Of a DNA stretch of 64,000 bases, positions 1 to 64,000 are shown one piece after another. How positions within the stretch are numbered: the stretch's first letter is position 1; each line of letters opens with the position of its first letter. Source of the DNA: Cytophagales bacterium (lineage in GTDB: Bacteria; Bacteroidota; Bacteroidia; Cytophagales; UBA9547); NCBI GenBank assembly GCA_044357485.1, contig JBIKPL010000001.1, forward strand, positions 2,988-66,987. Direction: 5' to 3'. Under the pieces are notes generated by a model, which worked only from the letters and a program-made list of their open reading frames with translations, was not told where the DNA came from and did not search any database. A program made the position numbers and the translations under genes.

Positions 1-2407
1 TATTAGGGGTAACGGTAATGCTTTGGCTCCAAACCTTGATTCCTAAAACACTATTTCCATCAATAAACATGAATTTACCTGTACCATTCGTATGGTCTTT
101 GGCATTATAAGCCCAAGTATTATTGGTGTTGTCTGATACGATATTGTATTTGCCACCAACACCAGCAGGAAAATTGCCAATCGTGTAGGCGTAGCCTGTT
201 GTGAAACCTGTATTTCCTGAACTAAAATCACCATTGGTAATAAGATTAGGACCTAATTTACCTGTTTTTAAGATATAAGTTCCTGGAGATTTGGCTGTAT
301 AATTGATGGCAAAGGAAGTATCTGCCACGTTTTCTTTTTTACTCCATTTGTAATAATCATTTCCTGCTGGTCCTGTTAAAGTTTGGTTAATGACCGCCCC
401 TTCACAGTATAATTTATCAACGCCAAGAGAAGGTTTGGCACAATCATCATCTATAATTGTGTACGTAGTAGATTTGATACCAAGGTTACAAGTTGTTAGT
501 GAAGTACTTAAATCACCCGTTGCAGCAACGATATTAAATTTTAGGGTTTCAGCACTTTCAGGAACAAGGTCATCGACTACTGTAAAAGGTAATGGAACTC
601 CTGTGATTGTTGTACCATCATAAATACCCGCTGGTATAGTTATGGTGGTTTGGGTGAGGGTATAATCTGTACCAATAGTAGCAGTGGTAGTTACCGCAAT
701 GGTCACGGTAGTTGGGTTAACAATTTTACCCAAAACAATTAACATAGGTTTGTTGGTTGGTGACGATTCAACCGTTGTATAGGTGCCTGCATTAAAGGCA
801 ATGTAGGGATTAACCGTCACCAAAGCATTGCTTGAAAATGTACCAACACAATTTAAATCACTCACAGCAGTAAGCACATAGTTGCCTGTGAAAGAAGGCG
901 TTACACTAAACACATATGGACTAGTAGCAAGGTTTGAAATTGTTTTAGGAATGATGCCATCGGTATAGGTAATACTCCAAGGACTTGTGCCAGTAAAAGT
1001 GGCCGTTAGATTCGTGCTTGCACCTGCACAAATGGTGTTTACACCAGTAAGTGTGGCCGTTGGCAGCACATCTGCGACCCTGCCTAAGCTAAAATAATAG
1101 CCTGTTGCAGCCTTAAAATCTACATCAAATTCTACCCATTGCGAAGCCACATTGAAATTGCTTGGCGCAATTAAAGTTGCACCTGAGGCAAATGTGCCAT
1201 CACCATCTACCATTAATCGATAACTGTTTAAGCTATTACAACCAGTGGCTAAAGTAACCCCAGCAAGTGAAAGTCTTACTTTAACCGTTCCAACTGTACC
1301 GACTTCTTGTGATCGCCAAACCCTTTTTATGCGGGCAATAATTGGAGCTGCAAAATCAACCACACCAGCGCTACTCAAGGCGGTATTGTCGTCACCCCAT
1401 GTTAAAAATGATTTGTCCGACACAAAAGAATTGCCATTTAAAAGATTGGTCGTGGCAATAGCCCCCAAAGCCATCGTCACTTTACTTTCTACCTGTTGAC
1501 TTGTGCCTTGTTTTTGATTTAAGGCACTGGCATCATCTCGGCCAATACCTGCCACGTGATTTTGGTAAACAACACTTTTGTTCCAAATATTGGTAAGGTC
1601 AGAAGCTAAGTAATCAATAGGGCTAGCGGTATTTCCTAAGGTGATGCCATATTTAATACCCAAATAACTTTCCACTTTTCTTCTGTTGGTATAGCTTAAA
1701 TGGCTATTATAATAGATAATTTCTGCAATATGTCCTTGAAATGTATACAAGCCCCCAATGTCGGCCCCAATTGAAAAGTCACCCAATTTTGTTGGATCAA
1801 GGACTATAGGAGAAGCAAAAACTTTTGAAAACTCAAATAGTCCGTTTACATTAAGAGAATCGTTGATGGTATTAGAGTTAGCCGAACCAATAAATGACAA
1901 AGGGTTTACAATGGTGGTGCCTATATTTCTACCGCTCGGTGCCACATTGTTTTTAGGAAAATCAAAACGCAAATAACCATTAGGCGCTTCTATTTCCCAA
2001 GTGGTTCTGTTGGTGGCAGAATTTTGATCCCATTTGGCAATGACATCATTGTTGGCTACATCAATTGGAAGTTCTTTGGTGAATACCACAAAAAATGAAT
2101 TGTTTGAAGCACTCATAAACCTAGATCCCAATACTTGGGCATTGGCATAAAGAGAAGAGGAGTTGTTGAGATACACCGTAGGATTAAAGTTTAAGCCTGC
2201 AGGAACCAACGTTGGAATTCCTCTGACAGCATTGGCATGTACACCGCCCACCACTTGGTTATTCCAAGCGGTTAAGGTTGTGCCGACCAAGGGTACATTG
2301 CCATCGGCTTTATGCCATGAGGTTAAACTTGTTGCGACGCCACCTGGACTTTGGGCTTTTACCAATAATGAAGTCGAAATAAAAACGAGTAGTATAAAAT
2401 TTTTCAT
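1..2407 (-). CDS. Large secreted cell-surface/adhesin-like protein, N-terminal ~802 aa only (C-terminus lies beyond the window start)
   Basis: Absent from the ORF track because it has no in-window stop. ATG at 2407-2405 (reverse strand) reads MKNFILLVFISTSLLVKAQSPGGVATSLTSWHKADG... The same frame is still open at position 58 (..GNSVLGIKVWSQSITVTPN), and only short ORFs exist in the other frames. Has a signal peptide, a LamG-like N-terminal region typical of giant Bacteroidota surface proteins, and a Calx-beta-like segment (TIGTDYTLTQTTITIPAGIYDGTTITGVPLPFTVVDDLVPESAETLKFNI). Confidence 0.75.
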   Translation of the reverse strand, partial: MKNFILLVFISTSLLVKAQSPGGVATSLTSWHKADGNVPLVGTTLTAWNNQVVGGVHANAVRGIPTLVPAGLNFNPTVYLNNSSSLYANAQVLGSRFMSASNNSFFVVFTKELPIDVANNDVIAKWDQNSATNRTTWEIEAPNGYLRFDFPKNNVAPSGRNIGTTIVNPLSFIGSANSNTINDSLNVNGLFEFSKVFASPIVLDPTKLGDFSIGADIGGLYTFQGHIAEIIYYNSHLSYTNRRKVESYLGIKYGITLGNTASPIDYLASDLTNIWNKSVVYQNHVAGIGRDDASALNQKQGTSQQVESKVTMALGAIATTNLLNGNSFVSDKSFLTWGDDNTALSSAGVVDFAAPIIARIKRVWRSQEVGTVGTVKVRLSLAGVTLATGCNSLNSYRLMVDGDGTFASGATLIAPSNFNVASQWVEFDVDFKAATGYYFSLGRVADVLPTATLTGVNTICAGASTNLTATFTGTSPWSITYTDGIIPKTISNLATSPYVFSVTPSFTGNYVLTAVSDLNCVGTFSSNALVTVNPYIAFNAGTYTTVESSPTNKPMLIVLGKIVNPTTVTIAVTTTATIGTDYTLTQTTITIPAGIYDGTTITGVPLPFTVVDDLVPESAETLKFNIVAATGDLSTSLTTCNLGIKSTTYTIIDDDCAKPSLGVDKLYCEGAVINQTLTGPAGNDYYKWSKKENVADTSFAINYTAKSPGTYILKTGKLGPNLITNGDFSSGNTGFTTGYAYTIGNFPAGVGGKYNIVSDNTNNTWAYNAKDHTNGTGKFMFIDGNSVLGIKVWSQSITVTPN

Positions 2408-3050
2408 AAGCTTTAAATTTAATAAAGTATCGAATATTAAAACAAGGCGTTTAAAAGTTAGCATTTCAATGATAGCAAATGCTATCTCGTTGGTTGTACG
2501 GGGATTATATTGACAATGTTAATGAAATTTTCGAATTTTTTTATCTATACGGTGACAAATTAAAAGTAGTTATATAATTATGCGAAAATTTTATTTATTT
2601 GTAATGTAATTAAATTGTTACTATTTAGTTTCGTTATACTTTAAAATCTTTTTTTTGATTAAAATTGTTAAAATTAATTGATTTATGCTTATGATTTGTG
2701 CTGTAAATGGGCCATTGAAATTAATCTGATTCAAATGCTAGTACCTAGCAAAATATAGTTGATTTTATTTATATCTAATACATTTTGAGCGTTTTAATAC
2801 TATTTTTATTATTGTCTGGCTATTGTTAATTGCTTTATGGGAGATTGTTTAGGTAATATGGAAAGACAATTTGCTTGTTATTTTACCCAACATATTGAAT
2901 ACATGCTTTCATTAGCTTTCGTAACCAATATAAATCAAGATGGCATGCAACATGTATTTGGTGAGAAGGAAAGGTAGGGAGATAGTCCGAAATCGTTTTC
3001 GTGCACCATTCCAAAGCCAATTTTTCCATGCTTAGTTTCGCAACATCTTA

Positions 3051-3080
3051 TTGCTTCCCCATAAAAAATATGTATTTTTG
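3051..3080 (+). promoter_or_regulatory. Candidate Bacteroidota sigma-A promoter for ruvB (-33 TTG / -7 TAnnTTTG)
   Basis: TTG at 3051-3053, a 19-nt spacer, then TATTTTTG at 3073-3080, 20 nt upstream of the ruvB ATG. Same geometry as the box at 8281-8310. Confidence 0.3.
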
Positions 3081-3099
3081 AACAAGCAATAAAATCACT

Positions 3100-4125
3100 A
3101 TGCGCGAAGATTATTTGAATGCTGACAACGAAAACTTGTCTTCAAATGAAAAAGAAATTGAAAGAGCACTTAGACCCTTGTCTTTTAGCGATTTTGAGGG
3201 GCAACAAAAAACCGTTGATAACCTCAAAATATTTGTAAGTGCGGCCAAACAAAGGGGGGAAGCACTTGACCATATTTTATTACATGGCCCTCCAGGTTTA
3301 GGAAAAACCACACTATCGCATATTATTGCCAACGAATTGGCTTCAAGCATTAAAATCACTTCTGGTCCGGTGCTTGATAAACCAAGTGATTTGGCTGGTT
3401 TATTAACCAACTTGGAACCTAATGATGTGTTGTTTATCGATGAAATTCATAGGCTTAGTCCAATCGTAGAGGAGTATTTATATTCCGCTATGGAAGATTA
3501 TCGCATTGATATCATGCTCGATTCTGGTCCAAATGCTAGAACGGTTCAAATTTCATTAAGCCCTTTTACCCTTATTGGGGCTACTACCCGTGCAGGCTTA
3601 TTGACCTCCCCATTGCGTGCAAGGTTTGGCATCAATGCCCGCTTAGAATATTATGATGCCAAATTATTGACCAGCATTGTCATGAGATCATGTGCCATCT
3701 TAGGCACCCCAATCGAAGAAGATGGTGCTTATGAAATTGCCAGAAGAAGCAGAGGCACTCCACGTATTGCCAATAATCTTTTAAGAAGAACCAGGGATTT
3801 TGCCCAAATAAAAGGCAACGGAAAAATTACCGTGGCCATAGCAGAAATGGCGCTTGAAGCGCTTGATGTTGATCAAAATGGCTTAGATGAAATGGACAAT
3901 CGCATTTTATTGACCATCATCAATAAATTTAAAGGGGGGCCGGTTGGGCTTTCCACCATTGCTACTGCTTGTGGTGAAGAAGCAGAAACCATTGAGGAAA
4001 TGTATGAACCATTCTTGATTCAAGAAGGCTATCTTAAAAGAACTTCTAGGGGTCGTGAGGCCACTGAACTAGCCTATAAACATCTAAATATTGTACCTAG
4101 ACTCAAGCCTGGAACACTTTTTTAG
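3100..4125 (+). CDS. ruvB: Holliday junction branch migration DNA helicase RuvB
   Basis: 341 aa. Walker [10 protein letters not shown], Walker B FIDEIHRL, RuvB-type AAA+ core and C-terminal winged-helix region. Full-length family resemblance. Confidence 0.95.
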
Positions 4126-4135
4126 GTGAATGTTT

Positions 4136-4151
4136 TATGACTTCGGTCATA
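4136..4151 (+). terminator. Stem-loop with cUUCGg-type tetraloop 11 nt after the ruvB stop
   Basis: tatgac-ttcg-gtcata: perfect 6-bp stem with a TTCG loop. No strong T-tract follows, so terminator function is uncertain. Confidence 0.3.
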
Positions 4152-4263
4152 GTTTACTTAAAATTTGTCACCAATATTGATTCAAAAGGTGCCCTATGTT
4201 AAAGATTTATATGGATATATTTAAAGTTTTTTATATCTTGCTAATATTAAATAGGATATTGTA

Positions 4264-5274
4264 GTGACCATACGCAAACAACTTAGGGGTCTTTTTATTG
4301 CCATTGGACTATTGTGCATGAGCCTCATTATTGGGGTAACTGGCTTTATGACCATTGAAGGCTATACCTTGTTAGAGGCATTGTTCATGTCTGTGATTAC
4401 GATTTCTACCGTTGGGTTCACGGAGGTGCATTTATTATCGGATCGAGGAATGGTGTTTACGGCAATTTACATTATCTTAAATTTAATTATTTTTGCCTAT
4501 GTAGTTTCTGTGATCAGCAAGTTTCTATTTGAAGGTAAATTAAAATCTATTTATCAAGTATATATGTTTGAAAAACACCTCAGTACTTTAACTAACCATA
4601 TTATTGTTTGTGGTTATGGCAGCAATGGCTCTCATACTTGTGAGGAACTTTATAAAAACAAAAAGAAGTTTGTCATTATAGATGCTAACAGTGAAATTCC
4701 TCGTCGTTTTCCGGACAACATAGAACATGATTTTGTTTGTGGTGATGCCACCAATGAAGATGTACTCATTAGAGCAGGGGTTAAAAATGCCTCCGTATTA
4801 ATTATTGCGACATCTTCTGATGCCGCCAATGTATTCATTACATTAACAGCCAGAGAATTAAACCCTAAAATTAAAATCATTTCAAGGGCTTCTGAACCAA
4901 GTTCAGAAAAGAAATTATACCATGCTGGGGCAACCAATGTTATTCTTCCGGATGTTATTGGGGGTACTTTTATGGCCAGGTTAATTACCAAGCCAGAGGT
5001 CATTGAATTTATGGAATTGCTCAGTGGAGACAATGATTTATCAATTCGATTAGAAGAATATAAGTTTGATCAACTTAAGCAGCAATTCAGAAACAAATCT
5101 ATTAAAGAATTAGAAATCAGTAACCATACTGGCGTTACTTTGGTAGGGTTTAAAGATAATCTGAAAGGATTTATGCCTTTTAAACCTGAAACCATTTTTG
5201 GGGAAAATGACATCATGATTATTTTAGGTACAGATGAAACTTTGCATACTTTTAAAAAGGTGTTTGTCGCTTAA
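4264..5274 (+). CDS. Two-TM ion channel with RCK (TrkA-N/TrkA-C) domains; potassium-channel family with a non-canonical filter
   Basis: 336 aa. N-terminal TM helices plus pore segment ISTVGFTEV, Rossmann-like IIVCGYGSNG (TrkA-N) and a C-terminal TrkA-C-like region. GTG start per ORF track. Confidence 0.8.
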   Translation: MTIRKQLRGLFIAIGLLCMSLIIGVTGFMTIEGYTLLEALFMSVITISTVGFTEVHLLSDRGMVFTAIYIILNLIIFAYVVSVISKFLFEGKLKSIYQVYMFEKHLSTLTNHIIVCGYGSNGSHTCEELYKNKKKFVIIDANSEIPRRFPDNIEHDFVCGDATNEDVLIRAGVKNASVLIIATSSDAANVFITLTARELNPKIKIISRASEPSSEKKLYHAGATNVILPDVIGGTFMARLITKPEVIEFMELLSGDNDLSIRLEEYKFDQLKQQFRNKSIKELEISNHTGVTLVGFKDNLKGFMPFKPETIFGENDIMIILGTDETLHTFKKVFVA

Positions 5275-5340
5275 GCATTGTCGGTAGCATAACCACATGT
5301 AGGCATTGCTTCTTACCAATACTTCCACTACTGACAACCC

Positions 5341-5577
5341 TTACACTAATTTGCCAATTACCTCAAATTTATCGAACACAAAAACGGTATGAGGGGCATC
5401 TTCCATTTCTTCGGTGAGGTCTTGCCCGGCCCAATGTTCGTAATGTTTGCCATTTCTCCATAATTTAGAAAGACTTACATCATAAATAAGGCCTTTAAAG
5501 GCACACCAAATCTCTGGTTTGTCTTGACCATTGCGTAATGCTAACTGAGATCTGGTATAGGTGGGTACGTTTTCCAA
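5341..5577 (-). CDS. Cytochrome b5-like heme/steroid-binding domain protein (small)
   Basis: 78 aa. The pattern LALRNGQDKPEIWCAFKGLIYDVS...W.NGKH resembles bacterial b5-like domain proteins. Confidence 0.55.
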   Translation of the reverse strand: MENVPTYTRSQLALRNGQDKPEIWCAFKGLIYDVSLSKLWRNGKHYEHWAGQDLTEEMEDAPHTVFVFDKFEVIGKLV

Positions 5578-5888
5578 AGTATGTTAATTAATGATAAGTC
5601 TATTACAATACAAAAAAATTATGGCTCTAAATGATTTTGTATGGGCAAATAATATTGATTATGTTTTTGGTAATACCAAACTGAGCGGTATTAAAACCAT
5701 TTTTGTTTGGTGATTGCATTTTAATTGGAACATTAAATTATGACTTTAATAGTGTTACATCTCTTTAAGTAATTACCTACAAACAAATTTAATTATAGCC
5801 ATAAGGTAGGTGTAATTCGCTTTTCGTTAGCGGGAGAGGCTTTGTTTGAGCATCCCGAAAAAATCGGGACGAGTACCGATCACGCGAC

Positions 5889-6059
5889 CAATGTCGTTAA
5901 GTTAAGGAAAAAAATCAGCGATAATCCGTTATATCCTCTTGATCCGCGTTCCAAGTTTTTATTCTTTGACAAAGAATAAAAACTTGGAACACAGATTTGG
6001 CGGATTAAGCGGGTTATCACGGATTTTAAAGTATCAAAATGCTTAACTTAACGACATTG
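5889..6059. repeat. MITE-like nested palindromic element, copy A (171 bp)
   Basis: Perfect 18-bp terminal inverted repeats: caatgtcgttaagttaag (5889-5906) and cttaacttaacgacattg (6042-6059). Perfect central 18+1+18 palindrome at 5951-5987. Internal aatccg/gatccgcg motifs. Flanked by cacgcgac (5881-5888) and cacacgac (6060-6067). A second copy lies at 47284-47457 in inverted orientation. Confidence 0.75.
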
Positions 6060-6160
6060 CACACGACACGAAGGGAAACGCCCTAATTCATTTATTTAAT
6101 ATCAATCAACCCTACCCACAACAAATCATCTACCACCAACAAATGGAATAGGGCACAATA

Positions 6161-7720
6161 TTATTCGGCCCCAATTCCCAAATAGGTTCTGATTTTTTCT
6201 TTTTCGAACTTCAGTTGAGCTTCTTCTTCTTTGGTAAATAAAGATACTACAATACCGATGATAAAAGCTGCTGTCATTGAAACAATCGCAGGGTTTTTAA
6301 GTGGGAATATAGCGGTATCATTTTTAAAAATATCAACCCAAACGGTAGGGCTCAATACAATTAATACAATAGAAATGATAGCGCCAGACAATATGCTCCA
6401 AGCAGCCCCTTGGGTAGAGAATTTTTTCCAAACAATTGACATAATGAGCGCTGGAAAGTTAGCACTTGCCGCAATTGAGAAGGCTAATCCAACCATAAAG
6501 GCAACATTTTGTCCTTTAAAAAGTAAGCCCAATGAAATGGCCAAAATGCCTAAACCTATGGTCGCTTGTTTGGCTACTTTTACTTCGCCTTTTTCATCGG
6601 AAACGCCTTTTTTAATAACGTTTACATACAAATCATGCGATAAAGTAGAGGCACCAGAAAGGGTTAAACCAGCAACAACCGCAAGAATCGTGGCAAATGC
6701 CACCGCTGCAATAAAGCCCATAAACAAATTCCCTCCGGTAGCTTCCGATAGCAATATCGCTGACATATTTCCACCCGCATCAATGGTAGCAATGGCCTCA
6801 CGACCTACAATGGCAGCAGCAGCAAATCCAATAACAAAGGTTAAAATATAGAAATAACCAATAAATCCAGTGGCAACAAATACAGATTTACGTGCTTCTT
6901 TGGCGCTAGGTACGGTATAAAAACGCATCAAAATATGCGGTAATCCAGCGGTGCCTAACATCAAGGCCAAACCTAAAGAAATAGAATCTAAAGGATTAGC
7001 AATTTGTCCGCCAGGCGACAATGCTTCAATTCCGTAATCATCGGCTACTTTTTTAAAGATGGCTACTAAGTTAAAATCAAATTTAGCCAACGCTAAAATC
7101 ACCAACAAAGTGGCTCCACCTAGCAATAGCACCGCTTTGATGATTTGTACCCAAGTAGTGGCCAACATCCCCCCAAACAACACATAACTTACCATTACAG
7201 CACCCACAATAATTACCGCAACATTGTAATCGATGCCGAAAAGTTTTTGCACCAAACCACCTGCACCAACCATTTGCGCAATTAAATAAAAGGTAATGGT
7301 GGCAATGGAGCCAAATGCTGCTGCGATTCTAATTGGTCTTTGTTGTAGACGAAAGGCAACAACATCGGCAAAGGTATATTTACCTAAATTTCGCAAAGGT
7401 TCGGCTACTAAAAACATAATTAAAGGCCAACCCACAATAAAGCCGATAGAATAAATTAAGCCATCGAATCCTTTCATGGCTACCATACCGGCAATACCTA
7501 AAAATGAGGCGGCACTCATGTAATCACCCGCCAAGGCTAAGCCATTTTGAAAACCAGTAATACTACGACCAGCAGCATAAAATTCAGAGGTTGTCTTTGT
7601 TTTTTTGGATGCCCAATAAGTAATGCCCATGGTAATGGCCACAAAAACGAAAAACATGCCTATCGATGCCCAATTAGGTTGTCCGATAGCGGAGACTTGA
7701 AGTAAAATGGTATATAACAT
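6161..7720 (-). CDS. actP: Cation/acetate symporter (sodium:solute symporter family)
   Basis: 519 aa polytopic SSF-type transporter directly downstream of a DUF485 gene, the classic yjcH-actP arrangement. Confidence 0.8.
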   Translation of the reverse strand: MLYTILLQVSAIGQPNWASIGMFFVFVAITMGITYWASKKTKTTSEFYAAGRSITGFQNGLALAGDYMSAASFLGIAGMVAMKGFDGLIYSIGFIVGWPLIMFLVAEPLRNLGKYTFADVVAFRLQQRPIRIAAAFGSIATITFYLIAQMVGAGGLVQKLFGIDYNVAVIIVGAVMVSYVLFGGMLATTWVQIIKAVLLLGGATLLVILALAKFDFNLVAIFKKVADDYGIEALSPGGQIANPLDSISLGLALMLGTAGLPHILMRFYTVPSAKEARKSVFVATGFIGYFYILTFVIGFAAAAIVGREAIATIDAGGNMSAILLSEATGGNLFMGFIAAVAFATILAVVAGLTLSGASTLSHDLYVNVIKKGVSDEKGEVKVAKQATIGLGILAISLGLLFKGQNVAFMVGLAFSIAASANFPALIMSIVWKKFSTQGAAWSILSGAIISIVLIVLSPTVWVDIFKNDTAIFPLKNPAIVSMTAAFIIGIVVSLFTKEEEAQLKFEKEKIRTYLGIGAE

Positions 7721-7770
7721 TTGATATGGATAAATGACAATTTTTTAAATACAGCTTAAACAAAAGCTGT

Positions 7771-8073
7771 TTATGGTTGAATTTGTTTTTTGAGTGCTTC
7801 TACCTCTTTGTCATAGTAATTATTGGCCCAATAGGTATATACGCCAGTCATAAGCCAAGCAAAAATAATGAGACCAATTCCCACCGGAATCGCCAAGGTG
7901 ATATTGTCGGCAATGAGTTGACTAAAATAGGTTTTATCGAGCGCAATGGTAATGATAAATCCAAAATAGGCCGTTAACATAATGAGGGTAAGCACAATAG
8001 AAATGGTCCATTTTCGAACCACTAATTTGCGGAATGCCGCAGAGGCTAATACTGTTTGTAATTTTTCGTTCAT
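7771..8073 (-). CDS. DUF485 (YjcH-like) inner-membrane protein
   Basis: 100 aa with two TM helices, upstream partner of actP. Confidence 0.75.
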   Translation of the reverse strand: MNEKLQTVLASAAFRKLVVRKWTISIVLTLIMLTAYFGFIITIALDKTYFSQLIADNITLAIPVGIGLIIFAWLMTGVYTYWANNYYDKEVEALKKQIQP

Positions 8074-8280
8074 AAACTTTGCAGGAATTCTTCTAAATTA
8101 TTAAAAAATGTTTATATGTCAATCATAAAGCTATTTTTTTCAGGAAACAGCAAACCAACCCATAGCTTAAATCAGATAATAATTATGTTGTTTTGTGATA
8201 AGAATAATAGGTTAATGGTTTGAGTAGGCATTAAACTTTGGGGTAAATTATACGATTATATAAATCGAATAGCCACTGTT

Positions 8281-8310
8281 TTGATTAAAGTTCAAAAATG
8301 TATATTTTTG
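8281..8310 (+). promoter_or_regulatory. Candidate promoter (-33 TTG / -7 TAnnTTTG) for the acyltransferase/SGNH gene pair
   Basis: TTG at 8281-8283, a 19-nt spacer, then TATTTTTG at 8303-8310, 28 nt upstream of the ATG at 8338. Confidence 0.3.
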
Positions 8311-8337
8311 TTTCTTAGAAACCCAAACCAGTACTGA

Positions 8338-9438
8338 ATGAAGTTCCCATTTATAGATAATATTAGATTTTACTCCATCCTTTCAATTGTAACCTTTCAT
8401 GCTTGTTTGGTATTTTTAGAATTCAACAAAAATGATATTGTCTATGACGATATTCGACAATTTGAAATTTTATCACTGATGCAATTTTTAAGGTTTGGCA
8501 ATATTTGTTTTTTTATGATTTCCGGTTTTTTATTTGGTCATAGCATGAAAAATAGCCCTGCTATTAAAACCGATGCCATCAAGTATGTAAAAAAAAGATG
8601 GAACGTATTGAAAGTGCCCACTTTACTGTTTTCATTAGTATTAGCCCTGTTAGGCTTATTTATACCTATTGTTAAACATTTTCTTTCTGGTGATGAATTA
8701 ACTTTAAATATAATGATTAAACAAGTAGGTAAAGATTTCTTCTTTGGCTATACTTGGTTTATCTATAATTTATTTTTAGGCTTATTATTGATTATGGTCA
8801 TTAATATGTATACTTCTTTGAAAAAAATAATTTTTATCGGCACGTTATTCTTGGCCATATTTTGGGGCGTTAATCCTTATTTTCAATGGATCAATGTTAC
8901 GGCTCACATGTTTACCTTTTTGGGCTTTTCTTTTTATATTTTATTGGGCTATTATTTAGGTATGCACCAACAGATCTTTAATAAAATCATCGATTTCATA
9001 ACCGAAAACAGGGTTATATATGCAATTATCTTATTGTTAACTTTTGTAGTCGCCTATTGGGAATCAATATATTTATACAATTATAGTTCCGTATTACCCT
9101 ATTATAATTTAAAGTTAAGTACCCAAATTCAATCCATGGTCATATTTTTTGGCTTTTGTAGCTTCTTTACGAGGCCTATGTATCCTAAAATATTCAATCC
9201 TACGGTAGAGACCGTTGGCATCTATTTCTTACACACCCTGGTTATTTTCTTCCTATATTTTAGTTCTTTTGCCATTCTTATTTGGGGGTATAATATCAAA
9301 GGAAAAGAAGAAATTCCTTTTAAATTCATTCCTTATTTATTAATTTTCTCCTCCATATTTGTTTATTTGGTTACAGTGGTCTGTGTGAAATACATTGCCA
9401 AAACAAAGTTTTCGTTTTTAATAGGGATAAAAAAATAA
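8338..9438 (+). CDS. Acyltransferase family 3 (AT3) integral membrane O-acyltransferase
   Basis: 366 aa, about 10 TM helices, AT3-like N-terminal pattern (SILSIVTFHA...). Confidence 0.7.
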   Translation: MKFPFIDNIRFYSILSIVTFHACLVFLEFNKNDIVYDDIRQFEILSLMQFLRFGNICFFMISGFLFGHSMKNSPAIKTDAIKYVKKRWNVLKVPTLLFSLVLALLGLFIPIVKHFLSGDELTLNIMIKQVGKDFFFGYTWFIYNLFLGLLLIMVINMYTSLKKIIFIGTLFLAIFWGVNPYFQWINVTAHMFTFLGFSFYILLGYYLGMHQQIFNKIIDFITENRVIYAIILLLTFVVAYWESIYLYNYSSVLPYYNLKLSTQIQSMVIFFGFCSFFTRPMYPKIFNPTVETVGIYFLHTLVIFFLYFSSFAILIWGYNIKGKEEIPFKFIPYLLIFSSIFVYLVTVVCVKYIAKTKFSFLIGIKK

Positions 9439-9442
9439 TAAT

Positions 9443-10219
9443 ATGAGCGTCCAGTCTTTTTTAGGGTATTTAATTTTAGGGATAGTTACTTTAGCAAGTT
9501 GTAAAAAGGCAACTGACAATCCTACACAAATCAATAAGGTACATATTAAACCCGAAAATCGTTTATGTGCTTTAACTGATAAAGTGTATGTGCCCAATTA
9601 TTCATTCACAAGGTATGAGGAGACGGTTAAAACCTATGAGCGCAATGAAAAACTTACCGTAGACAAGCTGCAACATCAAATTCTTTTTTATGGTAGTTCT
9701 ACAATGTACTTTTGGAACCCCTATTTAATTGAAAATTTTGCGCCACTGCCTGTAATTGGCCATGGTTTTGGTGGGGCAACCTATCCTGAAATGCTCTATT
9801 TTGCCCCTCGACTTCTTTTTCCTTACAAACCATCCATCATCGTTATTTATTGTGAAAACGATCAATTTAACGAACCCGAAAAGTCAATAAAGCAAGTGAA
9901 GGATGATGTATGTGAATTATTTTCAAGAATTCATACCAATTTACCAGAAGCTAAAATTGTTTGTTTGGCAATGAAACATTCGCCAGGAAGAGATTTTAAA
10001 TGGAAAGAAATGGAAGAGGCGAATGTATTAATTAAACAAATGTGCGAAAGCACTAATTTTATTACCTACAAAGATTTTAACAGCACCTTACAAGACGCTC
10101 AAGGGAAAATTGATTCCTCATTATTTGAAAGCGATTATATTCACATGAATGCCAAAGGCTATAAAAAATGGGCTATTGCCTTAAAACCATTTTTAGAAAC
10201 CATGTATGCCTCTCTTTAA
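9443..10219 (+). CDS. SGNH/GDSL-like hydrolase lipoprotein
   Basis: 258 aa. Lipobox LASC. SGNH blocks FYGSSTM (I), GFGGAT (II), CENDQ (III), DYIHMN (V). Starts 4 nt after the AT3 gene, so probably co-transcribed. Confidence 0.7.
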   Translation: MSVQSFLGYLILGIVTLASCKKATDNPTQINKVHIKPENRLCALTDKVYVPNYSFTRYEETVKTYERNEKLTVDKLQHQILFYGSSTMYFWNPYLIENFAPLPVIGHGFGGATYPEMLYFAPRLLFPYKPSIIVIYCENDQFNEPEKSIKQVKDDVCELFSRIHTNLPEAKIVCLAMKHSPGRDFKWKEMEEANVLIKQMCESTNFITYKDFNSTLQDAQGKIDSSLFESDYIHMNAKGYKKWAIALKPFLETMYASL

Positions 10220-10863
10220 GCTTGAGGCAAAACTTTATACTGACCTTGCTTGCTAAGCATCATTATTTTGAAGGTATAAGGTTCACAACTTAAGGCCAAA
10301 GCCTCAGCATGTTTTTGGATATAAAGTTTTGCTTCCTCCAATTGATAGGCATAGCGTAATTTCTTTATTTCAATTTGGGTTTCTTGGTTAAAGCACACAA
10401 TAAAATACATGTCTTGTGTCGGAAAAAGGATATGTATTGCTTCTACCAACATCTTGATATTGGCGATTACTTCTGGTGCATGAAAAGCATCGGTAGCATG
10501 GTGAACAGATTTATTTCGAAGGTCTTTTAATATCCTAAGTTTTGCGATGGTGTCGTGGTCAAGTAATTGTAATTGTAGGGTTTTGTCAAGCAATACAGAA
10601 AGTTTGATCTTGGTAATTGTCTTGTATTCGTTGTATAGTTTTATTCTCAATGCCTTTTCAAAAAGCATCACGGCCTGCAATTGTGCGGTTTCAAATATGC
10701 TAAATCTAAAATAACTCATCTCTAAAAGTGCCTTAAGTTTAATGGTTTCTGCGGCGATGTCTAAGGGTAAATATAGGCTATCGTAAACAATGCTTTGTAC
10801 CATTGCTTGGTAGTTTTCAAAATGGGGGAAAAAGGCTTGTGTCTTGGAATCGGCTTGTATCAT
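10216..10863 (-). CDS. Hypothetical protein with HEPN-type Rx4H motif (DUF4145/HEPN-like)
   Basis: 215 aa, all-helical N-terminal 150 aa containing LKDLRNKSVHH (R-x4-H). Extra ~65-aa C-terminal region of unknown type. Confidence 0.5.
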   Translation of the reverse strand: MIQADSKTQAFFPHFENYQAMVQSIVYDSLYLPLDIAAETIKLKALLEMSYFRFSIFETAQLQAVMLFEKALRIKLYNEYKTITKIKLSVLLDKTLQLQLLDHDTIAKLRILKDLRNKSVHHATDAFHAPEVIANIKMLVEAIHILFPTQDMYFIVCFNQETQIEIKKLRYAYQLEEAKLYIQKHAEALALSCEPYTFKIMMLSKQGQYKVLPQA

Positions 10864-10990
10864 TTGTTACAAAACTCATCAAATCGTATAACTTAAACAA
10901 GCTTCCAAAATGATTTATAAATTTTAAGTTTACCTTTGCATTACAATACTTACCTTTGGTTACCATACGCCACCGATTAAAGATTAAACC

Positions 10991-11449
10991 ATGGCTTTAC
11001 CTAATGTATTTTTAAAAGAAACGTCCGACACTTTGCTCGAAAGATTGGCCTTACTTAAGTGTGATAGCAAACCACTATGGGGCAAAATGAATGTCGCACA
11101 ATTGTTGGCCCATTTAAATGTAAGTTATGATTTGGCTTATGAACGGATGTCATCCCAACACAACTTTTTAATGTCATGGATATTAAAAATCTTTATTAAG
11201 CCATTGGTGGTGAATGAGAAACCGTATAAAAGAAACTCATCGACAGCACCACTATTTATCATTGCCAATAGACGTGATTTTGATACAGAAATGACAAAAT
11301 TAATTGCCAATATTAAGGATACCCAAGAAAAAGGTGCTGCATATTTCGAAGGCAAAACCAGTGATTCTTTTGGTCGTCTTAGTGCTATAGAATGGAATAA
11401 TTTGTTTTATAAACACCTTGATCACCATTTTAGGCAATTTGGTGTTTAA
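10991..11449 (+). CDS. DUF1569 / DinB-superfamily protein
   Basis: 152 aa. The N-terminal pattern ...RLALLKCDSKPLWGKMNVAQLLAHLNVSYD is typical of DUF1569. Confidence 0.55.
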   Translation: MALPNVFLKETSDTLLERLALLKCDSKPLWGKMNVAQLLAHLNVSYDLAYERMSSQHNFLMSWILKIFIKPLVVNEKPYKRNSSTAPLFIIANRRDFDTEMTKLIANIKDTQEKGAAYFEGKTSDSFGRLSAIEWNNLFYKHLDHHFRQFGV

Positions 11450-11507
11450 GTTTTTGAATAAATTTATGTGTTGATTGTACCAATATTCACCCAAACTGTA
11501 TGTATTT

Positions 11508-11693
11508 ATGGGACGCAAGAAAAAATCAAGCACCGGAAAACCAAAAGTGAATCCGGAATTAGAAGGATTTGATATCAGTATCAATTCTTTTGGAGAAATA
11601 AAATCAAACTACGATTTAGACAAACTCAATGAGTTTTTGAATAAAAACGTAGACGACAAAAAACTTCGGGATAGAAACGAAGAAACAAAATAA
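11508..11693 (+). CDS. Small lysine-rich hypothetical protein
   Basis: The track ORF starts at a TTG (11475). The ATG at 11508 (MGRKKKSSTGKPKV...) is a more plausible start. The stop overlaps the ATG at 11693 (taATGg), which is the long-ORF start of the next gene. Weak support. Confidence 0.3.
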   Translation: MGRKKKSSTGKPKVNPELEGFDISINSFGEIKSNYDLDKLNEFLNKNVDDKKLRDRNEETK

Positions 11694-11722
11694 TGGTCAT
11701 TCACTTATCTAATACTTCACTT

Positions 11723-12445
11723 ATGAAACAGCTCCTATTACTACCATCGTTACTGTTGTCTTTGTTTTTCGTTTCATGTACATCCAAAACGAATGAGGCT
11801 GGTAAAATTAAAGAAAACCTTAACGTTGAGGCTTTTGAGGCAAAAATAAAAACAGATGTTATCCTTGTCGATGTGAGAACACCTGAAGAATTTAACCAAA
11901 GCCATTTAGCCAAGGCCATTAACATAGACATTAATGCGGAAACATGGGCTGAAGCGCTAAAAAAATTAGACAAAACTAAAACCATTTTGGTGTATTGCAA
12001 ATCAGGTGGTCGTAGTGCTAGGGCAGCCGATGATTTAGCCGCACAAGGATTCAGCACTGTCTATAACCTCGAAGGAGGTATCATGAAATGGGTGGCAGCA
12101 GGGAAATCTGTTGAGCAACTCGAACTCAATACCACCAGTGCTGGAATGACTTTAGCCGATTACAATGAATTGGTTAAAAATGACAAGTATGTATTGGTTG
12201 ATTTTCATGCCAAATGGTGTGGCCCGTGTAAACAACTTTCTCCAATTTTAGAAAAAATAGCCAAAGAAAGAGCCGCTTCGTTAATACTTGAAAAAGTAGA
12301 TGCCGACCAAAATCAAAGTTTACTAGTAGAAAAAGGCATCGATGGTATTCCTTACCTTGAATTATACAAAAACGGTAAACTGGTGTGGAAACACCAAGGC
12401 TTTATTTCCGAAAAAGAATTGCTAGTGGCTAGTGGTTTAAAATAA
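11723..12445 (+). CDS. Rhodanese-thioredoxin fusion lipoprotein
   Basis: Rhodanese active-site loop CKSGGRS plus thioredoxin WCGPCK. A lipoprotein signal MKQLLLLPSLLLSLFFVSC favours the 11723 start (the track's longest ORF starts at 11693). Confidence 0.8.
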   Translation: MKQLLLLPSLLLSLFFVSCTSKTNEAGKIKENLNVEAFEAKIKTDVILVDVRTPEEFNQSHLAKAINIDINAETWAEALKKLDKTKTILVYCKSGGRSARAADDLAAQGFSTVYNLEGGIMKWVAAGKSVEQLELNTTSAGMTLADYNELVKNDKYVLVDFHAKWCGPCKQLSPILEKIAKERAASLILEKVDADQNQSLLVEKGIDGIPYLELYKNGKLVWKHQGFISEKELLVASGLK

Positions 12446-12483
12446 GCAAACGGTCTCCCCTCTCTGAATCTCATCTCTGAATT

Positions 12484-12936
12484 ATGAAAAAACTTGTTTT
12501 TATTGCCAGTATCGTATTATTGACCTCCTGTTTTTCTTATCAAGATGTGGTCTATAAGTCATTTGAAGGGGTAAACATAGAAAAAATAGAAGGCGATGCG
12601 ATACATATTGGTATTTCAGTGAAAGTTTTTAACCCGAATGCGTATGCCATCACCATTAAAGAAGCGGAGTTAAAAGGAAATTTTAATGGGAAAGATTTAG
12701 GGGATATTACACTGTTGAATCATTTGCGTATAGATGGCAACAAAGAATCGCTGCAAAAAATTGTTTGTAAAGTTTCGAGCAGTAAATTAATGGCGATGGT
12801 GCCAATGGCCTTTTTAACCGGTAATGCGAAGTTATCGTTGACGGGTAATTTAAAAGCCAAAGTATACATGCTGAGTAAAAATTTGCCCGTGAATGTTTCT
12901 GAAAATATAAATTTAAGTGATCTATCGTTTAAATAA
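12484..12936 (+). CDS. LEA_2/NDR1-HIN1-like lipoprotein
   Basis: 150 aa, lipobox LTSC, beta-rich LEA14-like pattern (..VFNPNAYAITIKEAELKG..). Confidence 0.45.
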   Translation: MKKLVFIASIVLLTSCFSYQDVVYKSFEGVNIEKIEGDAIHIGISVKVFNPNAYAITIKEAELKGNFNGKDLGDITLLNHLRIDGNKESLQKIVCKVSSSKLMAMVPMAFLTGNAKLSLTGNLKAKVYMLSKNLPVNVSENINLSDLSFK

Positions 12937-12967
12937 GCGCGAGATTAGTCTGCCAGTATAATACTTT

Positions 12968-13687
12968 ATGAATCATCGCCCCAATAAAACAACCTATTGT
13001 CAAGACCTCGGATTAATTGACTACCAAGAAGCTTGGGATTTGCAAGTGTCACTTTTTGAAGCAATAGTAGCCACCAAAATTGCCAACAGGCCATTAGAAG
13101 CAGAAGACCAACAAATCACGAGTAACCATTTGTTGATGTGCGAACATCCACATGTGTATACTTTAGGTAAAAGTGGGAAACGCGACCATTTACTGATCGA
13201 TGAGGCCCAATTACCCGATTACCAAGCCACTTATTATGTCACAAGCCGTGGTGGAGACATTACCTACCACGGACCAGGCCAACTTATTTGTTATCCTATC
13301 ATAGACCTCGAAAATTTTTTTACCGATATTCATCAATACATGCGCTTGTTAGAAGAAGCGGTAATCCTTACGTTGTTAGACTATGGCATCGTCGCGGGAC
13401 GAATACCCGGTTTAACAGGTGTTTGGCTCGACCATGAAGCACAAGTGAAGCCAAGAAAAATATGCGCTATGGGTGTTAAAACTAGTCGATGGGTAGCCAT
13501 GCATGGTTTGGCACTCAACGTAAACACCGACTTGGCCTATTTCAACCATATCGTACCGTGTGGTATTGTCGACAAGGCCGTGACGTCTATGCACCAAGAA
13601 CTGGGCAAAAACTTAAATATGCCTGAAGTAAGCCTTACCTTAAGAAATCATATAATGACATTGTTCGAAATGACTATTGGAAATTAA
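12968..13687 (+). CDS. lipB: Lipoyl(octanoyl) transferase
   Basis: 239 aa. RGGDITYHGPGQLICYPI and KICAMGVK motifs. Confidence 0.9.
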   Translation: MNHRPNKTTYCQDLGLIDYQEAWDLQVSLFEAIVATKIANRPLEAEDQQITSNHLLMCEHPHVYTLGKSGKRDHLLIDEAQLPDYQATYYVTSRGGDITYHGPGQLICYPIIDLENFFTDIHQYMRLLEEAVILTLLDYGIVAGRIPGLTGVWLDHEAQVKPRKICAMGVKTSRWVAMHGLALNVNTDLAYFNHIVPCGIVDKAVTSMHQELGKNLNMPEVSLTLRNHIMTLFEMTIGN

Positions 13688-13764
13688 CGTATGAATTTTT
13701 AATTTTATAACTAAAACATTGATTGTTTACCCTACCTTAATGCGTCAGTTAAAGACAAAGTAGT

Positions 13765-14169
13765 ATGAAAAAAGACATTGAATTTCCATTGGTTGAAGGG
13801 GTTAAAGTTGCCATAGTCAAAACAATAAATGATTTGTCTTATCCAGAATGGAATGCCTATATCATCAATAGAAGAGCCGAAACACTTAAAAATGTATTGG
13901 TAAGCACCAAAGGCTATGGTGAAGTAAATGGTGAAATTATTAAAACCTCTGTACTTCGACACATTATTGGCGATTTGTTGCCAACCCAGCATGCTTTCAT
14001 TGAAGCGATTGACCCAGCGGTATTTAAAATTAGCAATGAGTTTTGGGTGAGTTTTTACATTGATCAAAAAATATACGACAAAAAATATATTTTTCTACCA
14101 GAAACCATCATTGATAGCAACCTTATCTTAATTCCAGAACTTTCCGCAGAAGGGGTGTTGCATCTATAA
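13765..14169 (+). CDS. Hypothetical protein
   Basis: 134-aa ORF with coding-like composition. No recognisable motif. Confidence 0.45.
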   Translation: MKKDIEFPLVEGVKVAIVKTINDLSYPEWNAYIINRRAETLKNVLVSTKGYGEVNGEIIKTSVLRHIIGDLLPTQHAFIEAIDPAVFKISNEFWVSFYIDQKIYDKKYIFLPETIIDSNLILIPELSAEGVLHL

Positions 14170-14183
14170 AACGTTAAATTCAA

Positions 14184-14216
14184 AAGGTCGACAAGGTGTT
14201 GAACCTCGCCGACCTT
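14184..14216. terminator. Bidirectional stem-loop between convergent genes
   Basis: aaggtcg-aca-aggt-gttga-acct-cgc-cgacctt is a nested hairpin with T-runs on both strands (tttt on the reverse side, ttttt at 14221-14225). Confidence 0.5.
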
Positions 14217-14243
14217 CGACTTTTTAATATAATTACAAGAAGA

Positions 14244-15572
14244 CTATTCTCCTTTTTCTTCTGAATCTAAGTAGTCTGTTTTATGACCTTTTACTGCAAA
14301 GAACAGTAAATATAAATAACATATTACACAAACGATAAAGCTTAATTTATACCCAATTGAATCGGCAATTACCCCTTGTAATAATGGGATAAATGCACCA
14401 CCCACAATCATAGAGCACATTAAACCAGAACCTTTCGAAGTAAAACTTCCTAATTTTGCAATTCCCAATGGGAAAATACATGGCCACATCACAGAGTTAA
14501 GCAAACCTACCAATACTAAGAAAAATGCAGCCATTGGTATAGGTTGATTGATGAAATTAATAGAGAAGCTTGGATCGGTATTCATAATCATTACCGGAAT
14601 ATCAATTGGAGTAGTAAAACCAACCATACTCAAAACAATAAGTGCAATAGCCCCAATAGAAACGGCAGCTAACATTACATTTGCTTTGATGGTTTGACCT
14701 AAGGCAGAACCAATGAAACGACCAATCATAGCACTTCCCCAATAATAGGCTACCAAAGAAGAAGCCATTTTTTCGTCTACTCCAAAATCTTTGTGTAGAT
14801 ATAAAATCAATAAACTTCCGATGGCTACTTCAGCACCAACATAAAAGAATATGGCACCTGAGCCAAATATCAAGTGTTTGAATTTACCATAACTGTCATT
14901 GGTTTGTACTTCTTCTTCTACTTCTAATTTTGGTAGGGTAATAAAATAAAGCAAAACCCCAATGGCAATGGTTACCAAAGCCAACACAATATAAGGTCCT
15001 TTTACGGCATCTGCTTTAGCTACAGCATCAATTAAACCTGGTTTTAAAATTAAAGCACCGCCAATAATTGGTCCAATAAAAGTAGCCGTTGAATTTAAAG
15101 CTCCTCCTAAGTTTAACCTTGCAGCACCTGTTTCAGGACGACCTAAAGAAATGATGTAGGGATTAATGGCTACTTGTAAAATGGTTAAACCACAAGCGAC
15201 AATAAATAAAGCGGCCAAAAACAATTCAAAAGACAACAAAGAAGCAGCAGGGACAAACATAAACAAACCTGTACCCATAATAGACAAGGCAAGGGTTAAA
15301 CCCTTTTTGTAACCAATTTTTGCAATAATTGATCCTGCTGGAATAGACATAATGCCATAAGCACCAAAAAAACAAAATTGAATCATCATCAATTTCCAAT
15401 TTTCAGTGATGTTAAAAACACCTTTTAAACTAGGAATAAGTACGTCGTTCATTACGGTGATAAAACCAATCATGAAAAACAATCCTATCAAAAGCGCTAA
15501 AGGCACTGAATAGTTTTTACTAGAATCGTACGTTGATGTTGAGGTAGAGTTTCCTCCTCCGATTGATGCCAT
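14244..15572 (-). CDS. MFS sugar transporter (FucP/GluP glucose-galactose type)
   Basis: 442 aa, 12-TM MFS, FucP-family resemblance. Confidence 0.7.
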   Translation of the reverse strand: MASIGGGNSTSTSTYDSSKNYSVPLALLIGLFFMIGFITVMNDVLIPSLKGVFNITENWKLMMIQFCFFGAYGIMSIPAGSIIAKIGYKKGLTLALSIMGTGLFMFVPAASLLSFELFLAALFIVACGLTILQVAINPYIISLGRPETGAARLNLGGALNSTATFIGPIIGGALILKPGLIDAVAKADAVKGPYIVLALVTIAIGVLLYFITLPKLEVEEEVQTNDSYGKFKHLIFGSGAIFFYVGAEVAIGSLLILYLHKDFGVDEKMASSLVAYYWGSAMIGRFIGSALGQTIKANVMLAAVSIGAIALIVLSMVGFTTPIDIPVMIMNTDPSFSINFINQPIPMAAFFLVLVGLLNSVMWPCIFPLGIAKLGSFTSKGSGLMCSMIVGGAFIPLLQGVIADSIGYKLSFIVCVICYLYLLFFAVKGHKTDYLDSEEKGE

Positions 15573-15603
15573 AAGAAATAAATTATTGGGTGAACAGTGT
15601 TAA

Positions 15604-16989
15604 TTAAATAAGGTTATGAATAATATCAGGACAAATGCCCAATACAATAATAGCAATAATTCCTAAGAATAATACTATTTTATACAAAGATGTTGCAGGA
15701 TATACCGTAGTAAGCGCTGTGTTTTTGGCTTCTTTGAAGTAGATGGCAATAATTACTTTGAAATAATAGTAAATTCCTACCATGGCATTTAAGATGGCCA
15801 CGACTACTAGAATAGTATGTCCGGCGTTTAAAGCAGAAGACAATACATAAAATTTAGCCATAAATCCTGCTGTTAAAGGAATACCTGCAAGTGACAACAT
15901 CGCCACGGTCATGATAAAACCTAAGAAAGGATTTTGCTTAGCCAAACCATCAAATGAGCTGATATCCGTATTGCCTGTTTCGTTTTCAATTAACATCATC
16001 ACACCAAAAGCAACGATAGAACCAATGGCATACGCAATCATATAGTACATTAAATCGTCTGAGTTTGCGCCTACCAATACAACAATAAGCATATAGCCCG
16101 CATGAGACACACTCGAAAATGCCAATAGTCTTTTTAAGCTTTTTTGGTTAATGGCCGACATACTTCCCACAGTAATAGTGAGTGCCGCTAACACCGCAAC
16201 CACTTCCATCCAGAAATGGGTTACGCTTGAGAAACAGATGTAGAACAATTTAAAAAAGGAGGCAAAACCTGCAATTTTTACTATGGTACTCATAAATGCG
16301 GTAACAAAAGTTGGGGAACCATCATATACATCTGGTGTCCAGAAATGAAATGGTGCAATAGACATTTTAAACGACATCCCTATTAACACTAAAAACATCC
16401 CTACATAAGCAATGGCACTTAACTCCGTGCCCGAAGTGAAATATTCTTCAATACCTGACAAATAAAAAGAACCAGATGCGCCATAAATCAAGGTGATGCC
16501 CATTAATAAAATACCTGTAGCAAAAGCACCCATTAAAAAGTACTTTAAAGATGCTTCATTTGAGGCGGGATTATTTTTTTCGCTACCAGCAAGAATGTAT
16601 AAACTCACCGATAATATTTCAATGCCAATAAACAACATCACCAAGTTATTGAATGAAATCATGGCAATCATACCAACAATAGCAAAAAGGTATAAGGCAT
16701 AATGTTCCGTAAGGTAGTTTTGAATTTTGCCAAAATAGTTTTCAGACAATAGAAACAAAAACATGGAAATACATAAAACCGCTGAAATAAAGGCAATATC
16801 ATAATTGTCAATGACTATCATTCTATTGAAATAGGCCATGGGAACTTTGTCCCACATGTATAAATTACTAGCCAAGGCTACTACCATGCCAGTAAAGGCA
16901 ACACCAAATGAAGCCTTCCTCGAAATATCAAAGATACCGGCAATCATTAAAAACAAACCTACTAAAGCAAGTATTACTAATGTGATCAT
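15604..16989 (-). CDS. nuoN: NADH-quinone oxidoreductase subunit N
   Basis: 461-aa antiporter-like subunit, last gene of the nuo operon. Confidence 0.9.
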   Translation of the reverse strand: MITLVILALVGLFLMIAGIFDISRKASFGVAFTGMVVALASNLYMWDKVPMAYFNRMIVIDNYDIAFISAVLCISMFLFLLSENYFGKIQNYLTEHYALYLFAIVGMIAMISFNNLVMLFIGIEILSVSLYILAGSEKNNPASNEASLKYFLMGAFATGILLMGITLIYGASGSFYLSGIEEYFTSGTELSAIAYVGMFLVLIGMSFKMSIAPFHFWTPDVYDGSPTFVTAFMSTIVKIAGFASFFKLFYICFSSVTHFWMEVVAVLAALTITVGSMSAINQKSLKRLLAFSSVSHAGYMLIVVLVGANSDDLMYYMIAYAIGSIVAFGVMMLIENETGNTDISSFDGLAKQNPFLGFIMTVAMLSLAGIPLTAGFMAKFYVLSSALNAGHTILVVVAILNAMVGIYYYFKVIIAIYFKEAKNTALTTVYPATSLYKIVLFLGIIAIIVLGICPDIIHNLI

Positions 16990-16995
16990 AATGAC

Positions 16996-18480
16996 TTATT
17001 TTGTTACAATATTGGTATTTATTACTTTCAATAATTGGGTCACGTCTCCTTGGGTTAAATCCAAAAAGAATTGCGGATAAACGCCTGTGATGATGACTAT
17101 GGCAGCTATCGGAACCAATACTGCAAATTCAGTAAAGGTTAAGTCTGTAAAGTTTTCAGTGATGGCATTGACTTCCCCTAACATTACGTTTTGGTACATT
17201 TTCAACATATACACGGCCCCGAGTATAATGGTTAAACCTGCCACAGCACCCAACATGGCATGGTATTGAAAGATACCGTTCAACAATAAAAACTCTCCAG
17301 GGAAACCATTGGTCAATGGCAAAGCCACCGAACCTAACATGATAATCACAAACAATACCCCTAATTTAGGTGCCTTGTTAATAATTCCACCTAAAGAAGC
17401 AATGTCTCTTGTGCCGGTTCTTGATTCAATAATATCAATGATAAAGAATAAACCTACCACGTTAATACCATGAGCAAACATTTGAATAATGGCCCCTTGT
17501 AAACTTTGTTCGTTTACGGCAAATAAACCTGCGGCAATTAAACCAACGTGGGCAATAGAAGAGTAAGCGATTAAACGCTTCATGTCTTTTTGTTGAATTG
17601 CCAATACCGAACCATATACTACCCCAATGATGGCAAGTACAATTACGATATAGGCATTGGCATAAAACCCTTCATTCATGATGGGCATTAACCAATGAAT
17701 TACCCCAAAAATACCCATTTTCAACATAATCCCTGACAATAACATGGTACCAGCAGCAGGTGCTTCGGTATAGGTATCTGGTTGCCAAGTATGGAAAGGG
17801 AAAATTGGCATTTTAATAGCAAAAGCAACAAAGAAAGCCCAAAATAACCAACATTGTTCTTGGAAAGTTAATTTCAAGGCAAGCAAATGGTTGTAATCAA
17901 AACTATGGTGTGGCTCAAAAGTGACTGGATGAGGAACATCGGTTTGTAAATACAGATACATGATGCCAACCAACATACATAAACTTCCGATAACAGTGTA
18001 TAAGAAAAATTTAAATGTCACGGCAATTCTATTTTCACCTCCCCATAGGGCCGCAATAAAATAAATTGGAATCAAGGCCGCTTCCCAACAAACATAAAAC
18101 AGCAACAAGTCATTGGCAACAAACACACCCACTAAGGCCCCAGACATGGCCAAAATCAAGGCATAAAACGCATTTGGATTGGCATAATTGTGTTTGAAGG
18201 TGCTAAGAATAATAAGCGGTGTAAGCACCGCCGTTAACAATACCAACAACATACTGATACCGCTCACACCAATATTCAAATGGGCACCTAATGAGGTAAT
18301 CCAAAAGCAAGTAAAGGTTAATGTTGAAGGATCAATGAGGTATTGTTTCAATACCAAACCCGCCACTACTAATTCCACCAATGCGAAACCTAAAGCTATT
18401 TTTTTAACGCCTTCACCTTTGACTAATAACAGCAACAATGCCGCTACAAAAGGTAAAAAGAGTAAGATTAATGTCATCAT
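16996..18480 (-). CDS. nuoM: NADH-quinone oxidoreductase subunit M
   Basis: 494-aa antiporter-like subunit, placed by operon order. Confidence 0.9.
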   Translation of the reverse strand: MMTLILLFLPFVAALLLLLVKGEGVKKIALGFALVELVVAGLVLKQYLIDPSTLTFTCFWITSLGAHLNIGVSGISMLLVLLTAVLTPLIILSTFKHNYANPNAFYALILAMSGALVGVFVANDLLLFYVCWEAALIPIYFIAALWGGENRIAVTFKFFLYTVIGSLCMLVGIMYLYLQTDVPHPVTFEPHHSFDYNHLLALKLTFQEQCWLFWAFFVAFAIKMPIFPFHTWQPDTYTEAPAAGTMLLSGIMLKMGIFGVIHWLMPIMNEGFYANAYIVIVLAIIGVVYGSVLAIQQKDMKRLIAYSSIAHVGLIAAGLFAVNEQSLQGAIIQMFAHGINVVGLFFIIDIIESRTGTRDIASLGGIINKAPKLGVLFVIIMLGSVALPLTNGFPGEFLLLNGIFQYHAMLGAVAGLTIILGAVYMLKMYQNVMLGEVNAITENFTDLTFTEFAVLVPIAAIVIITGVYPQFFLDLTQGDVTQLLKVINTNIVTK

Positions 18481-18511
18481 CTATTTTATCAATTATACTT
18501 GAATACTATAA

Positions 18512-20422
18512 TTACAGTTTTACTATTAAGCTATAAGCCAAAATACTAATGATTCCCAATACCATGATAAATAGGTAAAAGGTAGTATGACCCGTTTGTA
18601 GTTTGTTGAATATTCTGCCTTTAAATAAAGCTATTTTACCCATTGCGTTAACAATGTTGTCAATAAGACCAATTTCAATAAATTGATGTCCAAGTCTTGA
18701 CAAGGCGTATAAAGGTTTTACAATAAGGGCATCATAAATTTCATCTACATAATATTTATGGTAAATCAATTTATGCAATGGTGATAAATTGGCTTCTTCC
18801 GCTTCAGGAACAACCTTTTTTGAAATATACATGTTGTATGCCACAAATATAGATACCAATACACAAAGTACAGAAACACCCATTAACATCAACTCTGTAT
18901 TATGAGCCAAATGATGGGCTGGTGCTTTTGCTAAAGAAGCAGCAAATACAGGAGCCAAATAGGTTTGCAAATAATGTTTACCTCCAAATATTTCAGGGAA
19001 GTTAGCATAACCCGCTACTACAGAAAGTATAGCCAATACGATAAGTGGAAAGGTCATACTGGTAGGTGATTCATGCAAATGATGTTGTTGTTCTTTGGTT
19101 CCTCTAAACTCTCCAAAGAAGGTAAGGAAGAATAAACGAAACATATAAAAAGCGGTCATTAAAGCACCTACTACACCCAATACCCAAAATAAAGGAGACG
19201 CAGCAAAGGCATGGGCTAAGATTTCATCTTTTGAAAAGAAACCCGATAAAGGCGGAATACCAGCGATAGCAACAGTACCAATGGCAAAGGTGTAAAAAGT
19301 AATAGGCAACGCTTTTCTTAAGCCACCCATTTTACGAAGATCTTGTTCTCCACCCATACCATGAATAACACTACCAGCTCCTAAAAACAATAATGCTTTG
19401 AAGAAAGCGTGGGTCATCACATGAAACAAAGCACCAGTATAAGCACCAACACCCAATGCCAAAAACATATACCCTAACTGACTTACCGTAGAATAGGCCA
19501 ATACTTTTTTAATATCGTTTTGTGCTAAACCAATGGTTGCCGCAAAAATAGCGGTGGCAATACCTACCATTGCTACAATAGCAGCGGTTACCGGAGATAA
19601 GGTATATAATATATTAGAACGTGCAATCATATATATCCCCGCCGTAACCATAGTTGCAGCATGTATCAAAGCAGAAACTGGCGTAGGACCAGCCATGGCA
19701 TCTGGTAACCAAGTAAACAAAGGCAATTGAGCACTTTTACCCATGGCACCAACAAATAACAACAATGTGATTGCGGTAATCACCGGAATGCCGATATCTA
19801 AAGTTGCTGCTTTAGAGAATACATCTGTAAATTCAACAGAACCGAAAGTGACAAATATAAGCGATATGGCCAATAAAAAACCTAAATCACCTACCCTGTT
19901 CATGATAAATGCTTTTTTAGCCGCATCATTATAGTCTTGGTTTTTAAACCAAAACCCGATCAATAAATACGAGCATAAACCTACCCCTTCCCAACCAATA
20001 AACATGATGACATAGTTTGAGCCAAGCACCAATAATAACATGAAGAAGATAAACAAATTCAAGTATGCAAAAAAGCGAACATATCCTTCATCATCGTGCA
20101 TATACCCCATCGAGTACACATGAATCAAGAAACCTACTCCTGTAATGATCATTACCATTAAAATGGAAAGAGGATCAACTAAAAAAGAGAAAGGAATATA
20201 AAGAGAGCCTACATTGATGAAATCAAATAATTTTACCGTCGGAATCATGCCGGGTAAATCTTTGATTTCTAAGAAAATTTTAAATGCAATGCCGAAGGCT
20301 GCTGCCAACATTCCACTCGCTAACATACCAGCGAATGCTTTGGGCATTTTCTTATTTAATAAACCGTTAATGGTAAATCCTATAAGGGGCAATAATGGTA
20401 TTAACCAAACCAACTGAATCAT
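18512..20422 (-). CDS. nuoL: NADH-quinone oxidoreductase subunit L
   Basis: 636-aa antiporter-like subunit with a C-terminal lateral-helix extension. Confidence 0.9.
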   Translation of the reverse strand: MIQLVWLIPLLPLIGFTINGLLNKKMPKAFAGMLASGMLAAAFGIAFKIFLEIKDLPGMIPTVKLFDFINVGSLYIPFSFLVDPLSILMVMIITGVGFLIHVYSMGYMHDDEGYVRFFAYLNLFIFFMLLLVLGSNYVIMFIGWEGVGLCSYLLIGFWFKNQDYNDAAKKAFIMNRVGDLGFLLAISLIFVTFGSVEFTDVFSKAATLDIGIPVITAITLLLFVGAMGKSAQLPLFTWLPDAMAGPTPVSALIHAATMVTAGIYMIARSNILYTLSPVTAAIVAMVGIATAIFAATIGLAQNDIKKVLAYSTVSQLGYMFLALGVGAYTGALFHVMTHAFFKALLFLGAGSVIHGMGGEQDLRKMGGLRKALPITFYTFAIGTVAIAGIPPLSGFFSKDEILAHAFAASPLFWVLGVVGALMTAFYMFRLFFLTFFGEFRGTKEQQHHLHESPTSMTFPLIVLAILSVVAGYANFPEIFGGKHYLQTYLAPVFAASLAKAPAHHLAHNTELMLMGVSVLCVLVSIFVAYNMYISKKVVPEAEEANLSPLHKLIYHKYYVDEIYDALIVKPLYALSRLGHQFIEIGLIDNIVNAMGKIALFKGRIFNKLQTGHTTFYLFIMVLGIISILAYSLIVKL

Positions 20423-20452
20423 AATAGTGCCTATTTCTTATAATAATGAGTA

Positions 20453-20773
20453 CTAATTTTTAAGCTTATTCAACAGATCAATGTCTACCGAACCTGTGTT
20501 TCTGTACATCATCACAATGATGGCCAAACCAACCGCAACTTCCGCTGCAGCAACCGCCATGATAAAGAATACAAACACCTGCCCATTGGCATCGCCACTG
20601 TAAGAGGAGAAAGCAGCAAGTAATAAGTTTACTGCATTTAACATTAACTCTACAGACATGAAAATGATAATGGCATTTCTTCTTGTTAATACACCCACAA
20701 TACCAATGCAGAAAATTGCGGCACTGAGTATAAGGTAGTAATTGAGTGGTATAATTTTAATTACGCTATCCAT
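20453..20773 (-). CDS. nuoK: NADH-quinone oxidoreductase subunit K
   Basis: 106 aa, 3 TM, NuoK pattern. Confidence 0.9.
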
Positions 20774-20846
20774 ATTTTTAGTTTATTTAGTCCAGCGTCC
20801 AGAGTCTCTTTAAAATATTTTCTCTAGACCCAGTACCCAGTACAAT

Positions 20847-21341
20847 TTATTTCCAATCTTTTTTAGCCAACATTACCGCGCCTATCATTGCTACTAAAAA
20901 CAGGATAGAGGCCAGTTCAAATGGCAAGGCATAGTCTTTAAACAAAACCATTCCCAGGTTTTTAATTAACCCAATTTGTGTATTTACGTCCGAATTGATT
21001 GGTATAATCACTGCCTTTTTGAAAGAAGCAACCATAACCAATAACAACATACTGCCTGCAATTACCCCTGCAAATTTCACCAAGGTGCTTTTTTGTGGTT
21101 CTGTTTCTCCATTTAAATTCAAGAACATAATCACAAACAAAAACAAAACCATGATCGCACCCATATACACGATAAAATTGACCGCAGCCAAAAACTGTGC
21201 ATTGAACAAAATATAATGTCCGGTGATACTTGTAAATGTTACCAACAAATACAATATGCTATGGATTGGATTTTTAACCAACACCACCATTAAAGCACTC
21301 AAAATTGCCAAGAAGGCAAGGAAATAAAACATTTTATCCAT
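20847..21341 (-). CDS. nuoJ: NADH-quinone oxidoreductase subunit J
   Basis: 164 aa membrane subunit, placed by operon order. Overlaps nuoI by 8 nt. Confidence 0.85.
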   Translation of the reverse strand: MDKMFYFLAFLAILSALMVVLVKNPIHSILYLLVTFTSITGHYILFNAQFLAAVNFIVYMGAIMVLFLFVIMFLNLNGETEPQKSTLVKFAGVIAGSMLLLVMVASFKKAVIIPINSDVNTQIGLIKNLGMVLFKDYALPFELASILFLVAMIGAVMLAKKDWK

Positions 21342-21888
21342 GATGATACAGTCTTTCGATTAAAGGGCCACCACCTCTTACTTTTCCAGAAGGATGGTGT
21401 TCTTTTTCCACTAATTTATCTTTACCAAATATTAAATCTTTTCTTTCGTATACAGAAGGGGCTAATTCTTCATTGGTTAAGAATATCGCTTCTTTCGGAC
21501 AAGCTTCTTCGCATAGGCCACAGAAAATACATCTTAACATATTAATTTCATACATCGAAGCATATTTTTCTTCTCTGTATAATTTTTCGTCCCCTACTTG
21601 TCTTTCCGCAGAAGTCATGGTAATGGCTTCAGCCGGACAAGAAACAGCGCAAAGACCGCAAGCCGTACATCTTTCAGCACCGTTTTCGTCTTTTTTAAGT
21701 ACATGTAAACCACGATAGGCAGAAGCAAACAAACGTTTTACTTCAGGATACCTAATGGTAACACTTTTTCTAAAAAAGTGTTTGAGTGTTACCAACATGC
21801 CTTTCATAATCACAGGAAGATAAATTCTTTCCATGAAAGTCATTTGCGTGTTAACAACTACTTTAGATCTATTGGTTAGCGATTTCAT
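21334..21888 (-). CDS. nuoI: NADH-quinone oxidoreductase subunit I
   Basis: Two 4Fe-4S motifs, CTACGLCAVSCP and CIFCGLCEEACP. Confidence 0.92.
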   Translation of the reverse strand: MKSLTNRSKVVVNTQMTFMERIYLPVIMKGMLVTLKHFFRKSVTIRYPEVKRLFASAYRGLHVLKKDENGAERCTACGLCAVSCPAEAITMTSAERQVGDEKLYREEKYASMYEINMLRCIFCGLCEEACPKEAIFLTNEELAPSVYERKDLIFGKDKLVEKEHHPSGKVRGGGPLIERLYHHG

Positions 21889-21919
21889 TTTTTAAAAGCA
21901 TTTATTCAAGAGGAACAAA

Positions 21920-22951
21920 TTACTGGAAGAATAATACAACTCCACCTGTGATAACTATGTTTAAGATCGCAAGCGGAATAAGTACTTGCCAGCCCAAACG
22001 CATTAATTGGTCATAACGGAACCTTGGCACAGTCCATCTCACCCACATAAAGAAGAAGATGAATAGTAATATTTTGGTAAATAAAGCACCAATACCAAGT
22101 ACCGCTACCATGTTTTGAGACAAGCCCAAATCATTCATGAATGGAAAGTTATACCCACCGAAATAAAGTGTTGCCATTACTGCCGAAGAAATAAACATAT
22201 TAATGTATTCCGCAAATAAATAGAAACCCAATTTCATAGAGCTGTATTCGGTATGGTAACCACCAACTAATTCAGCTTCGCATTCAGGTAAATCGAATGG
22301 CGTACGGTTAGTTTCAGCAAAAGAACAAATCAAGAAAATTAAGAAACCAAGCGGTTGTTTAATGATATACCAATTCATGCCGTGTAAACCCGATTGTTGT
22401 TCGGTAATTTCTCTCATGCTTAAAGAACCCGTAATCATCACCAAAGCAATAATCGACAAGCCCATAGAAATTTCATAACTGATATTTTGAGAGGCTCCTC
22501 TGATGGCTCCTAATAAAGAAAATTTATTGTTCGAAGCCCATCCACCAATCATGACCCCATAAACACCCAAAGAAACAACGCCAAAAACATACAATATGCC
22601 TACATTAATATCTGCAACTTGTAAGGGTAAACGGTAGCCGTCGTATTCGATATAAGTACCCCAAGGAATCACCGCACTCGTCATACATGCCGTTAGCATT
22701 GCCAAAGAAGGACCTGCTAAAAACAAAAAGGTATTGGCAGACTCAGGAATAATTTCTTCTTTGCTAAATAGCTTAATACCATCGGCCAAAGGTTGCAAAA
22801 TTCCATAAGGACCAGCACGATCTGGGCCTAAACGGTCTTGGAAAAAACCTGCAAATTTTCTTTCCGCAAGTGTTGAATACATGGCTGTCACTAGGCTTAA
22901 GCCAAAGATCGAAGCGATGAGGATTAATTTAAATATGATTTCTATATCCAT
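21920..22951 (-). CDS. nuoH: NADH-quinone oxidoreductase subunit H
   Basis: 343 aa NuoH/ND1 family (..RKFAGFFQDRLGPDRAGPYGILQP..). Confidence 0.92.
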   Translation of the reverse strand: MDIEIIFKLILIASIFGLSLVTAMYSTLAERKFAGFFQDRLGPDRAGPYGILQPLADGIKLFSKEEIIPESANTFLFLAGPSLAMLTACMTSAVIPWGTYIEYDGYRLPLQVADINVGILYVFGVVSLGVYGVMIGGWASNNKFSLLGAIRGASQNISYEISMGLSIIALVMITGSLSMREITEQQSGLHGMNWYIIKQPLGFLIFLICSFAETNRTPFDLPECEAELVGGYHTEYSSMKLGFYLFAEYINMFISSAVMATLYFGGYNFPFMNDLGLSQNMVAVLGIGALFTKILLFIFFFMWVRWTVPRFRYDQLMRLGWQVLIPLAILNIVITGGVVLFFQ

Positions 22952-23025
22952 GTTGAGATGCTTAAACTAATAGCAATACTAGTATTAATTCATTTTATAT
23001 CTACCGTTCTACTTTAGCGGTTCCA

Positions 23026-24021
23026 CTAAGGTTTAAACGGAAGTTCTTTAATTGGTCCTAGGGTATGAATACTTGGGTGAGCAGGTACCACTGGCTTATC
23101 TGCGACCACTTCATAATGATTTTGTGAAATTACAGAATTATTTGGAATATGTGTTGGTCCTTCGATAGTCCAATCTTTGGTTTCTTTTTTCTCAAAACGA
23201 CATGTGTTGCAAATAAAATCTTCTACCTCACCCCATTGATCCATTCTAGCAGTTACCCGTAGAATTTCTTCTCCACGCATCCAAACATTGGTTTTACCGC
23301 AACATTTATCACAGGAACGATGTGCTTTCATAGGTTTGGTAAACCATACTCTATTTTTGAAACGGAATGTTTTATCGGTTAAGGCTCCTACTGGGCAAAC
23401 ATCAATTACATTTCCAGAAAACTCATTGTCAATAGAATGTTGAATATAGGTACTAATTTCGGCGGCATCGCCTCTGCCAAGAATACCATGTACACGTTGT
23501 TTGGTCAATTGATCGGCTGTAAATACACACCTGTAGCACAAAATGCAACGGGTCATGTGTAATTGCACATAAGGACCAATATCTATTTTTTTGAATGTTC
23601 TTCTAGGAAAATCATACCTGGTACTTTGTACACCATGTTTATAGCCTAGGTTTTGCAAATCACATTCCCCGGCTTGGTCACAGATAGGGCAATCAAGTGG
23701 ATGGTTAATCAATAACATTTCAACAACCCCTTTTCTGGAAGCAATTACTTCAGGTGAGGTTTCGTTTTCAACGACCATACCATCCATTACCATCGTACGA
23801 CAAGAAGCCACAGGTTTTGGCATCGGACGAGGATCTTTTTCAGAACCTTGAGTAACTTTAACAATACAAGTACGACATTTACCACCCGAACCTTCTAGCT
23901 TTGAGTAATAACACATCGCAGGAGGAACATGTTTTCCTAACTGACGGGCAGCTTGTAGAATAGTGGTTCCTGGTGCCACCTCTACTACATCTCCATCGAT
24001 TGTTACTTTAAATAGATCCAT
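23026..24021 (-). CDS. nuoG: NADH-quinone oxidoreductase subunit G, short form (Fe-S N-terminal module only)
   Basis: 331 aa. 2Fe-2S region CYYSKLEGSGGKCRTC, HPLDCPICDQAGECDLQ and CILCYRC...CPVGAL cluster motifs. No molybdopterin-like C-terminal domain. Confidence 0.88.
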   Translation of the reverse strand: MDLFKVTIDGDVVEVAPGTTILQAARQLGKHVPPAMCYYSKLEGSGGKCRTCIVKVTQGSEKDPRPMPKPVASCRTMVMDGMVVENETSPEVIASRKGVVEMLLINHPLDCPICDQAGECDLQNLGYKHGVQSTRYDFPRRTFKKIDIGPYVQLHMTRCILCYRCVFTADQLTKQRVHGILGRGDAAEISTYIQHSIDNEFSGNVIDVCPVGALTDKTFRFKNRVWFTKPMKAHRSCDKCCGKTNVWMRGEEILRVTARMDQWGEVEDFICNTCRFEKKETKDWTIEGPTHIPNNSVISQNHYEVVADKPVVPAHPSIHTLGPIKELPFKP

Positions 24022-24026
24022 TTTTT

Positions 24027-24047
24027 GTTTTCAGTTTTCAGTTTTCA
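24027..24047. repeat. Three perfect tandem copies of the heptamer gttttca in the nuoF-nuoG spacer
   Basis: gttttca x3 followed by a degenerate gttcag. Begins 6 nt upstream of the nuoG start codon on the coding strand. Confidence 0.8.
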
Positions 24048-24138
24048 GTTCAGAGTTTTAAAAGACTCAAAACTGAATTACAGTTTTATATTTGATAGAT
24101 GAATGTCTATGTATAATTCTTTTACTAAACATTCAACA

Positions 24139-25482
24139 CTAAACACTCATCACTATACCCGGATATACCGCGCCTTTCGCCGTAGCTTCTTTTGGATGAC
24201 TAATATGCCATTCAAATTCATCCCTAAAGTGACGAATCGCACTTCCTACTGGCCATGCAGCAGCATCTCCAAGTGGACAAATGGTATTTCCTTCAATTTT
24301 TTTAGCAATATCTACCAACAAATCAATGTCACTTTGTTTTCCGTGACCGGATTCAATGGCATGTAAAACTTTTTCTAACCACCCTGTTCCTTCACGACAA
24401 GGACTGCATTGTCCGCATGATTCATGGTGATAAAAACGTGAAAGATTCCAAGTATTTTTAACGATACAAGTATCTTCATTCATGGCAATAAAACCACCAG
24501 ATCCAAGCATGGTTCCAGTAGCAAAACCACCATCAGAAAGTGATTCGTACGACATTAACCTATCTTCCCCTGCAGCCGTTTTTAACAACATGGCAATTGG
24601 CAAAATAGGAACAGAAGAACCACCAGCGATAACGGCCTTTAATTTTTTACCATTAGGCACACCGCCTAAATATTCATCAGAATAAATAAATTCTTGTACA
24701 GGTAATCCTAATTCAATTTCATATACCCCTTGTTTGTTGAGGTGACCACTGGCCGAAATTAACTTGGTTCCGGTACTTCTACCAACCCCAATTTTAGCAT
24801 ATTCGTCACCACCATTCACTACAATCCAAGAAACGGCAGCAATTGTTTCGACATTGTTTACCACTGTTGGGCAACCATATAAACCAGCAATGGCAGGGAA
24901 AGGAGGTTTAATCCTAGGATTACCACGTTTTCCTTCTAACGATTCGATTAAGGCTGTTTCTTCTCCACAGATATAAGCACCTGCACCACAAGTGACATGA
25001 AGGTCTAAGTCGAATCCAGAGCCTAATATATTTTTTCCTAAAAAACCATTGGCATACGCTTCATCTATGGCTTTTTGAATGATTCTTACCACATAAATCA
25101 TCTCCCCTCTGATGTAGATGTAAGATGTTTTTGCTCCAATAGCATAACTGGCAGTAATCATACCCTCCACTAAAGCGTGGGGATTTTTTTGCATTAGATA
25201 GCGGTCTTTGAATGTTCCTGGCTCACTTTCGTCACCATTACAAACCAAATAGCGTGGGTTTTCAGATTTTTTATCTACAAAACTCCATTTCATCCCTGTT
25301 GGAAATCCAGCGCCTCCACGACCTCTTAAGCCCGATTTTTTTACTTCTTCAGTAACATCATCAGGAGACATTGTTTTAACCGCTTTTTCTACTGAAGCAT
25401 ACCCACCATTTTTGCGGTAAACTTCAAAAGTTTCAATGCCAGGAACGTCTATGTGCTGGGTAAGAATTTTAATATTTGCCAT
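24139..25482 (-). CDS. nuoF: NADH-quinone oxidoreductase subunit F
   Basis: 447 aa. GAGAYICGEETALIESLEG and the 4Fe-4S motif ESCGQCSPCREG. Confidence 0.95.
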   Translation of the reverse strand: MANIKILTQHIDVPGIETFEVYRKNGGYASVEKAVKTMSPDDVTEEVKKSGLRGRGGAGFPTGMKWSFVDKKSENPRYLVCNGDESEPGTFKDRYLMQKNPHALVEGMITASYAIGAKTSYIYIRGEMIYVVRIIQKAIDEAYANGFLGKNILGSGFDLDLHVTCGAGAYICGEETALIESLEGKRGNPRIKPPFPAIAGLYGCPTVVNNVETIAAVSWIVVNGGDEYAKIGVGRSTGTKLISASGHLNKQGVYEIELGLPVQEFIYSDEYLGGVPNGKKLKAVIAGGSSVPILPIAMLLKTAAGEDRLMSYESLSDGGFATGTMLGSGGFIAMNEDTCIVKNTWNLSRFYHHESCGQCSPCREGTGWLEKVLHAIESGHGKQSDIDLLVDIAKKIEGNTICPLGDAAAWPVGSAIRHFRDEFEWHISHPKEATAKGAVYPGIVMSV

Positions 25483-26012
25483 TAACAGAAAGGTCTTGAT
25501 ACTTTATTTTCGGCACTAAATTGTTCAATTAGGCCATCTATTTTTTCTTCAGATAAATGTTCGTGGTAATTTAATCCCACTTGCATAACAGGTGCTGAAC
25601 CACAAGCCGCCAAACATTCTACCCCTTTTACAGTGAATTTACCATCAGCAGTGGTTTCGCCTTCTTTGATCCCCAATTTGTTACAGATATATGCTATAAT
25701 TTCTTCGGCACCATTTAAACAGCAAGGTCCTGTGCGGCAAACTTCCATTACATATTTACCTTGAGGTTTCATGTAATACTGTGAATAGAAAGTAGCTACT
25801 TCGTACACCTCAATAGGTTTGATGTTTAGAATTGAAGCCACATAATCCATCACCTCAGGACTTAACCAGCCATCAAACTCCGCTTGAGCCAAATGTAGGA
25901 TAGAGATAAGCGCCGACTTTGATTTTCCTTCCGGAAACTTATTGATATATTTTGCAACTATGGCTTTGGCCTCAGGAGAAAATTCAATTTTATTTGTTGT
26001 TAACTCTGACAT
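25482..26012 (-). CDS. nuoE: NADH-quinone oxidoreductase subunit E
   Basis: 176 aa, thioredoxin-like 2Fe-2S (CRTGPCCLNGAE ... CLAACGSAPV). Confidence 0.92.
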   Translation of the reverse strand: MSELTTNKIEFSPEAKAIVAKYINKFPEGKSKSALISILHLAQAEFDGWLSPEVMDYVASILNIKPIEVYEVATFYSQYYMKPQGKYVMEVCRTGPCCLNGAEEIIAYICNKLGIKEGETTADGKFTVKGVECLAACGSAPVMQVGLNYHEHLSEEKIDGLIEQFSAENKVSRPFC

Positions 26013-26020
26013 ATTTAGAG

Positions 26021-26111
26021 TATTCAGTATTCAGTTTTCAGTTCTCAGTTTTCAATTCTCAATTCTCAGTTAACAGTTCTCCGTTAACAGTTAACAGTTT
26101 TCAGATTTCGG
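26021..26111. repeat. Array of 13 consecutive degenerate heptamers (tNNtcag type) directly upstream of nuoE
   Basis: tattcag tattcag ttttcag ttctcag ttttcaa ttctcaa ttctcag ttaacag ttctccg ttaacag ttaacag ttttcag atttcgg, with strict 7-bp register. Confidence 0.85.
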
Positions 26112-26226
26112 TATTTACAGAATCAATACGATTTTTTACTCATTCTTAAGTGACAAATTGTATCAGTTTCAATTTTAGTTTTCGATATTCAGTTTTTATT
26201 TTTCTATAATCAGTTTAATTATTTAT

Positions 26227-26268
26227 TAACTGATAACTGTAAACTGAATACTGACAACTGTTAACTAC
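26227..26268. repeat. Array of 6 heptamers of the complementary type (NaactgN) abutting the nuoD stop codon
   Basis: taactga taactgt aaactga atactga caactgt taactac. The units are reverse complements of the 26021-26111 units, so the two arrays are inverted. Confidence 0.8.
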
Positions 26269-27473
26269 TAAGCATCCAATTCTCCGGCAATAACGTTTAG
26301 ACTACTTAAAGTAACGATGGCATCAGAGATTAAACCTCCCTTAATCATTTCAGGATAAGCTTGGTAGTATATAAATGAAGGTCTTCTAAAGTGAAGTCTA
26401 TAAGGCGTACGACCACCATCACTCACCAAATAGAAGCCTAACTCACCATTAGTGCCTTCTACCGAATGATATACTTCGCCAACAGGGGCATCTACTTCTC
26501 CCATAATTATTTTGAAGTGATAAATTAATGCCTCCATATTGGTATATACCTCTTTTTTATCAGGCAAGTATATTTTTGGAGCATCAGCATGGTAAATGCC
26601 TTGCGGTTCTTTTTTAATTTTATCGATGGCTTGTTCAATAATTTTAAGACTTTCCCAAACCTCTTCATTGATTACCATGAAACGATCGTAAGTATCACCG
26701 TTGATGCCAATAGGAATAGCAAAGTCAAAATCTTCGTAAGAAGCATAAGGATTCATCACCCTAACATCATAATCTACCCCAGCAGCTCTTAAGTTAGGGC
26801 CAGTAAAACCATAATTCAAGGCTCTTTCTGCAGAAATAGGACCAGCCCCGATGGTTCTATCCATAAAAATTCTATTGCGTTCAAACAAGTTTTGAAACTC
26901 ACGGTACACAATAGGGAATTCAATTAAAAAAGTATCAATTTTTTTGAAAACATTGTCGTTGAAATTTCTTTCAAAGCCACCTATTCTACCGATGTTGGTG
27001 GTTAAACGCGCACCACAAATTTCTTCATAGATGTCGTATATTTTTTCTCTTTGTTGCATTACATACAAGAAACCTGTAAAAGCGCCTGTATCAACACCCA
27101 AAATACTGTTACAAATTAAGTGATCTGAAATACGTGCCAATTCCATAATCACCACACGCATATAATCTACACGTTTTGGTATTTCAATCCCTAATAACTT
27201 TTCGGCGGTCATGTGCCATCCCAAATTGTTGATAGGAGAAGAGCAATAATTTAAACGATCGGTTATCGGGGTGATTTGGTTTAAAGGGCGATGTTCTGCT
27301 AACTTTTCGAATGCACGGTGAATATAACCAATGGTTGGTTCAGCACTAACAATACGTTCTCCATCTACTTCAAGTACGTTCTGAAACACCCCGTGGGTGG
27401 CAGGGTGCGTAGGACCAAGATTTAGCGTCGTGGTCTCTTTTACTAGTTCGTTATGTGTTAAGTGCTGTGACAT
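26268..27473 (-). CDS. nuoD: NADH-quinone oxidoreductase subunit D
   Basis: 401 aa, 49-kDa subunit family (LNLGPTHPATHGV..., ending ...GELDA). Confidence 0.95.
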   Translation of the reverse strand: MSQHLTHNELVKETTTLNLGPTHPATHGVFQNVLEVDGERIVSAEPTIGYIHRAFEKLAEHRPLNQITPITDRLNYCSSPINNLGWHMTAEKLLGIEIPKRVDYMRVVIMELARISDHLICNSILGVDTGAFTGFLYVMQQREKIYDIYEEICGARLTTNIGRIGGFERNFNDNVFKKIDTFLIEFPIVYREFQNLFERNRIFMDRTIGAGPISAERALNYGFTGPNLRAAGVDYDVRVMNPYASYEDFDFAIPIGINGDTYDRFMVINEEVWESLKIIEQAIDKIKKEPQGIYHADAPKIYLPDKKEVYTNMEALIYHFKIIMGEVDAPVGEVYHSVEGTNGELGFYLVSDGGRTPYRLHFRRPSFIYYQAYPEMIKGGLISDAIVTLSSLNVIAGELDA

Positions 27474-27647
27474 TTCTTTGTTAATTTTGAATTTTAAACT
27501 TTAAATTTTGAATTGATTCTTGAGTTCAAAATTTATCATTTGCAATTATCAATTTTTTGAATTTTTAATTAAACATTTAAAATTCAACATTTCCAACCTT
27601 TTATTGGAAATCAACTCTTTTTTGAATTTAAAATTCAACATTTAAAA

Positions 27648-27660
27648 TTCCCGAAGGGAA
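27648..27660 (-). other. Short stem-loop (ttccc-ttc-gggaa on the mRNA strand, UUCG-containing loop) 2 nt after the nuoC stop
   Basis: The plus strand reads ttcccgaagggaa. This gives a 4-5 bp GC-containing stem in an otherwise AT-only spacer. Confidence 0.4.
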
Positions 27661-27662
27661 AA

Positions 27663-28166
27663 TCATCTTCCGAATAAATAATCATTTTTATCGATTCTAT
27701 TGGGATCTTCTAAAGGATATTCTTTACGAAGTGGAAACACCTCCATGCTGTCGACATTAAGAATACGTCTTAAATCAGGATGGCCTTCGAATACGATGCC
27801 ATAGAAATCAAAGGTTTCTCTTTCTTGCCAATTAGCAGTAGCAAACACGGTTGTTGCAGTAGCAATTGTGGGCTCGGCTTTAGCAACGAAGAATTTAAAG
27901 CGTACACGTACATTGTTTTGAAGACTATGTAAATGATAAACCACCCCTAATTCTAATGCTTGGTTAGGATAGTGTATGCCACAAAGGTCGGTCATGAATT
28001 GAAATTGAAGCGATTCGTCATCAAACAAAAACTTCAAAATGTCAACATTGATATTTTTATCGGCAACGATGGTCAACATGCCATAAGGTTCCTCATGCGA
28101 CAATATGCCTTCCCCGAATTTGGCGATTAGTTTTTCTAAAACGATTGCGTTAGTGAGTGCTGCCAT
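27663..28166 (-). CDS. nuoC: NADH-quinone oxidoreductase subunit C
   Basis: 167 aa, 30-kDa subunit family (..ERETFDFYGIVFEGHPDLRRIL..). Confidence 0.92.
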   Translation of the reverse strand: MAALTNAIVLEKLIAKFGEGILSHEEPYGMLTIVADKNINVDILKFLFDDESLQFQFMTDLCGIHYPNQALELGVVYHLHSLQNNVRVRFKFFVAKAEPTIATATTVFATANWQERETFDFYGIVFEGHPDLRRILNVDSMEVFPLRKEYPLEDPNRIDKNDYLFGR

Positions 28167-28168
28167 AA

Positions 28169-28705
28169 TTATTTAAAATCGTATTTAGCCAACAAACGTT
28201 TATATTCTTCTGAGCTTCTTCTTGAGACCGATTCTTTAGCGACCATGTCTTGAATTCTCATAAAACCATCAATAATTTGTTCTGGTCTTGGAGGACAGCC
28301 CGGTACATATACATCTACCGGAATAACTTCATCAATACCTTGTAAAACACTATAGGTATCAAAAATGCCACCACTAGAAGCGCAAGCCCCTACTGCTATT
28401 ACCCAACGTGGTTCGGCCATTTGCTCATATACCTGACGTAATACTGGCGCCATTTTTTTGGCAATGGTTCCCATTACCATAAGCAAATCGGCTTGACGAG
28501 GAGAAAAGCTTGGGCGTTCAGAACCAAAACGACCAAAATCGTAGGTACTGGCCATGGTGGCCATGAACTCAATACCACAACAGGAAGTGGCAAAAGGAAG
28601 AGGCCAAAGCGAGTTTTTTCTTGCCAAACCTACTACAGAATCTAAGCTTGTCGCAAAAAAGCCAGGTCCTTCTATTCCTTCAGGGGCTTTTTGAAATTCT
28701 ACCAT
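28169..28705 (-). CDS. nuoB: NADH-quinone oxidoreductase subunit B
   Basis: 178 aa. CCGIEFMA ... GACASSGG ... GCPPRPE (N2 cluster ligands). Confidence 0.95.
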   Translation of the reverse strand: MVEFQKAPEGIEGPGFFATSLDSVVGLARKNSLWPLPFATSCCGIEFMATMASTYDFGRFGSERPSFSPRQADLLMVMGTIAKKMAPVLRQVYEQMAEPRWVIAVGACASSGGIFDTYSVLQGIDEVIPVDVYVPGCPPRPEQIIDGFMRIQDMVAKESVSRRSSEEYKRLLAKYDFK

Positions 28706-28789
28706 CGTGCTAATTCTTTTATTGTTTATCTAACAAATACTATATCAAGCCATATTTCGAATGAAAATTCGAAATCAGAAAATTGATTT

Positions 28790-29164
28790 TTAATGTTCCC
28801 AATCTAAGGCTTTTCTTTTGATTACATAAAAGAAACCCAATAATAAGAAGGCCATAAATACCAACATTTCCATAAAACCTTCCCATCCAAGTGCTTTAAA
28901 ATTAACCGCCCAAGGATACATAAAAATTACCTCCACATCAAACAAAACAAAAAGAATTGCGGTAAGGAAGTACTTAATAGAGAAAGGATTACGGGCATTA
29001 CCTATCGACTCTATCCCACATTCAAAGGTTTCAAGTTTGTGTTTGGTTTTGCGTTTCGGTCCAATCAAATGTGTCGCTAACATGGTAATGACCACAAACC
29101 CTAATGCAAAAGCAAATTGCATCATGATGGGTAAGAAATCGGACGGCGTATCAAGATTTGGCAT
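28790..29164 (-). CDS. nuoA: NADH-quinone oxidoreductase subunit A
   Basis: 124 aa, 3 TM, FECG motif region (ETFECGIES). First gene of the operon. Confidence 0.9.
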   Translation of the reverse strand: MPNLDTPSDFLPIMMQFAFALGFVVITMLATHLIGPKRKTKHKLETFECGIESIGNARNPFSIKYFLTAILFVLFDVEVIFMYPWAVNFKALGWEGFMEMLVFMAFLLLGFFYVIKRKALDWEH

Positions 29165-29416
29165 ATGGTTGAGTTATATTATTTCTAATACTGTAATCGA
29201 CAAATGTAAAAGCATATTTACAGAAATACAAAAAATGTGGACATTCTTTGTTGAATTAGGAATAATTGTATTTTAAATGGGGACATAAAAGGTAATATCT
29301 TGGTTTTTCAAGGCAATAAGGGGGGATAAAATCTACGCATAAAGTGCCTAATAAATTTATGTAGATAATTATGTGCTTTATATCGTAATTGTAAGTCCAA
29401 AATTTTAAATTTGTGG

Positions 29417-29980
29417 ATGATGAGAAAAAATATAGGAGCCTTATTGTTAAAATACTTTTTTCAAGGCTTATTGTTGACTGCTCCCTTGGCATTTACGGTA
29501 AGTTTAACCGTTTCAACGATTCGTTGGTTTGATGGCTTGTTGCATATTACCATTCCGGGGCTTGGCATCCTTATTATTGTAGGCTCCATTACAAGTTTGG
29601 GGTATTTGGCCTCCACCATTATTATTCAACCCTTGTTTAATTTTATTGACTTAACCATCACCAAAACACCTTTTTTAGGCATCATTTATACTTCTATTAA
29701 GGATTTGATCAATGCGTTTGTGGGCAATGATAAAAAGTTTAACAAACCCGTGTTGGTAAAATTAAATCCTGAACTCGCCATAGAAAAAATAGGTTTTATT
29801 ACCCAAAATGATTTGTCCTCCTTGGGAATAACAGATAAAATTGCGGTATACTTGCCTCATTCTTATAATTTTTCCGGCGAATTGTTCATTGTTCCCGTAC
29901 AAAACGTTACTCCCATCAACAAATCATCTGCAGAAGTGATGAAATTTATCATTTCTGGAGGGGTTTCTGAATTAAAATAA
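29417..29980 (+). CDS. DUF502 family membrane protein
   Basis: DUF502-like pattern (LLKYFFQGLLLTAPLAFTV ... IPGLGILI). The track ORF starts at TTG 29411. ATG 29417 or 29420 is more likely. Confidence 0.65.
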   Translation: MMRKNIGALLLKYFFQGLLLTAPLAFTVSLTVSTIRWFDGLLHITIPGLGILIIVGSITSLGYLASTIIIQPLFNFIDLTITKTPFLGIIYTSIKDLINAFVGNDKKFNKPVLVKLNPELAIEKIGFITQNDLSSLGITDKIAVYLPHSYNFSGELFIVPVQNVTPINKSSAEVMKFIISGGVSELK

Positions 29981-29995
29981 GTGTACCACGACCCT

Positions 29996-31147
29996 ATGTT
30001 TAAACCATTATTATTAATTATATTGCTTGGTATCTCGATTGTTTTGGGTGGTTGTGGCACGCGCAATGAAATAAAAACCACTACCGCAAAACCACATGAA
30101 GCATATAATTTAATAGACATTAAATTAGACACAAGTTTTTATATCTTAAGAGATATTCGTGCCGCAGAGAAAATTAAAAAAATTGAAAATCTCCTTCAAA
30201 AAAAGTATTTTAATGGCTGTATTTTAGTCGCCCAAGAAGGACAAGTACTTTATAAAAATGCATTTGGTTTTGCCAATTATAGAAAACGACAAGCACTCAA
30301 TGTGCAAACAGATTTTCAATTGGCCTCTGTTTCTAAGCAGTTTACCGCCGTAGCGGTGATGATGATGAAAGAGCAAGGAAAGCTCAATTATGATGACAAT
30401 ATCAATAGGTTTTATCCTGATTTCCCATATAAAAACATTACCATAAGAATGTTGCTCACCCACCGCTCTGGGCTTAGCGAATACATGTGGTTTTGTGACC
30501 ATATCACAGACCGAAGAACACCTATCAATAACCAAGATTTAATCAATCTCATGATCAATAAACGACCAGGGATTAATTTTAACCCCAATCGTCGTCATGA
30601 TTATTCCAATACTGGTTATGCTGTTTTAGCGGCTATAGTCGAAAAACTAACTGGCATGCCTTTTCCTTCGTTCATGAAAAAAAATGTTTTTGATCCTTTA
30701 GGAATGAAAAATACCTTTATTTTCACTTTTGGCTCCTTAGACAATAAAACCAATATTGCGACCGGCCATTTAAGCAATTGGTTTCCTTCAGGACATGATT
30801 ACTTAGATGGAGTGACAGGTGATAAAGGGGTGTATTCTTGTGTGGATGATTTGTTTAAATGGGATCAGGGACTGTATACCGGGAAAATCGTACAATTAAG
30901 TACCTTAGAGGAGGCATATACTCCAGCCAACAAAGAATTTAAAGGCAAAAGAAACTATGGTTTTGGTTGGCGAACCAATATCCAAGACGATGACAGCAAA
31001 GTGGTGTTTCATGCCGGTTTATGGCATGGCTTCTGTCCATATTTTGCACGCCGACTATGCGATAAATCAACCATCATTGTACTCAGCAACAAAAGAGGAT
31101 GGGATGCCTCAGTGGTGTCTAAAATTTTTAAAATCTTAGATGAATAA
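29996..31147 (+). CDS. Beta-lactamase-family serine hydrolase lipoprotein
   Basis: SxxK motif SVSKQF and YSN motif YSNTGY. Lipoprotein signal MFKPLLLIILLGISIVLGGCG, so the ATG at 29996 is preferred over the GTG at 29981. Confidence 0.8.
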   Translation: MFKPLLLIILLGISIVLGGCGTRNEIKTTTAKPHEAYNLIDIKLDTSFYILRDIRAAEKIKKIENLLQKKYFNGCILVAQEGQVLYKNAFGFANYRKRQALNVQTDFQLASVSKQFTAVAVMMMKEQGKLNYDDNINRFYPDFPYKNITIRMLLTHRSGLSEYMWFCDHITDRRTPINNQDLINLMINKRPGINFNPNRRHDYSNTGYAVLAAIVEKLTGMPFPSFMKKNVFDPLGMKNTFIFTFGSLDNKTNIATGHLSNWFPSGHDYLDGVTGDKGVYSCVDDLFKWDQGLYTGKIVQLSTLEEAYTPANKEFKGKRNYGFGWRTNIQDDDSKVVFHAGLWHGFCPYFARRLCDKSTIIVLSNKRGWDASVVSKIFKILDE

Positions 31148-31156
31148 GTCCATTGC

Positions 31157-31627
31157 TTACACGAGCACTTGTTTGATTTGATAAATGACGGTTGCGATTC
31201 CAATGCCCCATAATAATGCAGAAACAAACATATAAGTAACAATTCTTAAAGCCTTTTCTCCAAAATTAGCTGCGATTAAGGTTCCGACAATAGGACTTAA
31301 TAATATGGGCGTTAAAAATGCAACGCCAAGAAGTCCATATTTTTTCCAAATGCTTACAATTCTGCGATTTTTTTTGGAAAACAACACCTTTGGTGGCCAA
31401 AAACGATGAATGATATTTTTTTTAATAAATGGACCTGCAAAACTAATCAGCAATACACTCAGCATCATGCCCGTAACGGTTGCAACAATGGTATAAGGCA
31501 ATGGCAATTTGAGCCCCGCCCCAGCCAAAGGACCAGCAATAAATTTAAACATACTTAGCAATACCACGGTCATGAAACTAAAGAAATTGCTTAACATCGA
31601 TGTTTGTATATTAAAAGGTCTGATCAA
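31157..31627 (-). CDS. Small multidrug-export-like membrane protein (COG2426/PF06695-like)
   Basis: 156 aa, 4-5 TM, resemblance to the putative small multi-drug export family. Confidence 0.45.
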   Translation of the reverse strand: MIRPFNIQTSMLSNFFSFMTVVLLSMFKFIAGPLAGAGLKLPLPYTIVATVTGMMLSVLLISFAGPFIKKNIIHRFWPPKVLFSKKNRRIVSIWKKYGLLGVAFLTPILLSPIVGTLIAANFGEKALRIVTYMFVSALLWGIGIATVIYQIKQVLV

Positions 31628-31633
31628 TTGAGG

Positions 31634-32938
31634 TTATTCGGTTGCCATTTTAGAAATGTCATGGTAAACATTTCGCCAGTTTTGCCACATTTTTTTGGTT
31701 CCTAAGGTTTCATTATGAAATATTACAGAAAAATCTCCCCCTACCGCTTTAACGGCTTCTTTCATAAGCCTAGCATGGTATACGACTTCAGAAGAACGAA
31801 TTCTTAAATGAAGTTTAAAACATTTATCTACTATACAAAATGGATGCAATAGTAAGGTAGTCGTTTGATTTTGTTCCAAATCAAAAAAAGGAAAAGGACT
31901 ACAAATCCCAGCCCTAAAACCCAAGTGTTTGTGATAACCCATAGAATAGTCGTCAGTAATACCAAGTGCTGCCAAACGCTGATAGTAGGTTGGAAGGTTT
32001 AGTTTGTTAAAAAACTGTCTTGATTTAGTGGTTTTAGCGCCTGTTATTTTTTCAATTCTGCTTTTTTCTATGGCTAGTTGTTTCTCCGAACGAGTAGACC
32101 CAAAGGATGGATGAAAACAAGCTTCATATTTTTCATGCAATTTTTTAATAAGCGCTATGTAATTTTTATTATAATGAGGAATATTTTTATCATTGCCTCC
32201 AAAATCGCCTAACAATATAAAATATAAAGGGTTTAAGTTAAATTTATCACTTATTTCTATTTGTTTCTTATACGAATCATAAGGGTCTTGTTTCATTTTT
32301 AACCCAGTTAAAATACGCTCTAAACAATTGCTAAACCTAAGTTGAAATAAATCTTCTGCAAAAGCTATCGTTGACCTTAAAATGCCTTTGTTGCTATACA
32401 CAAAAGCCACATCTATGTCAAAAGTGGGCACGTAGTTGTATTTTAATTCCGGAAATCTAAAAGTTGGATAAAAACTTTGAATTATTTTCTTGATTTCCAA
32501 GGCATACAAATTCACCATTGGTTTGTCAAGTAAATTATAGGTGTAACTTAAGCTTTCTTCTGCCAAGTACCTGTTGTATTTGTCTTTATGCACTGCGGTA
32601 TATTCTTCATACCTAGATACCATATAAAATGAAGTAGCAAATGGGTCAAATGGCAAAAAACCTAAGTCTTTTATCGTAAAAAAACCTTTTATTCCATTCC
32701 ATTCAATGGCTTCAAGTTGGTGTTTATAGATATCTTCTTCATATAAAATATTTGCGGCACCAAAAAATAAGCCCTCTGCTTCTTTATGGGGTCCGTAACT
32801 AAACTTTGCTCCAATATGATTAAAATAGGCTTCTTTGTTATCGGTGAATTGGTATTCTGTTTTTAAAACATGCTTAAAAATAATATCAAAAGTGTATTGA
32901 ACTCTTGCCGTAACATTGGTGGTATAAATCAGTAACAT
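31634..32938 (-). CDS. Conserved Bacteroidota protein, possibly polysaccharide deacetylase-like
   Basis: 434 aa. The N-terminal pattern TARVQYTFDIIF recalls proteins annotated as polysaccharide deacetylase family. Function not verifiable here. Confidence 0.35.
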   Translation of the reverse strand: MLLIYTTNVTARVQYTFDIIFKHVLKTEYQFTDNKEAYFNHIGAKFSYGPHKEAEGLFFGAANILYEEDIYKHQLEAIEWNGIKGFFTIKDLGFLPFDPFATSFYMVSRYEEYTAVHKDKYNRYLAEESLSYTYNLLDKPMVNLYALEIKKIIQSFYPTFRFPELKYNYVPTFDIDVAFVYSNKGILRSTIAFAEDLFQLRFSNCLERILTGLKMKQDPYDSYKKQIEISDKFNLNPLYFILLGDFGGNDKNIPHYNKNYIALIKKLHEKYEACFHPSFGSTRSEKQLAIEKSRIEKITGAKTTKSRQFFNKLNLPTYYQRLAALGITDDYSMGYHKHLGFRAGICSPFPFFDLEQNQTTTLLLHPFCIVDKCFKLHLRIRSSEVVYHARLMKEAVKAVGGDFSVIFHNETLGTKKMWQNWRNVYHDISKMATE

Positions 32939-33035
32939 ATTGTTTTTTCAGGTTCATGAATCTGCTAATTTCAATTATTTAAAGAAATAATAAAACTGTT
33001 AATCATAATAAATTATATTTGAAGCAAAAAAATAT

Positions 33036-34736
33036 ATGACCAACAGACTTTTATTAGCTGTTTTAACACTTTTGCTGTTATTAAATTGGCATGGTAGTAT
33101 GGCCCAAAGTGTTTATGCCCCTTTAAACACAGACTATAACTACCTGATTGACAGAAATGAAATTCAATCAGGACAACTCAATTTGCTGCATACTTCTTTT
33201 AAGCCTTACTTGCGTAGTGAAATTGCCCATACTATTGAACAAGCCAATACTGATTCGACCATTAAAAAATCTAAACAAGACGATTTCAACAATTCGTATC
33301 TAACAACCGACAATTGGGAACATTTAAAAACTGAGGTAAATAGCAAAAAAGCTTTGTTGAAGTTTTGCTATACCAAACCAAATGCCCTTTTAAGTTATCA
33401 AGACAAAGATTTTGAAATACAAACCAATGTGGTGCTGCATTCTCAAATTGGAGGAGAAACCAATGCTGCTGGCTACCGGTATACCAACACCAAAGGAGTA
33501 GAAATAAGAGGGATGATCAATAAAAAAGTGGGTTTTTATTCATTTTTAACCGATAATCAAATCAATTACAATACCTATGTCAACAATTTTATCACCAATA
33601 CTGGCGCTGTGCCTGGAGAAGGTTTTCATAAACCATTTAAAGTAACCGCCCGAGATTTTATTACCGCTAGAGGGTATATTACGTTTAATGCCACTAAAAA
33701 TATCAACCTACAATTTGGCCATGATAAAAACTTTATTGGCAATGGCATGCGGTCATTAATTTTATCTGATTTTGGGAATAGCTATTTGTTTTTAAAAATA
33801 CAAACCTCTGTTTGGAAATTAAAATACACCAATTTGTTTGCTCAAATGAATGCCATGGGGCCTAATGATTTCGGTCCTAATAATTTATATCCTCGCAAGT
33901 ATTTTGCCTTGCATCATTTGAGTTTAAATGTAAACAAGCATTTTAATATTGGCTTGTTTGAAAGTATCGTTTTTGGCCGTTCCGACTCTAGCAATCAAGG
34001 TAGTTTTGACATCAATTATATGAATCCTATTATTTTTTACCGATGGGCAGAACAACAAAATGGAAGTCCTGACAATGCAAACTTGGGCTTAGATTTTAAA
34101 TTAAATATGCTCAAACATTTTTCTCTTTATGGACAAGTATTTATCGATGAATTTATTTTTGCCAATGTTATCGCTAGAAATGGCTCTTGGACCAATAAAC
34201 AAGGACTACAAATTGGTCTCAAAACCATTAATATATTTAATATTCCTACGCTAGATGTGCAAGTAGAAACCAATATCGTTAGACCATATACGTATGCCCA
34301 TTTCAGCAATTATACCAATTACACCAATTATGGTCAGGCCTTGGCACATCCTTATGGCGCTAATTTCAATGAATACATCGGGATATTACGTTATCAGCCT
34401 TTACATAAACTTCAATTGATGGGTAAATTAATTTATGCCAATATTGGCCTAGATTCTAACAACACTAACCTTGGTGCTGGAAATTTCGGGGGTAATATTT
34501 TTAAACCTTATGTATTGGTAAGTGATAAACACAGCCTCCATAATGTAATAGGACAAGGGAATACTACCCATTTAATTTACCTTAGTGCAACGGCATCCTA
34601 TATGCTTAAACACAACCTATTTATTGACGTAGAGATGATCGCAAGATCGTACTCTAATACTTTCGTAAACAATAAAGCCCTCATTTTTAATATTGGTTTA
34701 AGAATGAATTTGGCTAGAAGGGTGCAAGAATTTTAA
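33036..34736 (+). CDS. Outer-membrane beta-barrel protein, Wzi/RemB-like (capsule assembly family)
   Basis: 566 aa. Signal peptide ending SMAQ, N-terminal YAPLNTDYNYLIDRNEIQSG pattern, alternating beta-strand-rich C-terminal part ending with an aromatic residue (..VQEF). Confidence 0.45.
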   Translation: MTNRLLLAVLTLLLLLNWHGSMAQSVYAPLNTDYNYLIDRNEIQSGQLNLLHTSFKPYLRSEIAHTIEQANTDSTIKKSKQDDFNNSYLTTDNWEHLKTEVNSKKALLKFCYTKPNALLSYQDKDFEIQTNVVLHSQIGGETNAAGYRYTNTKGVEIRGMINKKVGFYSFLTDNQINYNTYVNNFITNTGAVPGEGFHKPFKVTARDFITARGYITFNATKNINLQFGHDKNFIGNGMRSLILSDFGNSYLFLKIQTSVWKLKYTNLFAQMNAMGPNDFGPNNLYPRKYFALHHLSLNVNKHFNIGLFESIVFGRSDSSNQGSFDINYMNPIIFYRWAEQQNGSPDNANLGLDFKLNMLKHFSLYGQVFIDEFIFANVIARNGSWTNKQGLQIGLKTINIFNIPTLDVQVETNIVRPYTYAHFSNYTNYTNYGQALAHPYGANFNEYIGILRYQPLHKLQLMGKLIYANIGLDSNNTNLGAGNFGGNIFKPYVLVSDKHSLHNVIGQGNTTHLIYLSATASYMLKHNLFIDVEMIARSYSNTFVNNKALIFNIGLRMNLARRVQEF

Positions 34737-34739
34737 ATT

Positions 34740-35120
34740 ATGCTAGCCAAATCATCTCTTTTATACGGTTTATTAAAATGCAAATGTCCTCAATGTCATG
34801 AGGGAAATTTGTTTAACAATACCAATCCTTATCACCTCAAAAAAATGCTTGCTATGCCTCAAAAATGCACGCATTGTGGCTTGTATTTTGAACAAGAGCC
34901 TGGTTTTTGGACTGGTGCCATGTACGTGAGTTATGGCTTTATTGTCGTATTGGTTTTGCTAAGTCTAGTTATATTACATATTCAGTTCAATCAACCTATT
35001 GAAATAGTTTTAGGGGTTAATTTAGGTATAGTAGTGCTGACATACCCTCTTTTATTAAGGTATTCTAGGGTTTTGTATTTGTATCTATTTGTGAGATATA
35101 AAAAGCGTGATGAGCGATGA
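34740..35120 (+). CDS. DUF983 family membrane protein (zinc-ribbon N-terminus)
   Basis: CPQCHEG...CTHCG followed by two TM helices. Confidence 0.6.
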   Translation: MLAKSSLLYGLLKCKCPQCHEGNLFNNTNPYHLKKMLAMPQKCTHCGLYFEQEPGFWTGAMYVSYGFIVVLVLLSLVILHIQFNQPIEIVLGVNLGIVVLTYPLLLRYSRVLYLYLFVRYKKRDER

Positions 35121-35159
35121 GTTTTTAGTAAAAAAACACTAATTCTAAAATTAAAACCA

Positions 35160-35963
35160 ATGAAATATCCAGATCCGAAAAGGGCAGAAAAACTTCAAGC
35201 ATTCGACCGTTTACTCACCATCATGGATGAGTTGCGTGCCGAATGTCCTTGGGATAAAAAACAAACCATTGCTTCTTTACGACATTTAACGATAGAAGAA
35301 ACCTTTGAATTGGCAGATGCCATCATGGAAAATGATTTGCAAGAAGTAAAAAAGGAAATTGGGGACATTTTACTTCATTTGATTTTTTATGCAAAAATAG
35401 CCTCCGAAACCAATGCATTTGACATTACAGATGTAATCAATAGTTTATGCGATAAAATGACGGTGCGTCATCCACATATATATGGCACCGTAAAGGTCGA
35501 GAATGAAGAAGAAGTAAAACGCAATTGGGAGCAAATTAAACTCAAAGAAGGGGGTGAAAAAACGGTGTTAGGTGGCGTTCCGAAGGCTTTGCCTGCTTTG
35601 TTAAAAGCCATACGTATACAAGACAAAGCAAGAGGTGCCGGTTTTGATTGGGATAATAAAGCGGATGTTTGGGCTAAAGTAAAAGAAGAATTGCTTGAAT
35701 TTGAAGCAGAATTTTTGAATCCAAGTCCTGAAAACGAGGAAGCTACGGAAGCAGAATTCGGGGATTTACTTTTTTCTTTGGTAAACTTCGCTCGGTTTAC
35801 TAAAATTAATCCGGAAACGGCACTTGAAAAAACCAATAAAAAATTTATTCGAAGATTTAATTACATCGAAACGCAAGCTAAAATTAATGGACAAACATTA
35901 GCCTCAATGAATTTGGTAGAAATGGATGTTTATTGGAACGAAGCTAAAAAATTAGGTCTTTAA
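35160..35963 (+). CDS. mazG: Nucleoside triphosphate pyrophosphohydrolase MazG
   Basis: 267 aa, tandem MazG domains (LRAECPWDKKQT..., EEAxELxDAI / EFGDLLFSLVN). Confidence 0.9.
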   Translation: MKYPDPKRAEKLQAFDRLLTIMDELRAECPWDKKQTIASLRHLTIEETFELADAIMENDLQEVKKEIGDILLHLIFYAKIASETNAFDITDVINSLCDKMTVRHPHIYGTVKVENEEEVKRNWEQIKLKEGGEKTVLGGVPKALPALLKAIRIQDKARGAGFDWDNKADVWAKVKEELLEFEAEFLNPSPENEEATEAEFGDLLFSLVNFARFTKINPETALEKTNKKFIRRFNYIETQAKINGQTLASMNLVEMDVYWNEAKKLGL

Positions 35964-35987
35964 TCTCGATTTATTCTCTTAAAGTAA

Positions 35988-36866
35988 ATGTTTAAAATTA
36001 TCCTCAGTTTTATTGGCTTATTGCTCTTTTATATTGCTTTTCAGCTATATGAGTTGCATAAGTATGATTATGTGGATGATGATTTTGCGATTGATATTTC
36101 TCATTTCGAAAAATATGCCTTTGCCGGTGAGCACTTCCCTTTTGAAAAAAAGGCCAAACTTAAAATGTTTGAACGCGAACTTAAAAATGTAGCACGCCAT
36201 TCAACTGAAATGGCAATCATGCTTCGAAATGCAGAACTTTGGTTTCCTATTCTTGAGCCTATTCTGAAACGAAAAGGAATTCCTGATGATTTCAAATACA
36301 TTGCAGTCGTTGAAAGTAACCTCCAAGCCAATCGTATTTCTAACAGAAGCGCCGTAGGATTTTGGCAAATCGTTAAAGGAACAGGACTTGAATATGGTTT
36401 ACATATCAACCATGAAATTGATGAACGATACAATCCTGTAAAATCAACGTATGCGGCTTGTAAATTTTTTAACCTTACTAAAAGGTATTTTGGAAACTGG
36501 ACCAATGCAGCAGCGTCGTACAATATGGGCATGCCCGCCATGATCAAAGCCTGTAAAAGACACCGTTCTAACTCTTACCACGACTTAAAACTCAACCGTG
36601 AATCGGCCAAGTATTTGTATAAGATTCTCGCCTACAAAGAAGTACTAGAATATCCCAAAAAATACAAGCTGAAGAAGTTTCCCAAAAAATTCAGACTTAA
36701 CATTCGTTTATTCCCGATTACCAGAACCATTACCAATTTTAAGGATTGGTGTAAAAAAACAGGACTTAATTATGCCGTAGTTATGGCATACAATCCTTGG
36801 ATCATTGGAAATTCCCTCACCATTACCCAAGAAATCAAACGATACGATTTAATGTTGCCAAAGTAA
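35988..36866 (+). CDS. Lytic transglycosylase (SLT domain) protein
   Basis: Catalytic region VVESNLQANRISNRSAVGFWQI and AASYNMG. Confidence 0.75.
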   Translation: MFKIILSFIGLLLFYIAFQLYELHKYDYVDDDFAIDISHFEKYAFAGEHFPFEKKAKLKMFERELKNVARHSTEMAIMLRNAELWFPILEPILKRKGIPDDFKYIAVVESNLQANRISNRSAVGFWQIVKGTGLEYGLHINHEIDERYNPVKSTYAACKFFNLTKRYFGNWTNAAASYNMGMPAMIKACKRHRSNSYHDLKLNRESAKYLYKILAYKEVLEYPKKYKLKKFPKKFRLNIRLFPITRTITNFKDWCKKTGLNYAVVMAYNPWIIGNSLTITQEIKRYDLMLPK

Positions 36867-36919
36867 TTACACAAAAGCCATATCTCTGTGTTGAAATTGA
36901 TGTTGCCAACAATAAAATT

Positions 36920-37405
36920 TCAGACTTCTTTGTCTTTTATTTTCATTTTTTTAGGAAAAATTGACCTAAATAAAGCAAAACCCAATAAACCAGCCAATAT
37001 AAACAAAGCCAAAAATCCAAAGGCTATAATGGCTAATATCAATAAACCAACAATAATCATTAGCCCTAAAAATATAACGACTACTTCAAAAGGATTGGCT
37101 TTTCGTGGGTATTCTTTATCCTTCAATTGAGCATAATCTTGTCGACTTTGTAAAGCCGTTTTAACAAAAGGGCTATTGCCTACCCGTTTAACTGAAGCAG
37201 CCAATGGAAAATGAACTTTAGTCTCATTTACATCACCTTGCGCTACAATATCATGGGGTGCTGTTGGTGAATTTTGAAGCATTGCTACTTCAATGGAAGG
37301 ATTTTCCCAGTGTAAATCATTTGCTAAAGGATTGAAGGTTGTTTTTTTAGCACAACCTAAACAAAAAATGACGCTACAAAAGGGCAATAATTGTAAAAAT
37401 TTCAT
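36920..37405 (-). CDS. Hypothetical lipoprotein with C-terminal TM anchor
   Basis: Lipobox FCLGC. Hydrophobic C-terminal stretch VVVIFLGLMIIVGLLILAIIAFGFLALFILAGLL. Confidence 0.45.
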   Translation of the reverse strand: MKFLQLLPFCSVIFCLGCAKKTTFNPLANDLHWENPSIEVAMLQNSPTAPHDIVAQGDVNETKVHFPLAASVKRVGNSPFVKTALQSRQDYAQLKDKEYPRKANPFEVVVIFLGLMIIVGLLILAIIAFGFLALFILAGLLGFALFRSIFPKKMKIKDKEV

Positions 37406-37522
37406 GTCAATTTGTTTAAAAACTGGTCAGTGAATTTGTTGATAAGTCGTTAAAAGCAATCAATACCAAATCGGTATCCAATATTATATAAAAGACAAAA
37501 GTGATTAAAATTACAACCCAAA

Positions 37523-39928
37523 CTAATTGTTTGGGTCGTAAAATATTCTTTCAACTTTAGATTCTATCACAATATTAGGTTTTAGGGTTTTAACAGTTTC
37601 CATATTAAAATCGCCCCAAACATATATCACTTGGTAAAACTGACTAGACATAAAAGTATATAATGCTTTGGTAAACGAATCTCTAAATATCAAAACTTTG
37701 AGTTTGTTATTCGCTTTAGGATTGATCGTAGAAATAACCAATGATTGATAATCGGTTGGGTTATTTTCAAAATACTTACATCTTTTAAAATTAGGGTTTT
37801 CAAAATAGAACGCTAGTGAATCACTTTTAGGATAAAAGATTGGAGCAACTTCTGTATAGTCTTTTGGATTATGAGTACCCATTAAATTAACTAAATCACC
37901 ACCTTTAATTGCTATATTTTTAATATTAAACTGTTCTTTTTGCAGTGGTTTAACCTGAGGGAAGTCTTTGTTTACATTTTTAATGATATTGTTATAGGCA
38001 TAAAAGGCAGCCAATTGATTCCAGTGGGTATCATGTTTCAAGTATAACTTTTCAGTAGCCTTTTTAGTAGCAAATAATGGTCTATGGTCAATAATGGCAT
38101 TGTTTAATTGCTTACTATTGAAATAGGCTATTATTTGATCTGCCCTGCTGATATTACCTTTAATTAATAACTTACTTTTATAGTTAAAATTTTCTGGGTA
38201 TACAGTATGAGTGTTTGGATAAAATGTTCTGTAATACTTAATGCCTAATGTATCTAAAGTATGTTTTTTATTTTTATAGTTTACAACCAATTGTTGCAAT
38301 TGTGTCTCTGAAAGCAGATTGGTATGCGTGAAGTCTTTTACAATGTAATCGTTAGGATCATTGTGAAACATCCAACCGTTTTTGCCAAATACTACTTTGT
38401 TTGGTGTAGGCGATTCGTGGAATACGTTGATGTATATAAAACTTCTTAAATGAATTAAGGCAGTTCTGAAGCCAAAATTTTCCTCATAGTATTTAGAAAA
38501 CTTACTTGGGTACGTATTTATTTCACGAATATTGAAAATTACCTCTTGCGGTTTGGCTCTGTTTTCATCTAAACTTGCATAGATTGAAAATTGTTGATCA
38601 AAGAATGGCAATAAAATAACAATAATGAAAATTGCTCCTCCTAGGCTATTGATTGTATTTTTATAGAAGAATTTTGAATCGTTGCTTTGAAAATTAGTAA
38701 AATAATGAACAAAAAACGATAAGGTTAAAATGCCAATGATGATGATTAAATAAAATACATAAGAAGATAAATTGGGTTTATTGTAAATAATAACGGTATT
38801 TAAATTTTTTGACTGTAAAAATGGATCATACTCCGACCATAAGCCCTTAAGCGTAGTCGTGGTTAAATTGACCGAATTAAAATTGTAATTGATGTGAGGA
38901 ATAAATCCATTTTTAGAAAAATAACTTTCTATAAAATCTTTTCCTACTTTAATGTTTGCAGCACCAGCACTTAAAACAATGTTTTCAATGGCAATTTCCT
39001 TGTTATCACGATTTACACCAGGGTCTATTCGGATAAAAGTGGCGGTATCGTTATAAGGAATTTCAAATTGTAAATGGTTGGTTTTAGCTTTAAAAACAGG
39101 CGATTTAATGGAGTTTTCCTCTTTAAAAATGCCCTCTTTGCTGGTATAAAATACTTGAAACTCGTCATCATAATTTACTTTAACATCAAATGAAAGTTTT
39201 AATGTTTTTTCAATGACATTGGAAGCGATAGCATTGGCCATCCAAAATAATAAAACCGCAACAATGGCACTTAAAAATAGCGCACTGAATAAATGAAAAT
39301 GTTGGATAGAACTAAACATGAACACCAATAAAACAAATAACGCTACAGCCAAGGAGGCCATATTTATTTTATAAAGCTCATCCTCATATTGATAGGTTAA
39401 AAGTTTATTTAGATTTTTGGAGATAATAAAGGGGTCATAATCTGACCAAAGATTTTGTCTTTTAGTGGTATTGAGCACCAACGTATAATTAGAACCTTCG
39501 GTGCTAGTAATAAAATCGTTGTGTGTAAAAAAGGTTTTAAAATTATGCTTTCCGATGATAAAACCATTTGAACCTGCTTTGATAATTAAGTTTTCAATAG
39601 CAATTTTATGGTTTTCGCTTTGATGTCCTGGATCTATACGAATATAAGTTGCTGTATCACAATAGGGAATTTCAAGGCTAATGTGGGTACTGTTTTGCCC
39701 GCCAATGGTTTTAAAAAATTGGGAAGAGGTTTCATTAAAAGACCTGAAATCATTATAAAAAACTTGAAATTCATCATCTTTATCAAGTTTAACATCAAAA
39801 CTAATGTTTATTTTTTTATCAATTACTTTATCGATAGTCGTTCTAAAAATGACATTCACTATCAATCCAATAATGATACTGGTAACAATTGATTTACTTA
39901 TAAAACCTATATTGAATTTATTTTTCAT
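37523..39928 (-). CDS. AlgJ/AlgX-type (SGNH-like) polysaccharide O-acetyltransferase-family protein with duplicated N-terminal TM + beta-rich modules
   Basis: 801 aa. The C-terminal domain has KHDTHWN (D-x-H) and FRDSF (Ser) motifs like AlgJ/AlgX. The N-terminus holds two ~190-aa paralogous modules (FDVKLDKDDEFQVFY...YIRIDPG...IAIENLII versus FDVKVNYDDEFQVFY...FIRIDPG...IAIENIVL). Confidence 0.6.
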   Translation of the reverse strand: MKNKFNIGFISKSIVTSIIIGLIVNVIFRTTIDKVIDKKINISFDVKLDKDDEFQVFYNDFRSFNETSSQFFKTIGGQNSTHISLEIPYCDTATYIRIDPGHQSENHKIAIENLIIKAGSNGFIIGKHNFKTFFTHNDFITSTEGSNYTLVLNTTKRQNLWSDYDPFIISKNLNKLLTYQYEDELYKINMASLAVALFVLLVFMFSSIQHFHLFSALFLSAIVAVLLFWMANAIASNVIEKTLKLSFDVKVNYDDEFQVFYTSKEGIFKEENSIKSPVFKAKTNHLQFEIPYNDTATFIRIDPGVNRDNKEIAIENIVLSAGAANIKVGKDFIESYFSKNGFIPHINYNFNSVNLTTTTLKGLWSEYDPFLQSKNLNTVIIYNKPNLSSYVFYLIIIIGILTLSFFVHYFTNFQSNDSKFFYKNTINSLGGAIFIIVILLPFFDQQFSIYASLDENRAKPQEVIFNIREINTYPSKFSKYYEENFGFRTALIHLRSFIYINVFHESPTPNKVVFGKNGWMFHNDPNDYIVKDFTHTNLLSETQLQQLVVNYKNKKHTLDTLGIKYYRTFYPNTHTVYPENFNYKSKLLIKGNISRADQIIAYFNSKQLNNAIIDHRPLFATKKATEKLYLKHDTHWNQLAAFYAYNNIIKNVNKDFPQVKPLQKEQFNIKNIAIKGGDLVNLMGTHNPKDYTEVAPIFYPKSDSLAFYFENPNFKRCKYFENNPTDYQSLVISTINPKANNKLKVLIFRDSFTKALYTFMSSQFYQVIYVWGDFNMETVKTLKPNIVIESKVERIFYDPNN

Positions 39929-39939
39929 GTTTTTTACTA

Positions 39940-41391
39940 TTAAAATCTAAAGTAAATAAATGGATTATAACTACTAGCAGCGAGTTCCATTGAGCTTAAG
40001 AGTAACACCACCAAGACAAAAACAATATTGAGACTCCCAAAAACAAGTCTAAAACTTGCACTTGGTATGTTTAACTTTAGCATACTGTTTTTATATACAT
40101 ACTTAACAATTGTTTTCCTAATGGGGAATACAAAGACAAGGGCAATCACAAAAACGAAGACGGTATAATTGTTAAAATTGATAATGGCTTCGTAGTTATA
40201 ATTGTCTCCCACACTTAAACCAAACATTCTTTTGAGGTAAAAAAAGCCATATTCAAAGGTGTTTGCACGAAAAAATATCCATCCGATTAGCACAATAATA
40301 AGCATGTATAGATTCTGAACAAATTTAGGCAGCAATAGTAATACTTTGTTAAGACCAGCCCTTTCTAACATAATAAAACTACCATGAAATGCGCCCCAAG
40401 CCACAAAATTCCAACTAGCCCCATGCCACATTCCCGTTAATAAAAACACGATGGCAATATTTCTATAGGTTTTAAAATTTCCCCCTTTAGAGCCACCCAA
40501 TGGGATATACACATAGTCTCTAAACCAAGAGGAAAGCGAAATGTGCCATCTTCTCCAAAACTCTTGTATTGATTTTGAAATATAAGGGTAATTGAAGTTT
40601 TCTAAAAAATCAAAACCAAGCATTTTACCTAAGCCAATGGCCATGTCGGAATAACCAGAAAAATCAAAATAAATTTGTAAGGAATAACAGATAATTCCTA
40701 ACCAAGCGTCAACTGGAGAAACGGCATCAATGGTTGAATTAAACGATGCATCAGCCACCAAGGCTAAAGGATTAGAGATAATCACTTTTTTGCATAAGCC
40801 TGTAGAAAACCTTAAAATACCCGCAAATGTTTTTTCTTTGGTGATATTTCTATGCGCAATTTGTTTAGAAATATCATGGTAGCGCACAATCGGACCCGCT
40901 ACCAATTGAGGAAACAACGTAACATAAAGTGCGTGGTCTGCCAGGTTTTTTTGAACACTAATTTTGTCTTTATATACGTCAATTAAATACGACAAGGTAT
41001 GAAAAGTGAAAAACGATATCCCCAAAGGTAAATGTATCGATTGATAAGATTGGCTATCAAAATATTGTTCTAAATGCAAATTAACAATAAGAAAAGAGGC
41101 ATATTTAAAATAGATTAATGCCAAAATATTAATCCCTACAAAACCATACAAAGCCACATTGCTTAAGGATGCATTTTGTTGGTTTTTAAAATAATTGATC
41201 AACACTCCACCCAAATAACTCACGATGATAGAACCTAACATCACGGAAACATAAAACGATTCGCCCCAAGCATAAAACAACAAACTGGCTACGAGTAAAA
41301 ACTGATTTCTATATTGTGCTTTTACTAAACTATTTACCAATAAGATAATTGGTAAAAACATAAATAAAAATATTGGAGAACTGAAAACCAT
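39940..41391 (-). CDS. MBOAT family O-acyltransferase (AlgI/DltB-like)
   Basis: 483 aa polytopic. EFWRRWHISLSSWFRDYVYIPLGG contains the MBOAT His motif region. Confidence 0.85.
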   Translation of the reverse strand: MVFSSPIFLFMFLPIILLVNSLVKAQYRNQFLLVASLLFYAWGESFYVSVMLGSIIVSYLGGVLINYFKNQQNASLSNVALYGFVGINILALIYFKYASFLIVNLHLEQYFDSQSYQSIHLPLGISFFTFHTLSYLIDVYKDKISVQKNLADHALYVTLFPQLVAGPIVRYHDISKQIAHRNITKEKTFAGILRFSTGLCKKVIISNPLALVADASFNSTIDAVSPVDAWLGIICYSLQIYFDFSGYSDMAIGLGKMLGFDFLENFNYPYISKSIQEFWRRWHISLSSWFRDYVYIPLGGSKGGNFKTYRNIAIVFLLTGMWHGASWNFVAWGAFHGSFIMLERAGLNKVLLLLPKFVQNLYMLIIVLIGWIFFRANTFEYGFFYLKRMFGLSVGDNYNYEAIINFNNYTVFVFVIALVFVFPIRKTIVKYVYKNSMLKLNIPSASFRLVFGSLNIVFVLVVLLLSSMELAASSYNPFIYFRF

Positions 41392-41432
41392 ATCATTACA
41401 ATTAATTATTGACTATTTATTGAATTTAAGTA

Positions 41433-42527
41433 TCATATTTTTTTAGATTGTATCATATAAGCTTCATAATCATTGATGATTTTTTGCCATGAAAACTTAT
41501 CATTAATCTTTAGAATATTGTTGTCTATTTTAAGGCTATATTCGGCTTTATTTGTAACGGCTTTAAATAGTTGCGCTACCTCATTTTTATTTGTGAAATA
41601 AAAAGCATCTTCTTCTAAAATTGAACGGTTAAAAATATTGTCGTGTGCGCAAATAAGGGCATGAGAGGCCATGGCCTCTAACAAAGATGGATTTGTGCCA
41701 CCAACAGTATGCCCATGAAAATAGAGTGAAGCAAAATACCGTAAGTTGTTTAATTTGTTAATGTCATAAACCGGCCCTATAAAGATAATATTGCTATACG
41801 CTTTATACTTTTGTTGTAAATATAACCCAAATTTGTTTTGTGCATTACCAACCACTAAAAAAGGTTTTCCATCGCCGCTTGCTGCTATGCCATCTAATAT
41901 CACTTCAATGCTATTTTCAGGTTCCATTCTAGCGATCAGCATCGAATAGCCTTGTTTTTGCACATTAAATTCAGTTAATATGGTTTCATCAGGCGCCTCA
42001 AAAACATGTGCACCATACGGAATATACACCGCTTTTTGATTGTATTTTTTTTGTAAATAGGCTTGAATACCAATAGAGTCGGCGATTAAATAATCACTGA
42101 ATTTTACCCCTAAATATTCGGCAAATTGTAAAAAAAGTTGAACTGGTTTAGCATATTTGCTTCGTTTCCATTCTAAACCATCCATATTGGTGATGACAAC
42201 ACTTTTTTTAGGAAACAAAAATCCCCAAATACTGCTGCTGGTGTATCCTAATTGCAGAATGACATCAAAATTTCTTTTACGTGCATCTACAATACAATTC
42301 AGGTCATACACAAATTGACCTGCCGTACCTATTTTATCTTCAGGATCATTACAGTGTACAATCTCAACACCATTCCAATTGTTGCCTTGAAAGGGGTGAT
42401 GATGCGAATTATAAACTACAACTTGGTGACCTTTGGCAATTAAACCCACTGATAAATATTCAGCAAATTGTTCAAAACCACCATAATAATTGGGGATGCC
42501 TCGAGTACCAATAATGCCTATTTTCAT
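41433..42527 (-). CDS. Glycosyltransferase family 4 with DUF1972 N-terminal domain
   Basis: MKIGIIGTRGIPNYYGGFEQFAEYLS is typical of DUF1972. GT-B C-terminal domain. Confidence 0.75.
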   Translation of the reverse strand: MKIGIIGTRGIPNYYGGFEQFAEYLSVGLIAKGHQVVVYNSHHHPFQGNNWNGVEIVHCNDPEDKIGTAGQFVYDLNCIVDARKRNFDVILQLGYTSSSIWGFLFPKKSVVITNMDGLEWKRSKYAKPVQLFLQFAEYLGVKFSDYLIADSIGIQAYLQKKYNQKAVYIPYGAHVFEAPDETILTEFNVQKQGYSMLIARMEPENSIEVILDGIAASGDGKPFLVVGNAQNKFGLYLQQKYKAYSNIIFIGPVYDINKLNNLRYFASLYFHGHTVGGTNPSLLEAMASHALICAHDNIFNRSILEEDAFYFTNKNEVAQLFKAVTNKAEYSLKIDNNILKINDKFSWQKIINDYEAYMIQSKKI

Positions 42528-43369
42528 TCTTCTACTTTTCTTTTATCCAAATTAAAAGAGATCACCACATTCAAAATAAAGAGAAGTAAAGCTATTAATT
42601 CAAAAACAAATATGATAGGGATAAACTTTGGTGCTGATTTCTTCCTTGGTTTAATAAATTTCTTAACAATTGAAATCCCTGTAATTCTGTTAAATTTATT
42701 TTTAAAAATTTCTAACCTTGATTTTAAATCAACAATGTTTGACTGAATTTTACTAAAATCTGTCAACAACATGACATTCTTAGACGATTCGCCGTTGATG
42801 ATTCTTTTTTCAATCTCATTTTTAACTTTAGTAAGCGTATCAATTTCATTGACGATGTAATTGATGTTTTTAGATAAATAATCTTTGTCTGCAGATATCT
42901 TCTGACTAATAAAATCATTTGAATTAATCAATCGAATTAAACTTGAATTTAAAGTATCAAATATTTTTTTATCGGTAGAAATGATTTTAACCTTAAAATA
43001 GTTTGGTTGAGATAAATCCCCATCATCTTTTACATTTTTGTTCTCATCTAAAGAAGAGGCGCTAATGGCAACAATTTTATTGGCAGAAACGATGCTAATA
43101 TTCAATAATTTGGCCACGGTGGTATCATCATGTTCTTTGATGGCATCTTCCACATCTAAAATAATATCGACCACATAATCAGAAGGTACTTTATAACTTA
43201 AACCAATAGCATCTGATGTATATTCTTTTTCACTATAAAAAAAGGAACATAAACCTAAAACAAGTGCAATAGTAAAATAAGCAATTGCTTTTGTTTTATA
43301 TTTAATAACCAGCGATTTAACAAATTCAATTTTCACTAATATTGATTCATTGTCGTTTTCTTGCATCAT
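42524..43369 (-). CDS. Wzz-like chain-length-determinant topology protein (two terminal TM helices, coiled-coil middle)
   Basis: 281 aa. Call rests on TM near both termini and locus context only. 4-nt overlap with the downstream GT4. Confidence 0.35.
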   Translation of the reverse strand: MMQENDNESILVKIEFVKSLVIKYKTKAIAYFTIALVLGLCSFFYSEKEYTSDAIGLSYKVPSDYVVDIILDVEDAIKEHDDTTVAKLLNISIVSANKIVAISASSLDENKNVKDDGDLSQPNYFKVKIISTDKKIFDTLNSSLIRLINSNDFISQKISADKDYLSKNINYIVNEIDTLTKVKNEIEKRIINGESSKNVMLLTDFSKIQSNIVDLKSRLEIFKNKFNRITGISIVKKFIKPRKKSAPKFIPIIFVFELIALLLFILNVVISFNLDKRKVEE

Positions 43370-43479
43370 TATTTATGGTTTACAGTTTTCAAAAATAACC
43401 ATTTTTTTTTTAATATGATAATTTTTCTATTTTTGTCTACAAATTTGCCGTACTTGTTTTACGAATAAAGTCTAAAATT

Positions 43480-44964
43480 TTGAATAACAAAAATTTAATC
43501 AATGCAATTTCAGGGCTTTTGGGTTTTACCATACCAATTCTTGCATTGGTTTTTACTTCTCCTTATATTATCAATCACTTAGGTACTGAATCGTACGGGG
43601 TAATTAATATCACCTCCTTATTAATCAGTTATTTATTATTGCTCGATTGTGCGTACGAAGTTGTGTTAACACCAAAAATTGCAGCGAATAATGCTTTGAT
43701 TGGCAAATTGGCTTCCGATAGTTTGTTGGTATATATCACCGTGGGCCTTGTAGGGATTGTATTCATCACGTTGTTAGGGTATCCTTATGCTTTTTATTGG
43801 GTAAATATTGAAGATAGCCATAGGCTTGATTTATACTTGACCATGATTTGTACTGGATTTTCATTTTTATCCCTCATGTTGTTTTCTTGGAATAGGGCAA
43901 TATCCAATGGATTAGGCAATTATGTGAGTTCTAATTTTTTTTATGTCATTTTTAATCTCGGAGGAATATTAATTGGTGTATTGGTTGTGTATTGGGGATA
44001 CGATTTTTTGGGCTATACTTTCGCAAGATCAATGGTTTGGGTAGTAATGATTCCGATATATATCATTCACCTTCATAAATTTGTAGTAAAAATTAAGGTA
44101 AAATTTTCTAAAGATGCCTTTATTGATTTTACCAAAAATATTAAATACGGCTTTTGGCTACGACTTTCCGAACAATTTCTAAATAGAGCAGATCAATTAT
44201 TGATTACGGTGATCTTTGATTTAAAGGTGATTGCTTATTTTTCTGCCTGTTTTATTATTTACAATGCCAATACCTTGTTGGTCAGAAAAATGATTGAATT
44301 TACCTTGCCTAAGTTCGCTGCTTTAGTGGAGCAAAATAATATGACTACTCTAAAGTATGATTTTGAAAAATATTTTGAATTAACCACAGCGCTTGTACTC
44401 TTGGTATTTGGCACCACTATTTTTGTAGGTAATGATTTAATAATTGTATGGTTAGGGGCTGATTTCGCTTTACATGCCAATAAAATATACTTCAATATGC
44501 TTGTTGGGGGCGCTTTGTCAGGTATTTCAATTATACTATTGAGCTATTTTTTAATAGCCAATAACCAATACCCGCAATATTCTAAGTACCTCACCACAAG
44601 AAGTTTTGCTTATTTAATTTTATTTGTGTTGTTAACCATTATTTTTAAACTGAGTATCGATACCATCAGTATTTTATTTATCCTCAACGGGGTGGTAGAT
44701 TTTATGTACATGGTTTATACCATAAAGTCGTTTACCACAATCAAGTTCGACCTGTTAAATTTGAAATTTTACCTTTACACAACCTCCCTCTTAGGGCTAG
44801 CAATTTTGATATATGTATACCGATCTACTTTACCATTGTCTTATAATTTCTATAATTTAGTGTTAATGTGTGCAATCTATTTTTCTTTTTATATATTTGT
44901 TTCATTGATGTTAAATTACCCTAACAGATCAACTTATCTAAAACTATTTAAAATTAACCATTAG
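43480..44964 (+). CDS. Polysaccharide flippase (MOP/Wzx-like)
   Basis: 494 aa, more than 12 TM. Locus context. TTG start per track. Confidence 0.6.
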   Translation: MNNKNLINAISGLLGFTIPILALVFTSPYIINHLGTESYGVINITSLLISYLLLLDCAYEVVLTPKIAANNALIGKLASDSLLVYITVGLVGIVFITLLGYPYAFYWVNIEDSHRLDLYLTMICTGFSFLSLMLFSWNRAISNGLGNYVSSNFFYVIFNLGGILIGVLVVYWGYDFLGYTFARSMVWVVMIPIYIIHLHKFVVKIKVKFSKDAFIDFTKNIKYGFWLRLSEQFLNRADQLLITVIFDLKVIAYFSACFIIYNANTLLVRKMIEFTLPKFAALVEQNNMTTLKYDFEKYFELTTALVLLVFGTTIFVGNDLIIVWLGADFALHANKIYFNMLVGGALSGISIILLSYFLIANNQYPQYSKYLTTRSFAYLILFVLLTIIFKLSIDTISILFILNGVVDFMYMVYTIKSFTTIKFDLLNLKFYLYTTSLLGLAILIYVYRSTLPLSYNFYNLVLMCAIYFSFYIFVSLMLNYPNRSTYLKLFKINH

Positions 44965-46154
44965 TGGCAAATACAGATGATTCTCTTAAAAAAACATTAG
45001 TCAATTTTTATGTTTATTTCTTATTAGGTCCAAGCATATTTTTATGGCATTATTTTGATCGTCTTAAAATTATTTATGCCCTCCCTTTTGTGTTTGTAGG
45101 CTTGGTTTTTCTGTATAATTTATTGTACTCCAAAGACAAAAAAGACAATATCTCCTTTAAAAACAAGTATTTATATGTGGTATTGGGCTATTTTATCATT
45201 TGTCTGGTATCCATTTCTCTCAATTTAAATAGTAGTTTAAATTGGGCTGGTATCAACCGAGATATCCTGGTTTTTAGTACCCCGTTTATTATATATGGTT
45301 TTAATTTGTCATATAACCTTAACCATGTTAAGTATTTATTATTCATTTCAATATGTTCGTATTTTGCCATCGTAGGCTTAGAAAGTGATTTCTCTATCCA
45401 TTTATCCTTATTTAAAACCTCGGCTTCCAATAATGAGTTTCACGCAGGCATTTTATTTGGATTGTTTTTAATTGCTTTTTTTGTGTATAAGAAATATTAT
45501 TGGTTATTGATAAGCATATTCTTCATTTTATTGGCCTCTAAAAGAGCCATATTTTTAGGGTTAATTCCTGCCTTTCTTATTTTTTATACGCTTATTAAGC
45601 CATTCAAACTCTATGAGAAAAGAAATAATTGGCTAGTGTTTATACTTACTCTGGTGTATTACTTTATCTTATACCCAATTTCAATCAATTTGGAAGGCTT
45701 TTCTGGTTGGGCATTGAATTTATTTACCAGCGGGGAATACAATACCGTAGATTTCTTAATGAAAAGAGAAGTATTTGTTGACTTGTTAAACGCCCAAATA
45801 TTTAGTGGCGATTTTATAGATTTTGTATTTGGCCATGGGCCTGGTCAAGCAGATATTTATTTGCAAACAGGTGGACTTCCAGGATTTATGAAATACCTTT
45901 TAAGATCTCCCATAAACCCACACAATGAGTTTTGTAAATTGCATTTCGACTTAGGTATTGTAGGGGTATGTTATTTTTTCGTGATGGCGTATACCATGTA
46001 CATCAATAATTCTAAAGCGGGTATCTTGATATTCTTATTTACTATTCCTACTTTTTTAGTTGATAATCCATTGATCTTCATCTATTTTTCACACATCGCA
46101 AATATTATTGTCAATATCAATGAGCACAATGAGCAACATCTTATTTCTACATAG
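44964..46154 (+). CDS. O-antigen polymerase/ligase-like membrane protein (Wzy-like)
   Basis: 396 aa polytopic with a periplasmic-loop motif NPHNEFCKLHFDLGIVG. GTG start overlaps the previous stop. Confidence 0.55.
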   Translation: MANTDDSLKKTLVNFYVYFLLGPSIFLWHYFDRLKIIYALPFVFVGLVFLYNLLYSKDKKDNISFKNKYLYVVLGYFIICLVSISLNLNSSLNWAGINRDILVFSTPFIIYGFNLSYNLNHVKYLLFISICSYFAIVGLESDFSIHLSLFKTSASNNEFHAGILFGLFLIAFFVYKKYYWLLISIFFILLASKRAIFLGLIPAFLIFYTLIKPFKLYEKRNNWLVFILTLVYYFILYPISINLEGFSGWALNLFTSGEYNTVDFLMKREVFVDLLNAQIFSGDFIDFVFGHGPGQADIYLQTGGLPGFMKYLLRSPINPHNEFCKLHFDLGIVGVCYFFVMAYTMYINNSKAGILIFLFTIPTFLVDNPLIFIYFSHIANIIVNINEHNEQHLIST

Positions 46155-47271
46155 TTCTTCTGATTTTTACGGCTCGAGTAAAGTATTAATTTATTCTGTT
46201 GAAGCAGCGCTCCAAGCCGGTGCTGAACCGCATGTTATTTTGTCGGAAGACGGTTTACTTGCCGACTATTTTAAAAACAAAAACATTAAAACGAGTATCA
46301 TTAGGCTTGCCATTATCAGAAGAAAATACTTTTCTCCTTTAGGTCTTGTCAACCGGTTGTGGTTCTTGTTGTTAGCAACATTTAAAATTGCCCTTTACTG
46401 CAAAAAAAACAACATAAACATTATTTATTCCAATACTACGGGCGTGTTAGTCGGCTGTTTGGTAGCGTTTATCTTACGTAAAAAGCATGTATTTCACATT
46501 CATGAAATCATTGAAAAACCACGAATTTTAGTACAATTGATCTCTTTTTTAATCAATACTTCCTCCCATAAAGTTATTATTATCAGCAAAGCGGTGGCAG
46601 ATAATTGGATAAAAAATGGTGTAAAGGAAAAATTGATTGAAATTGTGTACAATGGTCAACCTGACATGGGCGATTATACAAGTCAATTAGACCTTAAACG
46701 CGACTTGAATTTGTCAAATGATACCTTGCTCATCACCATGATTGGTAGAATTAACCTTTGGAAAGGACAAGACTATTTTTTAAGAATTGCTGCGCAGGTT
46801 TTAACCAAAACCAAACAAAAAATTCATTTTGTGTATTGTGGTGATGTATATCCTGGCTATGAATTTTTGTATCAAAAATTAGCAACGCTCACAGAGGAGT
46901 TAGGACTACAAAAACAGGTCACGTATTTAGGATACAGAACTGATATTACTGATATTTTAGCCAACACCGCTATTTTTGTATTGCCTTCTATTACGCCAGA
47001 ACCTTTTGGTATGGTAATAATTGAGGCAATGGAAAGAGGTATTCCGGTCGTTGCTACCGCTCATGGTGGACCACTTGAAATTGTAGAAGACCAAGTAACG
47101 GGTTATTTAATTCCTTTCGACAACGTAACTGAAGCCGCCGACAAATTATTGAATTTGATTGACAATAATGTACTAAGAAAACAATTCGGAATTAACGGTA
47201 AACAACGTCATTTGAAAATGTTTTCTATTCAGCAATATCAAAAAGGCATTCAGCATATTCTACAATTTTAA
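46129..47271 (+). CDS. Glycosyltransferase family 4 (GT-B)
   Basis: EPFGMVIIEAMERGIPVVATAHGGPLEIV (EX7E region). ATG 46129 (MSNILFLHSSSDFYGSSK) is preferred over the track start 46108. Confidence 0.8.
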   Translation: MSNILFLHSSSDFYGSSKVLIYSVEAALQAGAEPHVILSEDGLLADYFKNKNIKTSIIRLAIIRRKYFSPLGLVNRLWFLLLATFKIALYCKKNNINIIYSNTTGVLVGCLVAFILRKKHVFHIHEIIEKPRILVQLISFLINTSSHKVIIISKAVADNWIKNGVKEKLIEIVYNGQPDMGDYTSQLDLKRDLNLSNDTLLITMIGRINLWKGQDYFLRIAAQVLTKTKQKIHFVYCGDVYPGYEFLYQKLATLTEELGLQKQVTYLGYRTDITDILANTAIFVLPSITPEPFGMVIIEAMERGIPVVATAHGGPLEIVEDQVTGYLIPFDNVTEAADKLLNLIDNNVLRKQFGINGKQRHLKMFSIQQYQKGIQHILQF

Positions 47272-47283
47272 TAGCCATAATTA

Positions 47284-47457
47284 AAGTCGTTTAGTTAACA
47301 AGTCTTGTTACTTTAAAATCCGTGAAGATTCGCTTAATCCACCAAATTTGTGTGCAACTTTGTTTTTATTCTTTGTCAAAGAATAAAAATTTAGAACGCT
47401 GATTGAGCGGATTGCACAGATTGACGCTGATTTTATCCTTAACTAAACGACATTGAT
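47284..47457. repeat. MITE-like nested palindromic element, copy B (174 bp, inverted relative to copy A)
   Basis: Terminal inverted repeats gtcgtttagttaa and ttaactaaacgac. Central palindrome at 47363-47389 (tttttattctttg t caaagaataaaaa). Flanked by a perfect 9-bp direct repeat ccataatta (47275-47283 and 47458-47466). Confidence 0.75.
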
Positions 47458-47508
47458 CCATAATTATGTATTGATTACTTTCTTATCGTTAAACCTATCA
47501 ATAGCATC

Positions 47509-48759
47509 ATGATAAAATCAATCATACAAGAATCAAATACGGGTACTAAAATCGTACTTACTTGTTTACTTTTACTTGTAATGTCGTTATTCGCACCACT
47601 CAAATTTACCGGTTTGGGCATTATTGTGTTGGCCATCGCTTGGTTTTTCAGTAGTTCTTTTACCACCAAAATAGTCCATTTTAAAACCAACTATTTTCAA
47701 TACTTGTTTTTTGCTTTGTATGCTTGGTATATCCTCGGATTGTTATATACCCAAAACCTAAGTTATGGAGGCTCCTTGATAGAAACCATGCTTTCTATAT
47801 TTGCTTTCCCACTTATTTTTAGTTCTTTGGCTACTTTTAGAATTAATGTCGTAACCTTTATTTTAAATTTTTTTGTGTATTGTGCCTGTTTAATTTCTAT
47901 TTTTTGTGTTGGTAAAGCTTGCTTCAATTACGCTTCTTGTGCTGATATTGATTTGCTTTATTACCATAAATTGGCTAAAAATGTTGATTTTTCTGCCATT
48001 TATCTTTCGCTTTATATTGCCATGGCCTATTTGATAGTGTTACTGCAATGGCTCCCTGCGGCCATAGTAGGCTCCTTAAAATCTAAAATTGTTTCATTTG
48101 CATTGCTTGGATTTTTCTTCCTGTTTTTGATTTTATTGTCTTCCAAAATGATCATTGCCTGCATTACTGCACTTACGATGATTTTGGTATTTATTCGCAT
48201 TCTTCCCCATAAAGCTTCTCTTACCTCAATATTGATTGCCATCGCCATTTTAATGGGGGTCATGCTAATGGTTGCCAATCTTAAAGTAACCAGGCAACGT
48301 TTTCAAAATGTAGAATTAAAAGCTTTTAAATACACCGATGTGGATGTGAATGGCTTAACGGGTAGAATTGCGATGTGGACATGTGCCAAAGATGTGATAA
48401 AAAACAACTTTTGGCTTGGCGTAGGCACAGGTGATATCGATGATGAATTGATTGCCGAATACCACAAAAAAGATTTTAGAGTGGGGTACTTTTGGAAATA
48501 CAATGCCCATAATCAGTATATTCAAACATTTTTGGGGCAAGGTTTTGTTGGGTTCTGCTTGTTAATGGCTTTGTTTATAATTCCATTTATCTATGGATGT
48601 CGAAAACGTGATTATTTATACCTCTCGTTTTGTGTGCTTTTTTTTAGTTTATGTATTACAGAAACAACTTTTACCAATGTGAAAGGCGTGTGCTTTTTCG
48701 CATTTTTTAATTCTTTTTTTATATTTCAGGGCTTCCTTAAAAATCGCCCGCTTAATTGA
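47509..48759 (+). CDS. O-antigen ligase family (Wzy_C domain) membrane protein
   Basis: 416 aa polytopic with a YNAHNQYIQTFLGQGFVG motif. Confidence 0.6.
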   Translation: MIKSIIQESNTGTKIVLTCLLLLVMSLFAPLKFTGLGIIVLAIAWFFSSSFTTKIVHFKTNYFQYLFFALYAWYILGLLYTQNLSYGGSLIETMLSIFAFPLIFSSLATFRINVVTFILNFFVYCACLISIFCVGKACFNYASCADIDLLYYHKLAKNVDFSAIYLSLYIAMAYLIVLLQWLPAAIVGSLKSKIVSFALLGFFFLFLILLSSKMIIACITALTMILVFIRILPHKASLTSILIAIAILMGVMLMVANLKVTRQRFQNVELKAFKYTDVDVNGLTGRIAMWTCAKDVIKNNFWLGVGTGDIDDELIAEYHKKDFRVGYFWKYNAHNQYIQTFLGQGFVGFCLLMALFIIPFIYGCRKRDYLYLSFCVLFFSLCITETTFTNVKGVCFFAFFNSFFIFQGFLKNRPLN

Positions 48760-49732
48760 TATACACTTCTAATAAAGTAGCATTGGTAGCGTCTAGTGCT
48801 AGTATTTTTAAATCATTGGGGATAAGATAAGTATCGCCAGTATATATAAATACTTCCTCTTGTTCGTTGTATTTTAAAGTTAAACTACCTTCCACGCATA
48901 TCAATATTACAAACGAATCTTTCGAGGTATAGTCGAGGGTTAGTGGTTTATCTATTGAAATAATATTGGTAGTAAAGTACATACAATGTACCAAGTTGTG
49001 GGTACTGTTTTTTTGTCGAGAATAATGTAAAATATGGTCTGTATGGGCATTGAAGTCAATACACTTTAAGGCCTCTTCTGTATGTAATTCTCTTTTATTT
49101 CCTTCACTGTCTACACGATCAAAATCATAAATTCGGTAGGTAGTGTCTGAAGTTTGTTGAATTTCTGCAATACAACATCCTTTTCCAATATAATGTACTT
49201 TTCTTCCTGGTATATACAATGCATCGCCTGCAAGTACATATTCGTAATTTAATAATTGGTCTAAGGTATTTTGAGCAAGATGAAATAAATATTCTTCTTC
49301 TGTGATTGTTTTATTAAACCCCAAATTGATTTTGGCTCCTTCATCGGCTTGTATTACATACCACATTTCAGTTTTGCCACTTGCATTTGTCAACACACTT
49401 GCTAATTCGTCATTGGGGTGCACTTGAATCGATAAATCTTCATTAGCATCTAAAAATTTAATGAGCAACGGAAACTCATCACCATGCATTTCATATACCT
49501 TTTTACCAACCAGCTGGTCTTTATATTGTTTAATTAAGGTGGTTAAGCTCAATCCTTTTAAATTACCGTTTTCTACTATCGATACATTCCCTTCCACTGC
49601 CGATATCTCCCATGATTCCCCACAATTAAGAGTGGCGTCAATTTTTTTCCCTAAAATAGTGTTGATTTTTTGCCCTCCCCATATTTTTTCTTTAAAAATA
49701 GGACTGAACTTTAATGGGTATAATGGCTTCAT
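48752..49732 (-). CDS. manA: Mannose-6-phosphate isomerase, class I
   Basis: 326 aa. KIWGG, QVHPND and KTEMWYV motifs of type I PMI. Confidence 0.8.
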   Translation of the reverse strand: MKPLYPLKFSPIFKEKIWGGQKINTILGKKIDATLNCGESWEISAVEGNVSIVENGNLKGLSLTTLIKQYKDQLVGKKVYEMHGDEFPLLIKFLDANEDLSIQVHPNDELASVLTNASGKTEMWYVIQADEGAKINLGFNKTITEEEYLFHLAQNTLDQLLNYEYVLAGDALYIPGRKVHYIGKGCCIAEIQQTSDTTYRIYDFDRVDSEGNKRELHTEEALKCIDFNAHTDHILHYSRQKNSTHNLVHCMYFTTNIISIDKPLTLDYTSKDSFVILICVEGSLTLKYNEQEEVFIYTGDTYLIPNDLKILALDATNATLLEVYIN

Positions 49733-50011
49733 ATTGATACGTGTGCGAGACTATTGTTTAATTTTAAACAGTTGTTGTGATAAATTGTAACAATTTCTAA
49801 AATTAGTTTTTTTTTCTGTTTATCGTCTACCTTCTTTTATTTATTTATTGAATATATAAAGGTCTATAGTATTGTTGGCAAATTGATAACGTAAAGTGGT
49901 ACATTCTTATTTGAATAAATCTATGACAAAATCAACATTTATAAACAAATGAATAGGGCAAACCTTCTTCCCAAGTGTATTGAGAGGCATGAGTATAAAA
50001 ATCGTAAAACA

Positions 50012-50104
50012 ATAAATTAAAATTAGACCCATAAAAAAACCTTCCCAATAGCGAGAAGGTTTTTTTATGGGTCAATATTATAAGGGCAATATTAAAAATG
50101 CCAT
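50012..50104. repeat. 93-bp direct repeat, left copy (island boundary)
   Basis: 91/93 identical to 54371-54463. Contains the hairpin at 50028-50071 and an orphan copy of the last 13 nt (..W H F stop) of the nagB-II CDS. Confidence 0.9.
50028..50071 (-). terminator. Rho-independent-type terminator hairpin (left copy), downstream of the XRE gene
   Basis: cccataaaaaaaccttc / gaaggtttttttatggg form a 17-bp perfect stem with a 10-nt loop. Confidence 0.6.
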
Positions 50105-50153
50105 AACATCTTATCCTTAAAATTTACAATTTAAAATATTTTTCCAGTATTTA

Positions 50154-50501
50154 TTACTTTTTCATTGCTATCATCAAGGCTATTTGGGCTTCAAGAGAGA
50201 CGATTAATTTGTCTTTTGATTTAATAATATCATCCAATAATGTGAAATCATTGACGGTTGAATTAAAATTGTTGCTATTGGCTGAATTATAGAAAAAGTT
50301 CTTTTTATCGAAAGCAATAATATCTTCAATGCTTATATTTAAAAAATCGGCTATGTCTTGTAGTCTAGTGAGGGTAATATCTGCTTCATCGTTTTCTAAT
50401 TTGCTATAGCTTGCTTGTGAAATCTTAAGATGCTCTGCTATGGTTTCTTGTTTAAAGCCTTTGAACTCTCTGAATTTTCTTATAGAATAGCCAACCTTCA
50501 T
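50154..50501 (-). CDS. XRE-family helix-turn-helix transcriptional regulator
   Basis: HTH_3 pattern IRKFREFKGFKQETIAEHLKISQASYSKLENDEADITLTRLQDIADFL. ATG at 50501 (MKVGYS...) is preferred over the TTG track start at 50534. Confidence 0.8.
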   Translation of the reverse strand: MKVGYSIRKFREFKGFKQETIAEHLKISQASYSKLENDEADITLTRLQDIADFLNISIEDIIAFDKKNFFYNSANSNNFNSTVNDFTLLDDIIKSKDKLIVSLEAQIALMIAMKK

Positions 50502-50548
50502 AATTGCAGTGTTTATGTTTACTTCTATTTGCAAGTTATAAATTATTC

Positions 50549-50571
50549 ATATCAGTAATATTATATCAGTA
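50549..50571. promoter_or_regulatory. Operator-like direct repeats in the XRE / PD-(D/E)XK divergent intergenic region
   Basis: atatcagta occurs at 50549-50557 and again at 50563-50571 (14-bp period). Confidence 0.25.
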
Positions 50572-50646
50572 GATATTTATTATGTTGATTTATCAAAAAG
50601 CTAGGTTTGTTTAGGGCATTTCCATTATTAATTTAAACTAAAAAAT

Positions 50647-51687
50647 ATGATTAAACCTAACATTTTTGACATTGCAACAAAAGAATTAAACCAAGATGCT
50701 TTTATTACTTGGTTGTTATTGTGGGGTGGGAATAATGAGCCTGAAACTGATGACGAAAAAAAGTTAATCCTATGCGGCAAAGAATTTACTAAGGCACTCA
50801 TCACTAAAAAATACCCGAATTTCAATGAGCCAATTGAAACTGTAGATGCTGGAAGACAATGGGATAACATTGATGTATATGCAAAAATCAATAATAAATA
50901 CTTAATTATTATTGAAGACAAAACTAATACAGGGCAACGATCGGGTCAACTTAGTAGATATAAATTAATTGCTGAAGAATGGAGAAAAAAATATGCTCCA
51001 GAATATGAAGAAGTTATTTGTATCTATCTTAAAACTGGTAATGAAACACAAGAAAGTCTTGATGTTGTAATACAAGATGGTTTTGAAATTTACAACAGAA
51101 CAGATTTTATTAACTTAGTACAACAACACGATATTCGAAATGATATTTATTCAGATTTTAAAGCCCGTCTTTTAAAGCTAGAAAGTATTAATAATGAATG
51201 GATTGATAAAGTAATTAACAATTGGAACGGTAATGATTGGCAAGGTTTTTTTCAAAACTTAGAAAAACAGAATGTGATTGATAGATGGTTTAGGGTTAAT
51301 AACCCTAATGGAGGATTTTGGGGTGCGTTGTTCGCTTGGCGTGAATACAATGGAATACCTGTTTACCTTCAAATAGAAGAAGGCAAACTATGTTTTAAAA
51401 TAAGTACTCGTACAGCTGACAGTACTAATATTCCAGAAAATCTTAATAAAAGCGAAACAAGAAATAGGTTTCATCAATTGATTTTAGAAGCTGCTTCAAA
51501 ACAAAATTTAAGCTCAATAAGAAAACCAGACAGGTTTGGTCATGGCAATTACATGACCATAGCCATTATAGATGCCAAAAATTGGCTTGGCGATCAAAGC
51601 AAAATCATCCATCAACACCAAGTCATTGAAAATCTAAATTTATACAAATCATTTATTGACGATTTTGTAACAGCTTCAAATATATAA
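50647..51687 (+). CDS. PD-(D/E)XK nuclease-superfamily protein (PF14281/PDDEXK_4-like N-terminal domain)
   Basis: 346 aa. N-terminal NIFDIATKELNQDAFITWLLLW, then NIDVYAKINNKYLIIIEDKTNT (D ... E-x-K) and QLSRY. The Trp-rich C-terminal half is of unknown type. Confidence 0.5.
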   Translation: MIKPNIFDIATKELNQDAFITWLLLWGGNNEPETDDEKKLILCGKEFTKALITKKYPNFNEPIETVDAGRQWDNIDVYAKINNKYLIIIEDKTNTGQRSGQLSRYKLIAEEWRKKYAPEYEEVICIYLKTGNETQESLDVVIQDGFEIYNRTDFINLVQQHDIRNDIYSDFKARLLKLESINNEWIDKVINNWNGNDWQGFFQNLEKQNVIDRWFRVNNPNGGFWGALFAWREYNGIPVYLQIEEGKLCFKISTRTADSTNIPENLNKSETRNRFHQLILEAASKQNLSSIRKPDRFGHGNYMTIAIIDAKNWLGDQSKIIHQHQVIENLNLYKSFIDDFVTASNI

Positions 51688-51710
51688 TAATAACCCTTTT
51701 AAAAACTATT

Positions 51711-53069
51711 ATGAAAAAAATAATCTTTTTAGTTGTACTACTAATAGCTAGTATTACAACGTTTGCACAACGGTTTGTTACTGGTAATATTGAGTATAAT
51801 ATTATTACAGGAACGACCAATGTTGAAGTCAAATCCAAAACTCCAACTGGTATTGCCTTTATTGGATATACTGGACAGGTAATAATACCTTTAACTGTTG
51901 TAAATAATAGCATTAATTATTCAGTAACAAGTATTGGGTCGAGTGCATTTTCTAACTCTTCGGAATTAACAAGTGTAATTATTCCTAACTCAGTAACAAG
52001 TATTGGATCGTTTGCATTTGCTCGCTGTATGGGTTTAACAAATATCACTATTCCTAACTCGATAACAAGTATTGGGTCGTATGCATTTTCAGAGTGTAAG
52101 GGATTAAAAAGTATAACTATTCCTAATTCAGTAACAAATATTGCACAAAATGCATTTACAAGCTGTACAGGACTAACAAGTGTCATTATCCCTAACTCAG
52201 TAACAAGTATTGGGTCGAGTGCATTTGAAAAATGTACCAGTTTAACAAGTATTATTATTCCTAATTCAGTAACAAGTATTGGGTCGAATGCATTTGAAAA
52301 CTGTACTAGTTTAACAAGTGTCACTATTTCTAACTCGGTAACAACTATTGGAGAAAGTGTATTTCGTTTCTGTACCGGATTAACAAATGTCATTATCCCT
52401 AACTCAGTAACAAGTATTGGTATGGTGGCATTTGCTGGCTCCGGTTTAACAAGTATAACTATTCCTAATACAGTAACAAATATTGGGGGTAATGCATTTC
52501 AAGGCTGTACAGGCCTAACAAGTGTCTCTATTCCCAATTCTGTAACAATTATTGATTGGAATATATTTAATGGCTGTACAGGATTAACAAGTATCACTAT
52601 TCCTAATTCAGTAACATATATTGGTTCTAGTGCATTTAAAGGCTGTAGCGGATTAGAATCAGTAATAGTTGACTTGTCAACACCATTAACGATTTCAGAA
52701 GGCACATTTAATGGTGCTTATAGTTCTATATTATATGTACCGAAAGGCTCTAAATCAGCATATCAAGCTGCTACAGAATGGTCAAAGTTTACTAATATAG
52801 TTGAATTACCTTCAACAGGTATCGAGTCATTAATCAATTCAAATTTTAATATTTTCCCTAACCCAGTCACTGACAATGTAACCATTACATTAGAAAAAGA
52901 CGTTTCATGTATTGTATCAATTTATGATTTACAAGGAAATGTGCTTGCTACAAAATTAATTGAAGGCAATATTACCAATATTTCTACTACTAATTTGGCT
53001 AGTGGTTTGTATCAGGTAAAAATTATTTCTGATAAAGGTGTTGCGGTACAGCAGTTAGTTGTTAAATAA
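51711..53069 (+). CDS. BspA-type leucine-rich-repeat surface protein with T9SS C-terminal sorting domain
   Basis: Signal peptide, then about 14 LRR_5-type 23-aa repeats (IPNSVTSIGSxAFxxCTxLTSV). C-terminal Por_Secre_tail pattern (FNIFPNPVTDNVTI...IYDLQGNVL...LASGLYQVKI). Confidence 0.85.
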   Translation: MKKIIFLVVLLIASITTFAQRFVTGNIEYNIITGTTNVEVKSKTPTGIAFIGYTGQVIIPLTVVNNSINYSVTSIGSSAFSNSSELTSVIIPNSVTSIGSFAFARCMGLTNITIPNSITSIGSYAFSECKGLKSITIPNSVTNIAQNAFTSCTGLTSVIIPNSVTSIGSSAFEKCTSLTSIIIPNSVTSIGSNAFENCTSLTSVTISNSVTTIGESVFRFCTGLTNVIIPNSVTSIGMVAFAGSGLTSITIPNTVTNIGGNAFQGCTGLTSVSIPNSVTIIDWNIFNGCTGLTSITIPNSVTYIGSSAFKGCSGLESVIVDLSTPLTISEGTFNGAYSSILYVPKGSKSAYQAATEWSKFTNIVELPSTGIESLINSNFNIFPNPVTDNVTITLEKDVSCIVSIYDLQGNVLATKLIEGNITNISTTNLASGLYQVKIISDKGVAVQQLVVK

Positions 53070-53220
53070 AAAATATAGGCTTTTTAGCTTAATCATTGCG
53101 CTACTTTTGGTTACTGGCACCAATAAGATTACTTACTTAATGTCAAAATCACAGAACAGCTAGTTTAAAGAATTTTACATATTTGTTTCAGTGTAATATT
53201 TTAAGTAATACCATATATAA

Positions 53221-53682
53221 TTATTTAATAGTCCAATCTATATCCTTAAATATATAAGGGAAAGAGCATATACTTTGTATCATACTTTTAGAAATTAACT
53301 TTACTTCTGTTTCAATAAATATGCTTACTTCATCAAGTGTAAAATGAATTTTATTTGTAAATTTTCTTTTTAAAACTGCCCATATTTTTTCAGCCGGATT
53401 TAATTCTGGACTATAAGGTGGGAGAAAAACAAGTCCAATGTTTTCAGGAATTACCAAAGATTTTGCTTTATGAAATGCACCATTGTCTAAAACAATTATT
53501 TTAAATTCCTTAGGCCTATGTCTAGAAAACTCATCAAGATATATTTGAAATGTTCCTGCATTGCAATTAGGAAATTCTATTAAAAAGCTATCTCCATCGA
53601 TTGGAGAAAATGAACCAAACAAATAAGAACTTTTAAAAACTTGATGAAATGGACAAATCGGCTTCACACCCTTAGCAGTCAA
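53221..53682 (-). CDS. IS630 transposase orfB (DDE catalytic domain)
   Basis: DNGAFH and PYSPELNPAEKIW motifs. The frame stays open upstream of the track start through ..YFQDESRFGLF.. (first catalytic D) and overlaps the end of orfA in the -1 frame. Confidence 0.75.
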   Translation of the reverse strand: MTAKGVKPICPFHQVFKSSYLFGSFSPIDGDSFLIEFPNCNAGTFQIYLDEFSRHRPKEFKIIVLDNGAFHKAKSLVIPENIGLVFLPPYSPELNPAEKIWAVLKRKFTNKIHFTLDEVSIFIETEVKLISKSMIQSICSFPYIFKDIDWTIK

Positions 53683-53771
53683 TGATTTACCATTTCTTGT
53701 AAAAAGACCAAATCTGCTTTCATCTTGAAAATATAAATTGAAAGAATTATATTTTGGATTCGATAAAAATA

Positions 53772-54290
53772 TTATTTCTTGAATTTTTTGAGAGAAGTTT
53801 TTTTGAAAACCTCTACAGCTTGTTCATTTTTACTTACATGGCTTTTTCTTGCAACTTTAATTTTTGCACCAAAGTGTCTTTTTACATATTTCAATATAGT
53901 TATATATTTGATATTCAACGAAAACTCCGAGTTTACCCACTCCTGAAGTTCAATAAAACCACGCAGTCCATTTTGAGGGTCATTTAGCTTTTCATTTAAT
54001 TTTTTATGTACTGCTTCAGAAATAATACTTTTCTTAAACCCAATTCGACCATGAACTAAAAGTTGCTCAATGCCATAATCTGAATATATTTTACGCCATT
54101 TTACAATACTATTATGATTTATTCCGGTTTTATTAGATAAATCACGTTTTGAAATACCACCTTCTGATTCATGGTTTTTTATCTCTATTAAAATTTCAAT
54201 TCTCTTAGCTATAAGTTTTCCAGCATTTCTTTGTAATGCTTTAAGTTCTTTGATTGATTCTTTGATAGAAAGTTGATATGGTTTTGCCAT
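53772..54290 (-). CDS. IS630 transposase orfA (HTH DNA-binding part)
   Basis: 172 aa with winged-helix/HTH patterns. Ends ..FKKTSLKKFKK at A7 and A6 runs (53798-53804, 53784-53789) where a -1 shift joins orfB. Confidence 0.75.
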   Translation of the reverse strand: MAKPYQLSIKESIKELKALQRNAGKLIAKRIEILIEIKNHESEGGISKRDLSNKTGINHNSIVKWRKIYSDYGIEQLLVHGRIGFKKSIISEAVHKKLNEKLNDPQNGLRGFIELQEWVNSEFSLNIKYITILKYVKRHFGAKIKVARKSHVSKNEQAVEVFKKTSLKKFKK

Positions 54291-54370
54291 TTTATAAATA
54301 TTATATAGTCCATTGTTAATAAAAAAAATCCAATAAAAAAATATTGGACTATATATTATTTACAATTGGT

Positions 54371-54463
54371 ATAAATTAAAATTATACCCATAAAAAAACC
54401 TTCCCGATAGCGAGAAGGTTTTTTTATGGGTCAATATTATAAGGGCAATATTAAAAATGCCAT
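54371..54463. repeat. 93-bp direct repeat, right copy (island boundary; overlaps the 3' end of nagB-II)
   Basis: 91/93 identical to 50012-50104. Its last 13 nt are the final codons W-H-F-stop of CDS 54451-56376. Confidence 0.9.
54387..54430 (-). terminator. Rho-independent-type terminator hairpin of the nagB-II gene (right copy)
   Basis: Same 17-bp stem as 50028-50071, 20 nt downstream of the stop codon. Confidence 0.65.
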
Positions 54464-56376
54464 CTAACGTATGCTTCCATGGCGGCATATTCTGCTAAGC
54501 CAAGTTTGTTGTAAACTTCAGCCGTACCAGCATTTCTTACCTCAGCTCTTTGCCAAAATTCTCTACTGTCATTGCCTTGGAATACCACCCCGTCTTTTTG
54601 AGATTGGTGTTTGAAAATACCATAACGTTTTTGTAAAACTTGCTCTGGACTCATTGGGATTGACATTTCAATTTCCCAAATATCCCATTCATGCCAAGCT
54701 CCTCTATATAACCAAACCCAACAATCTTTCATGAAAGGTTCATCTTTAAGGCGCTTACATGCTTCAAAAATAGCATCTAAACAAACTTTATGCGTGCCAT
54801 GTGGGTCAGCTAAATCGCCAGCAGCATATATTTGATGTGGTTTCAGTTTACGAATCAAATCCATGGTGATTTGAATATCTTCTTCTCCTACCGGTTTTTT
54901 CTCTACAGTACCTGTTTCGTAAAACGGTAAATTCATGAAATGAGCATTTTCATCAGGAATTCCTACGTATCTACAAGTGGCTTTGGCTTCTCCTTTTCTG
55001 ATTAAACCTTTTACATAGCGAACGCTTTCTGAATCTTTCTCACCTTTTTTGGCACTTAAGAATGCTTTTGCATCCGTAAAGATTTTATTAGCCCCTGTAT
55101 TGTCTAAACCAAATTTAGTATTATAGTCACAAACAAAATCAGAGAACCTAAGCGCTTCATCATCATGTACTGCAATATTTCCAGAGGTTTGGTAACCTAC
55201 ATGAACATCATGGCCTTGCTCGTGTAAACGTAAAAATGTACCACCCATAGAGATGATGTCATCATCAGGATGTGGAGAAAATATTAATACTGTTTTTTTA
55301 ATGGGCGTAGCTCTTTCAGGACGATTAGCATCATCGGCATTGGGTTTTCCTCCTGGCCATCCTGAAATCGTATTTTGCAATTGGTTAAATACGTTGATAT
55401 TGATTTCGTAAGCGGAGCCTTTTTGTGCTACCAAATCCCCTAAACCGTTGGCAATATATTCTGCTGTAGTAAGTTTTAAAATTGGTTTATCGAGGCTTAA
55501 TGCCATCATACACACCGCTTTTTTGGTGATTTCCTTGGTCCATTCTACTGGGCCAACCAACCAAGGGGTTTTAACTTTCATTAAATCAGCCGCGGCTGTT
55601 TCATCTAAAAAGAAAGTTGTGTTTGGATGATGTTGTAAAAAAGTAGATGGGCAATGTTCGGTTACTTCACCTTCACATGCTTTTTGCACAATTTTAGCTT
55701 TGCCTGCACCCCAAGCCATCAACACTACTCTTTTGGCATTCATAATTTGGTTTACCCCAAGGGTAATAGCCAAAGTAGGTACGTTTTCTAGTGTCCCAAA
55801 ATCAGGTGTTGCATCTACACGAGTGGTATAGTTCAATGAAACCAAACGTGTTTTTGATCCAATTTGAGAACCTGGTTCATTAAAACCAATATGGCCCGTT
55901 CCGCCAATGCCTAATACTTGCAAATCTAATCCACCTAAGGCATTAATTTTAGCTTCGTAGGCTTCGCAATATGCCTGAATTTGGTCTTTTCTCAAAGTAC
56001 CATCAGGCACATTGTAGTTTTCAGGAGCAATATCCACATGGTTAAAAAGTTGCTCTTTCATAAACCTTACATAACTCTGTACAGCATCTGGCTGCATAGG
56101 GTAATATTCATCAAGGTTAAAGGTTATGACGTTTTTAAAACTAAGCCCTTCTTCTTTATGAAGTCTTATCAATTCGGCATACATTCTTTTAGGTGTATTT
56201 CCGGTAGCAAGACCTAATATGCAAGGTTTGTTTTCTGCTTGTTTTTGTTTAATCAAATCAGCAATTTCTCTCGCTACCGCTTTAGATGCTTCTAAAGGAG
56301 AAGAGAAAATTTCAGATGGAACTTTTTCAAAGTTAACCGCTACACTATTAGATTGTGTATTAACATTTTGTGCCAT
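54451..56376 (-). CDS. nagB: Glucosamine-6-phosphate deaminase, long form (NagB domain fused to LmbE/PIG-L deacetylase-like domain)
   Basis: 641 aa. N-terminal NagB/6-phosphogluconolactonase fold (ILGLATGNTP, GIGGTGHIGFNEPGS). C-terminal LmbE motif IFSPHPDDDIISMGGT. Confidence 0.85.
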   Translation of the reverse strand: MAQNVNTQSNSVAVNFEKVPSEIFSSPLEASKAVAREIADLIKQKQAENKPCILGLATGNTPKRMYAELIRLHKEEGLSFKNVITFNLDEYYPMQPDAVQSYVRFMKEQLFNHVDIAPENYNVPDGTLRKDQIQAYCEAYEAKINALGGLDLQVLGIGGTGHIGFNEPGSQIGSKTRLVSLNYTTRVDATPDFGTLENVPTLAITLGVNQIMNAKRVVLMAWGAGKAKIVQKACEGEVTEHCPSTFLQHHPNTTFFLDETAAADLMKVKTPWLVGPVEWTKEITKKAVCMMALSLDKPILKLTTAEYIANGLGDLVAQKGSAYEININVFNQLQNTISGWPGGKPNADDANRPERATPIKKTVLIFSPHPDDDIISMGGTFLRLHEQGHDVHVGYQTSGNIAVHDDEALRFSDFVCDYNTKFGLDNTGANKIFTDAKAFLSAKKGEKDSESVRYVKGLIRKGEAKATCRYVGIPDENAHFMNLPFYETGTVEKKPVGEEDIQITMDLIRKLKPHQIYAAGDLADPHGTHKVCLDAIFEACKRLKDEPFMKDCWVWLYRGAWHEWDIWEIEMSIPMSPEQVLQKRYGIFKHQSQKDGVVFQGNDSREFWQRAEVRNAGTAEVYNKLGLAEYAAMEAYVRWHF

Positions 56377-56558
56377 AAATAAAAACTGTCGTTTTAAGGT
56401 TTATGAGAAGATATAAGAACTTTCGTTTGAAGGAGTATTCCTTGATAGAATAATCCAAAGCATGATTTCAGCAAATTACCAATAAATCTACTTAAAAAAC
56501 AATTTCTTAGCCGTGAATTGTCATTTATTTCATACTAAAACAAGAATATAATGCTGCA

Positions 56559-56954
56559 TTATGGTAAAAATCTAGCGAAATCAGCTTCATCCATTAATGA
56601 ACATTGTTGGTTTTGTCGAAACCATTTTTTTCTGTTTTGGGCAATACGATCATAAACAAAATCTCTTAATAAACGAGGCACAATCATTAAAATAGCCATT
56701 AATTTCCATTTTCCTCCTAATGCCATTACAATTTTAATGGCTGCAGTTGATTTAACATAAATATGAAAATTATCAACATAAATTACGGAATCAATTTGTT
56801 GGGGTAAACTACCAAGTTTCTCTTTCGCGGTTACCCCTTGAAGCGGTGCAAAAAGAAAATGGTTTTTAAGATCGTTTTTAAGAATAAACCTCACAAAGGT
56901 ATGACATAAGCCACACTCCCCATCAAAAAATAGTATCGCATTATGAGTTTGCAT
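56559..56954 (-). CDS. Thiol-disulfide oxidoreductase DCC family protein (DUF393)
   Basis: ILFFDGECGLCH motif, 131 aa. Confidence 0.75.
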   Translation of the reverse strand: MQTHNAILFFDGECGLCHTFVRFILKNDLKNHFLFAPLQGVTAKEKLGSLPQQIDSVIYVDNFHIYVKSTAAIKIVMALGGKWKLMAILMIVPRLLRDFVYDRIAQNRKKWFRQNQQCSLMDEADFARFLP

Positions 56955-56969
56955 CGGCTATGAAATAAA

Positions 56970-56995
56970 GAAACCCTTCCAATGAGAAGGGTTTC
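56970..56995 (-). terminator. Terminator hairpin downstream of the OMP gene
   Basis: gaaacccttc-caatga-gaagggtttc: perfect 10-bp stem, with a T-rich tail on the minus strand. Confidence 0.6.
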
Positions 56996-57019
56996 AACGT
57001 CTTGAATATCAACTTATTT

Positions 57020-57739
57020 TTAAAATTTAATACCTAAGTCAAGCGAAATAGCACTGGTTTTATTGTTAATATCAGCATTAACATAACTCGTTGATTTCAA
57101 CCATTTTAATGTTGGATTAAACGTATTTAACAATCCTCTGTTATAACTTAATCCACCAAATATTGCGGTATGTTCTCCCATTTGCCACTCCACTCCAGCT
57201 CCTCCTATTACAGAAAAGTCTAAATAAGAAAACACCGATTTATCTACGCCTTCAATCGCAGAATGTGCAGTGGGATAAAAACGTTTTAAAGAAGGGTTAT
57301 CGCTAATAATTTTCTCATTAATTCTGATATCAATAGATGGGCCTAATTGAAAATACAATTTCATGTCATCAGCAATTTCATTCGTAAACATTTTTAAAGT
57401 CAAAGGAATTTGTAAATACTGCAAATTATAAATTTCATCAATGGTTCCTAAATCTACACCTTTATCATTAAAGCTAGTTTTGAAACCTGCTCTTTTTACA
57501 GTAAACCATAAGCCAGTTCCGAATGCTACGGAATGGTTGATGTGAAAATCTAAATTTAAACCAGTACTGTACCTTAAGCCTAAGCTATTGTTGCTGTAAA
57601 AGGTACCATCCAATAAGCTTGAATTATCGGTAACGGTATTCATGGCCAAGGTTGGAGAAAATTTAATTCCTGCTTTTAATTGTGCAAAAATATTACCTGA
57701 AATGATGGTTGCTAAAATAAGTGTGAGTATTTTTTTCAT
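57020..57739 (-). CDS. Outer-membrane beta-barrel protein (porin/PorT-like family)
   Basis: 239 aa, signal peptide ..NIFAQ, alternating beta-strand pattern, C-terminal ..LGIKF. Confidence 0.55.
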   Translation of the reverse strand: MKKILTLILATIISGNIFAQLKAGIKFSPTLAMNTVTDNSSLLDGTFYSNNSLGLRYSTGLNLDFHINHSVAFGTGLWFTVKRAGFKTSFNDKGVDLGTIDEIYNLQYLQIPLTLKMFTNEIADDMKLYFQLGPSIDIRINEKIISDNPSLKRFYPTAHSAIEGVDKSVFSYLDFSVIGGAGVEWQMGEHTAIFGGLSYNRGLLNTFNPTLKWLKSTSYVNADINNKTSAISLDLGIKF

Positions 57740-57781
57740 TGTGGTCAGTTTTTTTAATAATATTGTTGTGCGTAAATATAT

Positions 57782-58786
57782 ATGAAAATGAAAAAAATTC
57801 TAAACTTTTTAACAATCTCTTTATTATTATTTGGATGTGGGAAAAAAGATGAGTGTAAAGACACTCCAGATGTTTCTGCCATTCAAGCAGAAGTAAATAT
57901 AGAAAGGGTTGAAAATGAGCTTTTTAAAAACAAATCCAAAGAAGGAATTCGTGCTTATCTTCAAAAAGACAAAATATTAGCCAACAAGTTTTTTAACTTA
58001 AACCAATACCCAACTGATTCTTTAATTGTCAATTCTCTGTACAATACCCTCAACCATCCAGGTTTAGATACGGTGTATAAAGAAACCCAAGCTGTTTTTG
58101 GTGACATGAAAGATGTTGAATCTCAGTTAACTGAGGCATTTAAAAATATTAAATTTTATTTTCCTGATTTCTATATTCCCAAAGTTAAAACCATCATTAC
58201 TGGGCTTAACAACGACCTCTATGTATCTGATAGTTTAATTGTAATTGGTTTAGATTTTTTTCTTGGTCCTAAAGGAACTTATATTCCTAATATTCCCAAC
58301 TATGTGTTAAAAAGATACCAAAAACAGTACCTGGTGTCTATTATCGTAGCTTTGGTATCACAAAAATACAACCAAGTGAATATGTTAGACAAAAGCTTGT
58401 TGGCCGAAATGCTGTATTATGGCAAATCTTATGAATTTGTTAAAACAATGATGCCATGTACCAATGATACCATTATATTGGGCTATGATAAACAAGAAGT
58501 GATAGATTGTGACAATTATGAAAGCGTGATTTGGGCCAATTTTGTTCAAAACAACTTACTATTTAAAACTGATCATTTTACGGTCAATAAATTTGTAGGG
58601 GAAAGCCCTAAGACGTATGAAATTGGAGACAAATGCCCAGGAAGAATTGGCCGTTGGGTAGGGTGGAAAATCATACAAAAATACAGAGCTGAAAATCCTG
58701 ATATTACCATTCCAGCACTTATGAAAAACAATGATGTCAAAAAAATATTTGAAGCATCAAAATACAAGCCTGATAAAAAGAAATAA
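57782..58786 (+). CDS. gldB: Gliding-motility lipoprotein GldB-like
   Basis: 334 aa. Lipobox LFGC, N-terminal I.RVENELF pattern, and size typical of GldB (TIGR03514-like). Called from recollection only. Confidence 0.5.
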   Translation: MKMKKILNFLTISLLLFGCGKKDECKDTPDVSAIQAEVNIERVENELFKNKSKEGIRAYLQKDKILANKFFNLNQYPTDSLIVNSLYNTLNHPGLDTVYKETQAVFGDMKDVESQLTEAFKNIKFYFPDFYIPKVKTIITGLNNDLYVSDSLIVIGLDFFLGPKGTYIPNIPNYVLKRYQKQYLVSIIVALVSQKYNQVNMLDKSLLAEMLYYGKSYEFVKTMMPCTNDTIILGYDKQEVIDCDNYESVIWANFVQNNLLFKTDHFTVNKFVGESPKTYEIGDKCPGRIGRWVGWKIIQKYRAENPDITIPALMKNNDVKKIFEASKYKPDKKK

Positions 58787-59817
58787 TGTTAAATATATAT
58801 ACCAATAATCAGCGTAAGTTTCTCACTTTAGCTATTCTTGTTTTTTTGTCGGGATTTTTACTTTATGCGATTCGGAATATATTTTCTGCCGCTTTGGGTG
58901 CTGTAATTTTATATTGCTTGTTTAAGCCTGTGTTTATTATTTTAGTAGGTAAATTTAAATTTAATAAATCAGTAGCCTCCATTCTAACCTGTTTTTTGTC
59001 TTTCATCATTATTGTATTGCCACTTACTTCTTTTAGTTGGATGTTGGTTGATAAAGTGAAAGAAATAAACAACGAACCTACACATTTATTGATGATTGCC
59101 AATAAACTAGAATTGTTCGTCGGAAAATATGTAAGTAATCCTCAATTGATTCAAGAAACACTTTTTAATTTAAGAAAATGGGGCATAAGCACGATAACAG
59201 TTGTCCTTTCTAGCACTTTTGATATTTTGTTAATTATAGTACTCATGTATTTTGTACTGTATTATATGTTTTATCATTATTCAAAATTTGAAGAAACGCT
59301 TATCAAATATGTCCCTTTCTCGAGAGAAAATAGTATTAAATTTGGTCGCGAACTTAATAAAATGACACGCTCAAACATTATAGGGCAGGGTTTTATTGCG
59401 GTTGTGCAAGGAGCCTTAATCGCAATAGGATTTTTAATTTTTGGAATAAAAGATGCCCTGTTTTGGGGAGTCATTTCCATATTTCTATCTTTTCTTCCTT
59501 TCGTAGGTTCTCCAATTGTATTTGTCCCAGCGGGAATAGTGGCCATGGCTTATGGAGACATTACTGCTGGTGTTGGCATTATTGTATGGGGATTTTTGTT
59601 TGTGACCACCATCGACAACGTCATCAGATTTTATATCAATAAAACTTTTACCGATACCCATCCATTGGTAACCGTAATTGGCGTGGTTATTGGACTGCCA
59701 CTATTTGGTGTACTTGGTATCGTATATGGACCATTTTTAGTTTCATTTTTCTTGTTGACCGTTAGTATTTACGAAAAAACATATATTGATAAAAACAATG
59801 AAAAATCGCTCGTATAA
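58786..59817 (+). CDS. AI-2E family transporter (PerM/UPF0118)
   Basis: 343 aa, 7-8 TM, characteristic C-terminal GxPLFG region. Confidence 0.8.
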   Translation: MLNIYTNNQRKFLTLAILVFLSGFLLYAIRNIFSAALGAVILYCLFKPVFIILVGKFKFNKSVASILTCFLSFIIIVLPLTSFSWMLVDKVKEINNEPTHLLMIANKLELFVGKYVSNPQLIQETLFNLRKWGISTITVVLSSTFDILLIIVLMYFVLYYMFYHYSKFEETLIKYVPFSRENSIKFGRELNKMTRSNIIGQGFIAVVQGALIAIGFLIFGIKDALFWGVISIFLSFLPFVGSPIVFVPAGIVAMAYGDITAGVGIIVWGFLFVTTIDNVIRFYINKTFTDTHPLVTVIGVVIGLPLFGVLGIVYGPFLVSFFLLTVSIYEKTYIDKNNEKSLV

Positions 59818-60295
59818 ATATTGCTTTTTGTTGCTTATTACTTGGGCTAGTACTTTCACGAGTGCTTATAGTCAACCCGTAAAAGTGATCAATTTAAAAG
59901 AATTTGAGGTTTTATTAAATCGTAACAATGATTCTATTTATGTCTATAACTTTTTTGCTACTTGGTGTAAACCTTGTGTAAAAGAAATTCCTCATTTTGT
60001 TAAACTTTCAAACGATTCCTTGAATTCAAAAATCAAACTAACTTTTATTAACCTCGATCAGCAAGAAAATATAGACGATATTGTAGTCCCCTTTTTAACT
60101 AAGAAAAAAATTATTCAACAAGTATACCTGCTTAATAATACCAATTATGCCTTGTGGATGCCTCGTGTGGATAGGCGTTGGGGCGGTTCCATCCCGGCCA
60201 CTTTAATAATTAATGGACGAAACAATAAAAGAGCCTTTATTGAAGGGGAAATCAACTACAAAGAACTGCTTGAACTAATCAATTCAACCAAATAA
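59798..60295 (+). CDS. Thioredoxin-fold (TlpA/AhpC-TSA-like) secreted protein
   Basis: WCKPCVKEIP motif. The signal peptide begins at MKNRSYKYCFLLL (ATG 59798; the track start 59786 overlaps the upstream gene). Confidence 0.6.
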   Translation: MKNRSYKYCFLLLITWASTFTSAYSQPVKVINLKEFEVLLNRNNDSIYVYNFFATWCKPCVKEIPHFVKLSNDSLNSKIKLTFINLDQQENIDDIVVPFLTKKKIIQQVYLLNNTNYALWMPRVDRRWGGSIPATLIINGRNNKRAFIEGEINYKELLELINSTK

Positions 60296-60359
60296 GCCAG
60301 TGTCTCTTATTACAAGTAAATATATTGCCTTAGTAGAATGTTAACGTACTTAAATTAAA

Positions 60360-60908
60360 ATGATGATGAAAAAAATGATGCTTTTGCTGATGGTATTTGC
60401 ATGTGCAAATGGCTATGCCCAACAACTTTACACTACCACTACAGGGGTCGTTTCTTTTTTTTCAAGCACCCCTATGGAAGATATTTCCGCAGTGAATAAA
60501 AAAGTGACCTCAATCTACAATCCTACCACCAATGACATCGCATTTCAAATGCAAATCATACAATTTAAATTTCCTAATTCATTAATGGAAGATCATTTCA
60601 ATGAAAACTATATGGAAACAACTAAATTTCCTAAAGCAAGTTTTCAAGGAAAAATAAATGAAACTATTGATTTGACGAAAGATGGCGTATTTGATGTAAC
60701 CTCAACGGGCAAATTAACCATCCATGGCGTTACCCAACTTAAAACAATAAGTGGTAAATTTTCAATTTTAAAAGGTAAAATCAAACTTGAAAGCAATTTT
60801 GAGGTTGCATTAACTGATTATAAAATCGAAGTTCCTACCATTGTATTTTCGAAAGTAGCAGAAATCATCAAAGTAAAGGTTTTGGCCAACTATGAATTAA
60901 AAAAATAA
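60360..60908 (+). CDS. YceI-like family protein
   Basis: 182 aa, signal peptide, YceI-like pattern (TGVVSFFSSTPMEDISAVNKKV...KLTIHGVT). Confidence 0.65.
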   Translation: MMMKKMMLLLMVFACANGYAQQLYTTTTGVVSFFSSTPMEDISAVNKKVTSIYNPTTNDIAFQMQIIQFKFPNSLMEDHFNENYMETTKFPKASFQGKINETIDLTKDGVFDVTSTGKLTIHGVTQLKTISGKFSILKGKIKLESNFEVALTDYKIEVPTIVFSKVAEIIKVKVLANYELKK

Positions 60909-61052
60909 CAAACTCTCTTTAAGTAAAATTTATTTTCAAGAAATGATTTAATTGGAGGTAATATTTGAAAATGAATTTTATACCTTTGTAAAAGAGACAT
61001 CTCAACAATTAGAAGTTATTCACAATCTTAACACACTATAAATAAATTAAAA

Positions 61053-61424
61053 ATGGCGTTGGAAATTACAGGAAAAGTATTCAAAGTTTTAGCAGAACAA
61101 TCTGGAACAAGTGCTGGTGGAAAAGCATGGGTAAAACAAGAATTTGTAGTGGAAACTGAAGAGCAATACCCAAGAAAAATTTGTGTATCAGCTATGAATG
61201 AGAAAGTTGTACCTATCGTAAAAACATTAACGCCAGGACAACAAGTAACCGTGCATATTAATCTTGAATCAAGAGAATACCAAGAGCGATGGTTTACCAA
61301 CGTAAATGTTTGGAGAATCGACAAGGTTGCCTCAAGTACAAGCGATGCTTCTGCTCCCGCAGGTGAACCATTTACACCAGCCTCCATTGCTACTGAAGAA
61401 GCTGGAGATGACCTCCCATTTTAA
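61053..61424 (+). CDS. DUF3127 domain protein
   Basis: MALEITGKVFKVLAEQSGTSAGGKAWVKQEFVVET..YPRKICV is typical of DUF3127. Acidic C-terminal tail ending DDLPF. Confidence 0.65.
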   Translation: MALEITGKVFKVLAEQSGTSAGGKAWVKQEFVVETEEQYPRKICVSAMNEKVVPIVKTLTPGQQVTVHINLESREYQERWFTNVNVWRIDKVASSTSDASAPAGEPFTPASIATEEAGDDLPF

Positions 61425-61493
61425 AAATAAAAAATACAAGTTTGCTATTTCTGGCACGATGCTTGCTTAAAATTTTACCATTAACTTACTAAC

Positions 61494-61892
61494 ATGAATT
61501 TCAAGAAATCATTCTTATTGGCTTTTTTGTTTTTCAATATTGTTAGCATGGTGAGTGCTCAAGAAGAGTTGTTAATTAAAACAAAAACAGCTTTTAAAAC
61601 CGCTAACGCTAAAATATTAGTTGAAAATTTCAACAATATTGTAGAAATCAGTTTTGATGGTGAGCGTTCTCAGTATAATAAAATACAGTCTGAAATTGTA
61701 ATGAATGATTTTTTTAAAAAACATCCTTACAAAGACTTTGTAATAAAACACCAAGGCACTTCAAAAGACGAAGGAATTAAATATGCCATTGGAAGTTATA
61801 CTTATAATGGTGGTGAATATAGAGTATATATCCTCATCAAAATGTTTAAAGGATTTTATTTAATTGACACAGTAGATTTTAGTAAAGAGTGA
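61494..61892 (+). CDS. DUF4783-like secreted protein
   Basis: 132 aa, signal peptide, position upstream of nadC as in many Bacteroidota. Weak recollection-based call. Confidence 0.4.
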   Translation: MNFKKSFLLAFLFFNIVSMVSAQEELLIKTKTAFKTANAKILVENFNNIVEISFDGERSQYNKIQSEIVMNDFFKKHPYKDFVIKHQGTSKDEGIKYAIGSYTYNGGEYRVYILIKMFKGFYLIDTVDFSKE

Positions 61893-61910
61893 TTTAGATT
61901 TAGTAGTAAA

Positions 61911-61952
61911 AAATAAAGAAAGGTGCTGATTATTCGGCACCTTTCTTTATTT
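61911..61952 (+). terminator. Rho-independent terminator
   Basis: aaataaagaaaggtgc / gcacctttctttattt form a perfect 16-bp stem with a 10-nt loop, followed by a T-run. Confidence 0.7.
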
Positions 61953-61962
61953 TTACCCCATC

Positions 61963-62823
61963 ATGAATAATTTAGACTACATTTCTGAAATATCCTTAAA
62001 TAGCTTTATCAGTTTAGCACTGAGCGAAGATGTTGGAGACGGGGACCATTCTTCTCTAGCCTCTATTCCTGCTGAAACGCAAAATAAAGCGCATTTGCTG
62101 GTTAAAGACCAAGGAATTATTGCAGGGGTTAACCTTGCTGAAAAAATATTCTTCAAAGTGGATCCAACAATCCTTTTTAAGCCATTAATAAAAGATGGCA
62201 AACCTGTTCAATATGGCGATATTGTTTTTACCGTGGAAGGCAATGCAAGGGCAATTTTAAAAGCAGAAAGGTTGGTTTTAAACTGTATGCAACGCATGTC
62301 AGCCATTGCTACAAAAACCCACCAAATGATGCAAATGATTAGCCATACCAAAGCAAAATTATTAGATACCCGTAAAACTACCCCAAATTTTAGAATGATG
62401 GAAAAATGGGCAGTTGTTATTGGGGGGGGCTATAACCATCGCTATGGTTTATACGACATGATTATTTTGAAAGATAACCATGTAGATTATGCTGGAGGCA
62501 TCAAACAAGCCTTGGTAAACACCCAAGCTTATCTTCATAAAACTGGCAAAAATCTTCCGGTCGAAATCGAAACAAGAAATTTAGAAGAAGTAAAACAAGC
62601 CTTGGCTGTTGGAGGAATGCAACGTATTATGCTTGATAATATGGACAACAATTTACTTATTGAAGCCGTTGCATTGATTAATGGGCAATACGAAACCGAA
62701 GCTTCGGGTGGTGTAACCGAAAACACCATTGTGGGAATAGCCGAAACTGGCGTAGATTACATTTCTGTAGGGGCTTTAACACATGCTGTAAAAAGTTTGG
62801 ACTTAAGCTTAAAAGCATATTAA
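61963..62823 (+). CDS. nadC: Nicotinate-nucleotide diphosphorylase (carboxylating)
   Basis: 286 aa QPRTase family (LLDTRKTTPNFR, ILKDNH, MLDNM). Confidence 0.9.
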   Translation: MNNLDYISEISLNSFISLALSEDVGDGDHSSLASIPAETQNKAHLLVKDQGIIAGVNLAEKIFFKVDPTILFKPLIKDGKPVQYGDIVFTVEGNARAILKAERLVLNCMQRMSAIATKTHQMMQMISHTKAKLLDTRKTTPNFRMMEKWAVVIGGGYNHRYGLYDMIILKDNHVDYAGGIKQALVNTQAYLHKTGKNLPVEIETRNLEEVKQALAVGGMQRIMLDNMDNNLLIEAVALINGQYETEASGGVTENTIVGIAETGVDYISVGALTHAVKSLDLSLKAY

Positions 62824-62916
62824 GGATTTATTCAAATGTCTACAATTGTTATCCAATACAGGCTTGAAATATAGCCTTTGTTCATACCATTATAATATTA
62901 GTTAAATAGCGATTAG

Positions 62917-64000
62917 ATGAAAATTATTGAAGTAAATAATGCCCTTACCATCAAAGCATTTAATCATTTACCTATTGGACTCTATAAAAATGATCCACAC
63001 TGGATACAACCCCTCACTTCTGATATCGAAGATATATTTGATAGCAAAGTCAATAAATTTTTCAGACATGGTTCGTGCATACGATGGATTTTAGTTGATA
63101 ATGAAGGTGAAACCATAGGTCGAGTAGCCGCTTTTATTAATAAAAAAACAGCCAAAACTTCTAGTCAAAATACAGGGGGAATGGGCTTCTTTGAATGCAT
63201 ACACAACCAAGAAGCAGCCTTTATATTATTTGATACCTGCAAAAATTGGCTTTTACAACAAGGTTTTGAAGCCATGGAAGGACCAATTAATTTTGGTGAA
63301 AGAGACAAATGGTGGGGCTTGTTGGTGGATGGCTTTACAGAGCCCAATTATTGTATGCCTTACAACCATTTGTATTATAAAGAATTTTTTGAGAATTATG
63401 GCTTTAAAGACTATTTTCAGCAATATACCTATCACAGGAAAGTGGATGGTGCTTTGCCCGGTTCCTATGCCGATAAAGCCGCGAGAATAGCCCGAGATCC
63501 TAATTATAAATTTGAACACATTCAAAAAAACAAACTCGAAAAATATGCAGAAGATTTCAGGTATATTTATAATAAAGCTTGGGTTAAACATGCGGGAGTT
63601 CGTGAAATGCCCATAGCGCAAGCCATGAGTATAATGAAACAATTAAAACCCATACTTGATGAAGAGATTGTTTGGTTTTCGTATTATAACCAAGAGCCTG
63701 TAGGTTTCTTTATTATGATTCCTGAATTGAATCAAATTGTGAAACATTTAAACGGCAAACTTAAAGGCAAATGGGATATTGTTGCTAAAATTAAATTTCT
63801 ATACCATCAATGGAGGGGAACATGTAAGAAAATGTTTGGCGTAGCTTTTGGTATTATTCCCGAATTTCAAGGTAAAGGACTAGAAGGTGCTATTGTGATG
63901 GCTGCCGCAAAAGTGGTACAACCAAATGCAAAATATTCAGATTTTGAAATGAATTGGATTGGAGATTTTAATCCCAAAATGATGCATGTAGCAGAGTCAG
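62917..64000 (+). CDS. Conserved GNAT-like (acyl-CoA N-acyltransferase fold) protein, C-terminally truncated by the window edge
   Basis: Not in the ORF track because it has no in-window stop. ATG at 62917 (MKIIEVNNALTIKAFNHLP...), and I read the frame by eye as open to 64000. Contains IIPEFQGKGLEGAI (a Q/RxxGxG/A-like acetyl-CoA loop). Confidence 0.5.
   Translation, partial: MKIIEVNNALTIKAFNHLPIGLYKNDPHWIQPLTSDIEDIFDSKVNKFFRHGSCIRWILVDNEGETIGRVAAFINKKTAKTSSQNTGGMGFFECIHNQEAAFILFDTCKNWLLQQGFEAMEGPINFGERDKWWGLLVDGFTEPNYCMPYNHLYYKEFFENYGFKDYFQQYTYHRKVDGALPGSYADKAARIARDPNYKFEHIQKNKLEKYAEDFRYIYNKAWVKHAGVREMPIAQAMSIMKQLKPILDEEIVWFSYYNQEPVGFFIMIPELNQIVKHLNGKLKGKWDIVAKIKFLYHQWRGTCKKMFGVAFGIIPEFQGKGLEGAIVMAAAKVVQPNAKYSDFEMNWIGDFNPKMMHVAES

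Follow-up and report, generated by a model that had tools for sequence, protein, structure and literature searches.

Cis-mobilizable elements (CIMEs) are defined as elements flanked by attL and attR that lack integration and transfer genes (PMC5704250). CIMEs and decayed elements at the 3' ends of genes, such as those related to ICESt1/ICESt3 at fda in Streptococcus thermophilus, resemble the locus described here in being small, in having no integration or transfer genes, and in having flanking repeats that take in a conserved gene's end while the target stays intact. Unlike those elements, which reside in Firmicutes, the present one is found in Bacteroidota, its repeat is 93 bp long and lineage-specific, it retains no remnants of a recombination module, and for the nagB site neither a cognate integrase nor a full-length related element is known. 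Integrase-borne islands at tRNA and tmRNA 3' ends, for example those at ssrA in Dehalococcoides, share repeats that duplicate a gene 3' end, accessory cargo, and empty sites in relatives. In contrast to the ssrA islands, the target here is a protein-coding gene with its terminator, no integrase is present, and the island is very small, at 3.1 kb before an insertion sequence joined it. Campbell-type integration and homology-facilitated illegitimate recombination also leave an insert bracketed by a duplicated homologous segment and require host recombination only, although for this locus both the donor molecule and its route of uptake are hypothetical. A 93-bp anchor would be among the shorter ones in experiments of this kind.

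We scrutinized a 64-kb stretch of DNA (hereafter, the window) in which a lineage-specific 4359-bp insertion lies between nagB and manA. The insert comprises a 3.1-kb three-gene module, one repeat copy, and a later IS630. In the module, an XRE regulator gene is divergent from a PD-(D/E)XK nuclease gene, which is followed by a gene for an LRR/T9SS surface protein. The island is a real, fairly ordinary genomic islet of a freshwater Bacteroidota lineage, and the findings on it leave current understanding intact. The features of the locus are as follows.

48752..49732, minus strand: manA, class I mannose-6-phosphate isomerase, left core flank (TIGR00218, 152 bits)
50012..50104, no strand: left copy of the 93-bp repeat, the displaced nagB terminator region, with ancestral sequence contiguous on its left
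50026..50073, no strand: left-copy terminator hairpin, now 3' of the XRE gene and predicted to shield manA from read-through
50092..50104, minus strand: orphan last 13 nt of nagB (..A TGG CAT TTT TAA)
50154..50534, minus strand: XRE-family HTH regulator (HTH_3; 126 aa from a TTG start)
50647..51687, plus strand: PD-(D/E)XK nuclease-family protein (PDDEXK_4, PF14281)
51711..53069, plus strand: BspA-type leucine-rich-repeat protein with a T9SS C-terminal sorting domain (LRR_5 + Por_Secre_tail)
53209..53210, no strand: left TA target-site duplication of the IS630
53211..54369, minus strand: IS630-family insertion sequence, 1159 bp, with imperfect terminal inverted repeats (DDE_3 / NF033545)
54370..54371, no strand: right TA target-site duplication of the IS630, its A being the first base of the right repeat
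54371..54463, no strand: right copy of the 93-bp repeat, with nagB contiguous on its right
54386..54431, no strand: bidirectional terminator hairpin serving nagB, in the right copy
54451..56376, minus strand: nagB-PIG-L fusion, glucosamine-6-phosphate deaminase-like, intact, right core flank (NF002557)

Profile matches bore out the gene calls of the first-pass annotation for manA, XRE, PDDEXK_4, LRR/T9SS, IS630, and nagB. Its account of the repeats was also accurate: 50012-50104 and 54371-54463 are direct repeats with 91/93 identical positions, the right copy ends in the W-H-F-stop codons of nagB (A TGG CAT TTT TAA on the minus strand), and those 13 nt recur, orphaned, in the left copy, 49 nt 3' of the XRE stop codon. 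Besides these 13 nt from the end of nagB, the 93 bp take in the terminator plus 15 nt on its far side. Both mismatches (50026 G / 54385 T; 50047 A / 54406 G) are confined to the left 36 nt, leaving the remaining 57 nt on the right without a difference. Past the 93 bp, 13/30 identities on the left reach only the 95th percentile of random pairs, and the repeat boundary was thus treated as sharp. The 93-mer occurs twice in the window, compared with 0 copies expected from shuffles, and the pair is the only long, high-identity direct repeat there; in the available DNA it is not the generic multicopy intergenic repeat that had been considered as an objection. An exact 30-mer of the repeat returned 0 matches in the JGI metagenome collection, but as the source contig was likewise absent from those results, this zero carries no weight. 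As in site-specific integrative elements, the direct repeats duplicate the target at both ends.

A terminator hairpin is present in each repeat, as had been noted, but its stem is ~20-21 bp (right-copy arms 54386-54406/54411-54431) and not 17 bp. On the nagB-sense strand it folds with -36 to -37 kcal/mol (z = -7.5 to -8). The stem has an A7 run in its 5' half and a T7 run in its 3' half, so that the hairpin reads as a terminator on both strands, each with the G+C-containing stem-loop and subsequent T-run of an intrinsic (rho-independent) terminator. Homologous hairpins occur 3' of nagB in the relatives L099 and L165-L170, and the hairpin pattern gave 0 matches in viral contigs. Since the stop codon and the bidirectional terminator were duplicated together, nagB and manA are predicted to stay correctly expressed and the new genes to be insulated: nagB retains its last codons and terminator after the insertion, while the displaced terminator copy is predicted to terminate XRE and insulate manA. 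The locus is a clean, fully delimited case of a small accessory module entering a conserved neighbourhood harmlessly.

The ancestral order, read from nagB, is one bidirectional terminator, the promoter region, and manA, and it is retained in a sister lineage. This lineage is represented by six contigs (L165-L170) from five or six samples, with 85-90% nucleotide identity to the window and synteny over ~24 kb, from 39.9 kb to 64 kb of the window. The comparison with an empty site proposed by the first-pass annotation was positive, with manA and nagB adjacent and separated by a single terminator copy in 6/6 contigs. All six alignments break off at window position 50104 and restart at 54389, and a single sister-lineage stretch of ~74 nt matches both window repeats. 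Ancestral sequence continues leftward from the left copy and rightward from the right copy, the manA upstream region (49733-50011) being homologous to the sister-lineage intergenic region and the nagB-PIG-L protein being 99% identical to that of the sister lineage. The earlier description of the site as a strain-variable slot stands as far as presence and absence between two lineages 10-15% apart, and there only; the island-bearing contigs are all 100% identical and hence represent one clone. A nagB scan of genome contigs returned 80 loci, of which one was close (L006, cut inside nagB) and the remainder were ≤77% identical, none of them syntenic. In the corresponding metagenome scan, none of the relatives L091, L092, L094, and L099 (82-91%) had manA adjoining nagB, so the ancestral state is not readable from them. 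Ends of Logan contigs were rejected as evidence of an empty site, as they are k-1 = 30-nt breaks at the repeat and its SNPs. The island junctions are real and not an assembly artefact, because an independent assembly at k=141 (L001/L003), with k greater than the repeat length, crosses both junctions and a second assembly (L004) crosses the left one.

The element at 53211-54369 is like IS630/Tc1-mariner elements in its DDE_3 transposase, its size of ~1.16 kb, its terminal inverted repeats, and its TA duplication, and differs in having the transposase in two frames (-1 shift); it is unrelated to the 93-bp duplication. Of its two ORFs, 53772-54290 and 53221-53682, the latter is read in the -1 frame, which is open through the DE motif; A-rich slippery runs are found where the ORFs overlap. 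PF13358 matched at 7e-19, and the two ORFs cover NF033545 profile positions 11-133 and 166-287. The ends (TACCA...AGTCCAAT), with their inverted repeats and TA duplication, were set by comparison with a second copy in L088, which lies in a different context. The right TA contributes its A as the first base of the right repeat, in agreement with the earlier remark that the IS abuts the repeat. The window contains one IS copy, rather than the two bracketing the cargo of a composite transposon. As a source of the 93-bp duplication, the IS630 was rejected, being a single copy with its own TA duplication. Given these TA duplications and the different context of the L088 copy, the IS630 is separate from, and later than, the island insertion.

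For the origin of the insertion, we tentatively favour, at a probability of roughly 0.45, a crossover driven by homology to DNA of a very close relative. The resident nagB terminator region would have recombined with a second, ~98% identical copy on the incoming DNA. Either a circular molecule would have entered through one Campbell-type crossover, or a repair event would have relied on homology at the nagB end and on illegitimate joining at 50104/50105. Recombination would have been carried out by the host homologous machinery, not by an island-encoded integrase. The IS630 landed later, in a TA where the right copy has its inner edge. More than 15 states are common to both repeat copies and absent from the sister lineage, including a synonymous CAT codon in the 13 nt; such lineage-specific states in both copies point to a local or very close origin, not to a roaming attP. 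At both mismatches, the left copy has the sister-lineage base, which is what arrival of the right copy's inner part together with the island would produce. However, this polarity involves two sites only, the G of the right copy is also present in the more distant relative L099, and the sample is one island-bearing clone. The first step, by which the island became joined to a copy of the 93-mer, is unexplained in a crossover origin, the donor arrangement that it requires was not observed, and 93 bp is a short substrate for RecA. Three further points count against a crossover: site-specific integration classically leaves an island enclosed by a duplicated gene 3' end; traces of a foreign attP might have been wiped out by gene conversion from one copy to the other; and, with data from one 64-kb window, an integrase may lie elsewhere in the genome.

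The first-pass annotation had, as one of two options, read the repeats as attL/attR, the other being a cassette swapped by homologous recombination between terminator copies. In its full form, this reading describes a decayed or nonautonomous, CIME-like, site-specific integrative element whose 93-mers are the attL and attR of a tyrosine integrase targeting the nagB 3' end; the element would have carried the last 13 nt and the terminator, thereby restoring nagB, and its integrase would have been deleted or supplied in trans. Elements in which attL and attR are kept and the integration genes lost are documented (PMC5704250), and the repeats here duplicate the 3' end of a conserved gene, the target is intact, the cargo is accessory and defence-like, relatives have the empty site, and, as hybrid att sites do, the repeats differ in one arm only. 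The earlier observation that the island has no recombinase nevertheless held: no integrase was found among all island ORFs, and the spacers (49, 112, 23, and 139 nt) leave a pseudogene remnant no room. Nor was one present among the window ORFs checked, which included all of at least 250 aa and most of at least 180 aa; a phmmer search of window ORFs with one Bacteroidota integrase, weak evidence alone, gave no match. At ~140 other nagB loci, the nagB 3' end was not found duplicated downstream, and hence no integrated element was seen. Near-identity over 93 bp, with lineage-specific noncoding states, is unlike a transferable attP, and searches of the island DNA against plasmids and phages gave generic LRR matches alone. 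Terminal inverted repeats at the island ends were not significant (p ~0.08). With no integrase, no room for a remnant, and a nagB 3' end that is not recurrent, the att-site reading is possible but unsupported, and we consider it somewhat unlikely. An attL/attR-like architecture in which no integrase was found urges caution in calling islands from repeats only.

Instead of by a crossover, though improbably, the insertion could have arisen illegitimately in one step where a break was staggered: foreign DNA would have been captured, and nicks 93 nt apart around the hairpin then filled in to yield a true target-site duplication. Such an event would work without a recombinase, and it fits the sharp repeat boundaries and the local origin of both copies; the strong hairpin in the duplicated segment could stall replication or attract nucleases. 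Against it, the repeat is off-centre on the palindrome, reaching 14 nt past it in one direction and 31 nt in the other, and both mismatches are one-sided and derived in the same copy, for which the chance under independent later mutation is, as a rough estimate, ~0.04. We know of no bacterial mechanism that regularly makes duplications of ~90 bp.

The two repeats constitute a substrate for precise RecA-dependent loss of the island. Deletion between them would yield the observed single-copy site, and the outgroups L092 and L099, having different neighbours, cannot polarise the change, so that the island might be old, present in the common ancestor and lost from the sister lineage by recombination between the repeats. 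We strongly doubt this, as an initial insertion would still be required and the repeat copies differ at 2/93 positions, compared with >20 between the lineages over the same stretch, which makes the duplication much younger than the split, barring continual gene conversion.

A contig from another metagenome (L171, ERZ28614158) has 78.7% nucleotide identity to window positions 50444-51807. The match takes in the 5' end of XRE, the spacer, the nuclease gene, and the start of the LRR gene, and its extension across gene borders indicates that the module is a unit. There is a slender chance that XRE, PDDEXK_4, and LRR/T9SS form a portable module that, without a recombinase of its own, inserts beside terminator hairpins and duplicates ~90 bp of target. 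If so, the module would be conserved in at least two lineages and would arrive terminator-flanked with its neighbours undisturbed, through an undescribed terminator-targeting or terminator-duplicating cassette mechanism that possibly brings a new defence or surface function. We give next to no credence to an assembly artefact that threads a separate circular element via the shared repeat, or to a block mobilised by the IS630, as, even though the DNA was assembled from a metagenome, Logan contigs of short k end within the repeat, and the IS is located at the repeat edge, the 100% identical assemblies cross both junctions (k=141) or the left one, two SNPs distinguish the repeat copies, and the sole IS copy has its own TA duplications and inverted repeats, the DDE transposase of the IS630 family making 2-bp and not 93-bp duplications.

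The cargo is probably a self-regulated accessory module. It had been described as visibly AT-rich, which is weakly supported by its GC content of 30.8% compared with 34.5% for the window (IS, 27.3%; manA, 33.4%; nagB, 38.2%), although this is only the 8.5th percentile of same-size windows. The LRR/T9SS gene (51711-53069) starts 23 nt past the end of the nuclease gene, and its product has the Por_Secre_tail (2.4e-12; TIGR04183) and hydrophobic N-terminus of a T9SS cargo protein. Its 69-bp LRR units are just 63-79% alike, and the suggested role in surface variation found no support in them.

The nuclease-family protein, in which D76, E90, and K92 are invariant across 40 homologues, gave no sequence match in the PDB or among viral contigs, and a fold search returned weak PD-(D/E)XK domain matches only (E ≥ 6e-3). 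No full-length PADLOC model matched significantly; there was a partial match of residues 62-129 to the PADLOC candidate PDC-S26 (7.5e-8), and the other matches were generic HTH ones. The proposal of a candidate defence gene gained support from the location of homologues in defence islands, adjoining Kiwa, Hachiman, AbiH, and integrase genes, and, as judged by these neighbours, the nuclease is a candidate for a defence function. The family is widespread in Bacteroidota defence islands and no characterised member was found, making it a reasonable candidate for testing. The divergent XRE gene is assigned an ATG start by gene callers, giving 115 aa (50154-50501).

The 4359-bp island between manA and nagB is a small genomic islet that lacks an integrase and belongs to a generally familiar kind; both the insertion and the empty site were demonstrated. 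The gene calls of the first-pass annotation were upheld by Pfam and NCBIfam:

48752-49732, minus strand, manA
50154-50534, minus strand, XRE-type HTH regulator
50647-51687, plus strand, PDDEXK_4 protein (the nuclease)
51711-53069, plus strand, BspA-type LRR protein with a T9SS sorting domain, starting 23 nt past the end of the nuclease gene
53772-54290 and 53221-53682, minus strand, IS630 transposase in two ORFs
54451-56376, minus strand, nagB-PIG-L gene (nagB), 641 aa

The remaining genes of the window encode housekeeping and polysaccharide synthesis functions (ruvB, nuo operon, wzy, glycosyltransferases, MBOAT/AlgX, gldB). As that annotation had also proposed, the island is bracketed by 93-bp direct repeats, at 50012-50104 (left copy) and 54371-54463 (right copy), which are identical at 91 positions and differ at 50026 (G; T at 54385) and 50047 (A; G at 54406), the right-hand 57 nt being the same in both. 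The right copy ends, on the minus strand, in A TGG CAT TTT TAA, the last three codons and stop of nagB, and the left copy carries the identical 13 nt with no gene attached; both the nagB end and its orphan counterpart, as claimed, are seen in the sequence. The predicted terminator hairpin is present in each copy (folding energy -36 to -37 kcal/mol in the nagB sense, z between -7.5 and -8), but with a stem of 20-21 bp rather than the 17 bp first given, and because the stem has an A7 run in its 5' half and a T7 run in its 3' half, either strand has the form of an intrinsic terminator. When each half of the 93-mer was searched separately, allowing up to 3 mismatches, only these two copies were found in the 64-kb window (none in 100 shuffles), and a window-wide repeat scan found no further long, high-identity direct repeats. 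Spacers within the nuo (NADH dehydrogenase) operon contain heptamer tandem repeats (TTTTCAG, TTCTCAG, TTAACAG) at 24020-24062 and 26013-26104.

The exact nagB and manA proteins were found only on island-bearing contigs, which derive from four samples and, being 100% identical to the window across their overlaps, represent one clone. Representative genomes at the species level were too divergent to be informative about the nagB-manA site. Six contigs of a sister lineage (L165-L170) were reached via the closest manA homologue (P0121, 93% aa) and members of the 90% nagB and manA clusters. On these contigs nagB (99% aa) adjoins manA across a gap of 350-361 nt, and in two of the six, synteny with the window extends from 39.9 kb to the window's end. 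Alignment to the window breaks at 50104 and restarts at 54389 in all six, one stretch of ~74 nt aligns to both window repeats and, in the multiple alignment, the outer flanks (left of the left copy and right of the right copy) run on into sister-lineage sequence. Apart from the island, the syntenic region has a single indel, a MITE-like element of 178 bp. These breakpoints, the continuity of the flanks and the single other indel establish that the island is a discrete insert of 4359 bp and that 93 bp of native sequence were duplicated with it. The suggested check for an empty site in relatives was therefore positive, but between lineages 10-15% apart, not strains within one species. Misassembly is very unlikely, since an ENA contig assembled at k=141, greater than the repeat length, covers both junctions and the JGI contig L004 independently spans the left one. 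Short-k Logan contigs stop at exactly 30 nt inside the repeat or at the same distance beyond a SNP, as expected of a de Bruijn graph holding both repeat copies.

The MITE-like element (47280-47457) lies between glycosyltransferase and wzy genes, is missing from all six sister-lineage loci, ends in 19-nt inverted repeats (ATTAAAGTCGTTTAGTTAA / TTAACTAAACGACATTGAT) and contains a 13-bp palindrome; a second copy, ~80% identical, is found at 5886-6055.

More distant relatives carry other genes after nagB, namely that of a T9SS pectate-lyase-like protein in contig L092 and, following a homologous terminator, convergent genes in L099, and are thus uninformative on the ancestral state. The two window copies differ at 2 of 93 positions versus more than 20 between lineages over the same stretch, which argues that the duplication is much younger than the lineage split and the empty site ancestral, unless gene conversion has homogenised the copies. 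In L099 (1430-4254, compared with 50-2260 of contig L001; nagB 90% identical) the convergent genes after the nagB terminator encode a 253-aa and a BatD-like protein, which in the window's lineage lie ~8 kb away on the other side of nagB, a difference that implies inversion or rearrangement, the nagB terminator being one of the breakpoints. In a sister-lineage MAG (NASQAN2011_458_B_bin.12, L006), a DCC1-like gene of only 76% aa identity sits between nagB (99% aa) and an outer-membrane protein gene (97% aa), a local mosaic that suggests recombination in the nagB neighbourhood.

Both repeat copies share many states absent from the sister lineage, including the synonymous CAT codon within the 13 nt, so the second copy came from the same lineage or a very close relative and not from a roaming attP. 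Both mismatches sit in the left 36 nt of the repeat, where the left copy has the sister-lineage state each time. This pattern fits recombination of the resident copy with an incoming one of slightly different sequence, the crossover falling in nagB or towards the right of the repeat; a true target-site duplication that later mutated at random would fit less well (chance ~0.04, our rough estimate from two sites). Given these lineage-specific states, the mismatch pattern and the evidence against an integrase carried by the island or recently lost from it, we tentatively favour a homology-driven event as the source of the duplication (confidence about 0.45). Either a circle bearing the island together with the 93-mer would have integrated through one Campbell-type crossover, or a break would have been repaired by homology on the nagB side but illegitimately at 50104/50105.

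The architecture would also suit the classic alternative, a decayed or trans-acting integrative element, CIME-like (PMC5704250), as in the att-site reading of the first-pass annotation; on present evidence this is less likely than a homology-driven origin. As had been noted, the island has no integrase ORF, the IS630 DDE transposase being the only recombinase encoded there, and the non-coding spacers (49, 112, 23 and 139 nt) leave no space for an integrase remnant. No integrase was found among the window ORFs checked, which comprise those of 250 aa or more and the majority of those of 180 aa or more, nor did phmmer with one Bacteroidota integrase as query match any window ORF. A second nagB 3' end within 8 kb was absent from ~140 other Bacteroidota nagB loci, so the nagB end does not serve recurrently as an att site. 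Inverted repeats are lacking at the ends of the island, and phage or plasmid similarity was confined to generic LRR matches. Insertion at a staggered break is more doubtful still, the repeat being asymmetric around the palindrome and the mismatch pattern unfavourable, and a recombinase-less cassette mechanism that duplicates terminators is improbable. The island was described as visibly AT-rich relative to its flanks. The direction holds (30.8% GC in the cargo and 27.3% in the IS versus 34.5% in the window, with GC3 of the nuclease and LRR genes below that of flanking genes), but the signal is mild, the cargo falling only at the 8.5th percentile among same-size windows.

A second copy of the IS630, in an unrelated context in another metagenome (contig L088), matches the window as far as ...CAATTGG TA, beyond which the two differ; this right boundary and the matching left end set the element at 53211-54369 (1159 bp). 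Its ends are imperfectly inverted and flanked by TA duplications at 53209-10 and 54370-71, and it does abut the right repeat as closely as the reported 1-2 bp, the A of the right TA being the first repeat base. Its insertion was a separate event, later than the island, whose cargo previously comprised 3104 bp (50105-53208). Mobilisation of the block as a composite transposon is ruled out, as the window holds a single IS630 copy. The second ORF is shifted by -1 against the first, and no stop codon interrupts its frame back through the DE motif; within the overlap (53683-53800), CAAAAAAAC and CAAAAAAT runs occur just ahead of the first stop codon. L088 shares the first ORF, and a programmed -1 frameshift is likely, more so than a dead copy.

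Judging from the anatomy of the locus, nagB retains its C-terminus and terminator after the insertion. The displaced left copy is predicted to end XRE transcription 49 nt past the stop and shield the manA promoter region, whereas the right copy, before the IS arrived, was presumably also the terminator of the nuclease-LRR operon, convergent with nagB. The repeats could also permit precise loss of the island through homologous recombination.

A contig from another lake metagenome (L171; ENA ERZ28614158, 1-1483) matches window positions 50444-51807 at 78.7% nt. Within the match lie the 5' part of XRE, the spacer from which XRE and the nuclease gene (80% aa) diverge, the nuclease gene itself and the beginning of an LRR-type secreted protein; the insertion point lies beyond the 1483 bp. 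Given this conserved layout, the three genes behave as one module. More distant nuclease homologues (50-58% aa, 441 hits, many Bacteroidota) occur alone, with no XRE neighbour, in defence islands near Kiwa, Hachiman, AbiH, SLFN/Fic and integrase genes. The structure model of the window's nuclease is confident (pLDDT 90) and residues D76, E90 and K92 are invariant; fold matches were weak only, to PD-(D/E)XK domains of Card1/Can2, NucS and restriction enzymes, and the PADLOC candidate PDC-S26 matched partially. The nuclease may thus reasonably be regarded as a candidate defence gene under a putative XRE switch. The surface variation attributed to the island found no support, the 69-bp LRR units being just 63-79% alike. 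In Empedobacter contigs (L161-L163, ~6001-7020) the same PDDEXK_4 gene occupies a strain-variable neighbourhood adjoining a capsule export cluster, and in one strain its right-hand neighbours are replaced by a tyrosine integrase and other genes.

Follow-up and report, generated by a model that had tools for sequence, protein, structure and literature searches.

In Shedu SduA, PvuRts1I/AbaSI and Mrr alike, one polypeptide carries both a PD-(D/E)XK cutter and a domain that is not catalytic. C proteins and CapH are small HTH_3 proteins encoded beside a nuclease gene, and repeated candidate operators are found in their promoter regions; the usual binding target of XRE dimers is an inverted repeat, not a direct one. 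A single-gene phage defence candidate in PADLOC, PDC-S26, came from guilt-by-embedding (bioRxiv 10.1101/2024.01.29.577857). Here we describe a locus, in the 64-kb stretch of Cytophagales DNA that was analysed (the window), that shares features with these systems: a 346-aa protein with a PD-(D/E)XK domain and a second, non-catalytic domain, divergently transcribed from a small HTH_3 (XRE) protein. With moderate confidence, we propose that the nuclease is a self-sufficient mobile immunity cassette that may be repressed by the XRE protein in this lineage.

The nuclease ORF (50647-51687, + strand, 346 aa) is intact. The XRE reading frame gives 115 aa when counted from ATG, and a TTG-started ORF of 126 aa is likewise open. 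The original prediction had described a 115-aa HTH_3 (XRE) gene divergent from a 346-aa gene, with two 9-bp direct repeats 14 bp apart in a 145-bp shared region, and all of this was confirmed, ORFs and coordinates included. Coordinates are collected in Table 1, where L093 denotes the locus of an 80%-identical nuclease homologue.

Table 1. Features of the nuclease locus, in window positions.
Feature	Position	Strand	Details
93-bp direct repeat copy 1, left block edge	50012..50104	.	98% identical to 54371-54463
20-bp-stem hairpin + T-run inside 93-bp repeat copy 1, likely XRE transcript terminator	50026..50073	-	terminator scan
XRE-family HTH regulator, 115 aa	50154..50501	-	HTH_3 E 1.3e-12, HTH_19 E 1.2e-10
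Divergent control region, 145 bp	50502..50646	.	82% identical to L093 spacer, conserved blocks
Direct repeat 1 ATATCAGTA, putative operator half-site	50549..50557	.	L093 aligned position = TATAGGTT
Direct repeat 2 ATATCAGTA, putative operator half-site	50563..50571	.	L093 = TATAGGTT, 14-bp spacing kept
TAGGTTTG, exact Bacteroidota -7 promoter box TAnnTTTG	50602..50609	+	38 nt upstream of nuclease ATG
N-terminal PD-(D/E)XK (PDDEXK_4) domain, residues 1-182	50647..51192	+	catalytic E13, D76, E90, K92, Q101
Family-specific C-terminal domain, residues 183-346	51193..51687	+	alpha-beta4-alpha-beta-alpha, pLDDT 93.3
BspA-type leucine-rich-repeat protein, signal peptide, T9SS C-terminal sorting domain	51711..53069	+	LRR_5 1.7e-92; Por_Secre_tail 2.4e-12
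IS630-family insertion sequence, ~1.16 kb	53211..54369	-	imperfect terminal inverted repeats, flanking TA; exact ends read by eye; DDE_3 7e-19
93-bp direct repeat copy 2, right block edge	54371..54463	.	terminator hairpin + nagB-like 3' end

PF14281-type hallmarks had been read in the N-terminal half of the nuclease, and the profile search bears this out: residues 5-138 match PF14281 (PDDEXK_4) with an E-value of 4.1e-8 and 33.8 bits, above the gathering score of 22.3, and the catalytic residues are intact. The motifs singled out at the time are real and coincide with those conserved in 70 homologues (30-57% identity), among which E13, Q16, D17, D76, E90, K92, Q101 and Y105 are invariant; position 98, an arginine in the window nuclease, is histidine in 68 of the 70. 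The AF2 model of the nuclease (pLDDT 90.8, pTM 0.84) places D76 within strand 75-81 and makes E90 the last residue of strand 85-90, with K92 two residues past that strand, and the order of its secondary-structure elements agrees with the restriction-endonuclease-like alpha-beta-beta-beta-alpha-beta fold. With the whole two-domain model as query, the top Foldseek matches were the PD-(D/E)XK nucleases Card1, Cdn1, Can2, NucS/EndoMS and EcoO109I, all of them weak (E 7e-3 to 5e-2, TM ~0.2); viral 'restriction endonuclease' models were also among the structure matches. Neither the whole protein nor the A1 and A2 profiles found a relative by sequence among solved structures in the PDB. Nearly all of 120 listed homologues carry the PF14281 label, and the NCBI name is 'PD-(D/E)XK nuclease family protein'. 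The PF14281 entry itself has been tagged 'function unknown' since 2012. The 346-aa product looks like an active, Mg2+-dependent PD-(D/E)XK DNA endonuclease.

The C-terminal half, which the original prediction could not place, has kept that standing: residues 183-346 gave no match in Pfam and none by sequence in the PDB, and a Foldseek search against the PDB returned nothing significant (best E 0.12). This domain of ~160 aa has conserved residues of its own (G200, W214, G222/G223/F224, Y240, Q242, E244, K251 and G300). The idea that it is a degenerate second PD-(D/E)XK domain found no support: hhalign of the N-terminal against the C-terminal profile gave a probability of 1.8%, and Foldseek with the C-domain alone returned no nuclease matches. 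The net charge of the domains was uninformative.

We found 454 full-length homologues, and a C-domain profile retrieved at least 815 representative clusters at 50% identity, nearly all 330-350 aa long. In the profile survey of 815 clusters the C-domain never occurs without PDDEXK_4, and the longer members have DUF6530 added N-terminally and nothing else. The family is one of fixed two-domain architecture, a PDDEXK_4 core plus a C-domain exclusive to it. Its distribution is patchy, spanning Bacteroidota, Neisseria, Moraxella, Pasteurellaceae, Verrucomicrobiota, Spirochaetota, Fibrobacter, KSB1 and a Woesearchaeota MAG, with further homologues on Burkholderiaceae and Fusobacteriota plasmids; plasmid carriage amounts to 4 of 72,556 plasmids, whose contexts were uninformative. 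A phage origin was rejected, with no PHROG match, 0 matches in 50,697 phage genomes and a single distant match in IMG/VR. The largest neighbour cluster spans only 7 of 76 loci, so there is no conserved partner gene, and no methyltransferase recurs beside the homologues. Pooled Pfam and PADLOC scans of 136 neighbour proteins yielded counts by family rather than a defence score for each locus. The nuclease family is large, uncharacterised and horizontally mobile.

Homologues had been expected to recur in defence islands, and hallmark defence genes do occur in 7 of 10 Pfam-annotated homologue contexts (a qualitative count). Kiwa and Hachiman lie directly upstream of one homologue and, outside this count, SIR2-pAgo directly upstream of another (locus L030); elsewhere BrxC and a caspase-like gene are close by, or AbiH, T5orf172, HsdR and an integrase, or RT, WYL, PLD-helicase and Eco57I genes, and one homologue sits in a NERD/UvrD island. 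In two clusters the homologue is found between PglX and PglZ of BREX, on the same strand, followed in one of them by EVE-McrBC. The nuclease stands alone amid housekeeping genes in the other 3 of 10 annotated contexts, at many genome loci and in the window itself. In a PADLOC profile search, 39 of 39 family members matched PDC-S26 models through the nuclease core (best E 8e-13). Because the enzyme is intact and its mobile family is frequent in anti-virus islands, the nuclease is a credible single-gene immunity candidate, and the putative defence role is supported by gene context only.

The XRE gene, the nuclease, the BspA-LRR gene and the IS630 element together form a 4.27-kb block with 93-bp direct repeats at its edges. 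Copy 2 of the repeat holds the last 13 nt, stop codon included, of a nagB-like gene (54451-56376, - strand), and the right end of copy 1 is a 13-nt remnant of the same 3' end; the hairpin core occurs in the 64-kb window in those two copies only. The terminator scan at copy 1 made three overlapping calls against 0.6 expected. The GC content of the block is 29.8% versus 33-35%. Two exact-pattern scans of metagenome contigs for an empty site gave 0 matches, and the insertion is read from the 93-bp repeats alone. No tRNA gene that could mark an integration site lies in 40-64 kb. The mobile island of the original prediction appears as a small inserted block with an IS element; one ORF of its transposase (53772-54290) encodes the HTH part and a second (53221-53682) the DDE_3 part. 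The nuclease was also said to have no methyltransferase, ATPase or antitoxin gene alongside, and precomputed Pfam labels show none within +/-10 kb. Only 23 bp separate the nuclease stop codon from the BspA-LRR gene; at L093 a similar LRR ORF lies 16 bp downstream of the nuclease, so the XRE-nuclease-LRR trio recurs. This gene is probably co-transcribed cargo, outside the conserved context of the nuclease family.

The XRE protein consists of an HTH region (residues 1-68) and an unassigned C-terminal tail of ~45 aa. Its matches to PADLOC models are weak (Control_protein 2.9e-6, capH 9.2e-6) against 1.3e-12 for the generic HTH; those to NCBIfam HipB, PezA and MqsA-type models are weak as well, with scores far under the cut-offs, and the other profile matches are of generic repressor type only. 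Relatives form one further protein cluster only, at 75% identity, whose member (locus L094) faces an unrelated gene for a secreted 595-aa protein. The XRE-nuclease pairing was seen here and at L093 only, where the XRE fragment has no obvious start codon. A tblastn search of 80 loci found nothing beside other members of the nuclease family except on the same contig, and no Pfam-annotated context of the homologues contains an XRE gene. Since these loci lack it, XRE pairing is not a trait of the nuclease family; on this comparison of loci, the XRE gene is a lineage-specific addition to the nuclease cassette.

The two ATATCAGTA copies lie between the divergent gene starts, 14 bp from start to start with a 5-bp gap, at 48-70 bp from the XRE start and 76-98 bp from the nuclease start. 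Taken alone the repeat is not beyond chance, as 11% of Markov simulations of the AT-rich spacer produced a 9-mer repeat within 30 bp (P ~0.11); only the orthologous locus L093 lends it weight. There, TATCAGTA is replaced by TATAGGTT, with the identical three substitutions in both copies, which argues that the repeats are operator sites; this covariation rests on one second locus. The spacer also contains TAGGTTTG, its sole exact match to TAnnTTTG, the -7 promoter consensus of Bacteroidota, and this box is invariant in L093. A Sigma-70 promoter scan of the spacer, with a consensus unsuited to Bacteroidota, found sites no more numerous than in shuffles. The repressor control that had been suggested for the locus is plausible, with the XRE protein acting through the putative operator repeats.

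The cassette that we propose is a single gene that has no methyltransferase, ATPase, antitoxin or regulator as a constant partner; it would insert at times among housekeeping genes but more frequently within defence islands, BREX operons included. Its most likely role would be nucleic-acid-targeting immunity, directed at phages or other incoming DNA. Cutting would fall to the nuclease domain, and the protein would itself contain the means to tell self from non-self; the C-domain, with its conserved aromatic and polar residues, is most plausibly a module for substrate recognition or trigger sensing. Only in this lineage would the cassette have acquired a divergently transcribed XRE repressor, which probably binds both 9-bp direct repeats between the two promoters. 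Such binding would both autoregulate XRE and throttle the nuclease(-LRR) transcript. Weighing against the proposal are the arginine at position 98, the weakness of the Foldseek matches, the contexts in which the nuclease stands alone, the direct orientation of the repeats with their modest significance and single second locus, and the unrelated gene beside the closest XRE relative.

The nuclease could instead be a type IV (modification-dependent) enzyme, in which the N-terminal domain would cut close to a modified base (e.g. hmC, glucosyl-hmC or methylated DNA) read by the C-domain. Such an enzyme would not need a methyltransferase, and the nuclease is indeed solitary; from general knowledge, its size and domain order, with an N-terminal nuclease and a putative C-terminal reader, recall PvuRts1I/AbaSI. 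The invariant aromatic residues of the C-domain bring base-flipping pockets to mind, and the genes that homologues adjoin (restriction-modification, BREX, McrBC) recall immigration-control regions. However, neither sequence nor fold comparison with Pfam, PADLOC, NCBIfam and the PDB turned up a match to Mrr, McrBC, GmrSD, SRA/MspJI, PvuRts1I or EVE/YTH, the fold comparison covering the top 50 Foldseek PDB matches of the whole protein and of the C-domain. The C-domain is predicted to be alpha/beta and not an SRA- or EVE-like barrel, and partner-less defence nucleases such as Shedu use DNA ends or structure for discrimination instead, so we consider a type IV enzyme unlikely. Equally, the protein might serve no immune function, as a nuclease of mobile DNA, selfish or accessory in character (homing-like, or a helper of island recombination or repair), that hitch-hikes in variable regions which collect defence genes. 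PD-(D/E)XK folds serve transposition and repair too, and isolated insertions between housekeeping genes would fit: the window, an ilv/glt context, another annotated context, and a Neisseria site between earP (PF10093 EarP match) and a 299-aa gene, which we take, from reading its sequence, to be NAD(P)HX-dehydratase-like. Frequent neighbours are orphan immunity/toxin cassettes and small island genes (Imm50, Imm63, Tox-URI2, DUF6140 and cREC_REC), and IS or integrase genes are among them. Yet at most loci the cassette brings along neither a recognisable recombinase nor terminal repeats, strong purifying selection acts on both domains across great phylogenetic distances, and same-strand embedding in BREX operons is a criterion that has been used successfully for predicting defence genes. 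A non-immune role is in our judgement improbable.

Two further readings turn on the XRE gene. Were the pair a toxin-antitoxin or abortive infection module, the XRE protein (as antitoxin and/or repressor) would restrain a nuclease toxin, and its loss on infection, being labile, would lead to degradation of self-DNA. XRE proteins are common antitoxins, the HipB, PezA and MqsA-type matches point the same way, and the pairing and the repeats are kept beside the 80%-identical homologue. Those matches, however, score far below the cut-offs; the XRE gene is missing at the 80 other family loci and in all annotated contexts, and so the nuclease is tolerated without it; and the 75%-identical XRE relative has a secreted 595-aa protein as its partner instead. 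Assignment as a type II module was rejected, for the genes are divergent, with no co-transcribed operon, and XRE is not adjacent family-wide. We therefore hold a toxin-antitoxin module to be very improbable. It is also conceivable that the XRE protein and the repeats serve mainly XRE autoregulation or control of the BspA-LRR surface protein, the nuclease being an incidental neighbour. The short gap from nuclease to LRR gene, the recurrence of the trio at L093, the position of the repeats nearer to the XRE start and the secreted protein that faces the XRE relative at L094 would agree with this. Against it, the conserved -7 box lies directly upstream of the nuclease, and a transcript from the shared spacer reaches the LRR gene only through the nuclease gene, so that the nuclease would come under the same regulation either way; we regard incidental adjacency as quite improbable.

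Our preferred reading remains the self-sufficient immunity cassette under XRE repression. More tentatively, and with more doubt than belief, we suggest that PDDEXK_4 plus the C-domain constitutes a widespread, unrecognised single-protein immune nuclease, that the C-domain is a sensor new at the fold level with an undescribed principle of discrimination, and that some lineages add a portable XRE/direct-repeat switch. If confirmed, one short gene would amount to a new, very compact defence system, in a family that is common in Bacteroidota and human oral commensals (oral Neisseria, Capnocytophaga) and embedded in BREX loci. It would also bring a new substrate-recognition domain for nucleases, and the XRE/direct-repeat module would be a simple example of transcriptional control over a potentially dangerous nuclease after horizontal acquisition. 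If its role is not defence, the family is still well-defined, conserved and mobile, and current annotation gives it generic labels only.

The analogy with C proteins that accompanied the original prediction breaks down on three counts, namely gene orientation, the type of operator and the lack of a methyltransferase: the XRE gene is divergent, not upstream and co-oriented, and its repeats are direct, not palindromic C-boxes. Unlike C-protein and CapH systems, moreover, the locus has neither a methyltransferase nor a CapP-like protease partner, and the nuclease family as a whole does not keep the regulator. With Shedu SduA and the type IV enzymes the nuclease shares residence in defence islands and the absence of a methyltransferase partner; by sequence and structure, only the generic nuclease fold is common to it and Shedu SduA, PvuRts1I/AbaSI or Mrr. 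Like PDC-S26, it is a single-gene PD-(D/E)XK candidate, and members of its family are embedded in BREX as PDCs are. By contrast, residues 62-159 align with approximately positions 91-180 of profiles of 397-415 positions, covering 64-84 positions and the core only; in place of a full-length match of roughly 400 positions this marks a different family, and we rejected its assignment to PDC-S26. A further likeness is to PF14281, with the N-terminal 180 residues above the gathering score and the full E...D...ExK...Q constellation, and unlike the PF14281 model, which describes the nuclease core only, the subfamily in the window adds an obligatory 160-aa C-domain that is absent from Pfam.

The original prediction paired an XRE regulator with a divergent nuclease, and both open reading frames lie where it placed them. 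Its assignment of the nuclease N-terminus to a PF14281-type PD-(D/E)XK fold also held up: the protein matched PF14281 (PDDEXK_4) over residues 5–138 with 33.8 bits against a gathering score of 22.3, and the catalytic residues are invariant among 70 homologues of 30–57% identity. Invariant positions in this set are E13, Q16, D17, D76, E90, K92, Q101, Y105, Y127, K129 and R151 in the nuclease core (residues 1–182), and G200, W214, F224 and G300 in the C-domain (residues 183–346), where G222, G223, Y240, Q242, E244 and K251 are near-invariant. The window nuclease has every one of these residues. Its sole oddity is R98 (50938–50940) versus H in 68/70 homologues (motif T-x-Q-H-S-G-Q-L), a position that adjoins residues 95–97, the only low-confidence loop of the AF2 model (pLDDT 90.8, pTM 0.84).

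Features of the cassette and the surrounding block (window positions)
Feature	Position	Strand	Remarks
93-bp direct repeat, copy 1	50012–50104		98% identical to copy 2
XRE regulator gene	50154–50501	-	115 aa counted from ATG
Spacer separating XRE and nuclease genes			145 bp
ATATCAGTA repeat, copy 1	50549–50557
ATATCAGTA repeat, copy 2	50563–50571
Presumed -7 box TAGGTTTG	50602–50609		exact Bacteroidota-type; 38 nt upstream of nuclease start
Nuclease gene	50647–51687	+	346 aa
BspA-type LRR gene with T9SS sorting domain	51711–53069		23 bp downstream of nuclease
IS630-family element	53211–54369		~1.16 kb; transposase split
IS630 transposase, DDE_3 ORF	53221–53682
IS630 transposase, HTH ORF	53772–54290
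93-bp direct repeat, copy 2	54371–54463		98% identical to copy 1

Homologues retrieved by a word-indexed search numbered 454, and the 120 best of them are full length (~336–350 aa) and mostly 50–58% identical. With a profile of the C-domain alone, we retrieved representatives of 815 clusters formed at 50% identity (431 at E <= 1e-10), nearly all sharing one architecture; the C-domain is therefore a fixed, family-specific partner of the core rather than a promiscuous module. Longer forms owe their extra length to DUF6530 at the N-terminus or to a tail at the C-terminus, and ten that were scanned kept the C-domain (10/10) and mostly the PDDEXK_4 match (9/10). In the representatives P0179, P0202 and P0225 (465–471 aa), DUF6530 precedes the PDDEXK_4 core and the C-domain.

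The C-terminal half could not be placed from the sequence originally, and it stayed so here: neither Pfam nor the PDB matched it by sequence, and no PDB fold match was significant (Foldseek, best E 0.12). Modelled alone, this domain (pLDDT 93.3) has an alpha-beta4-alpha-beta-alpha topology. Comparison of N- and C-terminal profiles gave no sign of a duplicated nuclease domain, and that candidate was rejected. For the whole model, the best PDB matches (Foldseek) were weak, with E of at least 7e-3, and almost all were PD-(D/E)XK nucleases, including Card1, Cdn1, Can2, NucS/EndoMS, N.BspD6I and EcoO109I; viral structure matches included 'restriction endonuclease' models.

The family is taxonomically patchy. 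Many members are from Bacteroidota, and others are from Neisseria, Moraxella, one Pasteurellaceae genome, Verrucomicrobiota, Treponema and other spirochaetes, Fibrobacter, KSB1 and a Woesearchaeota MAG. A few Burkholderiaceae and Cetobacterium plasmids carry it; none of 50,697 phage genomes had it, IMG/VR lacked it almost entirely, and the nuclease had no PHROG match. Hallmark defence genes lay within 10 kb in 7/10 Pfam-annotated homologue contexts, a qualitative count that agrees with the defence-gene neighbourhood originally anticipated: Kiwa and Hachiman directly upstream of the homologue; BrxC with caspase-like and DUF4384 genes; AbiH, T5orf172, SLFN-Fic, HsdR and an integrase; an Algoriphagus homologue embedded between BREX PglX and PglZ; a homologue embedded in a second BREX system, with EVE-McrBC following; RT, WYL, PLD-helicase and Eco57I; and a NERD/UvrD island. 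At locus L030, a SIR2-pAgo fusion is directly upstream. The remaining 3/10 annotated contexts, and many unannotated genome loci, are solitary insertions amid housekeeping genes. A non-defence role, that of a 'selfish island nuclease', seems to us improbable.

Neighbour clustering across 76 loci found no conserved partner gene, the largest neighbour cluster covering 7 loci. At six distant loci, one of them in an archaeal MAG (L013, L063, L068, L074, L075 and L076), a same-strand gene for a 67–74-aa protein lies 0–72 bp upstream of the homologue. The L068 protein matched DUF6140 (E 1.8e-31), and sequence similarity served to assign the remaining five; within one sub-branch of the family, this gene may recur as a partner. 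At L059, L062 and L071, the same position is taken by a tandem Zn-ribbon protein of ~75 aa. In Neisseria (L033, L034, L037, L038, L039 and L056), the homologue occupies a single fixed site, flanked by a conserved 299-aa gene, presumably NAD(P)HX-dehydratase-like from our reading of its sequence, and earP (PF10093 EarP match). Neisseria 'minimal mobile element' sites hold exchangeable cassettes, and the homologue site is reminiscent of these.

Our best explanation, to which we give about an even chance, is that a stand-alone PD-(D/E)XK nuclease cassette acts in defence or against invaders and has come under an XRE repressor acquired in this lineage. As originally noted, no methyltransferase, ATPase or antitoxin domain occurs within ±10 kb (precomputed Pfam labels). 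Since partners are missing from more than 95% of the family's loci, the enzyme on its own should do the host no harm, and self/non-self discrimination would thus be intrinsic to the nuclease, with the conserved C-domain as the obvious candidate for its seat. That discrimination could be modification-dependent, as in type IV systems, but this is doubtful, since searches of Pfam, PADLOC, NCBIfam and the PDB matched no known type IV family and no reader domain; it may otherwise be structure-dependent or trigger-dependent. In the defence-cassette reading, the acquired XRE would repress the cassette. The single-gene nuclease with defence-island homologues survives from the original interpretation, whereas the analogy to controller proteins fails on their defining features. 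A toxin-antitoxin reading is improbable on the same grounds.

The XRE protein (HTH_3 match, profile search, E 1.3e-12) is scarce. A single other cluster was found (75% identity), and its divergent partner differs, being a secreted 595-aa protein; in a tblastn of XRE against 80 loci, matches were confined to the same contig, and the XRE gene does not accompany the nuclease family. The predicted spacer with its two ATATCAGTA copies is present. Since ~11% of Markov simulations of the AT-rich spacer gave a 9-bp repeat inside 30 bp, the repeat alone is no evidence of function. The main argument for putative operators comes from contig L093, which carries the closest nuclease homologue (80% identity) and keeps the same three-gene set: the nuclease is preceded by an XRE-like gene, of which the 5' end is present (canonical start codon not evident), and followed 16 bp on by a BspA-LRR-like ORF. 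Its spacer has two repeats at aligned positions with the 14-bp spacing kept, and identical three substitutions distinguish either copy (TATAGGTT) from those of the window (TATCAGTA). If one protein reads two half-sites, they would be expected to change in concert, as they do in this single comparison. The TAGGTTTG box, which we take to be a -7 promoter box (Bacteroidota consensus TAnnTTTG), is conserved in L093. The repeats lie between this box and the XRE start, a placement compatible with XRE autoregulation and repression of the nuclease(-LRR) transcript. Upstream of the 75%-identical XRE relative (L094, 1786–1920), the spacer has two (T/A)ACTTGA repeats 20 bp apart; these resemble the window TACTGATAT (XRE sense strand) and may be a related operator with other spacing.

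The 93-bp repeats enclose a 4.27-kb block comprising XRE, the nuclease, the BspA-LRR/T9SS gene (eight copies of a 69-nt-periodic DNA repeat) and the IS630-family element, with a GC content of 29.8% versus 33–35% in the flanks. Repeat copy 2 consists of the last 13 nt of a nagB-like gene and its terminator hairpin; copy 1 has the matching 13-nt remnant and also the hairpin. As both copies hold the remnant, the block is probably an insertion that duplicated the nagB 3' end and terminator, and the arrangement bears the signature, at the sequence level, of a target-duplicating insertion. The IS630 element has imperfect terminal inverted repeats and TA at either flank, its end coincides within 1–2 nt with the inner edge of copy 2, and its split transposase could reflect a frameshift, a programmed frameshift or a pseudogene. 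No integrase (Pfam labels, ±10 kb) or tRNA gene (scan of 40–64 kb) was found close to the block, and exact-pattern scans of metagenome contigs gave no match to an empty site. An LRR-type ORF of the same BLAST cluster is also downstream of a distant homologue at L082.

For PF14281, the literature searched held nothing beyond the 2012 definition, 'function unknown'. PADLOC PDC-S26 models matched 39/39 family members tested, through the nuclease core only. PDC systems are candidates predicted from embedding in BREX, DISARM or type I restriction-modification systems (bioRxiv 10.1101/2024.01.29.577857). Such embedding is also seen in two contexts of this nuclease family, both BREX, which have downstream neighbours in common and are probably related. 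With its predicted function, the protein would be a defence-island nuclease encoded by one gene and ending in an unplaced C-domain, one of many such candidates.
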